Both the position numbers and the translations under genes were made by a program. A stretch of 64,000 bases of DNA, from assembly GCA_965208325.1 (NCBI GenBank), contig OZ242326.1, positions 1,088,001 through 1,152,000 of the forward strand. The letters run 5' to 3'. Origin of the DNA: Candidatus Poribacteria bacterium. Its GTDB lineage: Bacteria > Poribacteria > WGA-4E > PCPOR2b. Below the pieces are notes generated by a model. That model did no database searches. It had not been told where the DNA came from and worked only from the letters and a program-made list of their open reading frames with translations. Of the stretch, positions 1 through 64,000 are shown one piece after another; positions within the stretch are counted from its first letter, which is position 1; each line of letters opens with the position of its first letter.

Positions 1-135
1 GGTTTTCGTAATGTAGATGGGTGTTACCTTGTATCTTCCTTTTAGAGCGGCAAGAACCTGATGAGCCGTTACAATGGAAACTTCGTGCTCCGGCGAACGG
101 CCGCCGAAAATTACGGCGACATTTTTTTTCCGCAT
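1..135 (-). CDS. ddl: D-alanine--D-alanine ligase family protein, N-terminal 45 codons (runs off the window)
   Basis: Manual translation from ATG at 135: MRKKNVAVIFGGRSPEHEVSIVTAHQVLAALKGRYKVTPIYITKT, containing the Ddl N-terminal GGxSxEHEVS motif; lies downstream of a Mur ligase. Not in the ORF track. Confidence 0.9.
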   Translation of the reverse strand, partial: MRKKNVAVIFGGRSPEHEVSIVTAHQVLAALKGRYKVTPIYITKT

Positions 136-276
136 CCCCTTAATTGATTCCTTTCTTGGCTCGAAATGCTGCGCCTTGGCTCTGGAAGCGGTGACACTAT
201 GGCGTTGTCGTGAATTTACGCCCAACTATCACAAACCCCGGTACACTGATGATGTGTTCAGTGTTACCTAAATTGT

Positions 277-1950
277 TCAAACTCCCTCGCTGTAGCTGTC
301 TGGAAGGTCATTTTCAAATAATACTACATCGCCGGATTTTAAGATTTGCTTTAAAGATTCCGATGCTCGCGGCAGGCTTTCAACTTGCAGAATCTTCTCT
401 TTAGGATACCCAGCAGTTGCTAACCCCTCCAAGATGGGCTTGGTTTGCACGGGGCCGACCAAAATGACGAAATCACATACGTTGGCGGCTTCCAGGCCGA
501 AAGTTCGGTTTTCGTCGAATTCCATGTTACCTAGCTCTACCATGCCCGGTGTAACGAGGATTTTTCTGCCGTCACTAAACCCTTCTAACACCTCAAGCGC
601 CGCTTTAGCCCCCACCGGATTAGCATTGAACCCATCATCAATAACGGTTACGCCGCCAGCGCCATTGATTAACTGCAATCTGTGAGGAATGGGTTCGAGC
701 ATGCATGTTGCTTGGCGAACTTCATCCAACGTCAACCCACATTCTAAAGCAACTGTAGCAGCAGCCAAAATATTATAAACGTTATTACGCCCAAGCAGCT
801 TGGTTACTACCCTACAAGTTTCGCCCGAAGGTTTTTCGATAATGAAGGTAAGTCCGCTTCGAGTATTTTCAATTCCACGCGCCGTCAATCCGACCTTTTC
901 ATCGAGTCTATCCACTGCGTACCTGGCGGTTTTGATGGATGTTTTATCCGCAAGTTTGGAACAATATTCATTATCATCATTGAAAACCGCAGTGCCATCT
1001 TCAGGCAGTGACTCGATCAGCTCATATTTTGTGCGTGCAATGTTTTCAATGTTTTTGAACCGTTCCAGATGCTGCGCACCTACCGCGGTAAGTATCCCGA
1101 TTTCTGGGTATACTAATCGGCACAATTCCGCAATATCGCCCCTTTTATACGCTCCCATTTCTACTATAAATATCTCGTGATCCGCTTCAAGTTGACCCCT
1201 TATCACTTTGCAAATCCCCATAGGAGTGTTGTAACTGTCGGGAGTCATTAATACATTGAATTTTTGCGAGAGCATCGAGTTAAGAATGTACTTTGTGCTT
1301 GTTTTGCCATAACTGCCCGTGATTCCAATTACCTTCGGATGGAGATTTTTCATTTTTCTGCGGGCCGACCGTAGGTAACTTTGGTAAATAGTTCGCTCTA
1401 CGGGATAGATAACGAGATTGGCTGCGGTCAGATTAAAAGCGGCGAGTTGATTGAAAATAAATGTGAATATGAGAAGTGCCGTAAATTGCGGGTAAAGTTG
1501 AAGCGCCGATAGCCGCCATAAGGATAAACCGCCGTTTAACCACAAAAATGATAAGACCGCGACGGCGAGAAGTATTAAAGCTAGCCCAAATACCCGTTTT
1601 GCTCGCGCTGTGTAAACCAGAGGCTTCTTCGCTTTGAATCTATTCTCTTTTGCGGTAAAGTATGTTTCAATTGCAATCCAAGTCAAGATTATAAAAGGCA
1701 AAACTGGCGTTTTTATGTCAAAGGGAATGAGGATTAGTGTTAGAATGATAAGACAGCCAATAACTACAGTCTCACGGACATCAATTAACCGTTTCGGGTG
1801 ATTAATTGACCAACCCAAAAACCGTCCGCTTTTATATCCTTCTAATTGGAGAATATGGAGCGCACGAATGGTTCGAACAACTGCCCTCGCCAGCCACACT
1901 AAAATAGCCGGAATTACAAGCAGCGCAGAATAGTTGATAAAATCGGACAT
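277..1950 (-). CDS. murF: MurF-like Mur ligase with N-terminal transmembrane region
   Basis: GITGSYGKTSTK P-loop, SYNTPMG, EMGA, QHLE and DDGFNANP motifs; first ~185 aa contain several hydrophobic helices. Confidence 0.8.
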   Translation of the reverse strand: MSDFINYSALLVIPAILVWLARAVVRTIRALHILQLEGYKSGRFLGWSINHPKRLIDVRETVVIGCLIILTLILIPFDIKTPVLPFIILTWIAIETYFTAKENRFKAKKPLVYTARAKRVFGLALILLAVAVLSFLWLNGGLSLWRLSALQLYPQFTALLIFTFIFNQLAAFNLTAANLVIYPVERTIYQSYLRSARRKMKNLHPKVIGITGSYGKTSTKYILNSMLSQKFNVLMTPDSYNTPMGICKVIRGQLEADHEIFIVEMGAYKRGDIAELCRLVYPEIGILTAVGAQHLERFKNIENIARTKYELIESLPEDGTAVFNDDNEYCSKLADKTSIKTARYAVDRLDEKVGLTARGIENTRSGLTFIIEKPSGETCRVVTKLLGRNNVYNILAAATVALECGLTLDEVRQATCMLEPIPHRLQLINGAGGVTVIDDGFNANPVGAKAALEVLEGFSDGRKILVTPGMVELGNMEFDENRTFGLEAANVCDFVILVGPVQTKPILEGLATAGYPKEKILQVESLPRASESLKQILKSGDVVLFENDLPDSYSEGV

Positions 1951-1952
1951 GA

Positions 1953-2711
1953 CTATTTTCCCAAGAATCTAGAAACAATTCGGCAAAACTGCGGGAAATT
2001 ATCTAGATAAGAAAAATGCCCCGCATTTTGCAGAACGACCAATCCTGCATCTTCAATCTCTTTTTCCATTATTTTCGCATGTGAAATTGGCGTCGCCGTG
2101 TCTTTCTCTCCCCAGACAAGCAAAGTCGATGCTCTGATTTTGGGCAATCGCGGCTTTAAATCTTCATTGACGACTTTCACAAATGTCCCGCGCAATTCAC
2201 CTGCATCTTGATAGTCCTTCGAGCCGACCAATCTAGAAATAGCGTTCCTGCCTCTTTCTCCGAAAGTTCCGAATAGCTGCGGTGCAAACAACAGTTTTCC
2301 CATCTTGGCAATTGACACTCGCACACGGTATTTGACCGTACGCCGCGGTATTATTCCGGCGCTATCAACTAGGACTAGCTTTTCCACTTTTTCTGGTTGT
2401 TCGGCTGCTAGCACGATAGCAATCCGTCCACCGAAGGAATGTGCTATAATGTTGGCTTTATCGATTTGAAGCTTGTCGAAAAAGCCTAAAATTAATCTCG
2501 CGTAGTCACCGGCGCCCCAAGGACAAGGCGGCAAATCGCTGTTGCCAAATCCGGGCAGATCCAATGTATAGGTTTTATAATTGTTGATGAGATAATCAAA
2601 GACAGGTTTGAAGCTTTCTGAATTGCCGCCCCATCCATGAAGCAGAACGACAGATGCACCCGACCCTCCAACTTCGTAAAAAACATTTAGGCCGTCAATC
2701 TCGACATTCAT
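1953..2711 (-). CDS. Alpha/beta fold hydrolase
   Basis: LLHGWGG oxyanion motif, AHSFGG nucleophile elbow, GEKD acid, AGHF histidine. Start placed at MNVEIDG (ATG 2711) rather than 2765. Confidence 0.9.
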   Translation of the reverse strand: MNVEIDGLNVFYEVGGSGASVVLLHGWGGNSESFKPVFDYLINNYKTYTLDLPGFGNSDLPPCPWGAGDYARLILGFFDKLQIDKANIIAHSFGGRIAIVLAAEQPEKVEKLVLVDSAGIIPRRTVKYRVRVSIAKMGKLLFAPQLFGTFGERGRNAISRLVGSKDYQDAGELRGTFVKVVNEDLKPRLPKIRASTLLVWGEKDTATPISHAKIMEKEIEDAGLVVLQNAGHFSYLDNFPQFCRIVSRFLGK

Positions 2712-2922
2712 CTTTTCGCTCAATTGTAACGTACTAATCTTGCAACGGGTTGCCGTTAACTTCAAAAATTCCTGCCCACCTACTTAACGTTATTGGATCA
2801 CCTTTGTTCGGTTGCACCATAATCTTGCAAGCGGGCAAGTAGGCCAATAGCATTCGCGCTAATCGGTTTAGCGAAATTCTACGGCTAAAACCGGCATGGT
2901 CTGCACCGTCGGGGCAGGTTTT

Positions 2923-4407
2923 TCATTTGCTCAACTTCAACAGTTCAAGAGACGAGGAGGCAATTTCGCGGTCATCGAAATGGAAACGTTGCCCATTAAT
3001 TTCTTGATAAGACTCATGCCCTTTTCCCGCAATTGCCACAAGATCCCCGGGTTCAGCCATCTCTATCGCATGCTTGATTGCAGCTTTCCGATTCACGATC
3101 TCAACATGGTTTGCACCATTTGGCAATCCGTTTACAATATCGGCGATAATCAAATCGGGGGCTTCGGTACGCGGGTTGTCGGAGGTGATTACGCTGAAAT
3201 CAGCGATTGCCGTGGAAATCTTCCCCATCTTCGGACGTTTACCTGAATCTCGATCTCCGCCGCAGCCGAACACGCAAATTAACCGCCCGTTAGTAATCTT
3301 TCGTGCGGCCGCCAGAAGGTTTTCGAGACCGTCCGGGGTATGTGCATAATCTACAACCACGGCGAAATCCTGCCCTTTATCAACCCGCTCAAATCTCCCC
3401 GGCACTACGGTCGATTCTAGTCCTTCTTTGATTGTCTGAAGAGAACATCCGTGATGCAAGCCTACCCCAATTGCGGCAAGTGCGTTGTAAAGATTATAAT
3501 CGCCTAACAAGCGCAGTTTAACGCGAATGTTGCCCGATGGCGTCACGGCGGTAAAAATGAGACCGTTAAGCGTTGATTTCACGTCACGAGCGGTAAGATG
3601 GGCTTGGCGTTGGAGCCCGTAAGTCAAGATATTGTCGTGACCTACGGTTAAGTTTATTCGCTGTCGAATTAATTCATAAACTTCGTCATCCGCATTGAGA
3701 ATCGCCATCCCATTTTTCGTTCGAAGCTGCTGAAATAGCATGAGCTTCGCATTCAGGTAGTTTTCCATCGTACGGTGGTAGTCCAGGTGATCCTGTGTCA
3801 AATTTGTGAATACAGCGGTTTCAAACGTAAGCCCCGCCAACCGATGTTGCGCTAGTCCTTGCGACGACGTTTCCATGATGGCATACCCTATATCAGCATT
3901 AACGATTTTGGCGAATAGCCCATGCAAGACAAGCGGATCAGGGGTTGTAGTCGCCGCCGGAACGGTCACATCCCCGTAACGGTGACTAACTGTTCCCATA
4001 ATTGCAGATTTGATTCCAGCGGTTTTGAAGATGGAATGCACGAAGAATGCCGTTGAGGTCTTACCGTTTGTGCCAGTTATTCCGACTAGCTTCAGTTTAG
4101 CGGCGGGGGTACGGTGCCAATTGGCCGACATAACCGACAGCGCAATTCGCCCGTTCGGTGTTTGAATGTAGGTCGCATTTGGCGGAAGGTCTTTTGGGGG
4201 TAGTTTTTCACCGACTACTACATTTGCACCATTCTGAATTGCCCGTTGAATAAACGTGTGGCTGTCAACTTTAATACCTTCGTAACATATGAAGGCGCAT
4301 CCTGGCTGCACCTTGCGATGATCGCTAACAATGCAATTAACTTCTCGATCGAAATCGCCAACTGAAGAGAGTACGTCCACACCGCGGAGTAATTTTTGGA
4401 GATTCAC
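2923..4407 (-). CDS. murE: UDP-N-acetylmuramoyl-L-alanyl-D-glutamate--2,6-diaminopimelate ligase
   Basis: GITGTNGKTS, TTPD, NLTQDHLDYH, DYAHTPD, FGCGGDRD, DNPR (meso-DAP type) and GKGHE motifs. Confidence 0.97.
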   Translation of the reverse strand: MNLQKLLRGVDVLSSVGDFDREVNCIVSDHRKVQPGCAFICYEGIKVDSHTFIQRAIQNGANVVVGEKLPPKDLPPNATYIQTPNGRIALSVMSANWHRTPAAKLKLVGITGTNGKTSTAFFVHSIFKTAGIKSAIMGTVSHRYGDVTVPAATTTPDPLVLHGLFAKIVNADIGYAIMETSSQGLAQHRLAGLTFETAVFTNLTQDHLDYHRTMENYLNAKLMLFQQLRTKNGMAILNADDEVYELIRQRINLTVGHDNILTYGLQRQAHLTARDVKSTLNGLIFTAVTPSGNIRVKLRLLGDYNLYNALAAIGVGLHHGCSLQTIKEGLESTVVPGRFERVDKGQDFAVVVDYAHTPDGLENLLAAARKITNGRLICVFGCGGDRDSGKRPKMGKISTAIADFSVITSDNPRTEAPDLIIADIVNGLPNGANHVEIVNRKAAIKHAIEMAEPGDLVAIAGKGHESYQEINGQRFHFDDREIASSSLELLKLSK

Positions 4408-4463
4408 ATCGTGGTACCTGCAGTTTCAGACAGACAAATCGGGAATTACCTCACACCGTTCCC

Positions 4464-6188
4464 TCAATTCGTATCATAGCCGTTCGTGTTTCTTTGGGCG
4501 AAAAGATCCTTCTGGGTCAGGTAACGCATCACGGGATTGGCAATCTCCCGGAAAATTGGTGCAGCCACTCGACTACTTAGCGGTGCACCTGCGGGTTCGT
4601 CAACAACTACAATAATTGATATCAGTGGATCTTCGGCTGGAAGGAAACCTGCAAAACTTGTAATGACTTTGCCATCCACATACCCTCTACCTTTTTCCGC
4701 CTTCTGTGCCGTACCAGTTTTACCGGCTACGCGGTATCCCCCTACCCGTGCATGAAAGCCGCCGCCTAGTTCTGTGACCTTGACGAGCATATCTGTGATA
4801 ATCTCCGCGGTTTCGGGCGATATCACACGGCGCATCTTTGTCAGGTGAAAACGCTTTAACTGACGGCCATCTTTATCGAGAATCTGTTGGGTCACGTAAG
4901 GCTGTAGCAGCATTCCGCCCGTGGCGATTGCGTTCATGGCATTCAACATTTGAATTGCCGTCCCGGAAATTCCCTGGCCGAAAGGCACCGTAGCCATAGA
5001 ATAACCATCCCACTTGCGAAATCCTCTCAGACTGCCGTCTTGCTCGAAGGGCAAATCAATGCCAGTTTTCTGCCCAAAGCCGAACCGCCGAGTATAATCC
5101 TCCAACCGCTCCTTTCCGAGCCTACTCGCAATCTTCAAGATGCCGATATTGCTCGATTTTTGAATCACTTCCGTGAGGGTTAGCCAAGCGTTTGGCTTAA
5201 TATCGTTGATGACATGCCCATTCGGCAAACGGAATTTACCCATTTCGCAATACACTTCCGAATCAGCTGTCATAATGTTTTCGTTAATTGCTGCTGCCGC
5301 CGTGACAATCTTAAACACTGAACCGGGTTCATATTGCGCCCAAATCGAGAGATTTCGTTTGGATAACTCTTGACTCCGAGAATACTGGTTTGGGTCATAG
5401 TTAGGATAGTTCGCCATCGCCAGAATCTCACCGCTTTTTGAGTGCATGACGATGACCGATCCTGATAAGGCGCGCCACTTCTTACATCCGGCAATCAATT
5501 CCTTTTCTGCAATGTACTGGATGGACTCATCTATTGTAAGGACAACGTTGTGCCCATACGCTGCCGGATCTGGACGAAGATGTGAAATAGCACTTGCGCT
5601 GTCATCGGCATCCGACGCATCTGGTTTCGATACCAAAATTCTCGGCGTCAAATGAGAATTGTGTTGATGCTCGATCCCTTCAATCCCCCTGCTCTGAAAA
5701 TCCGTATACCCTACTATGTGGCACCCCAATTCATCTCTAGGATATTGCCGTTTTCCACCAACCTCATAATCCAATCCATAAATGTCTTTCGTCATCCCCC
5801 GAAGTTCCTTCAGCAGACTGTAGTCCAAATTCCGCGCGAGCACGACGTACTCTTTGTCCTTTTTCCGAAGTTCCGGCAGCAATTTGGACGCTGAGGTCTT
5901 TAACAAAGGTGCAAGTTTGCCGGCGACCTCGTGCGGTGTTTTTTTCATGACCTTTGGATCCGCAACGACTGAAACTAAGTCCTGGTGGATTGCAAATACG
6001 TTACGGTGCCGATCTACAATCTTACCGCGCTTAACTTGAGCTTTTGGATTAGTAATCCATAGGTTCACGAGGTGTGACTCGCGTTGAACATACTGAACCA
6101 GAAAAAGTCGGGCAATTAGCGCGACCATGCAAATTTCTAACACAATGAGCGTCTTTAAAATTCGAGAATAATATGCAGGTTTGAACAT
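4464..6188 (-). CDS. ftsI: Class B penicillin-binding protein (FtsI/PBP3-like)
   Basis: N-terminal TM helix, RGKIVDR, LTID, EPGSVFK (SxxK), SSN (SxN), KTGT; position between ftsL-like gene and murE. Confidence 0.92.
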   Translation of the reverse strand: MFKPAYYSRILKTLIVLEICMVALIARLFLVQYVQRESHLVNLWITNPKAQVKRGKIVDRHRNVFAIHQDLVSVVADPKVMKKTPHEVAGKLAPLLKTSASKLLPELRKKDKEYVVLARNLDYSLLKELRGMTKDIYGLDYEVGGKRQYPRDELGCHIVGYTDFQSRGIEGIEHQHNSHLTPRILVSKPDASDADDSASAISHLRPDPAAYGHNVVLTIDESIQYIAEKELIAGCKKWRALSGSVIVMHSKSGEILAMANYPNYDPNQYSRSQELSKRNLSIWAQYEPGSVFKIVTAAAAINENIMTADSEVYCEMGKFRLPNGHVINDIKPNAWLTLTEVIQKSSNIGILKIASRLGKERLEDYTRRFGFGQKTGIDLPFEQDGSLRGFRKWDGYSMATVPFGQGISGTAIQMLNAMNAIATGGMLLQPYVTQQILDKDGRQLKRFHLTKMRRVISPETAEIITDMLVKVTELGGGFHARVGGYRVAGKTGTAQKAEKGRGYVDGKVITSFAGFLPAEDPLISIIVVVDEPAGAPLSSRVAAPIFREIANPVMRYLTQKDLFAQRNTNGYDTN

Positions 6189-6209
6189 TTCTCTTTTGAT
6201 TTAAAATCG

Positions 6210-6509
6210 TCAGTTTTTGTCATCTTGAAGAATCTGGACAGGCTCGGAAGATTGAACCATGTTTAGTTTTTTCGCGATTTTATGTATATTCTTCACCGAA
6301 GTCAATTTCGCTTCCTGCCTTTCAAGCTCGCTGATTTCGTCGAGCAAAAAATGCTTGTGCGGCTCAAGTTCCTCGCGCACCTCTTCAATCGTTTTGTCTT
6401 GGTAGGAGGAAAACCATACTGTCACCAAAAACATGCTAACGAACAACGCCAGTACAAAGTACGCAATTGGAGTCAGTTTTTTCGATGTTCTCAATCTTCT
6501 ACGATGCAT
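6210..6509 (-). CDS. ftsL: Cell division protein FtsL-like
   Basis: 99 aa; basic N-terminus, single TM helix, coiled coil ending IHKIAKKLNM; syntenic between rsmH and ftsI. Confidence 0.7.
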   Translation of the reverse strand: MHRRRLRTSKKLTPIAYFVLALFVSMFLVTVWFSSYQDKTIEEVREELEPHKHFLLDEISELERQEAKLTSVKNIHKIAKKLNMVQSSEPVQILQDDKN

Positions 6510-6722
6510 GGGACCATTTTAAGAAGGAACTTAATGTTGATTTCCGCGCAGGCGCAAGATTCTGTTCAGTAAAGTACACGTAAGTAACTTGGTCCGTGTC
6601 GGGCATCACCTAATCTCTGACGGTGCGCATCGTTACTCACTACAAACCTAGTAACAAATCTCGGCGCGTGAAGCAGCCTGAAGCGTTATTATACCGTTGA
6701 TAATAAACGTTCAATCGGTGAT

Positions 6723-7697
6723 TTAAGATTCACAGATCTTCATTGCGGCGCGCAATTTCGCACTGCGCGAACGGGGGTTTTTCTGAATTTCATCAATCCG
6801 CGGGGTTATTGGACGTTTCGTCAAGATGTGGAGAGACGCTCGGTGGCGGCACACACAGATTGGCGATTTAGGTGGGCAAACGCAGTCACAAGAAAGTCTT
6901 TGAAACTGTTGTTTCACAATCCTGTCCTCAAGAGAATGGAATGAAATGACGCAAATGCGCCCGCCCGGCGCTAAAGCCTCCACGGCGCAATCTAATCCCA
7001 ATTGAAGACGCTTCAACTCATCATTGACATATATTCTGAGCGCCTGAAAGACGCGTGTTGCATTGTGGATTCGTGATCGTCTTGCTTTTGGAGGAATTGC
7101 ATCTTCAATTATCGCGGCAAGTTGAAGTGTCGTTGTAACGGGTTGGGTTCTTCGAGATTGAACTATTCGGCGAGCGACACTTCGCGCATTGCGTTCTTCG
7201 CCATAATTCCAAAAAATGTCGGCTAGTTTTTCCTCACTGCTGCTGTTTACAACCTCCTCTGCAGAAAGCGGGTGATTTGGGTTCATACGCATGTCTAGGG
7301 GACCTGAGCGCGCAAAACTAAACCCTCGAGTCGGCGTGTCAAGTTGCAGAGATGAAACCCCCAAATCAAACAACACGCCATCAACATCATTTAACGAATG
7401 TCTTTTGAGAATCACGTCCAGATTAACGAAGTCTTCATGAACCAAGGTGAATCGATCGTTGAATTCACCGAGTTTTTCCTTGGCAAGCGATAAGGCTTCT
7501 AAATCCAAATCTACGCCGAGGAGCCGACCGTCCGGACTACATGCCCGTAATATGGCAGCCGCATGTCCCCCCAGCCCAACGGTGCCGTCAAAATAGCGGC
7601 CATTGTTCGTAGGTTGCAATTGTTCAACGACTTCATGGACTAATACAGACTCGTGTATCGTCTCTGCTTTCCGCTGTGGTTCCTCGACCGACGACAT
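6723..7697 (-). CDS. rsmH: 16S rRNA m4C1402 methyltransferase
   Basis: HESVL, DGTVGLGGH, DLGVSSLQLD, RGFSF, PLDMRM, ISFHSLEDRIVK, NPRSRSAKLR motifs. Confidence 0.98.
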   Translation of the reverse strand: MSSVEEPQRKAETIHESVLVHEVVEQLQPTNNGRYFDGTVGLGGHAAAILRACSPDGRLLGVDLDLEALSLAKEKLGEFNDRFTLVHEDFVNLDVILKRHSLNDVDGVLFDLGVSSLQLDTPTRGFSFARSGPLDMRMNPNHPLSAEEVVNSSSEEKLADIFWNYGEERNARSVARRIVQSRRTQPVTTTLQLAAIIEDAIPPKARRSRIHNATRVFQALRIYVNDELKRLQLGLDCAVEALAPGGRICVISFHSLEDRIVKQQFQRLSCDCVCPPKSPICVCRHRASLHILTKRPITPRIDEIQKNPRSRSAKLRAAMKICES

Positions 7698-7763
7698 GAT
7701 TAGTGATCCTCGGCCAGCGTGGCCATCTGACCCTCCTAAAGTTTCATCATTAATGCGAAGTCT

Positions 7764-7791
7764 ATTATATCATAGGTGTAGACTGTGTCAA
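7764..7791 (-). promoter_or_regulatory. Sigma70-type promoter for the dcw cluster
   Basis: Minus strand reads TTGACA-N16-TATAAT with extended TGn, about 65 bp upstream of rsmH. Confidence 0.7.
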
Positions 7792-7818
7792 GCGAAAACC
7801 TTCCATCTTGCAATCCCG

Positions 7819-7847
7819 TTGACACCAATTTGCCGATATGATATTCT
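7819..7847 (+). promoter_or_regulatory. Sigma70-type promoter for the SDR gene (divergent from the dcw promoter)
   Basis: TTGACA-N17-TATTCT with extended TGn. Confidence 0.55.
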
Positions 7848-7953
7848 ATCTGAAAAAAATTATGAGCACACCTAACCTCAAGCGGATAATCCGTAGTAAG
7901 ACTTACGGTGTCTCAAGCAGTTTGCCGACGAACGCATAAGGGGAAAACGTGCC

Positions 7954-8703
7954 ATGCGGCTTGCAAACAAAGTTGCCATAATCACTGGAGGCGCCTCTGG
8001 AATCGGGCAAGCAACTGCCCTTCTGTTTGCGAAGGAAGGAGCGAAGATTGTCGTGGCGGATTTGAACGAGGAATCCAGCCATGAAACCGTAGAGCGCATC
8101 CGATTTGCGGGAGGCGAAGCCGTTTTCGCCCGCACCGACGTAACCTCAGCCAGGGACGTTGAAGAGATGGTGCAATTTACGTGCAGCGTTTACGGCAAGC
8201 TTGATGTGCTGTTCACCGGCGCCGGTATCGCAATGAGACTTCCCGTCGTGGATTTGCCGGAGGAAGATTGGGATCGCTGCATCGCTATCAATTTGAAAGG
8301 GATTTATCTCAGTTGCAAATACGCAATACCGGAAATGCTCAAGCACGGCGGGGGTTCAATTATCAATGTATCTTCAATTTACGGAATTGTTGGATCCAAG
8401 AACCGTGCCGCTTACCTCGCTTCCAAAGGGGGTGTTGCGAATCTGACTCGCGGTATGGCGCTTGACTACGCCGCCGATAACATTCGGGCAAACTGTATCT
8501 GTCCCGGTTTCACTGACACTCCGCTTGTTCGAGGCATCGTAAAAACACAGGAAGAATATCAATCTCTTGCAGAACAACACCCGATTGCCCGTCTCGCCAC
8601 CCCACAGGATATAGCCTACGGCGCATTGTACTTGGCGTCGGACGAAGCTGCTTTCGTTACCGGAATTACCTTGCCAATTGACGGAGGGTATACGGCGGGA
8701 TAA
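7954..8703 (+). CDS. Short-chain dehydrogenase/reductase (SDR)
   Basis: TGGASGIG NAD(P)-binding motif, YLASK catalytic motif, C-terminal IDGG. Confidence 0.95.
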   Translation: MRLANKVAIITGGASGIGQATALLFAKEGAKIVVADLNEESSHETVERIRFAGGEAVFARTDVTSARDVEEMVQFTCSVYGKLDVLFTGAGIAMRLPVVDLPEEDWDRCIAINLKGIYLSCKYAIPEMLKHGGGSIINVSSIYGIVGSKNRAAYLASKGGVANLTRGMALDYAADNIRANCICPGFTDTPLVRGIVKTQEEYQSLAEQHPIARLATPQDIAYGALYLASDEAAFVTGITLPIDGGYTAG

Positions 8704-8751
8704 ATTCACCCGCGCTCCATGCGTCGCACCTACAAGAGGGAATGGCTGAAA

Positions 8752-11583
8752 ATGAAATTCTGGTCAAAGCTATGCTATGCCGCGTTTCTCGCCTTGTTAA
8801 TTAACAGCACTTACAAGATTAGCTTCGGAGAACCGACAAAATTCTACATTGCGAATGGGTTAATTCACATTCTCCTTGGGGTTGCCTTGATTATCCCATT
8901 CGTCATCTATGCGTGCAGGCATTTTACCGCTTTGACTGCAGCTGGAAAAAGCGCGGTAGTCTTGCTTGGGCTTGGAGCAGTTTCGGGCGGATGCTTGATG
9001 AATGTCGGCGCGACGACACCCTATCGTTGGCTGCTCATGCTCCACATTATCACCGTGACGCTCGGCACGATTCTGTTTATCGGCGACCTGTTCTACCGTT
9101 CAAGACTGCACGCCGCTACGATTCAATTCAAGAAGGCAGCGAACACGGGAGTAGTTGTCCTCGGAATCGTCTTGCTTTTCCCATTCGCAGCGAAAATTAT
9201 CCAGCATTACCTGCCAAACCCGGACTACCTGGTCCAGAATCCGCTGTCGCCGCCAACCAGCATGTATGAGGAAGGGGGCGGTACCGACGGCCCATTTTTC
9301 CCCGGCTCTGTCGAAACATACTCCGGCGATATTATCCCAACTGACTTCTTCTTGACATCTGACTCCTGCGCCGAGAGCGGATGTCATCCCGACATTTATG
9401 AGCAGTGGAACGAGTCGGCGCACCATTTCGCTTCCTTCAACAATCAGTGGTACCGAAAATCAATAATGTATATGCAAGATATGAACGGGATTCAGCCGTC
9501 CAAATGGTGCGGCGGGTGTCACGATCCCGCCATACTGCTCAACGGCGTGATGGACTTCCCAATCCGTGAGAATTTGCACACCCCAGCGGCCCAAGCCGGG
9601 CTCTCGTGTACGGCATGCCATTCGATGGAGAAGGTGAAGGACACAATGGGCAATAATGGGTACATTATCAAATATCCGCCCCTGCATGACATCGCCGCTA
9701 GCGATAATCCAATCGTTCGGAAACTCCATAATTACCTCATCCGCCTCGACCCGGAACCGCACAAAAAGAGTTTTCTCAAGCCTTTCCACCGCGATAACAC
9801 CGCGGAATTTTGCTCGACGTGCCACAAAGTACACCTTGACGAACCCGTCAACAATTTCCGCTGGTTCCGCGGTTTTAATGACTACGACCAATGGCAATCC
9901 AGCGGCGTTTCCCATCAGGGGGCGCTGTCGTTTTACTATCCTGAGAAAGCAAAGAAGTGCACAGACTGCCACATGCCGCTTGTCGCTTCAAATGATGCTG
10001 GAAACATAAACGGTAAAGTTCACAATCACCGGTTTCCGGGCGCAAATACGGCATTGCCTTTAGTAAACAAACATGACGAGCAGCTCAAGTTAGTTACCGA
10101 ATTTCTGCAAGATAATCAAGTAACAGTCGATATCTTTGCCTTGAGTCCGGCGACGCCGATTCAACTATACGGCGATTCCAGCGCCGCTGGCGGCCCCTCC
10201 GTCTTCAGTATGACGGGGGAAGAGAGTGACGTAGGCCGAGCGGTAGGCACTGTGACAGACGTCGCGAAGATTGTTGCCCCAATTGACCAATCTAATGCAG
10301 CCGTCAAACGCGGCGATTCGGTTCGCGTCGATGTCGTGGTACGCACAAGAGGCGTGGGACACCGGTTCCCCGCCGGAACAATTGATGCTTTCGATGTCTG
10401 GGTGGAGTTGAAGGCGACCGACGAAAACGGCAAGATCCTCTTCTGGAGCGGTATGATTGAGGCAGAAGACGGAAACGGCCCTGTTGATGAAAGCGCGCAT
10501 TTCTACCGCGCTTACATGTTGGATGAGCACGGAAACCTTATCAATAAACGTAATGCGTGGGCGACCCGGACGGTTCTCTACGCTCGCACCATTCCACCCG
10601 GCGCGGCTGACACGGTTCACTACAGGCTTTCCATTCCCGATGATTGCGGGGACAAGATTTACCTGCACGCAAAGCTGAATTATCGCAAGTTCAACTGGTG
10701 GCACACCCAATGGGCGTACGCGGGAGTTCGCGATCCTGACGACACCGATTTTAAATATGGTAAAGGGTACGATGATGGGCGCTGGGTGTTTACGGGCGTC
10801 ACATCAGATGTCGCCGGCAAAATCAAAGCTATTCCCAATCTACCAATCGTCGTGATGGCTGAGGACACGGCGTCCCTAAACGTGATTGACGCCGATACCG
10901 TACCGTCCGAACCTAAAGTCATCGCTGGAGAAAATGATCGTGAGCGATGGAACGACTACGGCATCGGCCTCTTCCTTCAAGGCGATCTCAAAGGCGCAGA
11001 AGCGGTGTTCAAGAAGGTCACTGAGATTGATTCGGAATACCTGGACGGCTGGGTAAACATCGCTCGATGCCGCATTCGGGAAGGGAACATGAGTGGCGCA
11101 GACGAAGTGCTCAATAAGGCTTTTGAAATTCAGCAAAATTTGCCGCCGGAAAACTCGCATCGCGCGAAAGTACATTACTTTTTTGCCTTAGTCAAAAAGG
11201 CCTACGGTGAGTACGACGCCGCTCTTCATCAGTTGCGTTTAGCTGCCGCGCAATTCCCGCGCGACAGAAAAGTGCGCAATGAAATTGGCCGTCTGCTGTA
11301 CCTCCAACGCAAATATGAGGATGCACTGGTTGAATTTCAGAAAACCGTGGAGGTTAATCCAGAGGATTTGGACGCGCACTACAACATGATGCTCTGTTAT
11401 CGCGCGCTGAAGAATCAAGTAATGGCGGCGAAAGAAGAAAAGTTGTACCGGCGATTCAAAGAGGATGAAGCCGTCGAATCCATTACGGGTCCTGTGCGCC
11501 GCACAAATCCTTTCGCCAATATAGAGCGCCAACAGATTCACGAACATACATCCGCATGGAGAAGCGGCACCACTGGATACTAA
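8752..11583 (+). CDS. Membrane-anchored multiheme c-type cytochrome with C-terminal TPR repeats
   Basis: N-terminal hydrophobic helices; CGGCH, CTACH, CSTCH, CTDCH plus atypical CAESGCH; GHRFPAG motif; C-terminal TPR-like repeats (WNDYGIGL..., AHYNMMLCY). Confidence 0.85.
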   Translation: MKFWSKLCYAAFLALLINSTYKISFGEPTKFYIANGLIHILLGVALIIPFVIYACRHFTALTAAGKSAVVLLGLGAVSGGCLMNVGATTPYRWLLMLHIITVTLGTILFIGDLFYRSRLHAATIQFKKAANTGVVVLGIVLLFPFAAKIIQHYLPNPDYLVQNPLSPPTSMYEEGGGTDGPFFPGSVETYSGDIIPTDFFLTSDSCAESGCHPDIYEQWNESAHHFASFNNQWYRKSIMYMQDMNGIQPSKWCGGCHDPAILLNGVMDFPIRENLHTPAAQAGLSCTACHSMEKVKDTMGNNGYIIKYPPLHDIAASDNPIVRKLHNYLIRLDPEPHKKSFLKPFHRDNTAEFCSTCHKVHLDEPVNNFRWFRGFNDYDQWQSSGVSHQGALSFYYPEKAKKCTDCHMPLVASNDAGNINGKVHNHRFPGANTALPLVNKHDEQLKLVTEFLQDNQVTVDIFALSPATPIQLYGDSSAAGGPSVFSMTGEESDVGRAVGTVTDVAKIVAPIDQSNAAVKRGDSVRVDVVVRTRGVGHRFPAGTIDAFDVWVELKATDENGKILFWSGMIEAEDGNGPVDESAHFYRAYMLDEHGNLINKRNAWATRTVLYARTIPPGAADTVHYRLSIPDDCGDKIYLHAKLNYRKFNWWHTQWAYAGVRDPDDTDFKYGKGYDDGRWVFTGVTSDVAGKIKAIPNLPIVVMAEDTASLNVIDADTVPSEPKVIAGENDRERWNDYGIGLFLQGDLKGAEAVFKKVTEIDSEYLDGWVNIARCRIREGNMSGADEVLNKAFEIQQNLPPENSHRAKVHYFFALVKKAYGEYDAALHQLRLAAAQFPRDRKVRNEIGRLLYLQRKYEDALVEFQKTVEVNPEDLDAHYNMMLCYRALKNQVMAAKEEKLYRRFKEDEAVESITGPVRRTNPFANIERQQIHEHTSAWRSGTTGY

Positions 11584-11780
11584 GTACACCGGCCCTGTAC
11601 TACTAAAACGAATCATCCCATATTTGCGGCGGCATTAGGACATACATGCCGAATTCAAGAAAAACACCCTTCACTCTCAACTCGCAATGAGGTAAGGATA
11701 GATCATCTCGACAAGAACAGAATTGTGAGCGTCTGCCTATATAACCTACTGGTTGTCGCATTCCTGTTTATTGGAGGTCA

Positions 11781-12731
11781 ATGATGCTAAACGCCGGTTT
11801 TATCGGCGCAGGCCGCCGCGCGCAGGGCGGCCATTACCCATGCGTCAATCGCCTCGGCGGTGCCACCATTGTGGCTGTCGCCGAACTCGACGAAAACCGA
11901 ATGAAGCAGGTTGTGGAGACGTACGATATCCCGCGTACGTTTTCCGACTATCGTACTATGCTCAATGAAGTGGACCTCGACGTGGTTTACATCATCATGG
12001 GCGAGACGCTTGTTACTCAACCCGCCGTTGACTGCATGAACGCGGGAAAGCACGTTTTTGTCGAAAAACCGCCGGGCGCGAACACTAACGAATCCCAAGA
12101 CCTGCTAAATGCCGCCGTTAGAAATAACGTCTACTGTATGGTGGGATACCAACGGCGTTATACTGCAGTAACCCAAGAAGCCATGCGGCGAGTTAAAGAA
12201 AAGGGACCTGCAACACTCGCGGTTGGAGAGTTTCACAAGCTGTTACGCGAAGGGCCAGGCGCCACCAGCACATTGTGGAATGATGGCTGCCACGTGGTGG
12301 ATCTCGTGCGCTACATGGTCGGCAGCAGCGTCGTCGAAGTGCACGCTTATCAGGACAGCCATGCGTCAACTTGGCCGAATTGTTACAACGGTTTGATTCG
12401 ATTTGCTAGCAATGCGGTTGGAATTGTCACGGCGAACCGTTCGTCTGGAGCCAGGTACTTGCGTGCGGAACTGCATGGGCTAGGTGTTGCCGCTTATATG
12501 CAAATACCGGAACGAATGGAAATTTACGAAGCCAACAGCGGTCCGGAAATTCTCACGGGGTCACAAATCTGCGGGACAGACCCTAACGATGCAATGCGTT
12601 ATGAAGGCACATTGGAAATGCACTCGCATTTTGTCCAGTGTATTCATAACGGCGAGACGCCCTGCAGCGATATACGCGATGTCATACAAACATCACACCT
12701 CGTTGACCAGTTGGAGGGGCTGACACACTGA
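11781..12731 (+). CDS. Gfo/Idh/MocA family oxidoreductase
   Basis: GFIGAG, HVFVEKP, GYQRR and GCHVVD motifs; GGAGG RBS. Confidence 0.92.
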   Translation: MMLNAGFIGAGRRAQGGHYPCVNRLGGATIVAVAELDENRMKQVVETYDIPRTFSDYRTMLNEVDLDVVYIIMGETLVTQPAVDCMNAGKHVFVEKPPGANTNESQDLLNAAVRNNVYCMVGYQRRYTAVTQEAMRRVKEKGPATLAVGEFHKLLREGPGATSTLWNDGCHVVDLVRYMVGSSVVEVHAYQDSHASTWPNCYNGLIRFASNAVGIVTANRSSGARYLRAELHGLGVAAYMQIPERMEIYEANSGPEILTGSQICGTDPNDAMRYEGTLEMHSHFVQCIHNGETPCSDIRDVIQTSHLVDQLEGLTH

Positions 12732-12783
12732 AAACCTGTATGAAAATTCATTTTATACAGCCCTAGAGGGGCAACAAGTGGGT

Positions 12784-12968
12784 AGTACCCCACTACCTTC
12801 CGTAGGCGGGGCATCTTGCCCCGCACCCGCCACCACGCCCTGTAGGCGGGGATCAAGCGACTGAATAGGGAGTGCGATAGAGATCTTCATTGCCCCGCAC
12901 AATGCTGGAGTAAGGTATTTGGTGGAATCAAGCGACCCCATAGCATCAACTGAGCGAATAGCGAAGGC
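12784..12968. repeat. Cluster of REP-like palindromes between convergent genes
   Basis: GTAG-GCGGGGCA-TCT-TGCCCCGC at 12802 (identical to copies at 60137 and 60263); second copy at 12842 with a 37-bp insert; ATCAACTGAGCGAATAGCGAAGGC at 12945-12968 identical to 23955-23978. Confidence 0.85.
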
Positions 12969-13124
12969 AATCGTGAATCCAGCGCGATAGAATTTCCACC
13001 AGTTATGCCAACGCAAAAACCCAATAACGGCTTTGTCACATATTATTCAAACAAGCTCTGATAACCACGGTGCCAGTTCGGTTTACAGCCGTTCAATAAC
13101 CTCTATTAAAGCGATAATGAAGCC

Positions 13125-13925
13125 TCAAGCCAAGTATTTCCCGGGCGATCTGGTGCGTTCATATGCAGCTTCAGGATCGCGCTTAAGGATAGCCTCCGGC
13201 ACCTCATCGGTCCAATACTTCGGCGCAGTGCACGGGCGATCGTGCCATCCTAGCAACAGCGTGCGCCGCTGTGTACTGCGGTTACCACGCGCCGCATGCA
13301 GCACGCGCCCCTCACCAATGACCAGAGAACCTGCGGTCGCCGGCACATCAATGGCGTCGGGATGATCGTAAAACATATGCGGATCGCTCTCTGAAACGTA
13401 ATATGCCCCTTGTTCATGAGCGGGCGTCAGGCGGTCGTGCAGCGGAATGCGGTTGAGATGCGTCCCGGGAATCACTCGAAAACACCCGTTTTCTATGCTC
13501 GTATCCACCAGATAATAGGATAGGAATATATACTGTACCCATGGCGCCGTGCTTATCGGGTCGTTCCAGCGCATCCAGTCTTGGTGCCAATAGAGCGGCG
13601 GCGCACCCGGCGGTTTACTGAGGATAATGAATCCGCCGTGGGAATAGAAATCGTCCAGTTGCATCGCGTTAAGTACCTCCCACGTCGGTTCCCAGTGAAT
13701 TAACCGGTCAATTACCGGTTCCGCAGTGCCCCGTACCGACAGATCAGAACCCTGGTACTTCCATTCCGGAGGGTGCGCTACAGAATCAAGCAACCGGTTG
13801 GTCTCCCGCCGCAACTCGTCAAGAAAATCATCGGACAATAACTCCTCCACCACGCAATACCCATCCTTGATTAACTGGTTGCGCTTCTCAAGCGCGGTAT
13901 CAGGTTCCACGATAACCGGGTTCAC
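13125..13925 (-). CDS. Phytanoyl-CoA dioxygenase (PhyH) family Fe(II)/2OG dioxygenase
   Basis: WHQD, ENGCFRVIPGTH and VLHAARGNRS motifs. Confidence 0.9.
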   Translation of the reverse strand: MNPVIVEPDTALEKRNQLIKDGYCVVEELLSDDFLDELRRETNRLLDSVAHPPEWKYQGSDLSVRGTAEPVIDRLIHWEPTWEVLNAMQLDDFYSHGGFIILSKPPGAPPLYWHQDWMRWNDPISTAPWVQYIFLSYYLVDTSIENGCFRVIPGTHLNRIPLHDRLTPAHEQGAYYVSESDPHMFYDHPDAIDVPATAGSLVIGEGRVLHAARGNRSTQRRTLLLGWHDRPCTAPKYWTDEVPEAILKRDPEAAYERTRSPGKYLA

Positions 13926-14012
13926 CCTCTCATTCTGATGTTAGAGTAGCATCTCACGCGCCCTATACCAACGAAACTGTCAATTACTGTCCGATGCGAT
14001 AGTTATGTATAA

Positions 14013-16409
14013 TTATTCGCAGGATTCGCTGTCGGAATCCTCTTTATTGCCGGCTTGGATGATTCGGTGCGCAAATCCGCCGGGGGCGCAAAATTCTCGA
14101 ATGTCTTGCCCGAACAACGCCGGGGGCACCGCCCATATTGCCATACCAAAGTAATCATCGCAAGCGCGCGGCACCGCGCCGTCTGTCTTGAAGAAACCTT
14201 GCGGAAAATCCCAGGCAAAAAGATGTTCTAACACCAAGTTGCGGAGCATCTGCTCCATAATTTCCGCCGCCGCTTCTGGACGCCCTTGATAAGCGAATTC
14301 TGCTGAAAGCAATGCGTTGTGCGACGGAAATATACCTTCTGAATCCACCGACCCGGAGCTATCAATTGACCCATCCGGACGCATTGAGTTCGCAGCGCCT
14401 ACCGCTATCGGTTTGACGCACAGCCGTTCAATGGTATCCAGCACGGCGTTCAATCGGTCCGCAGGAAACACCTCCGGCAGTCCGAGGAGCGCGCAACTGA
14501 AAGACCCTTCCAACTGGTAGGAAAAAACGGTGTCCGATCGGTATTCCGTGCCCGGCGCGTTATACGTATAGTAGGATTGCGCATCCGCATTCCACAAAGT
14601 CTCCTCCATCGCCCGGCTTCCCCGGTCAATCCAATCCCGGCACATCTCGGCGAAGGTTCTGTCGCCAAGGTGCTCCGCCATCCGCTCAGCAACTCTCAGC
14701 GCGCATAGCCAATGCCCCGCCGTATACGAGGCGTTGCCGCGCCAATCCCAAGAATCGTAAGGCTGGCCCCGCGGAGCGGTAATCGGATCATATGAAACCA
14801 ACCCGTCATCGTAGACCGACTGCGTCATGTGAAAACGCATAGCGCGTTTGATAGTCGGATAAAATTCACACACCACTCCGTCATCGCCAGTCCGCTGCCA
14901 CAGCCGATCCACCATTTCAGTAAACAGGAAGCCGTTAACCAATGGGTGCGCGTAAGCAGGCATGTCGTGCTCATTTATGCCGAGTTGCAAGGGTATCCGT
15001 CCGTCATCCAGTTGATAGGCTGCTATCGCGCGAAGTGTTCCCCGCCTGAGTTCGGGGAAAAAATAGGTGATGGCAAAATCGCCCCAAACGGCTTGACAGA
15101 TGACTTCTCGGAGCGGCATCGTCCGCGCAGCTTCAACAAGGGTTAACAGCCCGTCTCGCGGATTTGCGCCCGGGAGGCGTATGTATGAACTGTCCTTTGT
15201 GATCAGGTGAAGGATGTTCACGAGTGCGTCGCGCAAGTAATCCGGCAATGTCTCGTCGGAATAGATTTCCCCCTGCCAAGCGAGCACATTCGCCAGCAAG
15301 GACGAGTGTTCATTCGCTAAGTGTTGGGCAACCTCAAGCGGACTCCTAAAATGTGTATGGTACATGTTGATTGTACGAGTCTTTGGCCAATACGGTGCGT
15401 ACCAAGACAGCACAAACCGAACTGTTTTCGTTTCGCCCGGATTGAGTGTAATGTCCGCTGCCACGGAACTCCCTAAATCCCCGCGCTGCGGCTGCGGCAG
15501 GGTTTCTGCGATGTTAGCCCATCCATTGTCACGTAGCGGTCCGCCCGCACGGACGTTATCGGCATTCAGGACGCCCAAAGCATATCCGTTCGGCACCCAA
15601 TTCTCAGAAACCGGATATCCGCCGGGAAATTTAGCGTCCGGATCGGGGCCGGGCCAACCGCCAGACCAAGCAGTAACCGCCACCCCGCGAAAAGGGCTTG
15701 TGACATCCTCACGCTGAACATCGGAGGCGCCTCGCGTTTCATCCTCGTCCGGACCCGGAAAGCTGAACGCAACCGTGCCGCGTTGCGCACGATTGCTCGT
15801 GTTTCTCAGGCGTAACTCAAAGACAGCGCCGGGAATGTTCGATTTTACCGAATCTCCCGGAATAAAGGGCGTCCACGCACGTAATCCGATACGGATGGGT
15901 GCACCAAGTTCGTATTCCAAATCGGCGACCGGGTAGTGCCCCCAATAGTGAATCTGCTGCGCACCCTTTACGCCGTCCGGGGCATCGAGACATAGCACGT
16001 AGCTTTTGTCTCCCAACGCCAGACCGAGGAATGGCAGGTCAACGTTACGAGTCTGCGGCACCGGCGTTGTCCACCAGTTCAATTTCGCCCCGGTATCCGG
16101 GTTAGCCAAGTTGTTGTAGAGAGACCAGCCGCCAAGTCGACCGTCCAGACGCAGCGTTACGTAACCGGTGCCAATGCCTCCCAACGGTACGCCGCATTCT
16201 CGAATTAAAGGCCAATGCGCTATGTGCGACGCCGTCACTTCGGGATTGCTGAATCCGGTATACGGCACGCCGCCGCCGTTACGGTAAATCACACCCACCA
16301 CCGGTTGCGCGTATCCTTGGGCGTCAAATGTCTGCCATTGCCGTTCGGGCAAGTCAGTGGGAAATAGTTCGTGATGGTGCGGGTTCCCAACGGTAGAGGA
16401 GGGGCTCAT
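14013..16409 (-). CDS. GH116 family glycoside hydrolase (GBA2-like)
   Basis: GVPLGGIGTG and HYPVA N-terminal motifs, WTPFIPGD...SNIP, QPYDSW and WLCALR in the catalytic region. Confidence 0.82.
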   Translation of the reverse strand: MSPSSTVGNPHHHELFPTDLPERQWQTFDAQGYAQPVVGVIYRNGGGVPYTGFSNPEVTASHIAHWPLIRECGVPLGGIGTGYVTLRLDGRLGGWSLYNNLANPDTGAKLNWWTTPVPQTRNVDLPFLGLALGDKSYVLCLDAPDGVKGAQQIHYWGHYPVADLEYELGAPIRIGLRAWTPFIPGDSVKSNIPGAVFELRLRNTSNRAQRGTVAFSFPGPDEDETRGASDVQREDVTSPFRGVAVTAWSGGWPGPDPDAKFPGGYPVSENWVPNGYALGVLNADNVRAGGPLRDNGWANIAETLPQPQRGDLGSSVAADITLNPGETKTVRFVLSWYAPYWPKTRTINMYHTHFRSPLEVAQHLANEHSSLLANVLAWQGEIYSDETLPDYLRDALVNILHLITKDSSYIRLPGANPRDGLLTLVEAARTMPLREVICQAVWGDFAITYFFPELRRGTLRAIAAYQLDDGRIPLQLGINEHDMPAYAHPLVNGFLFTEMVDRLWQRTGDDGVVCEFYPTIKRAMRFHMTQSVYDDGLVSYDPITAPRGQPYDSWDWRGNASYTAGHWLCALRVAERMAEHLGDRTFAEMCRDWIDRGSRAMEETLWNADAQSYYTYNAPGTEYRSDTVFSYQLEGSFSCALLGLPEVFPADRLNAVLDTIERLCVKPIAVGAANSMRPDGSIDSSGSVDSEGIFPSHNALLSAEFAYQGRPEAAAEIMEQMLRNLVLEHLFAWDFPQGFFKTDGAVPRACDDYFGMAIWAVPPALFGQDIREFCAPGGFAHRIIQAGNKEDSDSESCE

Positions 16410-16719
16410 ACTTATCTCCCGTGGTCGTCTTTGTTCAATAAAATTGCGCTATTTCTTAGATTAAGTATGAGGCGATTATAGCACTATTCTTGAATCCGGT
16501 CAAGAGCAATGCTCTGCATGGCTTTAAATGCAACATCAAGTCCATTTTAACCAAAATCCGCCGAACTTCACGGCCGCAGGTTGTGCCGCTGTTACAGTTT
16601 GAACAAAACCACTGTTAGCGCATCAGGTAACTGCGCCGTTTACATTTTTCTCTTGACAATTCAGGCGACCTGTGAAATTATATGGCTTTTTGGCAGATCA
16701 TTCGAGAGGAGAGAATTCT

Positions 16720-17064
16720 ATGGAGATAAATGTTCGTGAAAGTCAAGGCGTTACGGTATTTGACCTCAGTGGCAGGATTATCGGCGCCGACAGCAATCAA
16801 CTCAAGCAAGCTATAGACCAATCAATAGAGGAATCGGAAAAACCGAAACTGTTGTTCAATCTATCCGGCGTTTCAATGTTAGATAGTACCGGTCTAGGAA
16901 CCTTGGTCGGCTCTCATCTGTCGGCGTCGCGGAAAGGCGGGCGTATCGGTATTATCAATGTTGCGGAGGGCGCGCAGAGCATATTGATAATTGCCAAGTT
17001 GGTTTCAGTGCTGGAGCGTTTCGAATCGGAAGCGGAAGCAGTTGACGCATTAACGTCTAGTTGA
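16720..17064 (+). CDS. STAS-domain anti-sigma factor antagonist
   Basis: LSGVSMLDSTGLGTL phosphoacceptor motif; GAGGAG RBS before ATG 16720. Confidence 0.92.
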   Translation: MEINVRESQGVTVFDLSGRIIGADSNQLKQAIDQSIEESEKPKLLFNLSGVSMLDSTGLGTLVGSHLSASRKGGRIGIINVAEGAQSILIIAKLVSVLERFESEAEAVDALTSS

Positions 17065-17213
17065 GCGCGTTTCCAAGTCGGTCTGCCATCCGGCGTCGTT
17101 GAATTTCAACGTGGTTAAGGAGTATACCGATGGGCTTATAAGAAGCGAAACCGCACGCGTAAATCTACATGATGCGAGCGCAAAATAGACGGTCGAGCCT
17201 CATCTCTTTTCCG

Positions 17214-17855
17214 CTAGACACTCAACCCCCACTCGAGTTGTTCGTTTTTCAGGTAGGGCAAGAGCAGCATTTGAAGACGGCGGTGAGCGTGGTGTAAATG
17301 CGCCTTGATAGTACCTTCCGATCGGTCCAACCGGGCGGCGATTTCTTTTAGCTGCAGCCCCTCCTGATAACGGAGATTAAAGACGCGTTGTTGTCCGGGC
17401 GGAAGTTGCCTGACTGCTCTGCCGATAATCTGTCCGAGTTCTTTCGTTACCGCTTGGTCCTGCGGCAGTGGATTGGAATCGTTAAATGTCCACTCCTCAT
17501 CGGTAGCAGCCGGCGATGTGTCAATCGGCAATATCTGGACACGTTTCTGTTGGCGAATGAAATCTATGCACTGATTGGTCGCGATTCGATAAAGCCAGCT
17601 ATAAAATGCCGCCTGTTTCTTGAACTGGGGTAGCGCTTGAAAGGCTTTGATAAATATATCTTGGCAGAGATCGTTCGCTGATTCAGGGTTGGAGACATAT
17701 TTGTAAACGACATTATATATTTTTCCTTGGTACCGCAAAACTAGCTCGTTGAAAACTTCCTTCTCGCCCTTCTGAAACCGGTCGATTAGTGCGCTTTCGT
17801 TAATGGATGCATTTCTCATTTCATTTGATGGGATGCCGCCAAATTCATTAACCAT
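17214..17855 (-). CDS. ECF RNA polymerase sigma factor
   Basis: DLCQDIF, FYSWLYRIATN (region 2) and LKEIAARL..SEGTIK (region 4). Confidence 0.93.
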   Translation of the reverse strand: MVNEFGGIPSNEMRNASINESALIDRFQKGEKEVFNELVLRYQGKIYNVVYKYVSNPESANDLCQDIFIKAFQALPQFKKQAAFYSWLYRIATNQCIDFIRQQKRVQILPIDTSPAATDEEWTFNDSNPLPQDQAVTKELGQIIGRAVRQLPPGQQRVFNLRYQEGLQLKEIAARLDRSEGTIKAHLHHAHRRLQMLLLPYLKNEQLEWGLSV

Positions 17856-18106
17856 TTCGGTCTCCTCCCGTAGGAATTATGTGACACGGCTTACCTCGCA
17901 ATAAAACTGTGGCGCGCACACTGCTTCGCTGTATTTAAGTTTATACACTACACTCTCTTCAATTAGTTCCATATCTTTTGATTTAGTGTTCCCACGGCGA
18001 AAAAATTAAAGATTGATTAGCTGCAACTGCTTAGCTTCGGAAGACTTACAATATTCTGCGGCGCAGGTTCCGGAAATGCGGCTCGCACCACTGAATCATC
18101 TATATC

Positions 18107-19528
18107 ATGCGGCGATATAGCATCCAAACCAAAATCATCTTGCCTTTCATGGTGTTCTCTGCCGTCGTTGTTTTCGGTGTAGCGCTCATAACCATGAATC
18201 AGTTCAATCGAATTTACGATGAGCAATTTAGCCGGGAGACTAGAGAATGGTTAAAGGTAATTGTGGGCACCGGTTATATTGACCATCCTAATAAGGTTAA
18301 GGAAGCATACGGTGCAGAGGTTATAGTGTTCAGTTCGCATAATGTCCTAAACGCCACAACGTTGCCGGAGGAATTGTCAGATGAAGAATTGGCTAATTTA
18401 ACCGTGAATATGAAACTCCGCGAAGCCCGAAAACTCATTCAGGAGTCAGACGCCGACCTGGTTATCCAGAATGTGACCGTTGGCGGAATGCCGTACAAAG
18501 CAATTTATTATTTGCTGCCGCATAATCGCCTTTACTGTTTGATGCGTCCAATGGACAAGATTGCCGCGGCAAAACGTCACGCCACGATGTTGATGTTGGG
18601 AATCACAGGCCTTGTCGTCTTATTAGTTGCAATCATCAGCCATTTTATTGGGAAAAATTTAGCAACTCCAATCAAGTCGCTGGTACGGTTCACAAAGCAG
18701 GTTGCCGAGGGTGATTTAGATGGGCAGTGTGAAGTAAAGACGCATGATGAGATTGGCGATTTGGCGACCGCATTTAATCAGATGACCCGCGATTTAAGGA
18801 ATTCTCGAGTTGAACTGATAAGTGCGGAACGTCTGGCTACGGCGGGAAAAATGGCGGCATCTTTTGCGCACGAAATCCGGAATCCGCTTTCATCAATGCG
18901 CATGGTCACCCAAATGTTGTCGCGAAAACAGGAACCAGCGAAGGAGAAACAACAGCAGTCCGTGGCGCATATTTTGGAAGAGATTGAACGGATTGATGTT
19001 ATTGTCAAAGGTTTTATGAATTTTGCGCGTCCAGCTTCGCTTGAACGCGCCCCACACAACCTAAATCAAGCCTTGGAAGCGGTGCTGAACCTCATGGAAG
19101 CCAACCTCAATCACCATCAAATTGCATTGAAAAAAAGATTCGACACCCGCCTTCCCGCTGTTTCGTTCGATTTGGATAAGATTAAACAGGCGTTTATGAA
19201 CATCGTGTTGAACGCCATGGATGCCATGCCTGACGGCGGCAGTCTCACAATCGTAACGTTGCGAGACTCGGACGACGTTCATATTGATGTTGCGGACACA
19301 GGCGGCGGCATCCCGCCAGAAGATTTAAATCGGCTGTTCGAGCCGTTCTTCACAACGAAACCCCAGGGCACAGGGCTTGGACTCGTAAATGCGAAACGGG
19401 TTTTTGAGCAGCATGGCGGGGACATAAAATTCAAGAGTGTCGTTGGAAGCGGCACTACGGTATCTTTGCGGATGCCGCTAACAAACAACAAAACACAGGG
19501 CGTGGAAGAGCGCGAAAAGCCGCATTGA
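18107..19528 (+). CDS. Membrane sensor histidine kinase with HAMP domain
   Basis: Two TM helices, HAMP (DEIGDLATAFNQM), AHEIRNPL H-box, N/G1/F/G2 boxes. Confidence 0.95.
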   Translation: MRRYSIQTKIILPFMVFSAVVVFGVALITMNQFNRIYDEQFSRETREWLKVIVGTGYIDHPNKVKEAYGAEVIVFSSHNVLNATTLPEELSDEELANLTVNMKLREARKLIQESDADLVIQNVTVGGMPYKAIYYLLPHNRLYCLMRPMDKIAAAKRHATMLMLGITGLVVLLVAIISHFIGKNLATPIKSLVRFTKQVAEGDLDGQCEVKTHDEIGDLATAFNQMTRDLRNSRVELISAERLATAGKMAASFAHEIRNPLSSMRMVTQMLSRKQEPAKEKQQQSVAHILEEIERIDVIVKGFMNFARPASLERAPHNLNQALEAVLNLMEANLNHHQIALKKRFDTRLPAVSFDLDKIKQAFMNIVLNAMDAMPDGGSLTIVTLRDSDDVHIDVADTGGGIPPEDLNRLFEPFFTTKPQGTGLGLVNAKRVFEQHGGDIKFKSVVGSGTTVSLRMPLTNNKTQGVEEREKPH

Positions 19529-19591
19529 GACGGGGCGGCCGCCGAATTCGTAAGCCGCCCAAGAGGCCGCGCCCGCTAAGGTGAGAAATCT

Positions 19592-20212
19592 ATGGTTCAA
19601 CAAAAGGCAACAAATGTCACCTGGTTTGAAGGTATTGTCACGCAGAACGCCAGGGAAAACCTTCTCGATCAGAGTGGGTGCGTGCTCTGGTTCACAGGGC
19701 TTTCCGGATCTGGAAAGTCCACACTTGCCATTGAAGTCGAAAATGTACTGTACCAGCGCGGACATTTAACCTACGTCCTTGATGGTGATAACGTCCGCCA
19801 CGGCTTGAACAAAAATCTCGGCTTTTCACCCGAAGATCGGGCTGAAAATATCCGGCGCATCGGCGAAGTTTCCAGGTTATTTGTCGATGCCGGCGTCATC
19901 GTAATGACAGCTTTCATTTCACCCTACCGCACGGATCGGGATAACGCACGAGCGCTGGTGAGTGAAGGCCGGTTCATTGAAATTTTTGTCGATTGTGCCA
20001 TTGAGGTCTGTGAGGAACGGGACACGAAAGGGCTGTACAAGCGCGCGCGTGCCGGTGAAATCAAGGAATTTACCGGAATCAGCGCTCCCTATGAACCGCC
20101 AATTCATCCGGAAATCACATTAAATACGGACGCACAGAGCATCGCAGAAAGCACAAAACGGGTGCTTGATTTCCTTGAGCAAAAGAACATAGTTCCGGCG
20201 GCCGTGGAATAA
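19592..20212 (+). CDS. cysC: Adenylyl-sulfate kinase
   Basis: WFTGLSGSGKST, LDGDNVRHGL, FISPY, KGLY..AR.GEI..FTGI motifs. Confidence 0.97.
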   Translation: MVQQKATNVTWFEGIVTQNARENLLDQSGCVLWFTGLSGSGKSTLAIEVENVLYQRGHLTYVLDGDNVRHGLNKNLGFSPEDRAENIRRIGEVSRLFVDAGVIVMTAFISPYRTDRDNARALVSEGRFIEIFVDCAIEVCEERDTKGLYKRARAGEIKEFTGISAPYEPPIHPEITLNTDAQSIAESTKRVLDFLEQKNIVPAAVE

Positions 20213-20441
20213 CCGCATGTCAATAGCGGGAAGATTTCGGCGGCAAAATTTGAATCGCCGCCAATAAAAAAGGCATCTACGATTGTCACGGCGAATTATT
20301 TTCTGCGCTCCCTTTTTGAGAGCCGCACACGCCGTGCCACGCAGACGCCTTTCAATTGTTCTTTTTCTTTACACGAATCCGTCAGTCCGTTGAGTCCTTC
20401 GACCGAGCGAATGGGTGAGTCAGCGATATTTAAACTGCCGC

Positions 20442-20639
20442 TCAACGATTGTCATAATAGCTGCGGGATTTGAGTTTTCGCTGCCGTTTCAATTCGAGCC
20501 GCCGCCGTTTCTCGCTCGGCTTTTCATAGAAACTGCGCTTCTTGATTTCCGTGACAATACCTGCCTTGCCACACATTTTTTTAAATCGGGCGAGGGCTCT
20601 GTCAAATGTTTCGTCTGGTCCAACCGTAACTTGAATCAT
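20442..20639 (-). CDS. rpsU: 30S ribosomal protein S21
   Basis: ALARFKK...EIKKRSFYEKPSEKRR signature; AAGGAAGG RBS. Confidence 0.95.
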   Translation of the reverse strand: MIQVTVGPDETFDRALARFKKMCGKAGIVTEIKKRSFYEKPSEKRRRLELKRQRKLKSRSYYDNR

Positions 20640-20923
20640 ATTTTTGTTCTACCCTTCCTTCGATACTCAGCCTTCAGTACCTAGGCGCAATAGCGCAGCA
20701 AATTGTTTTATTTAATAGCCACGCCGTCAGACGACCTAGCACGAAATTCCAAGCTTAAATTTTGTTGTCTACATTAGATGCCATATTATATCAAATGGTT
20801 CTTATTTTCTCAACACAAAAATCGGCTTCGGAACAAATTTCAAATCTGACCCAAGAGTGCCTTAGCTTCAAAACCCACTCAACTGAGTGCTGAACCACAG
20901 CCTTGGCGGGGGTTGAATCGATA

Positions 20924-21907
20924 ATGAACGCACAGCCGCAAGCGCGCATAGATCTCAATGATATCCAACGTATCTTGATTCTCCGTATGGGACCGCTCGG
21001 CGAGACTATCCTGACGACGCCCGTAATTCGCGCGCTGCGCACCCGTTTCCCAAACGCGTACATGGCTTATATGGTCGCACCGGATCGAGAACAGCTTGTC
21101 TCTGCCAATCCGTATCTCGACGAGGTCATTACGTACGATATATGCGTACCTAAGTTGGTTTATGGTATAATGAAACGGGCGTTTCAGATGGCGGTCGTCC
21201 TACAACCCACGTTTCGCTTGGTGCTGCACACATTCCTTGCGCGCATCCCGTTTCGAGTCGGCTTCGAGACCAACTGTTGCAGCGGAAGATTGCTGCATGT
21301 CGCCGTTCCCAATAACACCGCACAGCACGAAACCAATCGCTATCTTGATGTAGTGCGCGGCATCGGCATCCAGCCGGATAGCGGCGAACCGGAGATGTTC
21401 GTGGATGACCGTGCGCAGCGATGGGCGGACGAATTACTTGTGAACATCGAACTTGATGCTAATCGCCCGCTAATTGGGCTTAACCCGGGCACAGGCTCCG
21501 TTTCGCGTCGTTGGCAAAAAGAGCGGTTTGCGAAGATTGGAAATCTGCTCTATCGGGGACACAATGCACAAATCATAATTACCGGGGGACCTCGTGAAGG
21601 TTCGCTGCCATACGAATTGGCGGATATGATGGGTTGTTCACCGATTGTTCTCACAGGCACAACACCCATGCAACTGGGAGCGGTGATTCAGCGGTGCCGT
21701 CTTTTCATCAGCAACGACACGGGGCCGATGCACATGAGTACCGCGGTAAAAACACCGACAATTGCGCTGTTCGGGTCGTCAAATCCGTCGCGGTGGGGAC
21801 CGTATTGGAATCGACATACAATTATCGCACGAGATAGTATGGACGAAATTGCCGTCAATGACGTGCTGTTAGCAGCTGAGAAACACCTGTCTACGGCCGA
21901 TCGCTAA
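20924..21907 (+). CDS. Glycosyltransferase family 9 (heptosyltransferase-like)
   Basis: RILILRMGPLGE, LNPG....RRW, NDTGPMH, TIALFG motifs. Confidence 0.92.
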   Translation: MNAQPQARIDLNDIQRILILRMGPLGETILTTPVIRALRTRFPNAYMAYMVAPDREQLVSANPYLDEVITYDICVPKLVYGIMKRAFQMAVVLQPTFRLVLHTFLARIPFRVGFETNCCSGRLLHVAVPNNTAQHETNRYLDVVRGIGIQPDSGEPEMFVDDRAQRWADELLVNIELDANRPLIGLNPGTGSVSRRWQKERFAKIGNLLYRGHNAQIIITGGPREGSLPYELADMMGCSPIVLTGTTPMQLGAVIQRCRLFISNDTGPMHMSTAVKTPTIALFGSSNPSRWGPYWNRHTIIARDSMDEIAVNDVLLAAEKHLSTADR

Positions 21908-21937
21908 AGACAAAAGCAACACTAAAAAGGGGATGTC

Positions 21938-23404
21938 ATGCGCACCGCCATCCAAAACCAACCCGAGCAGATTATCGAAAGCCGCCTTATTGAAATTCGG
22001 CGGCGAATGCACTTGAACTCGTTCCTGAGCCATCTCGCGCGTTTTGGGTTCTGGGGGCTTCTCATTGCCGGAATCCTTCTCATCCTCAATCGGCTCTTCC
22101 CGCTGCCGATTCCAGTCAGTCTTGCTGCACCGCTTCCCCTCGCCGTCGGATTCGCCGCAGCGCTGTGCCTTTCCCTGTTGCGCAAATCAAATCTTTTCGC
22201 CGTTGCGCGCGCCGTGGACACCCGTCTAAATCTAAAGGAACGCCTCAGTACCGCGCTTGAAGCCATCCATAGCGCGAAGTCGGACGATAACTTTCTCCGT
22301 TTGCAAATTAAAGATGCAGGAGATGTTGCTCGGGCGATCGACTCGGGGGCGTCCTTTCCGTACACCTCCCCGCCAACGCTCAAGTGGATCCCAATCGCCC
22401 TCTTGCTCATCGCCTCCGCTTTTGTGATTCCTCAAATGTATGAACCGCCGCCTCCGCTGTCCGCAGCCGAGCGCGCAGCCATAAATCAAGCCGCAGAAAC
22501 GCTCGAATCAGAGCGAAACGCGGTTCCCGATACCGACCTCGCGATTAAAATACGGGATACCATCGGAAAATTGCGTCATAGTGACATTAATGCCAATCGG
22601 TCGCAAGCGGAGTTGAGCGCACTGCGTGATGAAATCCGAGCCAAAAAAAGCCTGGTTGAAAGTGGAATAGCTAGACTTGCAAAGGCGGTTTCTGATACGG
22701 ACGAACTGTCCAAACATTTCAAAGGCAACACCGCGGGCGAAATCGCCTCGGACATAGAAAAACTCGCGGCGCAGATGAATGATCTTACGCCCGCACAACG
22801 GGCGGAATTGGAGACGATGCTGAAAAAGATTGCCCAAAGTCTCGGTGATAACCCCGCGATGGAAAATCTGATGAATCTGTTGCCGGAGCTTCAGTCAGAA
22901 GCCGTGAGTGCCGAAATGCTTCAGCGAATCGCGCAGGCACTCCTTCAAAGTACAGATGAAATTGCCCAGTTGGATGAGCTGTTGCAACAAATAAGGACGA
23001 ATCGCCGTAACATTGCGTTAGCCGGTATAGAGTTGGATCGAAAATCACCGAGCGTGGCGGGCGGCGGTAGCGGCTCCGGCGAAGTTTCAGATGCAGCGGA
23101 ATCTCCAGATTCAGTGAGTGGGGCAAAACCCCAGCCGCTCAATCCCCCAACGGACAATCCCTTAACCAATCTCGAACTCACAGCTCCCCCATCCGACTCG
23201 CAGGCGTTTACACAGGTCTACGTTGATGAAGACCCCACCGGCGACGGTGAGCCTACCTACATGCCCTACCGCGAAGTCTATCTCCACGCCCAACAAGCCT
23301 ACGCCCAAGCCATAGAAAGAGATGAAATACCAGTAAAATATCGGGAACAAGTCAAGGCTTACCTAGAAGCCATCGCCAACCTAGATAACAAAGACTCACA
23401 ATAA
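21938..23404 (+). CDS. Membrane protein with long coiled-coil region, function unknown
   Basis: N-terminal TM helices, LKERLSTALE motif, helical region, acidic G/S-rich linker, C-terminal IPVKYREQVKAYLE. Confidence 0.75.
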   Translation: MRTAIQNQPEQIIESRLIEIRRRMHLNSFLSHLARFGFWGLLIAGILLILNRLFPLPIPVSLAAPLPLAVGFAAALCLSLLRKSNLFAVARAVDTRLNLKERLSTALEAIHSAKSDDNFLRLQIKDAGDVARAIDSGASFPYTSPPTLKWIPIALLLIASAFVIPQMYEPPPPLSAAERAAINQAAETLESERNAVPDTDLAIKIRDTIGKLRHSDINANRSQAELSALRDEIRAKKSLVESGIARLAKAVSDTDELSKHFKGNTAGEIASDIEKLAAQMNDLTPAQRAELETMLKKIAQSLGDNPAMENLMNLLPELQSEAVSAEMLQRIAQALLQSTDEIAQLDELLQQIRTNRRNIALAGIELDRKSPSVAGGGSGSGEVSDAAESPDSVSGAKPQPLNPPTDNPLTNLELTAPPSDSQAFTQVYVDEDPTGDGEPTYMPYREVYLHAQQAYAQAIERDEIPVKYREQVKAYLEAIANLDNKDSQ

Positions 23405-23410
23405 TCTCTC

Positions 23411-24924
23411 GTAGGTTCGGTAGGAGCCATCTCCGCATCGCGACCCTCATTTAAAACCGAGTTTTTTCTTCAAAACTCGGTTTTTTAAACGCAACTTTTG
23501 TAGGTTGGGTTAAACGGTGATGACGAAAGAGAGTATATTCGCTGTATGCGATTCAAAATTAGAAAGCGTTTGAAATTTTGATATGATGTAGCGAAACCCA
23601 ACGATCAACTGAGCGAATAGATCGAGCGACCGTATAAGGAGTGCGATAGAACTCTTCGGCGATAGTCTTCAGCATAAAAATCGTGCGACCACCTGATCAT
23701 TTCCTGCTCCCTTAAAAATAGCCCATCATTTAGTCCCACAAATCGCAATTCAGACAATCTTTTTGCGTTCGGTAGGAGCAATCTCCGAATCGCGACCCTC
23801 ATTCAAAACCGAGTTTTTTCTTCAAAACTCGGTTTTTCAAACGCAACTTTTGTAGGTTGGGTAAAGTGGATAATCCCAAGACTGTTCCGACAGCATTAAC
23901 CGTTCAGGACGTTAATCATTGCTCATTGCACATCACGTGTAGCGAAACCCAACGATCAACTGAGCGAATAGCGAAGGCGATAGTCTTCAGCATAAAAAAT
24001 CTTGCGACCGCCTGATGATTTCCTGCTCCCTTAAAAATAGCCCATCATTTAGTCCCACAAGTCACAGTTCAGACAATCTTTTTGCGTTCGGTAGGAGCGA
24101 TCTCCGAATCGCGACCCTTATTTAAAACCGAGTTTTTTCTTCAAATCTCGGTTTTTTAAACGCAGCTTTTGTAGGTTGGGTAGAGCGGATAATCCCATAA
24201 CCGTTCCGATAGCGTTAACCGGTCAGGACGTTAATCATTGCTCATTGCAAATTACGCATAGCGAAACCCAACGTTTTTGAAACCTTTCGACACCGAAAGG
24301 CGGACGCCACCACCAGAACGATGGGAATAACCCTTATTTAAAACCGAGTTTTTTCTTCAAAACTCGGTTTTTTAATCGCAGCTCTTGTAGGTTGGGTAGA
24401 GCGGATAATCCCATAACCGTTCCGATAGCGTTAACCGGTCAGGACGTTAATCATTGCTCATTGCAAATTACGCATAGCGAAACCCAACGATTTTGAAACC
24501 TTTCGACACCTAAAGGCGGACGCCACCACCAGAACGATGGGAATAACCCTTATTTAAAACCGAGTTTTTTCTTCAAAACTCGGTTTTTTAATCGCAGCTC
24601 TTGTAGGTTGGGTAGAGCGGATTATCCCAAAACCGTTCAGATAGCATAAACCGTCCACGACGTTTATCATTGCTCATTGCAAATTACGCATAGCGAAACC
24701 CAACGATTTTGAAACCTTTCGACACCTAAAGGCGGACGCCACCACCAGAACGATGGGAATAACCCTTGTTTAAAACCGAGTTTTTTTCTTCAAAACTCGG
24801 TTTTTTAATCGCAGCTCTTGTAGGTTGGGTAGAGCGGTAATCCCAAAACCGTTCAGATAGCATAAACCGTCCACGACGTTTATCATTGCTCATTGCACAT
24901 TACGCATAGCGAAACCCAACCTAC
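23411..24924. repeat. Six-unit composite palindromic tandem array
   Basis: Palindrome AAAACCGAGTTTT-TTCTTC-AAAACTCGGTTTT at 23453, 23805, 24124, 24340, 24556, 24772 (periods 352, 319, 216, 216, 216), each followed by GTAGGTTGGGT...GCGAAACCCAAC. Confidence 0.97.
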
Positions 24925-24945
24925 AGCATCGCCGCGCAATCCTAT

Positions 24946-24975
24946 TTGCATATAATTTTTACTATATGGTACAAT
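24946..24975 (+). promoter_or_regulatory. Putative sigma70 promoter for hsdM
   Basis: TTGCAT-N18-TACAAT with extended TGn, about 50 bp upstream of hsdM. Confidence 0.45.
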
Positions 24976-25023
24976 TCCGAACAATTCATTTCGATCCATC
25001 TTTATATCTTGTGAGGTTTTTCT

Positions 25024-26583
25024 GTGAACACCAACCAATCCGAAATCGAACGGCGGCTGTGGAGCGCCGCCGATGAACTCCGCGCCAATTCACGGCTGCG
25101 GCCGTCTGAATATTCAACGCCGGTTCTCGGTCTAATCTTCCTTCGCTACGCCGACCACAGGTTCACGCAGACAGAATCCGAAATAAACCGCGAACCGACC
25201 GCGGGGCGGCGCAGACGCGCAGACAAAACCGAATTTCAGGCGCGCGGCGCATTCTACCTCCCAGAGACCGCACGATTCAATCATCTCCTAAACCTACCGG
25301 AGAGCGAAAACATCGGGCAAGCGATCAACAACGCCATGAGGGCAATCGAAGAGGAAAACAGACAGGTTGACGGCGTCCTGCCCAAGACCTACAACCGGCT
25401 CGAAAAGGCCACGCTGCTTGAACTGCTCCGCATCATGGAACGTATTCCGATGGACATTGAGGGCGACGCCTTCGGCAAAGTCTACGAATATTTCCTCGGC
25501 AACTTCGCCATGACCGAAGGCGCGCGCGGCGGCGAGTTTTTCACCCCAACCTCGCTCGTTAAGCTAATCGTCGAAATCATCGAACCGTTCCAAGGACGCA
25601 TCCTCGACCCCGCCTGCGGCTCCGGTGGCATGTTCGTCCAGAGCGCCGATTTCGTGCAGCGGCACCGCGAAAACGGTAACGGGCAAATCAGCATCCACGG
25701 AATCGAACGCGTCGCTGAGACTATCCGCCTGTGCAAGATGAACCTCGCCGTCCACGGACTCGAAGGCGACATCAAGCAGGCAAATAGCTACTACGATGAC
25801 GCGCACCGCGCCTTTGAAAAATTCGACTTCGTCATGGCGAATCCCCCCTTCAACGTTGACCGCGTGGACAGGGAACGTATCAAAGACGACCCGCGTTTCC
25901 CGTTCGGCATGCCCCGTGTGGACAACGCCAACTATCTCTGGATTCAACTCTTTTTCAGCACGCTTAACACCTTCGGACGCGCCGGCTTTGTAATGGCGAA
26001 CTCCGCAGCCGACGCCCGCGCCTCAGAGCTGGAAATCCGCCGGCAATTTATCGAATCCCGCGCCGTTGATGTCATGGTCAGCATTGGGTCTAACTTCTTC
26101 TACACCGTTACGCTGCCCTGCACCCTCTGGTTCTTCGACAAGTCGAAAGCGCACGGCGATAGGCGGGATACTGTGTTGTTCATCGATGCCCGCCACATTT
26201 ATCATCAAGTCAGCCGCGCACATCGCGAGTTTACACCCAAACAACTGGAGTTTCTAGCCAACATTGTCCGGCTGCATCGCGGCAAACCGCCCGAAAACCG
26301 GCACGACAGTGCGGAACTGATGGGGTCGAAGTTCACCGATGGCGCGTATGCCGACGTGCCCGGTCTCTGTAAAGTCGCGTCAATTTCGGAAATCGAAGCG
26401 CAAGGCTGGAGCCTCAACCCCGGACGATACGTCGGCGTCGCCGATCGCGAGGCGGATGCCTTCGACTTCGCCGAGCGGTTGGGCGAACTCAACGAGGAAC
26501 TCGAAATCCTGAACGCCGAAGCGCATCAGTTAGAAGAACGTATCGGTGAGAATGTAACCATGATTTTGGAGGAGGCGAGGTAA
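25024..26583 (+). CDS. hsdM: Type I restriction-modification N6-adenine methyltransferase subunit
   Basis: [35 protein letters not shown] and WSLNPGRYV motifs. Confidence 0.96.
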
Positions 26584-26585
26584 GT

Positions 26586-27018
26586 TGTTAGAATCAGGAT
26601 ACTCAGGATAGGAGGATTTTCAGGATGATCGAGGATAAACTGACATATCAAATCATCGGTTGCGCAATGGAAGTACATAAAGCCCTTGGGAACGGTTTTC
26701 AGGAAGTAATTTATCAGCGGTGTCTCGCAATTGAGTTGGACAGGGCTAGGCTCAGTTTTGGTCGAGAGGTGGAGCAACCTATCTTTTATCGGGGTGTTGA
26801 AATAGGAACTAGAAGAGCCGATTTTATTGTCGCCAATCGTGTCGTCGTTGAATTAAAAGCTTTGACTGCCCTTGAGGACGTTCATATTGCACAAGCTAAA
26901 AACTATGTGGTTGCTTACAACTTTGAAATCGGGCTTCTGATTAATTTCGGTGCGATTCGTTTAGAATACAAACGCATATTCAACGATAAAAAGAACCCCG
27001 TGAATCCAAATTCAGACG
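26586..27018 (+). mobile_element. Putative element: GxxExxY gene enclosed by inverted GGAT-periodic arms
   Basis: Left arm TGTTAGAATCAGGATACTCAGGATAGGAGGATTTTCAGGAT overlaps the start codon; degenerate right arm AACCCCGTGAATCCAAATTCAGACG lies inside the 3' end of the ORF. Confidence 0.55.
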
Positions 27019-27032
27019 AGGAGCCGAAATGA
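26625..27032 (+). CDS. GxxExxY protein (PD-(D/E)XK nuclease-like)
   Basis: LGNGFQEVIYQ (GxxExxY), RADFIV...VVELK nuclease-like motif, GLLINFG; 135 aa. Confidence 0.93.
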   Translation: MIEDKLTYQIIGCAMEVHKALGNGFQEVIYQRCLAIELDRARLSFGREVEQPIFYRGVEIGTRRADFIVANRVVVELKALTALEDVHIAQAKNYVVAYNFEIGLLINFGAIRLEYKRIFNDKKNPVNPNSDEEPK

Positions 27033-27053
27033 TTTCGGACGACGGGGTGTGAA

Positions 27054-27127
27054 TGGTCAGAATCAGGCTACCAGGATACTCAGAATGACGACAGTGACAG
27101 CCAATCCTGTAAATCCTGATTCAGACA
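27054..27127. repeat. Gene-less mini-element with the same inverted arms
   Basis: GGTCAGAATCAGGCTACCAGGATACTCAGAAT ... AATCCTGTAAATCCTGATTCAGACA. Confidence 0.8.
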
Positions 27128-27527
27128 GAATTCTGCAACATTTTAAAAGGAGGCGATGTAAAACCAGAAATATCCAAAATTTTGTGAGGTTTTGTGACAT
27201 ACACGGAAGTTTCGGCAAAACTGATGATCCGCTAAAACCGCATCACAAGCGGATTTTAGCGAATTTTACAAGTCCCATTTTCCACGTCACAGACCGCCTC
27301 ACACATTGTGACAAAGTGTGACGTGAGACTAAAATTATGATAACGCCAAAAATCCGCCGAACCCTTATGATAAGCGGACTAACACGGATTTCACTGATGA
27401 AAAATGATATGTCACACTCAACCTCACATAATGTGACATCGTGTGCGTTTTTGTGACATACGATATTGATGGATAGGCGGGTCACAACCGAGAAAAAATT
27501 ACTACTTCTGTAGAGGAGACTTATAGC

Positions 27528-27814
27528 ATGGATAATGACCGAAAAAAAACACCACCAGCCGCAGCGCTTGTTACGATTCGCAAGTCGCGGCTGTCACCGC
27601 ACGTGCACAAAAGGCGATTGCTGTACTCGACGGGTTGCTCGACAGCGAGGACGAAAAAATCCGCCTTCAAGCCGTTAGTTTACTCCTCAAGTTAACACCT
27701 TCGCTCAAAGAAGCCAATCCTAAATCAACTACGCAGGATTTGAGGGTGTATAGGGAGCTTAGCGATCTTTACAAGCCAATCGGATTGGAGCCCAAATTCC
27801 GCGAAGAAAAATAA
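27528..27814 (+). pseudogene. Small helical protein split at an A8 tract
   Basis: GAGGAG RBS and ATG at 27528; one extra A at 27542-27549 gives a 95-aa ORF containing KAIAVLDGLLDSEDEKIRLQAVSLLLK and ending at TAA 27814. Confidence 0.5.
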
Positions 27815-27915
27815 AACACAGAGCACCACCCTGAACCCTGCATTTCCCTTAACAACGCGGTCAAGGGTTATGTTCATGTGTTTATAAGGAGGTTCTTGGT
27901 AGGTTGGGGTGCAAA

Positions 27916-28023
27916 TTGTCTGAATCAGGATACTCAGGATTATATGATTTTCAGGATAATAAACGGCAGCGGATAGAAAAACTCCTGTAAATCCTTTAAT
28001 CCGGTAAATCCTGATTCAGACAA
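27916..28023. repeat. 108-bp gene-less element with perfect 16-bp terminal inverted repeats
   Basis: TTGTCTGAATCAGGAT ... ATCCTGATTCAGACAA; internal GGAT/ATCC units spaced 9-8-9 on both arms. Confidence 0.9.
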
Positions 28024-28052
28024 AATGTAACGATGATTTCGGAGTAAGCGGT

Positions 28053-29222
28053 GTGATTCCTACGACGAAAATTAAGCATCTTCCGATAGCGATTATTGAC
28101 GGAGACCGATCTAAAAGGTATCCGAAAAGAAGCGAATTTCGTCTCGGTACAAAAATTCAATCAGATAAAAAAAGGGCGGCTCCGACGCCTTGATATCGTG
28201 ATGACCACACGAGGGAGCATTGGAAAAGTGGCACTCTTTGATTGCCAACCTCCTACGGGGTTAATCAATGCACAGATGCTTATTCTGAGAGCCGATGGCG
28301 AGATAATTAATCCCAAATTTCTATTTTATCAGATTTGTAGCGAGGATTTTCAAACGAAGCTGAGAAACTTTGCGTCTGGTTCCGCACAACCACAGATTCC
28401 AATTATAGATTTAATGGAGGTTGAAGTTGCCGTTCCAGATTTACCTGTCCAGCATCAAATCGCCTCCATCCTCAGCGCCTACGACGACCTCATAGATAAC
28501 AACACCCGCCGCATCAAAATCCTTGAAGACATGGCGGCAACTATCTACCGGCAATGGTTCGTCGAATTCCGCTTCCCCGGCCACGAACACGTCCCAATGG
28601 TCGAGTCAGAGTTAGGATTGATACCGCAGGGGTGGGCGGTGAGCACACTCGGAGATTTGGCGGAATCCGTCAGACGTAATATCAAGCCAAGCGATGTAAA
28701 TCAACCAACACCATATTTTGGTTTAGAACACCTACCCCGAAAATCAATCGCCCTTACAAATTGGGCCTCTCCGATTCAATTAACAGTACAAAGTTGGGAT
28801 TCAAAAAGGGCGAAATTCTGTTCAGTAAAATTCGCCCCTATTTTCACAAAGTTGGTGTTGCGCCAATAGATGGCATTTGTTCATCGGATACAATCGTGAT
28901 ACGTCCAATAAAAAACGAATTCTTTGCAATTACCTTGTCTTGCGTTTCAAGTGAGCACTTTATCGAATACGCGACTACAACCTCCCAAGGAACAAAAATG
29001 CCACGAGCCGATTGGAACGTGCTTTCAGATTATCCACTTGTAATGCCACATGATCAAATTGTTCAGCGTTTCCGTGGTTTTGTTGACGATGCGATCGACA
29101 AAATTCAGAATATGATTTTTCGGAACAGAAACCTCCGTCAAACCCGAGACCTTCACCTTCCCAAACTCATCTCTGGTGAGATTGACATATCCGAATTTAA
29201 CATCGACATGGACGGAACATAA
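28053..29222 (+). pseudogene. hsdS: Type I R-M specificity subunit, broken by two frameshifts
   Basis: GTG 28053 gives MIPTTKIKHLPIAIIDGDRSKRYPKRSEF; frame shifts near 28135 into ...GSAQPQI...QHQIASILSAYDDLIDNN...IPQGW; shifts again at 28763 into KGEILFSKIRPYFHK...GTKMPR...LPKLISGEI. Confidence 0.88.
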
Positions 29223-29547
29223 CTGCGTACAAATGCCAACGCAAACCCTGTATCCGTTTTAACGCATCATTGCAAAAACTATGAAAATTTCATAGTACCA
29301 TTTTTTCAAAAGTCGGCTAAACCCGCACCCTACCTACGTTTACTGACATTCGTCGCCCGCTCTTTTTCACAGTTTACTATGAAAACTATGAAATTCTGGC
29401 ACCAAAATCGCCCATCGCTTCACAGATACGAAAATTTTACAACAACCTGATATTAGCGAGAATTACGATTAACTTTCGCAATAAACCAATGTGTGATAAA
29501 ATATCTTCGTCTTATTGCCGTACACTAGCGAGGAAAGGTGCCCACCC

Positions 29548-30729
29548 ATGCCGCAAGCGAAACCATTTTTGGAAAAAGTTCATATCAAAAACTACCGGAG
29601 TTTGCGCGATGTCACTCTCTCGCTTAAACCAATAACAGTGCTAGTCGGACCGAACGCAAGTGGCAAATCAAATATCATAAGAGCCTTGAACGGTCTGAGC
29701 GCGATGATGATACGTGAAAGCCTGCCCCAAGTTCAGGCATTTCGAGACGCGCTTTGGGCAGGCGGTGCGAACGACATAGCTTTCCAATTACAAGCAAGAG
29801 TCGGGAAGTTCCTGGCCATATATGATTTGGTGCTTAAAGGGGATACTGATGAGACTTCAGTGGACGAGGCATTATTGGTAAACGATGTTCAAGTCATATC
29901 AATTCAGAGCGGCCAGGGCGTAGTTCAGGATGAGGATGGCACGACGCGGACAAAATACAAATCCAAAAAACTCGCTTTGAAATCGGCTGGCGATTACGGA
30001 AACAAGCCAGTTACAAAAGCCCTAACCCAGTACATTAAGGCTTGGGTAATTTCTGATTTACGACCGGAACGCATACGAGATGATTTCGAGGAATTTACGT
30101 TAGTTACAGCGGGACTAACTCCTGGTCAATCCAGTACGTTGCGTGACTCTTCACGGCATCGTAATAGACATGTAATATCTGCGCAACTCTGGTACTGGTA
30201 CGAGAACGATCGCGCGCGTTTCGACAGCGTAAGTTCATCCCTCGAAAATTCTACAAATTTCAGAATAGACCAATGCCCAATTGACGGAAACGATCAACTC
30301 TGTCTGTTGAAAGGATATGAGACGCCGCTAACTCTGGTGGGCGCATCTGACGGCACATTGAGTCTCGTCGCATACTACGTCATTCTCAACCAGCCCGAAT
30401 TACCACCACTTCTTGCCCTTGAAGAACCGGAGCGCAATCTCCACCCCGGAGTTTTGACCGACATTGCAAATGTCCTTGAACAGCTTTCCAAACGTACCCA
30501 AGTCATTATCACGACCCATAGCTCCCAACTCCTTGATGCCTTTAATAGTGAAAATTTGTCGGAGTCGTTGGGGGTTTTGCTCCTACGCAACCGCCCCGGT
30601 AGTGGGACGGAAGTTATCAACATTGAAGACATCCGCGAAAACAGAGCCTCCCTGGACGGTTGGATTACGGATTTCGGAATTGGCAGCGCGATTTTTGAGA
30701 GTGAACTTCTGCAAGACCTAATGGAGTAA
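29548..30729 (+). CDS. AAA/ABC-type ATPase (AAA_21-like, defence-associated)
   Basis: IKNYRSL, GPNASGKS Walker A, SDGT signature, LEEPERNLHP Walker B, TTHS. Confidence 0.9.
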   Translation: MPQAKPFLEKVHIKNYRSLRDVTLSLKPITVLVGPNASGKSNIIRALNGLSAMMIRESLPQVQAFRDALWAGGANDIAFQLQARVGKFLAIYDLVLKGDTDETSVDEALLVNDVQVISIQSGQGVVQDEDGTTRTKYKSKKLALKSAGDYGNKPVTKALTQYIKAWVISDLRPERIRDDFEEFTLVTAGLTPGQSSTLRDSSRHRNRHVISAQLWYWYENDRARFDSVSSSLENSTNFRIDQCPIDGNDQLCLLKGYETPLTLVGASDGTLSLVAYYVILNQPELPPLLALEEPERNLHPGVLTDIANVLEQLSKRTQVIITTHSSQLLDAFNSENLSESLGVLLLRNRPGSGTEVINIEDIRENRASLDGWITDFGIGSAIFESELLQDLME

Positions 30730-30734
30730 CCAGA

Positions 30735-31271
30735 ATGTCAACTGTAAGAATCTGGGATTTGAATTCGGATTACAACGCTATATCGGTCAAACGTATGACT
30801 GAAAAGTTGTCGCCAGATTTGCAACCTGCTGGACCACTAACGATCCGAACAGCCCGTAAAAAGGGGTTCCTGATTCGAAAAGGAAAAGGGAAAACCTTGA
30901 GCAACACATTGAGGAAGGCGATTCACCATTACCTCCAACAAGATGACTATGTCATTTTCGTCGCCGATTCCAATAGTCCGCCGCTGACACATCTACAACC
31001 ACAAACGTCGGACTCTTTAATCCGTCACGTTGAACAAGTCGTACAAGACAATATATTTGATGGCAAGGTATTCCTCGCACGAGGTATTCAGGAATTGAAA
31101 GCGTGGTTGCCAATTGTGCATAAATCTCTTGCAAGCCGCTCAACGAAATGGCAAGAAGAGTGGAACAGTGCCGTCGCGCTATTCCACGACGCCTTTGCCA
31201 ACACGCCTGAGAATGAGGTTGCGCGAGATCTTGATGAAACACTGGCGGAGGTGAGGCGTGAACGAACCTGA
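30735..31271 (+). CDS. Hypothetical protein: DUF4276/TOPRIM-like N-terminus joined to an antitoxin-like tail
   Basis: VIFVADS and QELKAWL resemble DUF4276 motifs; acidic helical tail EVARDLDETLAEVR overlaps the start of a PIN gene. Confidence 0.55.
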   Translation: MSTVRIWDLNSDYNAISVKRMTEKLSPDLQPAGPLTIRTARKKGFLIRKGKGKTLSNTLRKAIHHYLQQDDYVIFVADSNSPPLTHLQPQTSDSLIRHVEQVVQDNIFDGKVFLARGIQELKAWLPIVHKSLASRSTKWQEEWNSAVALFHDAFANTPENEVARDLDETLAEVRRERT

Positions 31272-31725
31272 AAATCGGTGGCGCGTTTACCGGATAACTA
31301 TTGACACCAATGTCCTTTTGCGTTCATTAATTGGGAGCAAAAACGACGCTAATCAACTGCTCTCCCTTTGGCATGAGTTGCGGTTTGTCCTTGTGTTATC
31401 GCAGGCAATTCTTGATGAAATACGGGAAGTTCTGACAAGACCCAATCTCACCCAAAAATATTCATATACGTTGCATTCAGTCACCAATCTAATCAATCTA
31501 TTGGGGCAACGAGCAGTCATTGTTGAAGTGCCTTTCTCATATGAATTATGCCGCGATGTTAAAGATAATCCGGTAGCCGATTGTGCGGTCTGGGGAAGAG
31601 TACAATTCTTGGTATCCTATGACAACGACTTCTTAGAAGATTCCACACTCAGACAAGTTTTGTTCGAATTTGGCGTTGAAATCGTTCATCCCGGTACCTT
31701 TCTGGAGACAATTCAGGGCACGTAA
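31258..31725 (+). CDS. PIN-domain toxin (putative TA toxin)
   Basis: IDTNVL, ILDE...VL.RP, CRDVKDN and LVSYDND acidic PIN motifs. Confidence 0.9.
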   Translation: MNEPENRWRVYRITIDTNVLLRSLIGSKNDANQLLSLWHELRFVLVLSQAILDEIREVLTRPNLTQKYSYTLHSVTNLINLLGQRAVIVEVPFSYELCRDVKDNPVADCAVWGRVQFLVSYDNDFLEDSTLRQVLFEFGVEIVHPGTFLETIQGT

Positions 31726-31947
31726 GTCAACGCATCCGTTCCCGTCATTGATCGAGAGACGTTACATCTCAACAAATCTCTCCGCAAGCTAGGAAACGCG
31801 CTCGCCCATTTCAATTGATGGGACTGAAAGCCCCTTTTTTTTATAGACTGTAAAAACTGTAATTTTTTCGCAAGGGATTTACTGGACTAAAGGCAACGCT
31901 CAACTAAGCAAGGAAAGGGCAAACGTCACCTGACACAGTAAGAGAAT

Positions 31948-32238
31948 ATGAGTGAAGATATTAGATTCGAGCAGAGTTTTGGTAATGTGTTTCAGGACAT
32001 CGGTTTTCCCGTTGCCGAAGCTGAACGTGAACTCTTAAAGGCGGACCTCGCCTTTGAAATCCTCACAATTCTTAAGAAACGAAAACTGTCACAGGCAAAA
32101 GCGGGGAAAATCCTGAACATCGATCAGGCCGATGTATCCCGACTGAAGAACGGTGATTTTGACCGTTTTAGCGTGGAAATTCTGCTTACGTTTCTGAATC
32201 GGCTGAGCGAAAACTCAAAGGGAACTTACAAACGGTGA
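31948..32238 (+). CDS. XRE-family HTH protein (HigA-like antitoxin)
   Basis: GNVFQDIGF, LSQAKAGKILNIDQADVSRL, FSVEILL motifs. Confidence 0.85.
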   Translation: MSEDIRFEQSFGNVFQDIGFPVAEAERELLKADLAFEILTILKKRKLSQAKAGKILNIDQADVSRLKNGDFDRFSVEILLTFLNRLSENSKGTYKR

Positions 32239-32266
32239 TTTGAATCCTCAATAATAGGAGGGCACT

Positions 32267-32608
32267 ATGCAACTTACTAGCCTCTTTGACTTTATCAGCC
32301 CCAAATTGATTCGAATCAAAGGCACTCGAGTCGGTATCGAAATTGTCATTGAGAAATTTCTTGACGGTGCAAACCCCGATGAAATTCGAAGACTGCACCC
32401 GCATCTTACATTAAAGCAGATTTATGGGACGATTACCTACTACCTGTTCAACAAAGAACCAATCGACGCCTATATCGAAGCCGGGCGCAAGCAAGCTGAA
32501 GAGGCTTATGATGAACAGCGAAAAAATCCGCCCCCGGGCGTGGCGCGGCTCATGAAGATTAAAGCCCAGCGTGAAGCCTTACACTTGCAACTCCGTGAAA
32601 AATCATAA
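32267..32608 (+). CDS. DUF433-domain antitoxin
   Basis: IRIKGTRVGIE...GANPDEI...PHLTLKQIYGTITYY; GGAGG RBS. Confidence 0.9.
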   Translation: MQLTSLFDFISPKLIRIKGTRVGIEIVIEKFLDGANPDEIRRLHPHLTLKQIYGTITYYLFNKEPIDAYIEAGRKQAEEAYDEQRKNPPPGVARLMKIKAQREALHLQLREKS

Positions 32609-32976
32609 TGAGCAACCGCCCGTTTCGGTTCCTGATTGATGAGGACACTGCACACGTCATTCGAGACGGATTCCTGCGGCGTCAGCCGGACGCTGAAGTG
32701 CTCGTGATTGGCGGCGAAGGCGCGCCAAAAATTGGAACGAATGACGAGGAAATTCTTGATTTTCTCGAACGCGAAACGTACATACTAGTTTCGTCAAACC
32801 GACGCACAATGCCAGAACATCTGCATGCGCACCTGCAAAAAGGTAGACACATTCCCGGTATCCTGCTCTTGCGACCTAGATCCTCTTATAGGCAAATAAT
32901 TGATGTACTTGAGCTAATCTGGCTCGCTGGCATACCAACCGATTTTCACGATCGGCTCACACATATTCCGTTCTGA
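32608..32976 (+). CDS. DUF5615 PIN-like toxin
   Basis: FLIDED, GTNDEEIL, ILVSSNRRTMPEH, HIPGI motifs; TAATG coupling to the DUF433 gene. Confidence 0.88.
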   Translation: MSNRPFRFLIDEDTAHVIRDGFLRRQPDAEVLVIGGEGAPKIGTNDEEILDFLERETYILVSSNRRTMPEHLHAHLQKGRHIPGILLLRPRSSYRQIIDVLELIWLAGIPTDFHDRLTHIPF

Positions 32977-33084
32977 TAGGCGTGATTCACGGCGGCTAGC
33001 CCATCAATCTCCCTGCCGCTCACGCACATGCGCTTGGGGAGGGTGTGCAGCTAACTGAATTTTGGAAAAACTCAATTCAATTTG

Positions 33085-33129
33085 AATCCGTGTAATCCAT
33101 TAATCCGCGGCAATCCGCGATTCAGACAA
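33085..33129. repeat. Solo right arm of the GGAT/ATCC-periodic repeat family
   Basis: AATCCGTGTAATCCATTAATCCGCGGCAATCCGCGATTCAGACAA; ATCC spacing 9-8-10. A second copy lies at 33372-33413. Confidence 0.75.
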
Positions 33130-33429
33130 CAAGAAGTTCGCCATACGGAAGTACATTTTCATTTTCTTTCATTGCTTCTCCGAAAGCATCATAGACTTCG
33201 ACCGAGAAACTGACGATTAATCGCCGGCACGCATCGCCTATCGGCTGACACGGTCGCCACTATAACAGATTACACCTAACGAGTCCCGTTGACGATGAAA
33301 AAAAGACAATGCCGGAATGAAAACGCAACATCCATTTTTGCGAAACGAAGCCAAATATGATGGATGTCTTCAATCTGCGCTATCCTAAAATCCGCGGCAA
33401 TCCGCGATTCAGAGATTTGGAGAGTGAAA

Positions 33430-34221
33430 ATGAGTCCGACGAATACAGATGAAAGTTGGGAAATTACGTCGTCCGTCACCGATGAACAGGTTTCATTTTA
33501 CAACGAGAACGGTTATCTCAAATTTGGCAAGATTTTTACTCGGGCAGAATTGGACGAATTGCGCGGTTACGTCGATGATATGGTCGCTACGCTCCCCGAA
33601 GGCAAACGCCCCGAACACATGGACGTGCCGCACTTTGAACACCCGTATCTGTTTAAGTACCTTGCGGATCCGCGTGTGCTAGACGTGATAGAACGCTTCA
33701 TCGGACCCGATATCCTCCTCTGGTCGAGCCATTTCGTCACCAAACCCAAGACCGACGGACTGCCGGCGCCGTGGCACCAGGACGGCGTCTACTGGAACGG
33801 CCGATTGGAACCGATGCATGTAATCACGATGTGGCTGGCTGTGGACGAATCCTCAGTTCAGAACGGCTGCATGCGCGTAATCGCCGGGAGCCATAGACTC
33901 AGAGATCGGCGCTACGAGCATGTCGATCCGAAAAAAAACATATTCGGCGCCGAAGTCGTCGCTGAAGATTTGGATGCGTCGAGGATTGTTAACCTAGAAC
34001 TGGCCGTCGGCGAATGCCATTTTCACGACGCCTTTACCATCCACGGATCGGCTGCAAATTCCTCGCAAAAACGGCGATGCGGCTTTACGATGCGTTACAT
34101 GCCTGCGAGTGTCTTGTGCCATGACCCGAGATTGGCACCTGCCCATCGCATCTACCTGTTGCGGGGCGAAGATCGAAGCAACGGTTTCAACACTTACACC
34201 CCGGTGCCGGATTTCCCCTAA
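33430..34221 (+). CDS. Phytanoyl-CoA dioxygenase family protein
   Basis: WHQDG, NGCMRVIAGSH and HGSAANSS..RR motifs. Start placed at ATG 33430 because the upstream extension is repeat-derived. Confidence 0.9.
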   Translation: MSPTNTDESWEITSSVTDEQVSFYNENGYLKFGKIFTRAELDELRGYVDDMVATLPEGKRPEHMDVPHFEHPYLFKYLADPRVLDVIERFIGPDILLWSSHFVTKPKTDGLPAPWHQDGVYWNGRLEPMHVITMWLAVDESSVQNGCMRVIAGSHRLRDRRYEHVDPKKNIFGAEVVAEDLDASRIVNLELAVGECHFHDAFTIHGSAANSSQKRRCGFTMRYMPASVLCHDPRLAPAHRIYLLRGEDRSNGFNTYTPVPDFP

Positions 34222-34374
34222 ACGGCTCGCCGAAATCCTTTACTTCTTGATATGCCCGCAGACCCTAACCAGTGCTGTACCAGACGTTACCCTCTTGTAA
34301 TTAAAATGAAATTGGTGATATAATCATGGTGCGATTATTGTAATTCCCCAGGAAATGACCATCGTGGAGGACAA

Positions 34375-35043
34375 ATGACGAACATAGAAAGCGACGATCC
34401 CAACGACTATGCACGTAGCCGTCTAGATCGCGGCATGGAGATGCAGCGGCGAGGGTTTTTGGACGTTGCTATTCCCTACTACACTGAAGTCATACAGTTT
34501 GAGCAGGTAGACCCCGCAACACTTATTGATGCTTGCGGCAAAAGGGGCGAGTGTTACTTAAAAAAAGGCGATTTGGAGTGGGCAATCAAAGATTTTGACA
34601 GAGTGATAAATGAGTTGCCTGAATACCCTGACAGTGCCAATGTCTATAAGAATCGAGGTACCGCTTACCTCGGAACGGGCAAGTTTGACCGCGCCGCCGA
34701 AGACTTTACGAAGGCGATTGAACTGAAACCCGGTTACGCAAACGCCTTCCGGCTTCGCGGTATAGTTTACTGCAGAAAGGGCGAATATAACCGTGCCATT
34801 GAAGACTTCTCCGTGGTGATTGCATTGAAGCCGAATTATGCCAAGACCTACTACAATCGCGGTATAGCATGGCTGCATTTGGGAGAGTGGGAAAGAGCCA
34901 AATCCGATCTGATGAACTCCTCGAGTATGAAGATGGACACTATTGCCGCATTCCGTGACGAATACCAAAGCGTTGCAGACTTCGAGCAGAAACTCGGGAT
35001 TCAAGTGCCGGTTGACATCATCCCATTGCTTAGGCGCGGTTAA
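34375..35043 (+). CDS. Tetratricopeptide repeat protein
   Basis: Four to five TPR units (e.g. YKNRGTAY...DFTKAIELKP); GGAGG RBS. Confidence 0.9.
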   Translation: MTNIESDDPNDYARSRLDRGMEMQRRGFLDVAIPYYTEVIQFEQVDPATLIDACGKRGECYLKKGDLEWAIKDFDRVINELPEYPDSANVYKNRGTAYLGTGKFDRAAEDFTKAIELKPGYANAFRLRGIVYCRKGEYNRAIEDFSVVIALKPNYAKTYYNRGIAWLHLGEWERAKSDLMNSSSMKMDTIAAFRDEYQSVADFEQKLGIQVPVDIIPLLRRG

Positions 35044-35512
35044 GGACATTTTGTGAATTGACGTTTTAGTGGAACTGCCATCGGCACATTGTTCTTTGAA
35101 CAAGGAAAAATTCGCTAGCAAACACGTCTCAATACTGGCAGAGAACCGCCAGCGGCAATTTGGCGGCAGCTGCGGCTAGAGGATTTAGCGGCTGATACAA
35201 CTGGCACGCCATTGCCGGCAAGCGCCTCTTGCACCAAAGTCGGTGACAATTAGACTCTTTTTGAAACACTTACGGATTCCTTAATGCGAAGCCGATTAAA
35301 ATGACCATTAATACCGGTTCCCGCCATTCCGTTCGGACAAAAATTATAATTTTATCTGTATCTGATCACTTGCCCCGATGTAAATCAAGATATGCTGGAA
35401 GATTATGACGCCGATCGGATTTCTTTAAACCCAACGGTTACACAGCGCTTTTCAAACGAATTTCTTGAGTTTTGAATCCGACGCGGTTCCACCCGAAGGG
35501 AGAAAACCTCTT

Positions 35513-37405
35513 ATGAAAATAACCCAATTTTTCAAGACCGTGCTCTTATCCGCCTCTCTTTTTCTGCTGCTGAATGGATGCGGAAAAACTGTGAAAATTC
35601 AACCTCCCCCTGAATACAACAATTGGAATCTACCGCATGGCGCCGCAATGCGGCTCGGAAAGGGTGAAGTCAACGACATCGCTTATGCACCAGATGGCAC
35701 TAAGTTCGCCGTGGCGAGTAGTATCGGGGTGTGGCTTTATGATGCCCGCGACGGCACGGAAATCGCCTTGATTACGGCGCATACGGAAGGGGCGAGCGCG
35801 GTGGCGTTTTCCCCGGACGGTAGTACCCTCGCCAGTGGAAGTTCGAGCGATCTCATCTCCGGAAGCATGCACGGTTCGATTTGGCTGTGGGAGACCGCCA
35901 CTGGACAGCACAAACAGACGCTTCAAGGGCATGATCGCCTCGTTAATTCGTTAGTGTTCTCACCAGACGGGAACACTCTTGCCAGCGCAAGTCGGGACGA
36001 TACGGTTCGGCTCTGGGATGTCGCTACCGGGCACCCTCTCCAAACCCTTGAGGGGCACACGAGCGAAGTAAATTCCGTCGCGTTCTCTCCGGACGGAGCC
36101 ACGCTTGCCAGCGGCAGCGGGGACAATACAGCACGGTTGTGGGAGGTCGCCACGGGTCGCCCTATCAAAACCCTTGAGGGACATGAGAAATCTGTCAACT
36201 CAGTGTCATTTTCCCCGGATGGACATATCCTCGCCTGTGCGAGCGAGACGGTCTGGTTGTGGGATGTTGCAGCAATGGAACCGAAATGGACCCTAGAGGT
36301 CGGCCCGCACGTATGGGAGGTAGATGACGTGGCGTATGCCCCGGACGGTAAAACGGTCGCCAGTATCTGCTCGGGAAAAATTCAGTTGTGGGACGTTGCG
36401 ACAGCCGGGCTAAAGCGCACACTTCCGAGGACCGGCTGGATTCAGTTCCTCGCGTACTCGTCTGACAGCGGTACACTCGCGGCTGCAAGTCCGTACCACG
36501 GAATTCACTTTTGGGATATGGAAACGATGCAACTCAAACACACGATTGGCGGACATACAGCTAGCGTCCGGTCCCTTGCTTTCTCCCCGGATGGGGAGAG
36601 CCTTGCAAGCGGCGGTGGCACGTTTCACTTGTGGAATGTAAACGCGGGCCGGCAAAGACACATATTCAAGGGCAAATACATGGGACATCCCGTGGCATAT
36701 TCCCCGGACGGTACCAGCCTCGTCAGCGGAATTAGGGAAAATGCGCTTAGGTTATGGGATGCCTCCACCGGTCAGCGTATTCAAGTTTTTGAGGGACACA
36801 CTGAGTACGTAAACGCTGCCGCATTCTCCCCTGACGGCTCTCTCCTCGCTAGTGGAGCCAGCGATAACACAGTTCGCTGTTGGGACGTTTCAAGCGGTCA
36901 ACTGAAATATGTCCTTGATGCCCACACAGACGTTGTTGAGTCCGTAGAATTTTCACCAAATGGACGTACCCTCGCCAGTGCGAGTAGAGACAAAACCGTA
37001 CGGTTGTGGGACGCTGCTACGGGTGAAGCCAAGGGCAGCGTTGAAGGGCATCGTCACGCCGTCAATGCTCTAGCGTTCTCGCCCGATGGCCGTCTACTCG
37101 CTAGCGCGGATTGGGGAGAAGTTCGATTGTGGGATGCCGCTTCGGGCAAATACCTTCGTACCTTAACTGTCAACACGAGCGGCGTCGAGTCCATCACGTT
37201 CTCTCCGGACGGCAAATTCCTGGCTAGCGGAAACTGGAACGCCATCATTTGGTTGTGGGAGGTCGACACAGGCCGGCATTTGCGCATTCTATCAGGACAC
37301 ATGGGCGGCGTGGGCGACCTCACGTTCTCTCCGGATGGTACCGTCCTCGCTAGCGGGAGTCGGGACGGCACCATTCTGCTCTGGACGTCGTTCTTACCGC
37401 ACTGA
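35513..37405 (+). CDS. WD40-repeat lipoprotein
   Basis: Signal peptide with LLNGC lipobox from ATG 35513; about 14 GH...FSPDG...WD repeats. Confidence 0.92.
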   Translation: MKITQFFKTVLLSASLFLLLNGCGKTVKIQPPPEYNNWNLPHGAAMRLGKGEVNDIAYAPDGTKFAVASSIGVWLYDARDGTEIALITAHTEGASAVAFSPDGSTLASGSSSDLISGSMHGSIWLWETATGQHKQTLQGHDRLVNSLVFSPDGNTLASASRDDTVRLWDVATGHPLQTLEGHTSEVNSVAFSPDGATLASGSGDNTARLWEVATGRPIKTLEGHEKSVNSVSFSPDGHILACASETVWLWDVAAMEPKWTLEVGPHVWEVDDVAYAPDGKTVASICSGKIQLWDVATAGLKRTLPRTGWIQFLAYSSDSGTLAAASPYHGIHFWDMETMQLKHTIGGHTASVRSLAFSPDGESLASGGGTFHLWNVNAGRQRHIFKGKYMGHPVAYSPDGTSLVSGIRENALRLWDASTGQRIQVFEGHTEYVNAAAFSPDGSLLASGASDNTVRCWDVSSGQLKYVLDAHTDVVESVEFSPNGRTLASASRDKTVRLWDAATGEAKGSVEGHRHAVNALAFSPDGRLLASADWGEVRLWDAASGKYLRTLTVNTSGVESITFSPDGKFLASGNWNAIIWLWEVDTGRHLRILSGHMGGVGDLTFSPDGTVLASGSRDGTILLWTSFLPH

Positions 37406-37532
37406 CAATGCGTGTGAATGTGCGCCGTTTTAATGGCGGCAGCCATTGGTGTTGAGCCGGGAGTATTGACCGGCCACCGGGAGACGTAAACAGTCGATTT
37501 GCGCGGCGTTAACCAACAAGGAGTACCTACTG

Positions 37533-39446
37533 ATGAAAAGATTGCTAGATTTAAAACTCGCATTCGCGCTTCCGTTTATTCTGTTCCTCCTGAATAGCTG
37601 CGGCAAATCCGAGAGAATTCATCAAACGCCGGAATTTAATCGGTGGCACATGCCCCAAAATGTCAAGTTCCGTCTCGGAAAAGGGAGTGTCAACGATTTA
37701 ACCTATTCGCCAGATGGCTCTCGCCTTGCTGTGGCGAGCAGTATCGGAATCTGGCTTTATGATGCGTACACGGGCGAGGAATCTGCCCTGCTTACTCGGC
37801 ACTCCTATGGCGTGCACTCTGTCGCCTTCTCGCCGGACGGCAAGATCATCGCCAGCGGGAATTCGGAAAACGTCCACGGCGCAGCAGGAGATAGTACAGT
37901 TCGATTGTGGAATGCGAACACAAGGGAACTCAAGCTAACTCTCCAAGGACATGGACTTCAGGTCAATGCTGTTACGTTTTCTCCAGACGGAAGAACCGTT
38001 GCCGGCGGCGGCCAGGATGATACAATCCGCTTGTGGGATGTCGCAACTGGCCAGCTCAAAATGACGCTCTTTAGACCTGAAAGCGGCGTCAACTCCTTAG
38101 CATACTCGCCGGATGGTGAAACCCTTGCTTGCAGCGGTTATGACAATACAATTCAGTTGTGGGACGCAAACACCGGAAAACTCAAGCAGACGATGGATGG
38201 ACACACGAGCTCCATTACGTCTATCAAATTTTCTCCAAATGGAAACACGCTCGCTAGTGCAAGCCACGACATGACGGTGCTTTTGTGGGACACAAACACC
38301 GGAAATTCTAACCATGCCCTGAAAGGCCATGAAGCGGGAGTTGAATGCGTCGCTTTTTCTCCGGACGGTACCACGCTCGTAACTGGCGGAATGGACTACA
38401 GCATTCGTCTATGGGATGCCGCGACAGGGCAGCACAAACTAGCCTATAAGAATACCGGATGGGTTAAATCTGTCGTGTACGCCCCAGATGGCAAAACCAT
38501 CGCTAGCGGTGGAGACGGAGATACAATCTATTTTTGGGATGTTGCGACCGGGGAACGCAAGAAAATTTTAGAAGGCCACTTGACAGATGTGCACACTTTA
38601 GCGTTCTCCCCGGACGGGGATTCCCTAGCAAGCGGCGATCGTACCATTCGGTTTTGGGACGTTAATTCTGGACAATACACCCATAGTGTAGACGACCGAA
38701 GGGCCGCAAAGGATATTGCATATTCCCCGGACGGCCTAGTCGTTGCCAGCGGCAGTTGGGACAAGAAAGTCAGGTTGTGGGACGCCAACTCCGGACAACT
38801 GAAACTGGTCCTTGAGGGACATTCGGAGTTGGTCAATTCAGTTGCGTTCTCGCCGGATGGGAATACGCTCGTCAGCGGAAGTAAAGACACGACGATTTAC
38901 TTGCAGGATACTGGTACTGCGGAAATTACGGGAAACCTTGAAGGGCATGCGGATGCGGTAAATTCTGTCGTCTTTTCCCCAAACGGCCGCTCAATAGCAA
39001 GCGGCAGCTCGGACAAGACCGTCCGTTTGTGGGACACCAACTCCGGGCAACAAAAGATGATTCTCGAGGGGCACACCGGTAAGGTCGAGTCCGTCGCGTT
39101 TACACCCGATGGGAATACCCTTGCCAGCGCGTCCGGAGACTACACAATTCGGTTGTGGGACGCCACAACAGGCGATCACCTGCGAACACTTAATGGAGCG
39201 TTTAGAAGTTGGCTCAGCGTTGTCGCGTTTTCCCCGGATGGTAAGTACATCGCAAGTGGTAGTTGGGACAATCGAATTCGATTGTGGGATGTGGCTGCGG
39301 GCCAAATTGTACAGACGCTTGAAGGGCACACGCTTGGCGTCGAGTCCTTAGCGTTCTCTCCGGACGGCAACACGCTTGCCAGCGGCAGCCGCGACGGAAC
39401 TATCTTGCTTTGGACGGTAGAACTAAGACCAAATTCGCCGCGCTAA
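37533..39446 (+). CDS. WD40-repeat lipoprotein
   Basis: LLNSC lipobox; about 14 WD40 repeats; AAGGAG RBS. Confidence 0.93.
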   Translation: MKRLLDLKLAFALPFILFLLNSCGKSERIHQTPEFNRWHMPQNVKFRLGKGSVNDLTYSPDGSRLAVASSIGIWLYDAYTGEESALLTRHSYGVHSVAFSPDGKIIASGNSENVHGAAGDSTVRLWNANTRELKLTLQGHGLQVNAVTFSPDGRTVAGGGQDDTIRLWDVATGQLKMTLFRPESGVNSLAYSPDGETLACSGYDNTIQLWDANTGKLKQTMDGHTSSITSIKFSPNGNTLASASHDMTVLLWDTNTGNSNHALKGHEAGVECVAFSPDGTTLVTGGMDYSIRLWDAATGQHKLAYKNTGWVKSVVYAPDGKTIASGGDGDTIYFWDVATGERKKILEGHLTDVHTLAFSPDGDSLASGDRTIRFWDVNSGQYTHSVDDRRAAKDIAYSPDGLVVASGSWDKKVRLWDANSGQLKLVLEGHSELVNSVAFSPDGNTLVSGSKDTTIYLQDTGTAEITGNLEGHADAVNSVVFSPNGRSIASGSSDKTVRLWDTNSGQQKMILEGHTGKVESVAFTPDGNTLASASGDYTIRLWDATTGDHLRTLNGAFRSWLSVVAFSPDGKYIASGSWDNRIRLWDVAAGQIVQTLEGHTLGVESLAFSPDGNTLASGSRDGTILLWTVELRPNSPR

Positions 39447-39539
39447 GTAAATGAAGTCTTCACACCTTGTATATTTAAGGCGTTTCCGCCCCAAAAATTT
39501 TGATATTCCATTGGGGCGCCATTCCATCAGATTAAGGGA

Positions 39540-41474
39540 ATGTGTAGCATGAATAGAAGGTTGCTTTTCAGTATTTCGCTCTGGTGTGCGGCTCTGCAGT
39601 TTCCATCCACCTTAATTGCAGAAGACTACAATCAATGGAACTTGCCCGATGGCGCCATAATGCGCATCGGCAAGGGTAGAACATACGACCTTGAGTATTC
39701 GCCAGACGGCACCAAGCTTGCTGTGGCAACTAGTATTGGGGTATGGATTTATGATGCTGATACTGCCACAGAAATTGCCCTGCTTGCTGGGCACCTTGAT
39801 GGCGAGCGTTCTGTCGCGTTTTCCCCGGATAGTAACACGCTTGCTAGTGGCGGCATTTACAATACCCGCGATGGGAACGTGCGAAGCACTATACGGTTGT
39901 GGGACGTTAATACAGGGAAACTCAAGCAAACTCTAGACGGACACATTCTTGATACCAATGCCGTTGCGTTCTCTCCGGATGCAAATACTCTCGCTAGTGG
40001 GGGTTTCGGAGAAATTCGACTATGGGATGTCGTGACAGGGGAAGTCAAACATACCCTTGAAGCGCACAAATACGACGTTTACGCCCTAGCGTTTTCCCCA
40101 GATGGCAACACCCTCGCTAGCGGCGGTTACGATAAGAAGATTCACATATGGGATACCGTAACCGGGGAAAACAAGCGGACGTTAAAGGGACATACCGATC
40201 AGGTCAAATCGGTCGCGTACTCCCCGGATGGAAGTACCCTCGCTAGCGGTAGCGAGGACGGAACAGTTCGCTTGTGGAACGCCGTGACAGGTAAGCGCAA
40301 GAAAACTTTTCGCCGGAACATACAAACTTTTGCTCAACTTTGGCAGCACATAAAGCGGTCATTGAGTGGTCATGCAAATGAGATTCAATCCGTAGCATAT
40401 TCCCCAGATGCTCGTACCCTTGTCAGTGGAGGCGCGGAAATTCGGTTGTGGGATGCGGACACAGGAGAAATCAAGCACACCCATACTGTTTCGTGCAATG
40501 CCATTGCATATTCCCCAGATGGGAACACGCTCGCAATCGGGCATAAATACATTCCAATTCAATTGATGGATGTCACGACGGGCAAATTCAAGCGGATGCT
40601 AGAAGGGCATGAGATGGGGGCAAGTTCCGTCGCTTTCTCTCCGAACGGAGACACCCTCGCGAGCGCCAGTTATAGAGTTCAAATGTGGGATGCCGCTACC
40701 GGACGCGAAGTCAATAGAATTGAGGGTACGAAAGGAGCATATTCCATAGCATTCTCCCCGGACGGACGCGCCCTCGCCGCCGGGAGTACAGACAGTTTAA
40801 TTCCGTTATGGAATGCGGAATCAGGCGATGCCAGGAGTTCCCTTGAGGGTCATGCGAATTTGGTCTACACTGTCACCTTCGCCCCAGATGGGAACACCCT
40901 CGCCAGTGGAAGCAAGGACAAAACCATCCGGTTGTGGAATACCAAAACAGGGGAGCAAATTCATATTCTTCAAGGGCATAAGCGCGAGGTCATGTCAGTT
41001 GCATTCTCCCCAGACGGGAATACCCTCGCTAGTGGAAGTGAAGACAAGACCATTCGGATTTGGGATGTCGTAACCGGGAAACATAAACGTATCATAGATA
41101 AACACACGGACGGTGTTGAATCTGTTGTGTTCTCCCCGGACGGGAGAACCCTCGCCAGCGGCAGTGAAGACGACACCATTCGGTTGTGGGCTATCAAGAC
41201 AGGCGCAAATCTGCTCACGCTTAAAGGACATAAAAATCTGATTAAATCTGTCGGTTTCTCGCCGGACGGAAATACCCTCGCCAGCGGAAGTTTGGACAGG
41301 ACTATTCGGTTGTGGAATACCACAACTGGAAGACATAAGCGTACTCTTAAAGGGCATACGGGTTCGGTCACTTCCGTAGCGTACTCACCAGATGGGAACA
41401 CAATTGCCAGTGCAAGTTACGACGGAACTATTCTGCTCTGGAATGTGGCATCAACGGAGAGTAAGCCACAGTAA
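39540..41474 (+). CDS. Secreted WD40-repeat protein
   Basis: Signal-peptide-like N-terminus ending LIA-EDY; about 14 WD40 repeats. Confidence 0.92.
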   Translation: MCSMNRRLLFSISLWCAALQFPSTLIAEDYNQWNLPDGAIMRIGKGRTYDLEYSPDGTKLAVATSIGVWIYDADTATEIALLAGHLDGERSVAFSPDSNTLASGGIYNTRDGNVRSTIRLWDVNTGKLKQTLDGHILDTNAVAFSPDANTLASGGFGEIRLWDVVTGEVKHTLEAHKYDVYALAFSPDGNTLASGGYDKKIHIWDTVTGENKRTLKGHTDQVKSVAYSPDGSTLASGSEDGTVRLWNAVTGKRKKTFRRNIQTFAQLWQHIKRSLSGHANEIQSVAYSPDARTLVSGGAEIRLWDADTGEIKHTHTVSCNAIAYSPDGNTLAIGHKYIPIQLMDVTTGKFKRMLEGHEMGASSVAFSPNGDTLASASYRVQMWDAATGREVNRIEGTKGAYSIAFSPDGRALAAGSTDSLIPLWNAESGDARSSLEGHANLVYTVTFAPDGNTLASGSKDKTIRLWNTKTGEQIHILQGHKREVMSVAFSPDGNTLASGSEDKTIRIWDVVTGKHKRIIDKHTDGVESVVFSPDGRTLASGSEDDTIRLWAIKTGANLLTLKGHKNLIKSVGFSPDGNTLASGSLDRTIRLWNTTTGRHKRTLKGHTGSVTSVAYSPDGNTIASASYDGTILLWNVASTESKPQ

Positions 41475-41582
41475 TAGTTTGAATGATCGCCTTGTCGGAT
41501 ATAGTTGACTCATCTCAATAGCGTCGAACATATTCGCTGGTCGTTGCGCTGTCAGAGTTACACATACGAATAGAGGCTAAAT

Positions 41583-43379
41583 TTGCAATCGGATCCAATC
41601 CAATTCGAAGTTATCCGCAATGCGCTCGTCGAGGCGACCGAAGAGATGGCGATTGCGCTGCGGCGCAGTGCGTATTCCACCAACATCAAGACCAGAGCCG
41701 ATTTCTCCTGCGCTTTCTTTGACCGCCAACTGCAACCCGTTGCCCAAGCATTCACGCAACCGGTTCACCTAGGATCGCTAACCGAATTCGTGCCGAGAGT
41801 TGTCCGGGAGTATGGCTCAGAGAACCTAGAACCGGGGGATGCGATTCTCTCCAATCACCCTTACCTCGGCGGCGTTCACCTGAACGATATCACGCTTATC
41901 TCCCCAGTGTATCACGGCGCCTCCCGATCTGTATGTCCTGACAATTCTGAACGTAATGGTGCTAAAAACTCCGAAGAGCATCGGGAGCAAACGCTAGAAC
42001 TCTTCGGTTACGTTGCGAATCTAGCGCATCATGTAGACGTGGGCGGCGGCGCGCCCGCGAGCATAGGCGCATTCCGCGAGGTCTATCAAGAGGGGATTAT
42101 CATCCCTCCGGTGAAGCTAGTACGGCGGGGAGAAATTGTGCAGGACATTTTTCGGCTAGTGCTAGGCCAGATTCGTTCCAAGCATGAGACCGCGGGAGAT
42201 TTTCGCGCACAGATAGCGGCAAATAACACCGGTGTGCGCCGGCTGAACACGCTTCTGGAACGCATGGGCGCAGATAAAGTAGCTTTGAACGTTGATGAAC
42301 TGCTTGCATACACCGAACGCCGAACTCGCGCCGATTTGGCAAATCTCCCAAAGGGAACTTTTGCCGCTGACGGTTATGTCGATAACGATGGTTTCACTGA
42401 TGAACCCGTGCGCCTCGCGGCGAAAATGGTCATTGATGATAACGGCGTACTTTTCGATTTGACGGGTTCAGACCCGCAAAGGCGCGCCCCTGTAAATTCC
42501 ACGTATGCGCAGACCTATTCCGCGTGCGCCTATGTGCTCAAAAGCCTCCTTGATCCGGACATTCCGGTCAACGCGGGATTCTACCGTCTGGTGCGCATCG
42601 TGGCTCCGCCGGGAACGGTGGTCAACTGCACCTCACCGGCGCCAGTGGTGGGCGGTTGGGAAACGCAAGTACGGCTCAGCGACATCCTGCTGAAGGCAAT
42701 CGCACCGATTCTCCCCGACAGTATTCCTGCAGGGACTAAGGCAATGATGGCGCAGGTGGGCTTCGGAGCGGCGCATCCCCGTACGGGCGAACTCTACGCT
42801 TTTTACGAAACGCTAGCCGGCGGCTACGGCGGAAGAGCGTCGAGCGATGGACCTGACGCGGTTCAGTGCCACGGTCAGAACACGGAAAATGCGCCTATTG
42901 AGGAAACCGAGGTAAATTATCCGGTTCGCATAAACCGTTACGAGCTAGTCGAAGACTCTGATGGGGCAGGCAAACATCGCGGCGGGTTGGGGTTGCGGCG
43001 AGATTATTTCTTTGATCATGAAGCCTCGTTCACAATCCTGTCAGATCGCGACAGGTGGGGACCCCATGGACTCTTCGGTGGGTTGCCGGGAAAGGTAGCC
43101 AACTACATGCTGAACCCTGATAGTGATACCGTCGAACTCGGTTCCAAGGTAACAGTTCAACTCAAACCGGGAGACGTGGTGAGTTTTCGCACCTGTGGCG
43201 GCGGCGGTTACGGCCCGCCTGAAGACCGTGACCCGCAATTGGTGCTGCGGGACGTGCGTGACGGCAAAGTTAGTCCGGCGCGCGCGAGAAAAATCTATGG
43301 TGTATCCATCGACACAGACACATGGACAGCGGAGAAGGCGGATACCTCAAGCCAGCAAACAAATAGTGCGGCGAAGTGA
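41583..43379 (+). CDS. Hydantoinase B/oxoprolinase family protein
   Basis: RSAYSTNIK, DFSCA, PVHLGS, HLND, AHHVDVGG, EG.IIPP, GAGKHRGG and GGGGYG motifs. Confidence 0.93.
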   Translation: MQSDPIQFEVIRNALVEATEEMAIALRRSAYSTNIKTRADFSCAFFDRQLQPVAQAFTQPVHLGSLTEFVPRVVREYGSENLEPGDAILSNHPYLGGVHLNDITLISPVYHGASRSVCPDNSERNGAKNSEEHREQTLELFGYVANLAHHVDVGGGAPASIGAFREVYQEGIIIPPVKLVRRGEIVQDIFRLVLGQIRSKHETAGDFRAQIAANNTGVRRLNTLLERMGADKVALNVDELLAYTERRTRADLANLPKGTFAADGYVDNDGFTDEPVRLAAKMVIDDNGVLFDLTGSDPQRRAPVNSTYAQTYSACAYVLKSLLDPDIPVNAGFYRLVRIVAPPGTVVNCTSPAPVVGGWETQVRLSDILLKAIAPILPDSIPAGTKAMMAQVGFGAAHPRTGELYAFYETLAGGYGGRASSDGPDAVQCHGQNTENAPIEETEVNYPVRINRYELVEDSDGAGKHRGGLGLRRDYFFDHEASFTILSDRDRWGPHGLFGGLPGKVANYMLNPDSDTVELGSKVTVQLKPGDVVSFRTCGGGGYGPPEDRDPQLVLRDVRDGKVSPARARKIYGVSIDTDTWTAEKADTSSQQTNSAAK

Positions 43380-43449
43380 GAATTAAAACAGAACATGAAA
43401 TGCTACTTTGTGATTGCTCAGCCAATCGCAGAATATTGAGGTACAGTGG

Positions 43450-45570
43450 GTGACTTCCAGATACCGTCTCGGCGTGGATATCGGCGGCACATTCACGGAT
43501 GCCATCCTGATTAACGAAGGCACCGGTGAAATCCACGTCGGCAAGGTGCCATCGACGCCCCAAGATCCTGCGCGAGGATTCATGGATGCCGCCCATCGCA
43601 TGCTGCGCGAGGCTGATATATCGCCGGACGAGGTACGGCTTGTCGTTCACGGCACCACCGTAGCGACGAATGCCGTAATTGAGGGAAAGGTTGCCCACAC
43701 AGGTTTTATTACGACTGGCGGTTTTCGAGACCTATTAGAAATTCAGCGCCAGATTCGTCCGTCACTCTACGATTTGCAGTTCGAAAAACCACGTCCGCTA
43801 GTGCCTCGCCGCCTCTGCTTCGGTGTGCCAGAGCGGCTCGACGCGCACGGAAACATACTCACCCCGCTTGATGAAAACGCTGTGACACAGGCGGCAGAGC
43901 GGTTACGAAAAGACGGCGTCGAAGCTATTGCGGTCTGCTTCCTTCACGCCTACGTCAATCCAATTCATGAAACTCGGGCGGGGAAGATTCTGCGTGAAAT
44001 TGTACCCAACGCGGTCGTGTCTTTGTCCTCCGATGTCGCCCCAGAATTTCGGGAGTATTTTAGAGCCAGCACCACCGTCATCAACGTTTGCATTCGCCCG
44101 ATCGTGGCGCAGTATCTACAGCGTATTGAAACACAACTGGTTAAGGAGGGGTTAAACGCTGCATTGCTCGTCATGCAGAGCAGCGGCGGGGTTTTCACCT
44201 TCTCGGCAGCAAGCAAAAAACCGGTCTTCATGGTGGAATCAGGCCCCGCGGCGGGTGTCATCGCGGCAACTCACCTGGGGACTGCACTTGGATATGAAGA
44301 TGTAATCTCCTTTGACATGGGGGGCACCACTGCAAAAGCTGGCCTGATTGAGAGTGGAACACCGCGAATTACCAAGGAATATGAGGTTGGTGCGACGGCC
44401 CGGTCGGGTTTGGGCGCCAACGCCGGCGGGGGATATCCCATACGCACCCCCGTTATCGACCTTGTCGAAATCGGCGCGGGCGGCGGCTCAATCGCTTGGG
44501 TGGACTCCGGCGGTGTTCTGCGTGTTGGCCCTCAAAGTGCGGGCGCTGATCCAGGCCCAGCTTGCTACGAAAAAGGAGGTACAGCGCCCACCATAACGGA
44601 TGCCAATTTGGTGTTGGGACGGCTGAATCCGAGCTACTTCTTGGGCGGCGAGATTAAACTAAATATTGATGCGGCATGGCGGGCAATTGAGGAAACCTGC
44701 GCCAAGCCGTTGGGAATGGAAGTCGTCAATGCCGCTCACGGGATCGTCGAAATTGCGAATGCAGCCATGGTGAACGCACTGCGCCTCGTTTCTGTACAGC
44801 GCGGTTATGACCCCAGAGAATTTGTATTAATGGCATTTGGCGGTGCCGGACCGCTGCACGCCAACCGCTTGGCGGATGAGATTGAAGCACGCGCTGTCAT
44901 CATTCCAATAAGCCCCGGGACTACATCCGCCATGGGGCTTTTGGTGACTGACCTCAAACACGAATGTACCAAAACACTCATACAGCGTGTCGACCAACTC
45001 GACCTAATGGAATTGGAGAAAACTTTCGACTCACTCACCGAAACAGGACGGAAGACCCTTGAGCGCGAGGGAATGGCTCAAGAAGACATCTCCTTCGACC
45101 GCAAAGTAGATATGCGCTACGTCGGACAGAGTTATGAACTGACTGTAACGTTGTCAGAAGGTCAAGGCGAATGCGCACCATCCCCTCTGTGCGAATCCGA
45201 AATTCGCCGGGCATTGGAGGCGTTCAATCTAGCGCACGACCGCGCATACGGTTACAATGCCCCGGACGAACCGGTCGAGCTTGTCAACCTCCGGCTTACT
45301 GCGGTCGGTCATATCACCAAGCCTCGCCAGCGAGAGTTGGATGGCCGTGATCCGGACATAGGAAAAGCTCACAAAGCGATTCGGTCGGTGTACTTCGCAG
45401 AGAAGAACGGCTATGTTGATTGCCCCATCTATAATCGGTACCGGTTGGGCGCCGGAGTTGTCTTAATCGGACCTGCGATAGTTGAGGAGATTGATTCTAC
45501 CACGGTCATCCACCCTGGCTACCAAGCCGAAATGGACAAGTACGGCAATTTGATTCTGACCAAGTTCTGA
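43450..45570 (+). CDS. Hydantoinase A/oxoprolinase family protein
   Basis: GVDIGGTFTD, HGTTVATN, ESGPAAG, DMGGTT, GAGGGS, GPQSAGA.PGPACY motifs; GTG 43450 with GAGG RBS. Confidence 0.93.
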   Translation: MTSRYRLGVDIGGTFTDAILINEGTGEIHVGKVPSTPQDPARGFMDAAHRMLREADISPDEVRLVVHGTTVATNAVIEGKVAHTGFITTGGFRDLLEIQRQIRPSLYDLQFEKPRPLVPRRLCFGVPERLDAHGNILTPLDENAVTQAAERLRKDGVEAIAVCFLHAYVNPIHETRAGKILREIVPNAVVSLSSDVAPEFREYFRASTTVINVCIRPIVAQYLQRIETQLVKEGLNAALLVMQSSGGVFTFSAASKKPVFMVESGPAAGVIAATHLGTALGYEDVISFDMGGTTAKAGLIESGTPRITKEYEVGATARSGLGANAGGGYPIRTPVIDLVEIGAGGGSIAWVDSGGVLRVGPQSAGADPGPACYEKGGTAPTITDANLVLGRLNPSYFLGGEIKLNIDAAWRAIEETCAKPLGMEVVNAAHGIVEIANAAMVNALRLVSVQRGYDPREFVLMAFGGAGPLHANRLADEIEARAVIIPISPGTTSAMGLLVTDLKHECTKTLIQRVDQLDLMELEKTFDSLTETGRKTLEREGMAQEDISFDRKVDMRYVGQSYELTVTLSEGQGECAPSPLCESEIRRALEAFNLAHDRAYGYNAPDEPVELVNLRLTAVGHITKPRQRELDGRDPDIGKAHKAIRSVYFAEKNGYVDCPIYNRYRLGAGVVLIGPAIVEEIDSTTVIHPGYQAEMDKYGNLILTKF

Positions 45571-45651
45571 TGCGGTGGGGGAACTGTTTAAGCGCGGCGA
45601 GCAAGGTGTAAGAATTCAACGATTTGGCAGGTAATTCATTTAACCCAACCT

Positions 45652-46842
45652 TCATTTCGTCGCGGCGCGGTCAAAAATTATTTCTGCGATTTCTCGCTTG
45701 GACAGCAGGGGAAGCTGTTCATGTGAGCCGTCACGATTCAAAAGTGTCACGACGTTTGTATCGCCTTCAAACCCTGCGCCTTTTTCCAAGATGTTGTTTG
45801 CTACAATCAAATCCAAGTTCTTATCGGCTAACTTTTGCCGTGCATGACTCAAGATATCGTCCGTTTCAGCCGCAAACCCTACAAGAATCTGACGTGATTT
45901 CCGCCTACCGAGCTCCAGCGCTATATCAGGGTTTTTTACGAGCGGAAACGTAAATTGATCGGCTTTTTTCTTGATTTTATGGGAAGAGACGGTTTCGGGA
46001 CGGTAATCTGCAACTGCGGCCGTCATTATGACAATATCTGCCTGATCGAAAACTGCAAGAACTGCTTCGTGCATCTCCATCGCAGTTTCGACATAACGGC
46101 AATCAATACCGGTGGGGGGAGGCACCGCTGTTGGGCCGCTGATTAGAATAACTTCCGCGCCGCGGCGATACGCGGCTTCAGCAACCGCATAACCCATTTT
46201 TCCGCTGGATCGATTGCTGATGTAACGAACCGGGTCGAGATATTCCCGCGTCGGTCCCGCCGTGACAACAACTTTCTTGTCAATCAGATCTATTTTGCGG
46301 GACAATCGCCGTGTAATACGTTCTAGAATCGCTTCAACCGTGTTCAAACGCCCGATCCCCTGACGTCCAGAGGCGAGATCCCCGATGACAGGTTCAACAA
46401 TTTCAACATCGTGATCTCTCAGACGCGTCATGTTTGCTTGCACGAAAGGGTTTTGGTACATGTGATCTTCCATCGCTGGGGCAATCAAAACGGGACAGTG
46501 GACGGAGATGGCGACGGTTGAGAGGACATCGTCCGCGATGCCATTTGCCATTTTCCCAATCACATTTGCGGTCGCGGGCGCAATCACCAGCAAATCTGCC
46601 TGATCTGCGAGATCGATGTGGGCAGGTTTCCAATCCGATTCGGCGTTGAATAGATTTAACATCACGGGGTTGCGGGAGATGACCTGAAATTGCAGTGGTT
46701 GCACCAAGCGGGTGGCATTTTCTGTCATAACCACATGAACGGAAGCGCCGTGTTTCACCAACTGACTCGCCAAATCGACAGATTTATGGATAGCGATACT
46801 ACCAGTGACTCCTAAGATGATTCGCCGCTTTTTCAATTCCAT
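45652..46842 (-). CDS. coaBC: Phosphopantothenoylcysteine decarboxylase/ligase
   Basis: GVTGSIA, APATAN, APAM, TAGPTRE.LDPVR.ISNRSSGKMG, AAVADY, GFAAET motifs. Confidence 0.97.
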   Translation of the reverse strand: MELKKRRIILGVTGSIAIHKSVDLASQLVKHGASVHVVMTENATRLVQPLQFQVISRNPVMLNLFNAESDWKPAHIDLADQADLLVIAPATANVIGKMANGIADDVLSTVAISVHCPVLIAPAMEDHMYQNPFVQANMTRLRDHDVEIVEPVIGDLASGRQGIGRLNTVEAILERITRRLSRKIDLIDKKVVVTAGPTREYLDPVRYISNRSSGKMGYAVAEAAYRRGAEVILISGPTAVPPPTGIDCRYVETAMEMHEAVLAVFDQADIVIMTAAVADYRPETVSSHKIKKKADQFTFPLVKNPDIALELGRRKSRQILVGFAAETDDILSHARQKLADKNLDLIVANNILEKGAGFEGDTNVVTLLNRDGSHEQLPLLSKREIAEIIFDRAATK

Positions 46843-47066
46843 GTGGCCACCGCCTTTAGAATCTCAATTTTCATCTCGTTTCTGAATATTTTACAGTATT
46901 CTGTGTTTCATGTCTACATTGTGTTGCGTACGATCCGGTCGTAATGACCATTGACCGTTTTCGACCTTTTTACATATCTTCAACACTAGACAAATCCTAA
47001 CCGAGTTTATCGGCACGGCATCCACAGCCATCGCAATAGGAAATTTTTATTTTAACGCTTAAATTC

Positions 47067-48317
47067 TTGGCAATGCACGCTAATAATTTAAAGATGCAAT
47101 CGATATTTCCTCGTCAAATCCTATTCGCCGCAATCGCAATAGCCGCCGCTGCCAGTTTTTTGCTTTGCGGATACGAATTCATCCGAGCCGTCTCAGACTC
47201 ACTGTTTATCGGTGCCTATGGCGCTGAAAACCTGCCTTGGGTCATGGCTGCTGTGTTTCCCGGCGTTTACCTAATGATTTTCCTTTACGGCCGACTCCTT
47301 TCGTGGGTCGGTGCAAACCGCGCGCTCCTCGTGACATCGCTGCTTTCGGGAGTAATGATTTTATCCGCCTATGGTCTGATTTTGAAAGGCTTTCCTATCG
47401 CCACAGCAATCATCTACGTCTTTCGCGAGGCGTACATCGTTCTCATTATCGAACAATACTGGGCATTCGTCAACAGCACGCTAAGTCCCGATCAGGCACG
47501 CCGTATCAACGGTCCTTTCTGCGGCCTAGCATCGTTGGGATCAGTGGCGGGGGGATTCCTCGCCGGACATTTGGCGGGTCGGTTGGGTTCAGCCACGCTG
47601 TTAATTTTCACGGCGGGGTCGCTGCTGCCAGCCGCGGCATGTTCGGCTGCGGCTTACGCCTTCGCTGGTACGCCGCAGCCATCTGAAGCTGAGCGCGGCG
47701 GAAAACTTGGACACACCGGGCTGCGGGTGTTATTTCAATCCCGATATCTCTTGTTCATCGGTTTGTTGGTCATAACCACGCAGATAGTTTCAACCGTGTT
47801 GGACCTTCGATTTAAAGGCTTGATTGAATTTGAAATACCGGAAATAGACGAGAGAACCGCGTTCATCGGAAATTTTTATGGCACGCTTGGCGCCGTCGCC
47901 GCGACTCTCCAATTTGCGGCGACGCCATTATTGCTGCGATTTGTCCCAATTCGCATCGTGCACCTTGCCATTCCGATAATACATCTCCTCACCTGCAGTG
48001 TTCTCACTGCCTCACCGTCGCTGTGGATTAGCGCTGCGGCGTTTTTAGTATTCAAAGGGCTTGATTACTCAATCTTCCGCGCCGCCAAAGAAATTTTTTA
48101 CATCCCTTTGCCGTTCGATGCCCGATACCGAGCAAAGCAGATTATCGATTCTTTTGGCTATCGATCCGCAAAAAGCGGTAGTGCATTCATAATCGCCCTA
48201 ACACGTCTGCCCGCATCGGCGTTTTCCTTGACAGCTATAATTGCGGCAACCATCTGGTCCGGTATTGTATCAAACTTAACAACGCAGTATCAGAATGTCG
48301 AGAAAACTCAAGATTGA
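47067..48317 (+). CDS. Npt1/Npt2 (TLC)-like MFS transporter
   Basis: About 11-12 TM helices; YEFIRAVSDSLF, QYWAFVN, DYSIFRAAKEIFYIPL and YRAKQIID motifs. Confidence 0.72.
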   Translation: MAMHANNLKMQSIFPRQILFAAIAIAAAASFLLCGYEFIRAVSDSLFIGAYGAENLPWVMAAVFPGVYLMIFLYGRLLSWVGANRALLVTSLLSGVMILSAYGLILKGFPIATAIIYVFREAYIVLIIEQYWAFVNSTLSPDQARRINGPFCGLASLGSVAGGFLAGHLAGRLGSATLLIFTAGSLLPAAACSAAAYAFAGTPQPSEAERGGKLGHTGLRVLFQSRYLLFIGLLVITTQIVSTVLDLRFKGLIEFEIPEIDERTAFIGNFYGTLGAVAATLQFAATPLLLRFVPIRIVHLAIPIIHLLTCSVLTASPSLWISAAAFLVFKGLDYSIFRAAKEIFYIPLPFDARYRAKQIIDSFGYRSAKSGSAFIIALTRLPASAFSLTAIIAATIWSGIVSNLTTQYQNVEKTQD

Positions 48318-48440
48318 GGGCAGGTAATCGGGAATTCAGGGAAGTGAACTAGGAGTTGATGGAGCGGAGATTCAGGTGAAATTGAGCAAATGCCGCTTCA
48401 CCGCCGAACTCAGATTGTTCGCCACGGGTTTAATCCGTCA

Positions 48441-49754
48441 TTAGATAACGGTAATTGCTCTCATCACGCTTTCCTGAAATCGATCATATGCTAGGGCTGC
48501 ACCGGCGATATTTCCGGCCGCAGGACCAAGTTGAAGCTGCGCAATTACCCCCGACCCAAAAAGACTCTCAACGGGGGTCAGTCGCAGTTTTTCATCGAGT
48601 ACCGGCAATCCGCTCACGGTTGTTACGTCGTGTTGTTCGATCAGATTTGATAGAAATGCGTATTTGCGAAGATTGAACCGATACCCCGTTGCGAGGATAA
48701 TTGTGTCAACCGCGTCAATGGTTCGCTGTGTGGTGGTTACCTGTAATTGATTCAGCCGGCTGGTTTTGTCGATTTCAAGCACTTCGGCGCCGATACAGTG
48801 TTGGAATTTTTTGTTCGTTACGGCATATTGCTCCAACGTTTCCGCAATGTCCGGCGTAACACTTCCCTCGCCCCTTGCCTGTTGGATGGCTTCCCACCGT
48901 TTCTCCCAATCGGGTTCATTGTTGAACGCCTCAATTGTTTTCGGCCCCAACCAGGAAGGCTGAAAGTCAAATTGTTGAATTTTCAGCGGGCTTCGCAAAA
49001 TGGACACTACCTGTGCGCCCTGTTCAACGAGGGATTTTGCAAGGGTGCCAGCCGTTAATCCGCCGCCGATTATGACGACTTTTCGCGTTTCCTTAGAATG
49101 CGGCGCATGGCCGCGACGCTGTCCGAAATCCTGAAGATCGAAATCCCCCGAATGCAATACACGCTCCGGAAACCGATTTCGCCAGCGCACGAATTCCGGC
49201 GGTACGAACGGGCAATCGTCAGAACCCACAGCCAAAATTACGCAACGCGCGCGAAACCCTTCATTTCGCTGCGAGATTATTCTGAACGGATACCGGCCGC
49301 TGCCCTTATCCCATCGCAATTTGGCGACATCAAATTGGTAATAGAACGAACTAATCCGTTGTTGTTCAATTTCTTGATGGCAAAAATCAAGAAAGAGACT
49401 CGTGGAAGGCTGCGAGTACGGTGGGGAAAGTTCATTGGTGCGCTGGTGGATTCTCGCGTGCTCTACGATTCCAAGCGCATCCATTCCGACATGGTGCACA
49501 GCAGGAGATCTCAAGAATTTCATGCCCTGCTTCTGTGTTTTTCTCTGCCATGCCGTCAAGGGATGCGGATAACGATCTAGAATCGCGAGATATTTCACCG
49601 CTTCGGTTCCAAAAATCTGGTGTCTCGCAAAATCTCGAATTAACCGTTGTGCGATTGATACGCCGTGAATGCCGCCTCCAATGATTACTACGGGGATATT
49701 CTGATGGCTGAGGTTCAACATGGTACAAACACAAGCGCCGCGATGATTGCGCAT
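48441..49754 (-). CDS. FAD/NAD(P)-dependent monooxygenase-like protein (lysine/ornithine N-hydroxylase-like fold)
   Basis: IIGGGIHG FAD motif, LRSP..HH, IGGGLTAG NAD(P) motif, LATGY. Confidence 0.75.
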   Translation of the reverse strand: MRNHRGACVCTMLNLSHQNIPVVIIGGGIHGVSIAQRLIRDFARHQIFGTEAVKYLAILDRYPHPLTAWQRKTQKQGMKFLRSPAVHHVGMDALGIVEHARIHQRTNELSPPYSQPSTSLFLDFCHQEIEQQRISSFYYQFDVAKLRWDKGSGRYPFRIISQRNEGFRARCVILAVGSDDCPFVPPEFVRWRNRFPERVLHSGDFDLQDFGQRRGHAPHSKETRKVVIIGGGLTAGTLAKSLVEQGAQVVSILRSPLKIQQFDFQPSWLGPKTIEAFNNEPDWEKRWEAIQQARGEGSVTPDIAETLEQYAVTNKKFQHCIGAEVLEIDKTSRLNQLQVTTTQRTIDAVDTIILATGYRFNLRKYAFLSNLIEQHDVTTVSGLPVLDEKLRLTPVESLFGSGVIAQLQLGPAAGNIAGAALAYDRFQESVMRAITVI

Positions 49755-49854
49755 GATATCGCGTTTTCTTGTGCGTCATCTAGATTGGCAATTGACCCTC
49801 AAACAGCCGCAGCTTCACACAGCGGCAAGTGATTGAAGCTGGTCTCATGTTCGG

Positions 49855-52131
49855 TCAATCGCTTATGGATTTAGAAAAGTTACACGACTCATCGGAGCAG
49901 ACGAGTTTGGCCCCCTCCGATTTTGTTACTTTTTCAAGAAGAAACGGCGATTGACACTGCGGGCAGGGCTGTGACACGGGTTTATCCCAAAGCACAAACC
50001 TGCATTTGGGATAGTTGCTGCATCCATAGAAAATCTTACCGCGTTTGCTGCGGCGTTCCCCGAGGTACCCGTCACAGCCATCCGCCGGACAATCAACGCC
50101 GATATTAATCGGTTTTGCATTCCTGCACGCCGGGTATCCCGTACACGCGAGGAATCTGCCTCCAGCGCGGCTCGTTTTTATTGTCATCGGACGGCCGCAC
50201 TTATCGCAGATTTCATCCGTCGGTTCCTCTTCGGCAGGCTGAGTTTCGCTTTCCGTCAAGGGTTTTATGTTACGGCACTCGGGAAACTTTGAACATCCGA
50301 GGAATCGTCCGTATCTGCCCCATTTAATGATCATTGCCGAGCCGCATTTATCACAAGTCTGATCGGTAGTCTCCTCCATCTCCTTCATCGCATGGTACAT
50401 AACATCAGGTGCCTCGCTCAAGGCACTGCTGAAGGGATCATAAAATGTACTCAATGTCGCCACCCAATCCAATTTCCCGTCCTCAATGTCGTCGAGCTGT
50501 TGCTCCATTTTCGCCGTAAATTGGGCATCCACGATTTCAGGAAAACCCTTAACCAAGAGCCGGTTGACCAGTATTCCAATATCTTGAGGAACAAACCGAC
50601 CTTTTTCTTTGAGGACGTATTCCCTTTCCTGGATTTTGGAGATAATTTCGGCGTAAGTGCTCGGTCGGCCAATCTCCTTTTCTTCCAACTCTTTGACAAG
50701 CGTAGCCTCTGTATAACGAGGCGGCGGTTTAGTGTAATGCTGTTTTGGGATGGATTTGAGGAGCTCAAGGAAATCGCCAACTTTTAATTCCGGCAGTATC
50801 GTCTCCTCGTCATTTTCTTCATCCTTGCCGCTGTCGCCTTCGTCGCGGCCCTCTAAATAGACTGCCATGAATCCCTTGAACTTGATTATAGAGCCGGTCG
50901 CACGGAAGATATATTCACCCGCGGAAACGTCAATCGTTGTGACATCCAGAAGCGCAGGGTTCATCTGGCTGGCAACAAATCGCTTCCAGATGAGATCGTA
51001 AAGGCGATATTGTTCAGCTGACAAATGCGGCTTCATAGACTCGGGCGTTCGTTCAACAGATGTAGGCCGAATCGCTTCATGCGCATCTTGTGCACCCTTT
51101 TTGCCTCTATAGTGGACTGGTCGCGCTGGTAAGTAATCGCCGCCATAAGTCTTTCTGATATACGATCGAACTTCGGTAATGGCTTCGCCCGAAACTCGTG
51201 TTGAATCGGTTCGCATATAAGTAATCAGTCCGACGGAACCTCCTTCACCAATCTCCAACCCTTCATAGAGTTTCTGGGCAACGTCCATTGTGCGTTTCGC
51301 CGTAAATCTGCACTTACGCGCAGCGTCTTGCTGCAAAGTGCTCGTGATGAACGGCGGAACTGGTCTCCGTTTTCGCTCACGTCTCTGAACTGTTTTGACG
51401 ACAAATTGTTTCGTTCTCGTGTCCGCGACGATTTCATTTGCTCGCGTCTCATCAATTGGAAATCCGTACGTACTAATTGACCCCTTTTCATTCCCAATCT
51501 GAAGCAGCTTCGCGTCAAACGGGTCGGTCTGTTCGCCTTTCAGCGTCGCCGTAATCGTCCAATATTCCACGGGAACGAAAGCTTCAATTTCTGCTTCCCG
51601 TTCACAGATGAGCCTTACGGCAACGGACTGAACCCGCCCCGCACTCAACCCCGGTTTCAGCGTCCTCCAAAGGAGTGGGCTAATCTGATAACCCACCAAT
51701 CGATCAAGTATTCGCCGTGCTTGCTGTGCCTCAAAAAGCTTTTCATTAACTCTTCCGGGGTTATCGATGGCGGCTTGGATCGCACTCTCCGTAACCTCGT
51801 TGTATGTGATCCGGTAAATTGGTTTCCTCGTTTTCCCCAACTCATGGGCGAGATGCCAACATATCGCCTCGCCTTCTCGATCCAGGTCAGCGGCAAGATA
51901 AATTGAGTCTACGTTCTTTGCGGCAGTCTGCAGCTCCTTGATTGTTTTTCCTTTGCCGCGAATCAGGGTGTACTTCGGGGTAAATCCGTTGTTGACATCA
52001 ACGCCAAGCTCTTTAGGAGGCAAATCGCGGATATGCCCCATAGAGGCTTTAACGATATAATTTCGGCCGAGAAATTTGTTTATCGTTTTCGCCTTCGCGG
52101 GCGATTCAACAACAACTAACGATTTCGGCAT
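49855..52131 (-). CDS. topA: DNA topoisomerase I
   Basis: VVESPAKAKTI, D.DREGEAI, SAGRVQS, ITYMRTDS, AHEAIRP, GRPSTY and C-terminal Zn ribbons. Confidence 0.98.
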   Translation of the reverse strand: MPKSLVVVESPAKAKTINKFLGRNYIVKASMGHIRDLPPKELGVDVNNGFTPKYTLIRGKGKTIKELQTAAKNVDSIYLAADLDREGEAICWHLAHELGKTRKPIYRITYNEVTESAIQAAIDNPGRVNEKLFEAQQARRILDRLVGYQISPLLWRTLKPGLSAGRVQSVAVRLICEREAEIEAFVPVEYWTITATLKGEQTDPFDAKLLQIGNEKGSISTYGFPIDETRANEIVADTRTKQFVVKTVQRRERKRRPVPPFITSTLQQDAARKCRFTAKRTMDVAQKLYEGLEIGEGGSVGLITYMRTDSTRVSGEAITEVRSYIRKTYGGDYLPARPVHYRGKKGAQDAHEAIRPTSVERTPESMKPHLSAEQYRLYDLIWKRFVASQMNPALLDVTTIDVSAGEYIFRATGSIIKFKGFMAVYLEGRDEGDSGKDEENDEETILPELKVGDFLELLKSIPKQHYTKPPPRYTEATLVKELEEKEIGRPSTYAEIISKIQEREYVLKEKGRFVPQDIGILVNRLLVKGFPEIVDAQFTAKMEQQLDDIEDGKLDWVATLSTFYDPFSSALSEAPDVMYHAMKEMEETTDQTCDKCGSAMIIKWGRYGRFLGCSKFPECRNIKPLTESETQPAEEEPTDEICDKCGRPMTIKTSRAGGRFLACTGYPACRNAKPINIGVDCPADGCDGYLGERRSKRGKIFYGCSNYPKCRFVLWDKPVSQPCPQCQSPFLLEKVTKSEGAKLVCSDESCNFSKSISD

Positions 52132-52133
52132 AG

Positions 52134-52943
52134 TTAAATCTCCCTATGCGATGCGGTCGAAGAAGGAAGTCCATCAGAATGAAAATCAAGAAGGTCAATT
52201 AGTAGCGATCGCATTTCACGGCGATGAACAATAGTATCAATCAACCCGTGTTCCAACAAGAACTCGGCTTTCTGGAAATTGTCGGGCAGTTGCTCCCGTA
52301 TACTTGCGACAGCTAAAGGCCCCGCGAAACCAATCCGCGCCGCCGGCTCTGCAACGATGATATGCCCAAGCGACGCGAAGCTAGCGGTCGTCCCGCCAAA
52401 CGTGGGGTCTGTCATTACCGATATGTAGAAGAGATTGGCTTTAGCGTGTTCAACACATGCGGCTGCCGTCTTCGCCATTTGCATCAGTGCTAACGTGCCC
52501 TCTTGCATCCGCATGCCGCCGCTCACCGAAACCGTAATCAATGGAAGCCTCTCCTTAGTCGCCCGCTCAATGCAGCGTGTCAACTTTTCGCCAGCAACAG
52601 ATCCAACCGTACCGCCTCTTATGGTAACATCCGCAATTCCAACCGCTGTCGGGTATCCGCCAATCTTTGCAATGCCGGCGAGCACTTCGGATTTTAACCC
52701 CGTTTTAGCAAAGTCCTGCTGCAGTTTTGTCTCATAGTCCGGAAAATTCAACGGATTCAGCGAATACAGCCCGTTATCGTAACTTTCAAAGCTGCCATCA
52801 TCAACCAATAGCCTGAGTCTTTCATCTGCGCTCATGTAGTGATGGTGGTCGCATTCTGGACAAACTTTATGGTACTCTTCGAACGCAGACTCCTGAATTT
52901 CGGCGCTACAATTGCGGCAGGAGACTGACTTTGAAACTGCCAT
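52134..52943 (-). CDS. accD: Acetyl-CoA carboxylase carboxyltransferase beta subunit
   Basis: N-terminal CxxC...CPEC zinc finger, SGGMRMQEG..ALMQMAK, PTFGG..ASF, IGFAG motifs. Confidence 0.95.
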   Translation of the reverse strand: MAVSKSVSCRNCSAEIQESAFEEYHKVCPECDHHHYMSADERLRLLVDDGSFESYDNGLYSLNPLNFPDYETKLQQDFAKTGLKSEVLAGIAKIGGYPTAVGIADVTIRGGTVGSVAGEKLTRCIERATKERLPLITVSVSGGMRMQEGTLALMQMAKTAAACVEHAKANLFYISVMTDPTFGGTTASFASLGHIIVAEPAARIGFAGPLAVASIREQLPDNFQKAEFLLEHGLIDTIVHRREMRSLLIDLLDFHSDGLPSSTASHREI

Positions 52944-53003
52944 GCTTCTACTCCTAGTATCTCTCCCAAGCTATAATAGTAGGCGAACCTCTCAAAAAGG
53001 CGT

Positions 53004-53032
53004 ATAATACCTTTGACGGTGTGGATTGTCAA
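53004..53032 (-). promoter_or_regulatory. Sigma70-type promoter for accD-topA
   Basis: Minus strand reads TTGACA-N17-TATTAT, about 60 bp upstream of accD. Confidence 0.65.
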
Positions 53033-53165
53033 GCAAAAATGGTCGGCGGCGGGGTTTTATCAGGTTGGTTCTCTGTGGTGCTTGTTGTGCTCTCACACGT
53101 GGGAGGCATGTCCAAATTACATTTCCTGCACGGATGCCTGAAATGCCCTATTCAAGAAGCGCAGG

Positions 53166-54593
53166 TTAATTGACCTCTATTCCCAGTTTCTTTATCTTCT
53201 GCAGCAAAGTTGTCCTGCTGATACCCAACAATTTCGCTGATTTCGTCTGATTTGCATCTGCGCCATCGAGTACAATCCGGATTAGTGCACCATCCACGGC
53301 ATCTATTACTTCATTGTATAACGAATCTCGAATGTCCGTTACGGCTTCGTCGATAATTGGTCTCAACGCAGATTCGAGTTGCTTCTCTAGTTCAGGACGG
53401 TTGGAATGTTTGCTTTCTCTGTAACCTACAATCTCGGGAGGAAGGTGTTCTGGCAGGACAATATCTGACCTTGACAGCACAGCGGCGCTTTTGAGTGCGT
53501 TTTCTAACTCTCTAACATTGCCAGGCCAATCGTACCCCTGCAAATACTGCAGGCAACGACTTGATACCCCCCGAACAGGTTTATCAAGCTCAGCGCTAAT
53601 CAGCATCAAAAAGTGATCGACGAGCAGTGGAATGTCTTCAACACGATCCCGCAACGGCGGCAGATGGATGGAGAGGCGTTTAAAGCGGTAGTAAAGATCC
53701 TCACGGAACTTCCCAAGTCTTGAAGCCTCGCCAAGATCGCGGTTTGTTACGGCAATAATGCGGACATCAACGCCTATCGTCTCGGTTCCGCCTACCCTTT
53801 CGATTTCCTGTTCTTGTAGGGCGCGTTGCAATTTTACCTGCAGCGCCGGGCTCATATTCGACACCTCGTCAAGCAACAGCGTCCCCCCGTCTGCAAGCTC
53901 AAATCTGCCCGGTTTTCCTTTTGCGCTTGCCCCAGTGAATGCACCCGGGTCGTATCCAAAAAGTTCACTTTCTAACAACTCATCGGGCAACGCACCGCAG
54001 TTGACGGCGACAAACGGTTTGTCTCTACGAACACTATTCGAGTGAATCGCTTGAGCGATTAGCTCTTTCCCGGTTCCGCTCTCCCCTTCGATGAGCACCG
54101 TGATGGTGTTGGTTGACATAATGCCTATCAGCTTGTAAATTTCTTGCATTTGAGCCGATTTACCAATCAGGCGAGGCCCCAAAAACGAGCTCGGCATTTG
54201 CGCATCAGAAAATTGAAGCTCGCCCCGCGCAGTCTGCATCTGGATGGCACGATCAAGTACCACTTTCACTTTATCTAGATCAATCGGTTTGGGTAGAAAA
54301 TCAAATGCCTGCAACTTCATGGCTTGGATAGTCGTATCAACGTCGTCATGCGCAGTCATCACCACAACAATCGCATCCGGCTGCATAGATTTAATCTGCT
54401 CCAAGGCGTCCAAGCCATTCATGCCCGGTAGTCGGACATCAAGTAAAACAATATCGGGGGTTTCAGATTCAACCTGCCGCAAACCCTCCTCTGCGTTATT
54501 GGCAATTATTGGTTTGTACCCTTCCTCAGCCAAAAATTGCTCAAATGCCCAACAGATTTTTTCATCATCATCTACCACTAAAATTTTCTTCAT
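53166..54593 (-). CDS. Sigma54-dependent response regulator (NtrC family)
   Basis: Receiver domain, GESGTGKE, ELFG...GAFTGA, WPGNVREL, C-terminal Fis HTH. Confidence 0.96.
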   Translation of the reverse strand: MKKILVVDDDEKICWAFEQFLAEEGYKPIIANNAEEGLRQVESETPDIVLLDVRLPGMNGLDALEQIKSMQPDAIVVVMTAHDDVDTTIQAMKLQAFDFLPKPIDLDKVKVVLDRAIQMQTARGELQFSDAQMPSSFLGPRLIGKSAQMQEIYKLIGIMSTNTITVLIEGESGTGKELIAQAIHSNSVRRDKPFVAVNCGALPDELLESELFGYDPGAFTGASAKGKPGRFELADGGTLLLDEVSNMSPALQVKLQRALQEQEIERVGGTETIGVDVRIIAVTNRDLGEASRLGKFREDLYYRFKRLSIHLPPLRDRVEDIPLLVDHFLMLISAELDKPVRGVSSRCLQYLQGYDWPGNVRELENALKSAAVLSRSDIVLPEHLPPEIVGYRESKHSNRPELEKQLESALRPIIDEAVTDIRDSLYNEVIDAVDGALIRIVLDGADANQTKSAKLLGISRTTLLQKIKKLGIEVN

Positions 54594-54918
54594 AATGCAC
54601 CAATGCCTACAAATTTAACGGTTGTATCTTATCACGTTTCAACGGAAATTTCAATCTGTTAATGTATCGTGTGAACGCCAGTCCCTCACTCTTTTCCGCG
54701 CAGCCGCCCAGACAATTATCCCAATCCCGGCCTCGCTCAAGTTTCACTTGTTAGCTTTGCATACATACCCAATGTTAAATGACCATGTCTTGAGTTTGGA
54801 AAAATTATATTGCATTTTTGCAGCGATATGGTTATTCTTAATTATTATCCGAACCACTTATTCATGAAAGACAAGAAAAACAGAATTCAATCTTGCACTG
54901 AATTGACTTAAGATAATC

Positions 54919-55596
54919 ATGCGAAAAGAAACATTGAAGCAGCTCGCCGCAGAGACAGCCGCCAAGAATGTGCAGGACGGGATGGTTGTCGGGCTAGGTA
55001 CAGGCTCAACCGTCTTCTACGCTTTGCTGAAGCTAGGCGAGATGGTACGCGGCGGTCTTGATATTATCGGTATCCCAACATCGAAACAGACCGAAGAAAT
55101 CGCGAAAGCACATGGCATAGCGCTCTCAACGCTAGAAAAGCATCAGGTTATCGATGTAACCATTGACGGTGCTGACGAGGTAGATACCGGCCTTCACCTG
55201 ATTAAAGGCATGGGCGGTGCACTGGTGAGGGAAAAAATTGTCGCCCACGCTTCCAATCAACTCATCATTGTTGCGGATGAAAGCAAACTGGTGGAAGCAT
55301 TAGGCACAAAATCTCCACTGCCTGTGGAGGTTGTCCCATTTGGTTGGCAGGCCACGCAGCTCGCCTTGAATCAACTCTGTGATAAAATTTCGTTGCGGCT
55401 TGTCAATAATGCGCCGTTCATCAGCGATAACGGTATGTACATTTTGGATTGCCACTTCAATGCCATACCTCAGCCCGCACAAACCGAACGGATTATCAAC
55501 AATATCCCCGGCGTAGTTGAAAACGGTCTTTTTGTGAACCGTGCTGAGAAGGCAATCATTGGCACCGCTTCAGGCATCCAGATTAGAGAGAAGTGA
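54919..55596 (+). CDS. rpiA: Ribose-5-phosphate isomerase A
   Basis: GLGTGST, DGADEVD, IKG.GGAL.REK, LPVEV, IPGVVENG motifs. Confidence 0.97.
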   Translation: MRKETLKQLAAETAAKNVQDGMVVGLGTGSTVFYALLKLGEMVRGGLDIIGIPTSKQTEEIAKAHGIALSTLEKHQVIDVTIDGADEVDTGLHLIKGMGGALVREKIVAHASNQLIIVADESKLVEALGTKSPLPVEVVPFGWQATQLALNQLCDKISLRLVNNAPFISDNGMYILDCHFNAIPQPAQTERIINNIPGVVENGLFVNRAEKAIIGTASGIQIREK

Positions 55597-56557
55597 ATTG
55601 AAGAAGGTATCTCAAACTAGTCGGCCGCGGGAAAGATTTCACAGGTTGACGCACGATGCAATACGCGTTGTGTATTGCGAATTGCGTGATAGCTCACCAC
55701 ACGCCGCACGTCCAGCCGCGGTTCTACTTTTTCTCGCCACATTTTGGTCTACATGTTCCCTAATCCTTGAACCCTCTTGTTGGGCGGCGCCGTATTTTCG
55801 AGAAAGCGGATTGACCGACATACCGACTGGAAAAGTGGTCGAACACGGAATTTTCAACATTGGGACCTACCTTGCTTTTCGCGGCGAAGACGCAATCCAG
55901 AGCGACGAAGCCGCCGCTCGGTTCGATTTTGGCCTTTTCGATAGGATTGAAATCGGTTTCACCAGCACACGGCTGAATCAAGAGAGCCATCTATCAGCGA
56001 ATCTAAAGCTACTCCTATTCCGCGAATCTGGCGCAGTCCCCAATGTCGCGGTTGGTGTTGAAAACGTCGGGAACACGATTGAGCATGGACTAAACGACGT
56101 AACTCGCTACAAGTCGCGGTCTACTTTTCTCGCCATTAGCAAGGTGTTTAATTTACCTCGCGTCCATCTGATTTCTGGCCACATCGGTATTGGAAACCGG
56201 CGTTTCGTTGATAATGTTGGCATGGGTAAGTGGTTAAACGGGGTGTTTTTCGGGATTGGCAAGGACTTCCATCCCGCCTTCGCAAGGGGCGATCTCAATT
56301 TTAGCATCGAAGTCGATGGTAGAGGTGTTAACACCGGTTTAAGACATACGGCAACTACCGGTCTGCAGGTCTACCTCGGTGTGGAAGCATTGAACGCGCT
56401 CACGAGCGATGAAGAAGAAATTCGATTTTTGGCGGGCGTAGCGTGGACAAACCGCTCTATTATGAAACAAACCGAAGACTCTAAACGGTTGTCGGAACAA
56501 GCTGTTAAGATTGCGAATCAAGCCAAACGGAAGGCTGAAAAACAGTCAACAGATTAA
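55541..56557 (+). CDS. Outer-membrane beta-strand protein (YjbH-like); true start uncertain
   Basis: Signal-like hydrophobic stretch followed by GLTDIPT, amphipathic beta strands (PNVAVGVEN, HIGIG) and a C-terminal coiled coil. Confidence 0.55.
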   Translation: MLRRQSLAPLQASRLERSELKKVSQTSRPRERFHRLTHDAIRVVYCELRDSSPHAARPAAVLLFLATFWSTCSLILEPSCWAAPYFRESGLTDIPTGKVVEHGIFNIGTYLAFRGEDAIQSDEAAARFDFGLFDRIEIGFTSTRLNQESHLSANLKLLLFRESGAVPNVAVGVENVGNTIEHGLNDVTRYKSRSTFLAISKVFNLPRVHLISGHIGIGNRRFVDNVGMGKWLNGVFFGIGKDFHPAFARGDLNFSIEVDGRGVNTGLRHTATTGLQVYLGVEALNALTSDEEEIRFLAGVAWTNRSIMKQTEDSKRLSEQAVKIANQAKRKAEKQSTD

Positions 56558-56666
56558 CCGGGTTCCTGCTGTCTACACTCAAAAACTTTACTCATGTATA
56601 CTGCGATTAACTGCAATGCAGGAACTAACACTGTTATGTTGCCGCCTATCATTTGACTCGCTAACA

Positions 56667-56684
56667 CCCCGCACTATAGCGGGG
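56667..56684. terminator. Hairpin between convergent genes
   Basis: CCCCGC-ACTATA-GCGGGG 6-bp stem; no strong U tract. Confidence 0.3.
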
Positions 56685-56703
56685 CACAATCTTTGCTCCA
56701 TGG

Positions 56704-57549
56704 CTAGACTCTTCGATCAATCCCTGCTTCGGCGAATGCACGAGATAACACGCCATAAGAAAAATCCGATGCTAGGAACGGATTATAGTCCTTGCGGCCC
56801 TGTACCATCATACTTACTTCGGCGGTAATGAATCCGTCATAGCCGTGTGTTTGCATCGCATGTAGGTACGCTACAAAATCGAAATTTCCTTCCCCCGGAA
56901 TGAGAAACTCAAAGTCCGGAAAATGTCCACGCTGATCCTTGACATGAGCGTGGACAGAATGCGGTGCTAGGACTGAAACAGTTTCTTCGATTGTCATGCC
57001 GACGATGTCAAAGTGGCTGATATCGAAATTTACCTTGAGGTTTGGTGAACCTACCAGTTCTAGCAACTCAATCATTTTATCCGGCGTATCAATAATTGCG
57101 CCGACGTGCGGTTCCATCGCAACAGTCGCACCGCGCGATTGGGCGTATTCCACGAGTTCGGCAGTCCGTTCCACGAGTAACTGCTTCAGGGCTTCCCACT
57201 GATGCGGCTTGCCGCCCGGAGTTGTGTTTATGGCGGGAATTATTTCTTGCTGCCCTAAATCCACCGCTAAATCTATAGCGCCCTTCAGTCTCCGCAAATT
57301 GCGTGTGTGCGCTTCGAAATCGGTTTCAAGCAAACTTGAATGCGCGGCAATTGCCGGCAACGCCAGATGATGCTTCCTTAACAAATTGGCAATCCGTTTA
57401 CGTTCATCGCTGTCAAGCGTGCTCAATTCTGTCGTGTAACGCGGAATGACCGTCAGTTCAATACCGTCAAAACCAAGTTGTGCAATATGACGAATTGCTG
57501 TTTCAACGGGCACGCTCGGCATTCCCCACGTACTATAACCGAGTTTCAT
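56704..57549 (-). CDS. Sugar phosphate isomerase/epimerase (xylose isomerase-like TIM barrel)
   Basis: GFDGIEL, MEPH, NFDISH, HAHVKD, PGEG, AEV metal-ligand pattern. Confidence 0.9.
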   Translation of the reverse strand: MKLGYSTWGMPSVPVETAIRHIAQLGFDGIELTVIPRYTTELSTLDSDERKRIANLLRKHHLALPAIAAHSSLLETDFEAHTRNLRRLKGAIDLAVDLGQQEIIPAINTTPGGKPHQWEALKQLLVERTAELVEYAQSRGATVAMEPHVGAIIDTPDKMIELLELVGSPNLKVNFDISHFDIVGMTIEETVSVLAPHSVHAHVKDQRGHFPDFEFLIPGEGNFDFVAYLHAMQTHGYDGFITAEVSMMVQGRKDYNPFLASDFSYGVLSRAFAEAGIDRRV

Positions 57550-57568
57550 ACTTACGCTCCGCCATACG

Positions 57569-58354
57569 TTAGGGCCAAACCTGCGGGAAATACTTTCCCT
57601 TCAACAATTCCCCGTCCTCCACTTCTACGAACGGCTTCATTACGTGTTCACCGCTGGCATCGTACCGTGTTTCTTGGGTCATATAGTGTATCGCAATTGC
57701 CCGCCGCGGCCCCGCACTAGTATTAGCGTGAGATGCATGCCATGTCATCCCGTGGTGATAGTGTACCTCTCCCATTCGCACGGGGCATCGCAATGCCTCC
57801 ACTTTGCGCCCGTTGAATTCAGCAGGCAGGTCTTCGAACGTATCCAATTTTTGCTGAAGGAACTCAATCTGATCGCCCCAGCGGTACGAACCTGACACCA
57901 TACTCATGCAGCCATTGGATTCATCGACATCATCTAAAGCCGTCCAAGCAGTGACTTGTGTCTTTGGGTGCAGGATCGGCCATAGCGGTGCATCTTGATG
58001 CCATCGATTAACGCCCCCTACTTCAGGAGGTTTGTACTGAATCTGATCATGCCACACCCGCAGTTCGCTAGCCCGTGTCAACTGGGCAATCTCCTCGACA
58101 ATCTTCCGATTGCTCAACAGCGCCCGGAATACATCGCTCACCTCCCAAATATTGACAATTTGCCAGACTAACTTGTTTGGCGCGCTCGTCGCATTACGCT
58201 GCAAGAGAGGCTGCGCGGTATCGGCGTCATCTCTGTTATCAATGACTCGCGTGAGCTCACGCCGCAACGCCTCCACCTGATCTCGATTCAGCGCAAGTCC
58301 GCCATTGAGAAACCCCTTTGCGTCGAATTCCTCTACTTGTGCTTCGGTCAACAT
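57569..58354 (-). CDS. Phytanoyl-CoA dioxygenase family protein
   Basis: KPP..GG..WHQD, NGCMSMV.GS, WHASHAN...RRA motifs. Confidence 0.9.
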   Translation of the reverse strand: MLTEAQVEEFDAKGFLNGGLALNRDQVEALRRELTRVIDNRDDADTAQPLLQRNATSAPNKLVWQIVNIWEVSDVFRALLSNRKIVEEIAQLTRASELRVWHDQIQYKPPEVGGVNRWHQDAPLWPILHPKTQVTAWTALDDVDESNGCMSMVSGSYRWGDQIEFLQQKLDTFEDLPAEFNGRKVEALRCPVRMGEVHYHHGMTWHASHANTSAGPRRAIAIHYMTQETRYDASGEHVMKPFVEVEDGELLKGKYFPQVWP

Positions 58355-58499
58355 CAGTGACTCCCTCCTATTCAGAATAATATGCTATCTTCAGTTACAC
58401 GATGTACCGAATGTGCAGCTAATGGCTTTTCAATAAGATAAAGTGAATGTGAAAGCCGCATTTGCTTATAGATTAATCCCTGCGGCTTTAGGCAACACC

Positions 58500-59774
58500 T
58501 CACACACTTAGAATTCCCAAACTGTTGTTGATTTCTTGTTGATAATATTTGACCTTCTCGCTGATTACTTCATCCACCGAAACAGGCTGTCCAATCTCAT
58601 TGGATTCCAGCATCGCATAAGAGACAGCGACAGATCGCGTGCCTTGTTCGGCATCCACTTCAACATCGCCTTCACCCAAGATGGATGCTGCAAAATTCCC
58701 ATATTCAATTGCGATGTTCTTTCGATCTGTTTCAGGAAACGGGAATTGGTAATGCCAAAGCCGATCTCCACCAAACAGACCGGCTGTTATTGTATCAAGA
58801 TGAAAATCTGGAACTAGATTTAGCATTCTCTCGTCATCGAAAACATCCTCTCCCTCAATGTTAAGAATTATGGTGCCCCCGCTACGATCCTGCGGCAAAG
58901 TCATCGATCCCCGGGAGCCGTGAATGCGCCTCGTCCATATACCCTGGCCATACCCGGCGTGATCTTCAACGTACTGTCCGACAACGCCGCTCTTGAACGT
59001 CAGTGTAGCGTAAGCGGCATCTTCCGCGGTGGCTTCAAATTCGGCTGGCATCTGTTTCTGCCATTGCTCATAAACGCGGCTGGGGTTATTTTTAGGGCTA
59101 CCTCCTTTAGCCGCGGGGTTTTTGCGGGTGCGCTCGTGCAGTCTCGTTTTCCCATAGACCGTATCTATTTCGCCCAGCAAGTACTCCATCATGTCAGTGA
59201 AATGCACGCCGACATCAAGAAGTATGCCCCCTTGGTTCTTTTGGTGGCGCCACGCCGTGATTATCATCTGATCCCGGCCTCCAACCGAATGATGGAGGAG
59301 AAAGCGTGGTTCCCCGATGACACCGGCATCCAAAAGTGCCTTCGCCAACCGGTTGATTGGATCGCGGCGGTAATTCTCCGCTACACTCAAAATTGCATTG
59401 TTTTTCTCTGCGGCACGCCAAATTATGTTGCACGCCCGTACGGTAACACCCATCGGCTTTTCAACCATGGTGTGCCACCCGCGATTCAGTGTTTCAACAA
59501 CGAGCGTATGATGATATCGCGGCGTTGTGGTCACACTGACCGCTTCAACACCGATCGCAGCCAATTCATCCAAATCACTGACGACGGTCGGATGGGTGCC
59601 AAAATCTCTCGCAGCCTGATTCGCAAGGGATGCCGCATTCTCTCGTACCGGATCGCATGCGCCAACTAGGTCAAAGCCTTCCCACCCGATACGTCGGAGT
59701 TCTGCAAGGCCGTACATATGGCGGTGTCCCATACCCCCACAGCCAACAATTGCCAATCGAATCTGCCGACTCAC
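58500..59774 (-). CDS. Gfo/Idh/MocA family oxidoreductase
   Basis: IVGCGGMG, MVEKP, AENYRR, LDVGVH motifs; start placed at GTG 59774. Confidence 0.9.
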   Translation of the reverse strand: MSRQIRLAIVGCGGMGHRHMYGLAELRRIGWEGFDLVGACDPVRENAASLANQAARDFGTHPTVVSDLDELAAIGVEAVSVTTTPRYHHTLVVETLNRGWHTMVEKPMGVTVRACNIIWRAAEKNNAILSVAENYRRDPINRLAKALLDAGVIGEPRFLLHHSVGGRDQMIITAWRHQKNQGGILLDVGVHFTDMMEYLLGEIDTVYGKTRLHERTRKNPAAKGGSPKNNPSRVYEQWQKQMPAEFEATAEDAAYATLTFKSGVVGQYVEDHAGYGQGIWTRRIHGSRGSMTLPQDRSGGTIILNIEGEDVFDDERMLNLVPDFHLDTITAGLFGGDRLWHYQFPFPETDRKNIAIEYGNFAASILGEGDVEVDAEQGTRSVAVSYAMLESNEIGQPVSVDEVISEKVKYYQQEINNSLGILSV

Positions 59775-60014
59775 TATTACCTGTCTCCATAGAACGAAAT
59801 TAATGATTTGGTTCGCCAATTATAGCGGTGTCATAGGTACATGTCAATGACAAAAGGATTCCAAATCTATCGGCGTGCCGTTCGAACCGACAATCGTCTT
59901 GCATTGTGTCTTTGGTTTTTGATAAAATCTACAAAATTAAGACTTTCGCACTTCAGATTGTAGCTGCTTGATTCAGAGGGCGTCAAAAACCGTTTTCAGA
60001 CGCTACACCCATCT

Positions 60015-60365
60015 TAGGCGGGTATTTTGCCCCGCGTTCGTGATGAAAATCCGTATTGCAACACCAATTCGTTAAACCGCGTGAGTCCCAAAAAAAATCG
60101 AACTGAACAATGAAAGAAAGTACACCACCGCCCTCCGTAGGCGGGGCATCTTGCCCCGCATTTGTGATGAAAACCCGTATTGCAACACCAATTCGTTAAA
60201 CCGCGTGAGTCCCAAAAAAAAAATCTAACTGAACAATGAAGGAAAGTACACCACCGCCCTCCGTAGGCGGGGCATCTTGCCCCGCATTCGTGATGAAAAT
60301 CCGTATTGCGACACCAATTCGTTAAACCGCGTGAGTCCCCAAAAAAAAAATCGAACTGAACAATG
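60015..60365. repeat. Three tandem ~125-bp repeats each carrying a GTAG REP-like hairpin
   Basis: Units begin at 60015, 60138 and 60264; hairpin GCGGGGCA-TCT-TGCCCCGC (degenerate in unit 1); poly-A tracts of 8, 10 and 10. Confidence 0.95.
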
Positions 60366-60382
60366 CGAGAGAGTGTGATGAA

Positions 60383-60931
60383 ATGAAACGCGTGTGCGTA
60401 TTCTGCGGATCCAGTCTGGGAAGGAATCCGGTGTATGCTGAAGCCGCAAAGCAGTTAGGCAACGCCCTGGCAAACAGAAACCTAGGACTCGTTTACGGCG
60501 GCGCGAATATAGGCATGATGGGTGAGCTTGCCAACGCCGCCATTAATGCTGGCGGGGAAGTGATTGGCGTCGTACCAACGATATTCGTCGAGAAGGAACT
60601 CGCCCATGCCGCACTCTCTGACTTGCGCATCGTTGACTCTATGCACGAACGAAAAGCGCTCATGGCTGAACTTTCTGATGCGTTTATTGCTCTCCCTGGC
60701 GGATTCGGCACCCTCGACGAATTCTTCGAAATGGTAACGTGGACGCAACTTGGGCTGCACCATAAACCCTGCGGTGTTCTAAACGTGTGCGGGTATTTCA
60801 GCAAATTGACGGATTTCCTGGATTATGCGGTTTCGGAGGGGTTCATTAAGCCGCGCCATGGTTCATTGATACAGATTGATGAAAATCCGGAGGCGTTGCT
60901 CAAGAAATGTGAAAGTTTAATGCCCCACTGA
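60383..60931 (+). CDS. LOG family protein (nucleotide phosphoribohydrolase)
   Basis: CVFCGSS, LVYGG, MHERK, PGGFGTLDE motifs. Confidence 0.95.
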   Translation: MKRVCVFCGSSLGRNPVYAEAAKQLGNALANRNLGLVYGGANIGMMGELANAAINAGGEVIGVVPTIFVEKELAHAALSDLRIVDSMHERKALMAELSDAFIALPGGFGTLDEFFEMVTWTQLGLHHKPCGVLNVCGYFSKLTDFLDYAVSEGFIKPRHGSLIQIDENPEALLKKCESLMPH

Positions 60932-60967
60932 TTTTCTCGCTGCATGCATACCCCATTGGGATTTACG

Positions 60968-61382
60968 ATGTCGGAAGAGCAGAGGAATACCATAACTCCA
61001 TCAGATGAGTTTACGACTCCAGCTCAGGGAGAATTAGGTGAAATTTCCATTCTTTCGTCAATTGAGGAACGCATTATCCACGCGGATAATCCCCAGGATA
61101 TCGTCCTCTGGACGCAAGTGCGTGGGGAAATCATGCGGCAGGATGAGGAGGTAAAAAATCAGGAACATCAACGTTCATCGGAGAAAAGGCAGGTTCGGTA
61201 TAAAATGGTTTTTTCTGTTTAGTGCATTTGTCGTCGGTATAGGTATGCTTATTGGTGGTTTGACTTATCCAGGGTTATTCATATCCGGCGCGGGACTCTT
61301 TGGGTTCGTCCCGGACTACGTAAGAGCAATTTTGAAACTCTTCAGAGAAAAAGGCAGAGGAGGAGAAAATGCGGAAGGATAG
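60968..61382 (+). pseudogene. Two-TM membrane protein interrupted by a +1 frameshift
   Basis: ORF stops at TCT-GTT-TAG (61222); removing one T continues it as SAFVVGIGMLIGGLTYPGLFISGAGLFGFVPDYVRAILKLFREKGRGGENAEG to TAG 61382, overlapping the next gene. Confidence 0.65.
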
Positions 61383-62010
61383 AGCGGCATACTGTATAGC
61401 AGTTGGTGGATTTCTCGCTTTGCTCACAGCGGGATTGCTTTACTTAGTCGCACAGAATAGAATGACACCCGAAGTAAATCAGGTATTGGTGATTATTGCA
61501 GGTATGACTACAGTAGCTGCGCTTACAGCATTTCAACAATCCGTAGAGAATAGCGCATCACCTTCTTTCGTTAATGTCTCTTTTAATGAGGTTCTCGTGA
61601 GCCAGAGTCTTGCTGACGGGTATACAATACCTGACCCGTCTCGTGTTGATGAGGAGAAGGTTGCAGAACCATGGGAATTGAGTCTAGTGCAGCTAGTTGG
61701 GTCAGACAATTCATTGGCATTGGCAAAATTGCGAATGGAGCTTGAACGAGAACTGCGGCACATCGCCTACAATAACCAGACTGATATCAGTTCTCGTCCA
61801 TTAGGGGTTACTAGAATCGCACAAGAACTTGTGTCTCGAAATATATTACCCCCTACTTGGCTTGGTGCTTTGAAGGAAATTACGTACGTTTGCAATCAAG
61901 CGGTCCATGGAACGGAAATTCCTGACGATATCACTGCTTCCGTTGTGAGAGTTGGCGGCCAATTGCTTGAACAACTTCGATCCGTGCGAAACAACGGAGG
62001 GACATCATAA
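61369..62010 (+). CDS. Hypothetical membrane protein with C-terminal helical, possibly HEPN-like domain
   Basis: Two N-terminal TM helices; LAKLRMELERELR...CNQAVHG; GGAGGAG RBS. Confidence 0.65.
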   Translation: MRKDRAAYCIAVGGFLALLTAGLLYLVAQNRMTPEVNQVLVIIAGMTTVAALTAFQQSVENSASPSFVNVSFNEVLVSQSLADGYTIPDPSRVDEEKVAEPWELSLVQLVGSDNSLALAKLRMELERELRHIAYNNQTDISSRPLGVTRIAQELVSRNILPPTWLGALKEITYVCNQAVHGTEIPDDITASVVRVGGQLLEQLRSVRNNGGTS

Positions 62011-63026
62011 AAGCCGCAGTCTTTCATCAAGTCGGGAAATTAAGCGTACAGGATAAACCGGTGCCGACGCTCGATACAGGCGATGTCCTTGTCAAGGTTG
62101 ACCTTTGCGGTATCTGTGCATCTGACTTGGCAGCGCTCAACGGCGACATCACCGATTACTCACCGCCCGTCGTCATGGGGCATGAACTCGCAGGAATTGT
62201 CGCTGAAAGCCGACATCCCAACGTGACAGTCGGCGAGAACGTGACCGTGAATCCTATGCTGTCCTGTGGTAACTGTGATTATTGCCGGGCAGATTTGGAC
62301 AAGTATTGCTCGCAAATTGAGGGAATCGGACACGACATTGACGGCGGTTACGCTGAGTACCTCCGGATGCCAAAACACGGAATTGATACAGGCAAACTCA
62401 TCTCTGTACCAGATAGGATTCCGGCGGAAGAGCTAATTTTTCTGGAGCCGTTAGGATGCTGTATTAACGCGATGCGCGAAACAATCTTCGATAAAAGCCT
62501 GGCTATCTTGGGTGCAGGCCCCATTGGATTGATGTTCGTTAAACTAGCCAATAAGGCGGGATTGCGCGCGTTTGTTCTTGAACCGCTTGCGCATCGGCGG
62601 AGCGCCGCAATTGAATTGGGCGCAGACGCCGCTTTTGATAGTTCACCAGAGCAGGTCGAGGCGTTCATGGATAACACTAACGGCGGCGTGAATACTGTTA
62701 TCTCCGCGACTGTCAACAATCAGCGCGCGATAAATCTCGCCTTCGCGGTTGTGCGGCGAGGAGGCTGTATAAATTTCTTTGGATTGGCACCAAGTGATCA
62801 GGAATTGCGGATTAACCTCGAACATTTTCATTACTCAGGTCACAGACTAATGGCATCCTGGGCATTCTCCCGCTGGAGTTTGCGCGAAGCTCGTCGAATG
62901 ATTGTTGATGGAACGATTGACCTCAAGCCTTTGTTAACGCATAGATTTCCAATCGAAAAGGCCATTGAGGGGTTTGAAAACGCCCGGCAGCGGCACGGCG
63001 TGAAAAGCGCAATGAGCGGCGGATAA
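62007..63026 (+). CDS. Zinc-dependent alcohol dehydrogenase (MDR family), apparent ATA start
   Basis: GICASD, GHE, CGNCDYC...C, GAGPIG motifs; the frame extends upstream of GTG 62061 to ATA-AAA-GCC-GCA (KAAVFH). Confidence 0.9.
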   Translation: MKAAVFHQVGKLSVQDKPVPTLDTGDVLVKVDLCGICASDLAALNGDITDYSPPVVMGHELAGIVAESRHPNVTVGENVTVNPMLSCGNCDYCRADLDKYCSQIEGIGHDIDGGYAEYLRMPKHGIDTGKLISVPDRIPAEELIFLEPLGCCINAMRETIFDKSLAILGAGPIGLMFVKLANKAGLRAFVLEPLAHRRSAAIELGADAAFDSSPEQVEAFMDNTNGGVNTVISATVNNQRAINLAFAVVRRGGCINFFGLAPSDQELRINLEHFHYSGHRLMASWAFSRWSLREARRMIVDGTIDLKPLLTHRFPIEKAIEGFENARQRHGVKSAMSGG

Positions 63027-63079
63027 ATCATTGGGCGCTGTTACTCCAAGCAACTTCTCCTACTTGAAAACAAATCATC

Positions 63080-64000
63080 ATGAACACATTAAAGGCATAC
63101 CTTGAACTTATTCGTTATCCCCTCTTCGCCATCCCAATCGTTGCAACGCTACCCGGTGCATTGATTGCTTCAGAGGGTGCGTGGAATTGGCGCGTCGGAC
63201 TAACGCTGCTCATCGCGCTGCTCGGCTACTTCGCGGGCATGATGAAGAACGACTATTTCCACCGCGATCAGGACTATATTGCACATCCGAACCGCCCGAT
63301 TCCGTCAAACCGTCTCACACCGCGGCAGGTAATGATTACCGCAAGCGGCATTTACATCATCTGCGTCATTTTGGGTTTCACGCTGCACATCAAAGCCGGG
63401 CTTCTGGTGATTGCCCTAGTGATGATTTCACATTCTTATAACGCCATCTTCAAGGAACGCGGCATACTGGGAAGCATTAGCCTTCCCATTGGCATCGGTC
63501 TGCTCAACATTTTTGGAGCGCTGGCCGTAAGCGGCGGCGTGCCGCGTTTGGTCTGGTATGCCTTCGCCGCCACGACGCTCTACGACTGCGGAACGCACAT
63601 CACCACAACCTTCAAGGATATTGAGCGTGACAAGAAAATTGGTGTTACCACCACCCCTTTACAATTGGGAATCAAGCCAGCCCTTGCCGTTTCTGCTGCG
63701 GCAACCATTATTGCCTTTATTGCCGCTGCCTTGCCGTACTGGCTAGAAGATGTTCGTTGGCATTATACGGTGTGGATTATTTTTGCATTGATAGCAACAA
63801 GTATCACCCGTGTTCCGTTATATCTGAATCCGAACGAGAAGAACGGCTATCTTGCCCTGCAGGGTTCCATGATTGGCGCAATTACGTTTTTCCCTTGCCT
63901 CATCAGTGTTCAGATTTCTCTCTGGGGTTCGGCGCTGCTAATCTTGCCTTTGATGTTGTTGACGATGACACTGCTAAACGTGAGCAAGCGCGAGGTCTGA
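63080..64000 (+). CDS. UbiA family prenyltransferase (DGGGP-synthase-like)
   Basis: NDYFHRDQD....PNRPIPS, YN...K and KDIERD...G..T motifs; multiple TM helices; stop TGA at the window end. Confidence 0.88.
   Translation: MNTLKAYLELIRYPLFAIPIVATLPGALIASEGAWNWRVGLTLLIALLGYFAGMMKNDYFHRDQDYIAHPNRPIPSNRLTPRQVMITASGIYIICVILGFTLHIKAGLLVIALVMISHSYNAIFKERGILGSISLPIGIGLLNIFGALAVSGGVPRLVWYAFAATTLYDCGTHITTTFKDIERDKKIGVTTTPLQLGIKPALAVSAAATIIAFIAAALPYWLEDVRWHYTVWIIFALIATSITRVPLYLNPNEKNGYLALQGSMIGAITFFPCLISVQISLWGSALLILPLMLLTMTLLNVSKREV

Follow-up and report, generated by a model that had tools for sequence, protein, structure and literature searches.

Results

We analysed a 64-kb window, by which we mean the whole stretch of DNA under study, and focused on the hsdM-hsdS junction of its type I restriction operon. 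This junction probably holds one gene-bearing and two gene-less copies of a selfish cassette. The host gene 5' of the cassette, hsdM (25024–26583, + strand), encodes the type I restriction-modification methylase (Pfam N6_Mtase, E = 1.3e-82; HsdM_N, E = 1.8e-25). Comparison of repeat families delimited a ~35-nt segment at its native 3' end (26551–26585, +; copy 0), which is also kept in the arm-less alleles of genomes G001 and G003. The left arm of the cassette follows (26586–26627, +), consisting of a terminal motif and then four GGAT words. These words lie at 26597, 26606, 26614 and 26623 (spacing 9-8-9), and the nuclease ORF starts inside the arm, as the original prediction held: the start codon at 26625 falls in the last word, and the third-word region (AGGAGGA) is also the ribosome-binding site. 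The GxxExxY nuclease gene (26625–27032, +; 135 aa) is predicted by profile match, AF2 and Foldseek to encode a minimal RecB/Cas4-like PD-(D/E)XK fold. Within its final codons lies a degenerate right arm (26994–27017, +; 66% as a direct repeat, 75% as an inverted repeat). This arm does encode NPVNPNSD, as proposed, but not as the very last codons of the gene, since four more (EEPK) precede the stop.

Copies of the ~35-nt hsdM 3' end adjoined every unit of the locus. Copy 1 (27029–27055, +; 74% identity) leads into a gene-less arm pair of 72 nt (27056–27127), which is orthologous to a hairpin plus tail in genome G002 and has 12-nt termini matching at 92% (DNA fold −10.2 kcal/mol, z = −2.7). A pair had been predicted at 27054–27127; it exists, but it starts at 27056 and is short and eroded. 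Copy 2, found by repeat comparison (27128–27161, +), is followed by an intervening segment that is not built of arms (27162–27890). That segment contains a dispersed, TGTGACA-rich repeat of ~280 nt (~27179–27460), with further copies elsewhere in G000–G003, and a 59-aa ORF that belongs to no family (zero matches in Pfam, PADLOC and PHROGs). Beyond the degenerate copy 3 (27891–27915, +; 63% identity) lies a second gene-less pair of 108 nt (27916–28023), with four words per arm. An inverted-repeat search bore out the perfect 16-nt terminal inverted repeats claimed for it; its arms are 41 nt long and 83% complementary around a 26-nt loop (DNA fold −23 kcal/mol, z = −7.0). Copy 4 (28024–28058, +; 85% identity) coincides with the leader of hsdS and the region around its start. 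The hsdS gene itself (28053–29222, +) reads as three overlapping ORFs in different frames (Methylase_S, E = 1.3e-15 for 28096–28866).

Four additional arms of two other word types were present in the window. Solo arms of the CGGATT-word type lie at 33085–33129 (− strand) and 33372–33415, and solo arms of the GTGATT-word type at 24031–24075 (− strand, within a composite repeat) and 23712–23756. A two-word pattern matched the window seven times against a mean of 1.17 in shuffled sequence (0 of 100 shuffles reached seven), and the arm pattern matched the genome 93 times against a single match in the reversed genome. Because the shuffled and reversed sequences yielded far fewer matches, we excluded chance as the source of the arms.

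GxxExxY proteins form a large family of unknown function, and the papers searched contained no biochemical data on them. The nuclease ORF matched both PF13366 PDDEXK_3 (E = 1.4e-38, 132.3 bits, cut-off 22) and NCBIfam TIGR04256 GxxExxY (E = 1.4e-39, 135.1 bits, cut-off 35). Residues G24, E27, Y30, D66, E76, K78, Q90 and Y94 were invariant among 64 sequences; that is, the GxxExxY motif and the PD-(D/E)XK catalytic residues are intact. The AF2 model had a pLDDT of 91.9, and its best Foldseek match was Cas4 SSO0001 (E = 4e-5), with lambda exonuclease and Hjc also matched. A Cas4b profile matched weakly. A PDB sequence search gave nothing at E up to 10, and a PHROGs search gave zero matches. The model thus predicts a restriction-endonuclease-like fold of the Cas4/lambda-exonuclease kind. 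The gene occurs in one to six copies per genome and is often broken.

We compared the 80 nearest homologue loci (57–77% protein identity), which came from Dehalococcoidia, Bacteroidota, Poribacteria, Akkermansia, cyanobacteria, Leptospirales and Methylococcaceae. Results showed strong enrichment of arms beside the homologues, one of the checks proposed with the original prediction. The terminal motif occurred between −200 and +150 of the gene at 77 of the 80 loci, and its density was 5.5/kb near the gene, 0.50/kb in the far flanks and ~0.06/kb in shuffled loci, a near-to-far ratio of ~11. The layout of the cassette was not uniform, and the nearest-arm classes varied among the 80 loci (L..R 28, R..R 11, R..- 10, L..L 7, -..R 6, R..L 6, L..- 5, -..L 4, none 3). 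One protein clade has direct rather than inverted arms on either side of the gene, and at some loci palindromic units separate the ORFs, with the gene between two palindromes. Viral contigs gave only two relatives with the patterns used. The original prediction knew of no published pairing of this nuclease with repeat arms, and our literature searches likewise turned up no account of it.

Arms are built from a short word that recurs three to four times at 8–9-nt spacing, and a terminus, TTGTCTGAA, that is conserved across phyla caps the array. The word in the hsdM-hsdS cassette is GGAT(T). In Poribacteria, the arm word is specific to the protein clade, and the match is exact in the 22 genes examined. 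These genes fall into eight arm-word classes, which require only seven changes on the protein tree; this is the minimum, and none of 200 shuffles (mean 14.2) gave so low a number. Two clades can coexist in a single genome, each with its own arms: the genome under study, G000, has a second gene (G000:1880944) with arms of the GTGATT word. All of the words within one arm are alike; therefore, a change of word must spread to all copies.

Agreement between the two arms of 61 pairs was 88% at terminal positions and 87% at word positions, and only 46% at spacer positions. The mismatches showed no G-T bias. Single arms are direct arrays of words and not hairpins in themselves; only inverted pairs can fold. 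Because the words are conserved between arms and the spacers are not complementary, the alignments favour protein-binding arrays over a selected helix, and point to the arms as putative binding sites of this kind.

Orthologous sites differed in their content, as would be seen for a mobile unit in the original prediction's terms. Two genomes of the same genus (G001 and G003) have nothing inserted behind the hsdM stop, G002 has a gene-less pair there, and G000, G006, G022 and G023 have the gene plus pairs. In another phylum, the junction of leuC and leuD varies between empty, filled, filled by a different clade, and relic-bearing. Compared with its empty orthologous site, one solo arm has 80 nt in place of 23 nt, and its outer edge lies exactly at the terminus; clean empty orthologous sites for three more arms were not obtained. 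Inner boundaries and junctions shift by a few bases, and units may stand in place of native sequence. The metagenome contigs put the ends of the repeat at 27983 and 28021–28023, and hundreds of them lose similarity exactly at 28021–28023.

We found no target-site duplication at 31 clean loci (flank-to-flank score 5.5, null 5.7). On this point, and on the replacement of native sequence by the solo arm, the analogy to IS/MITE systems drawn in the original prediction failed. We also considered whether the ~35-nt hsdM-end repeat is itself a long target-site duplication, and rejected this as a general rule: the 31 other loci lack one, and at two non-restriction loci units are found together with the 35-mer. 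In G021, an hsdM-end-like 35-mer separates the units of tandemly amplified arrays. Because the 35-mer moves with units to non-restriction loci, the termini do not always delimit the segment that moves.

Metagenome contigs from four runs contained no clean excision or circle junction, and low-depth joints with short sides proved to be other hairpin copies. An apparent deletion junction shared by gene copies and gene-less pairs was discarded, as the alignment was ambiguous and the right arm of the local gene copies is shorter than that of the pairs.

Arms were abundant without the gene. Among 151 Poribacteria genomes, 138 had arms and 80 had the gene. Of 20 listed genomes without the gene, 18 had arms (4 to 213 each), and three closed, single-contig genomes without it had 85, 68 and 27. 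The dependence of arm abundance on the gene, for which the original prediction had called, was therefore not observed, and this result counts in part against that prediction. Gene-less copies number dozens to hundreds per genome, and long arrays (≥12 units) grow by tandem duplication, for which the nuclease is not needed. Arms also serve as modules of composite tandem repeats, beside other repeat families.

Discussion

We judge it probable that the locus represents a widespread selfish cassette linked to a nuclease, in which the arms would be the cognate array and spread would proceed through nuclease-initiated breaks and host repair. The only gene of the cassette encodes the predicted RecB/Cas4-like PD-(D/E)XK nuclease, GxxExxY, of ~125 aa. 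It appears to have no promoter of its own and is carried in the sense orientation within host operons. The arms would bind the nuclease, and the terminus would be the point at which DNA is broken. Copies would then arise from nuclease-initiated breaks and host recombination, in a manner resembling homing or gene conversion and not the cut-and-paste of a transposase. Gene-less arms, whether solo, in inverted pairs or in tandem arrays, would represent non-autonomous or decayed copies, which would persist and also multiply by ordinary tandem amplification. The original prediction, of a nuclease that may recognise these arms and spread them, gains from the covariation of words with protein clades, but loses from the independence of arm abundance from the gene and from the tandem amplification of arms in its absence. 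Because arm abundance does not follow the gene, we infer, and do not assert, that the nuclease binds and cleaves the arms and drives their spread.

The most serious alternative, which we nevertheless regard as unlikely, is that the arms are independent REP/BIME-like repeats spread by host replication, recombination or another enzyme, and that GxxExxY came second, as a parasite or passenger: a homing endonuclease with the arm as its target, which does not drive arm spread. The arms far outnumber the genes and occur without them, they are built into composite tandem repeats with other repeat families, and tandem duplication expands their arrays. Moreover, in a metagenome sample that started from arms, the gene lay within 800 nt of only seven of 79 informative arms. 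However, GxxExxY was the only gene that recurred in that sample, and a second gene family recurring beside these arms was not found. We considered a RAYT (PF01797) as the arm enzyme and rejected it: each of the genome's two RAYT genes is flanked by its own, different REPs. Importantly, independent repeats would not readily account for the exact match of word to clade in 22 genes, nor for the origin of the nuclease gene's ribosome-binding site, start codon and last codons in the arm.

It is quite improbable that the cassette is instead a resident functional module, in which the arms act at operon junctions as operators or RNA-processing signals, and the nuclease assists restriction or other host systems and regulates itself through the word arrays. 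Such a module would fit the co-orientation of the gene with its neighbours (upstream at 61 of 69, downstream at 54 of 67, among the 80 loci), the translation signals embedded in the arm, and the capacity of the 27916–28023 pair to fold as an interrupted hairpin (z = −7). Restriction-modification genes adjoin 23 of the 80 loci, but the other 57 have no restriction neighbour and lie in housekeeping operons such as leuC-leuD. A resident module is also at odds with presence and absence that differ among congeners, protein identity of up to 77% across phyla, and gene-less copies in such numbers. Spacers that are not complementary, the lack of wobble bias, and zero Rfam matches in a scan of 26000–28600 (E up to 1) further disfavour a resident module.

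That the cassette belongs to a known class (a DDE-type IS with MITEs, an integron cassette with attC, or an IS200/IS605-type element) seems to us very improbable, for although it has terminal inverted repeats with gene-less derivatives, lacks a promoter, is co-oriented, and at some loci has ORFs separated by palindromic units, it makes no target-site duplication, its sole ORF is a PD-(D/E)XK nuclease, the genome's Y1 transposases pair with other repeats, its arm ends seem unlike attC core sites, and an integrase is absent beside it in the window and present at one of the 80 loci.

If the nuclease-linked selfish cassette does mobilise its arms, it would be a widespread type of mobile element that is absent from IS and MITE catalogues, and it would account for part of the intergenic repeats in groups such as Poribacteria, Bacteroidota and cyanobacteria. 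A bolder and more tentative reading, to which we give somewhat less than even credence, is that of a new class of prokaryotic mobile element: its one protein, a ~125-aa RecB/Cas4-like nuclease, would read modular word arrays, one clade per word, and break DNA at a fixed terminus. The element would spread through at least seven phyla by means of host repair and give rise to the large families of gene-less repeats in these genomes. Were this so, the word-protein pairs would amount to a naturally occurring collection of small DNA binders or nucleases that are sequence-specific and re-targetable. The pairing of GxxExxY with a defined DNA partner (word arrays and a conserved terminus) offers a first concrete and testable hypothesis for the function of the family, and the word code, specific to each clade, offers a small natural model for the evolution of protein-DNA specificity. 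Cassettes inside operons, notably type I restriction operons, also alter the annotation of gene ends, as arms provide stop codons and replace C-termini; in defence operons, they may influence expression of the defence system.

Several known systems resemble the cassette in part. Integron cassettes with attC sites are likewise small, promoter-less, co-oriented ORFs in arrays, with imperfect palindromes of 70–110 nt between them. In contrast, the canonical nuclease cassette has its gene inside the palindrome, and its copies are dispersed through operons and not gathered in one array. No integron integrase was found among the ORFs of 25000–30000, and the 141 neighbour ORFs of the 80 loci included one phage-type integrase. 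The arm ends read TTGTCTGAA and TTCAGACAA and seem not to carry the attC core motifs.

Cas4, RecB and lambda-exonuclease domains share with GxxExxY the fold and the set of catalytic motifs (helix E, D, ExK, QxxxY), as predicted by the model. GxxExxY differs in being ~125 aa long and stand-alone, with no iron-sulfur cluster module or partners, and in lying outside CRISPR loci. Free-standing homing endonuclease genes, such as that of the PD-(D/E)XK enzyme I-Ssp6803I, are similarly selfish units with a small nuclease as sole product; they occupy defined intergenic or gene-end sites, make no duplication, and, as would be required here, depend on host repair to spread. They are not known to carry inverted word arrays of their own or to leave large gene-less families. 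For our cassette, empty, gene-less and filled alleles were observed.

MITEs such as Correia and Nezha, together with their parent IS, also have terminal inverted repeats, and in them too a few longer copies bear a gene while many short ones do not. Unlike them, the cassette has neither target-site duplication nor transposase, the only ORF between its arms being the nuclease; its inner boundaries vary, and it often occurs as solo arms or direct arrays.

The analogy to RAYT/REPIN systems suggested in the original prediction holds for the layout but not for the enzyme. The cassette encodes a PF13366 nuclease of the RecB/Cas4-like PD-(D/E)XK type, in place of the HUH Y1 transposase (PF01797) of RAYTs. 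Its arms consist of three to four words at 8–9-nt spacing with a conserved terminus, whereas a REP is a short GC-rich palindrome; a single arm has no fold of its own, and the spacers of pairs are 46% complementary. The cassette gene also differs in being shared at 57–77% identity across phyla, at one to six often broken copies per genome. In other respects, the REP/REPIN-RAYT systems (REPtrons) and the cassette are alike: both have a small gene flanked by a short repeat that also occurs without the gene, dozens to hundreds of times, as singlets, inverted doublets and tandem clusters, both lack target duplication, and in both each clade of the gene is paired with its own variant of the repeat.

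Organization of the cassette in the window

We located the nuclease ORF (26625–27032, + strand; 135 aa) between two genes of a type I restriction operon, hsdM (25024–26583; N6_Mtase, E 1.3e-82) and hsdS (from 28053; Methylase_S, E 1.3e-15), the latter fragmented. The ORF matched PF13366 PDDEXK_3 (E 1.4e-38) and TIGR04256 GxxExxY (E 1.4e-39). Direct reading bore out the predicted left arm enclosing the start codon: GGAT occurred at 26597, 26606, 26614 and 26623, within 40 nt upstream of the start, the region of the third word doubling as the ribosome-binding site and the ATG lying inside the fourth. A degenerate inverted right arm (26994–27017) lay within the last codons of the gene, as predicted, but four codons come after it, so that NPVNPNSD are not the last residues. 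The gene-less pair at 27916–28023 (41-nt arms, 83% complementary) had the expected perfect 16-nt termini. The second, eroded pair exists but spans 27056–27127 rather than starting at 27054; apart from these two small coordinate points, the original prediction of a gene with gene-less copies held. The two-word pattern matched seven times in the window versus 1.17 expected, and seven was reached in 0 of 100 shuffles.

Other features of the locus were noted. The hsdS region consisted of three overlapping ORFs in different frames (28053–28193, 28096–28869, 28761–29222), with the Methylase_S match in the middle ORF only, and from its reading frames the specificity gene may have been inactivated by frameshifts. 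Just downstream, a 404-aa AAA_21/AAA_15 ATPase (29515–30729) matched PADLOC HEC-01A (E 6e-40) and AriA/OLD-type models; the restriction operon is therefore part of a defence island. Between the two gene-less pairs, a TGTGACA-rich segment of ~280 nt (27179–27460) was a dispersed repeat, with copies 68–73% identical at 438407 and 4455279 of the source genome (G000) and in the related genomes G001–G003; one copy was ~200 nt from another arm.

Next to each unit in the locus lay a diverged version of the final ~35 nt of hsdM (repeat families D1, D6, D9). This segment was native, because arm-less alleles retained the hsdM end. At least 12 near-identical pairs of another genome (G021), arranged as two arrays, were spaced by a 37-nt version of it, which points to tandem amplification. 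In G000, copies also occurred next to pairs and a broken cassette at two loci outside restriction systems. On these grounds we rejected a target duplication and read the repeat as flanking DNA probably carried by recombination and amplification.

Gene-arm pairing across phyla

We examined the best 80 of 591 confirmed relatives (one genome per species, 57–77% identity), whose hosts included Dehalococcoidia, Bacteroidota, Poribacteria, Akkermansia, cyanobacteria, Leptospirales and Methylococcaceae. The predicted enrichment of arms around GxxExxY homologues was found: the terminal motif (≤2 mismatches) occurred within −200 to +150 of the gene at 77 of 80 loci. Its density was 5.5 per kb near the gene (184 in 33,582 nt) versus 0.50 per kb in the far flanks (93 in 185,808 nt), and shuffled loci gave 14 in 246,674 nt. 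The terminus TTGTCTGAATCAGGAT was conserved across the sampled phyla, and in AT-rich hosts the words were GAAT. Nearest-arm layouts were left-gene-right at 28 loci, R..R at 11, R..- at 10, L..L at 7, -..R and R..L at 6 each, L..- at 5, -..L at 4, and none at 3; the canonical form was therefore the commonest, yet far from the sole layout. In one GxxExxY clade the gene was flanked on each side by direct, not inverted, arms. Our literature searches turned up no published description of the pairing of gene and arms.

Neighbours lay on the cassette strand at 61 of 69 callable loci upstream and at 54 of 67 downstream. Restriction-modification genes, mostly type I, were neighbours at 23 of the 80 loci (141 neighbour ORFs scanned), OLD-type or DUF4276 genes at two further loci, and housekeeping strings made up the remainder.

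In three Bacteroidota genomes (L043, L052, L061), the cassette occupied one shared position immediately upstream of an Eco57I-type methylase gene, and its outer flanks were almost identical. Two genera shared a small hairpin of ~27 nt that was inserted at a common point of the left arm, between two words (L094 of G006, 1345–1375; L100 of G019, reverse strand, ~1170–1200). Viral contigs yielded only two relatives. One of them (L275, 230–770), a gene that is truncated at its N-terminus and has a typical right arm, sits close to one end of a 43-kb contig and may lie at a prophage border.

Word type follows protein clade

G000 contained one further PF13366 gene (1880944–1881285; 57% identical to the window protein). 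Four tandem arms preceded it, with the terminus TGTCTGAA of the window cassette and GTGATT words; the start codon (ATG) again fell within the final word, and downstream of the gene came a matching inverted arm with a truncated gene copy beyond it. Flanks of 22 genes of the phylum were sorted into eight word classes and placed on a maximum-likelihood protein tree. The classes required seven changes, the minimum possible, versus a mean of 14.2 for label shuffles (as low in 0 of 200). Because kin share labels, this fit shows co-descent, not co-evolution as such. Within one copy, both arms were built throughout from words of a single type, a uniformity calling for homogenising selection, for example by a putative binding protein. 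Clades crossed host families, and single genomes held two clades, each paired with arms of its own. G000 held about 75–90 arms of three word types versus two genes, the CGGATT type having no resident gene.

Tandem arrays of composite units were also seen in G000 (C1:2007798–2008950 and 4247629–4248650; periods 287 and 338 nt), in each unit a GTGATT-word arm came first and further repeat modules after it, and no convincing ORF was present.

Filled and empty sites

Empty-site alleles, which the original prediction had anticipated, were found at three places. Right after the hsdM stop, two genomes of the same genus (G001, G003) had no arm; a third, G002 (HsdM 96% identical), had a gene-less pair, with hsdM reading into the arm and stopping there; and three genomes of the same family (G006, G022, G023) had the gene and pairs. 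At the leuC-leuD junction, compared across eight loci of one Bacteroidota genus, one clade filled the site in G155, G171 and G161 (the last frameshifted) and another clade, with other arms, in G166. G165 was empty (6 nt from stop to next start), G173 kept a left-arm relic, and G170 and G176 had unrelated repeats. The junctions varied by a few bases, and an arm replaced the last leuC codons in G171, G161 and G173. Lastly, G000 (at 2039663) and G002 had in common a solo left arm, which put 80 nt in place of 23 nt at a site empty in G001 and G003. It had no right arm and no duplication, and its outer edge fell exactly at the terminus, forming the neighbour's stop codon.

Among 31 clean left-gene-right loci, flank similarity gave no sign of target duplication (5.5 versus 5.7 for mismatched pairs, sd 1.2). 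Over 27976–28049, the summed depth of contigs reached 12,139, 1,533, 2,564 and 2.85 in four sponge-metagenome runs, and many contigs lost similarity exactly at 27983 and at 28021–28023; therefore, the arm is a discrete module, highly repeated and sharply bounded on its outer side. We concluded that the cassette family is real, widespread and turning over and that insertion, as read from the junction sequences, is without duplication, with a precise outer end and variable inner ends. None of our conclusions draws on the unpublished genome G160.

The arm-less alleles (L092 of G003, 1315–1470; L093 of G001, 1365–1520) had a near-consensus TTGACA-17-TATAAT promoter after hsdM, then a ~100-nt unit ending in a hairpin and T-run that looks like a small RNA gene.

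Arms without the gene

Arm abundance was expected to follow the gene, and this was not borne out. Among 151 sampled genomes of the phylum, 80 contained PF13366 (1–6 hits each, often fragments) and 138 the arm pattern (0–287 per genome; control 0–1). Arms were present in 18 of 20 listed gene-less genomes, the other 51 lying outside the cross-tabulation, with counts including 213, 154, 142, 107 and 103; closed single-contig genomes lacking the gene held 85, 68 and 27. A scan of metagenome contigs that started from arms rather than genes recovered 91 distinct arms at 80 loci. Among the 79 informative arms, 31 were classed as inverted pairs (within 200 nt), 31 as solo or of other kinds, and 10 as wide pairs with miscellaneous inserts; a GxxExxY gene lay within 800 nt of only seven, and no second recurrent gene was found beside them. 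This abundance is evidence against the nuclease as driver, and the main rival explanation is that arms spread on their own while the gene merely lives in them. We consider this rival rather unlikely.

A RAYT was ruled out as the arm enzyme: both Y1-transposase (PF01797) genes of G000 (C1:1955500–1956900 and 3321500–3322800) were bracketed by their own, different REP families, and the arms are therefore not their REPs. One of these REPs (a AAACCGAG...CTCGGTTT hairpin) was a module of composite repeats that also contained GTGATT-word arms. The only PF05635 gene of G000 (23S rRNA intervening-sequence, four-helix-bundle; C1:4397400–4398400) had direct tandem heptamer repeats on both sides, another small gene with periodic-word flanks.

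The nuclease and its putative sites

E27, D66, E76, K78, Q90 and Y94 were invariant in 64 sequences. The AF2 model was confident (pLDDT 91.9), its best structural matches being Cas4 SSO0001 (E 4e-5), lambda-type exonucleases and Hjc, and a Cas4b profile matched weakly (E 1.7e-5). We therefore read the protein as a minimal RecB/Cas4-type nuclease, which looks catalytically intact from residues and model.

We compared arms within 61 of 72 distinct inverted pairs (≤135 nt). With related copies included and counts not independent, agreement was 536/610 (88%) at terminal and 755/868 (87%) at word positions, and only 532/1150 (46%) at spacer positions. Mismatches were chiefly A/A and T/T, and G-T-type (102) versus A-C-type (129) counts gave no strand-specific wobble signature. 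Either strand of the 27916–28023 pair can form a hairpin with interruptions (−23 and −24.5 kcal/mol; z from about −7 to −8); an Rfam search of the arm region gave no match. The pattern fits inverted arrays of putative protein sites better than a selected helix, and the arms resemble arrays of sites cognate to the nuclease.

Mechanism and relation to known systems

The mechanism that we hold most likely, with moderate confidence, is that the nuclease would initiate a break at the terminus and host recombination would follow, gene-less arms being decay products that may also amplify passively. A DDE IS/MITE element and an integron cassette are both very unlikely, since the cassette failed defining tests for each (no target duplication and no transposase for the first, no integron integrase among the ORFs of 25000–30000 for the second). 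REP/REPIN-RAYT systems are closest in layout, and the cassette differs from them in enzyme fold, arm architecture and degree of horizontal spread.
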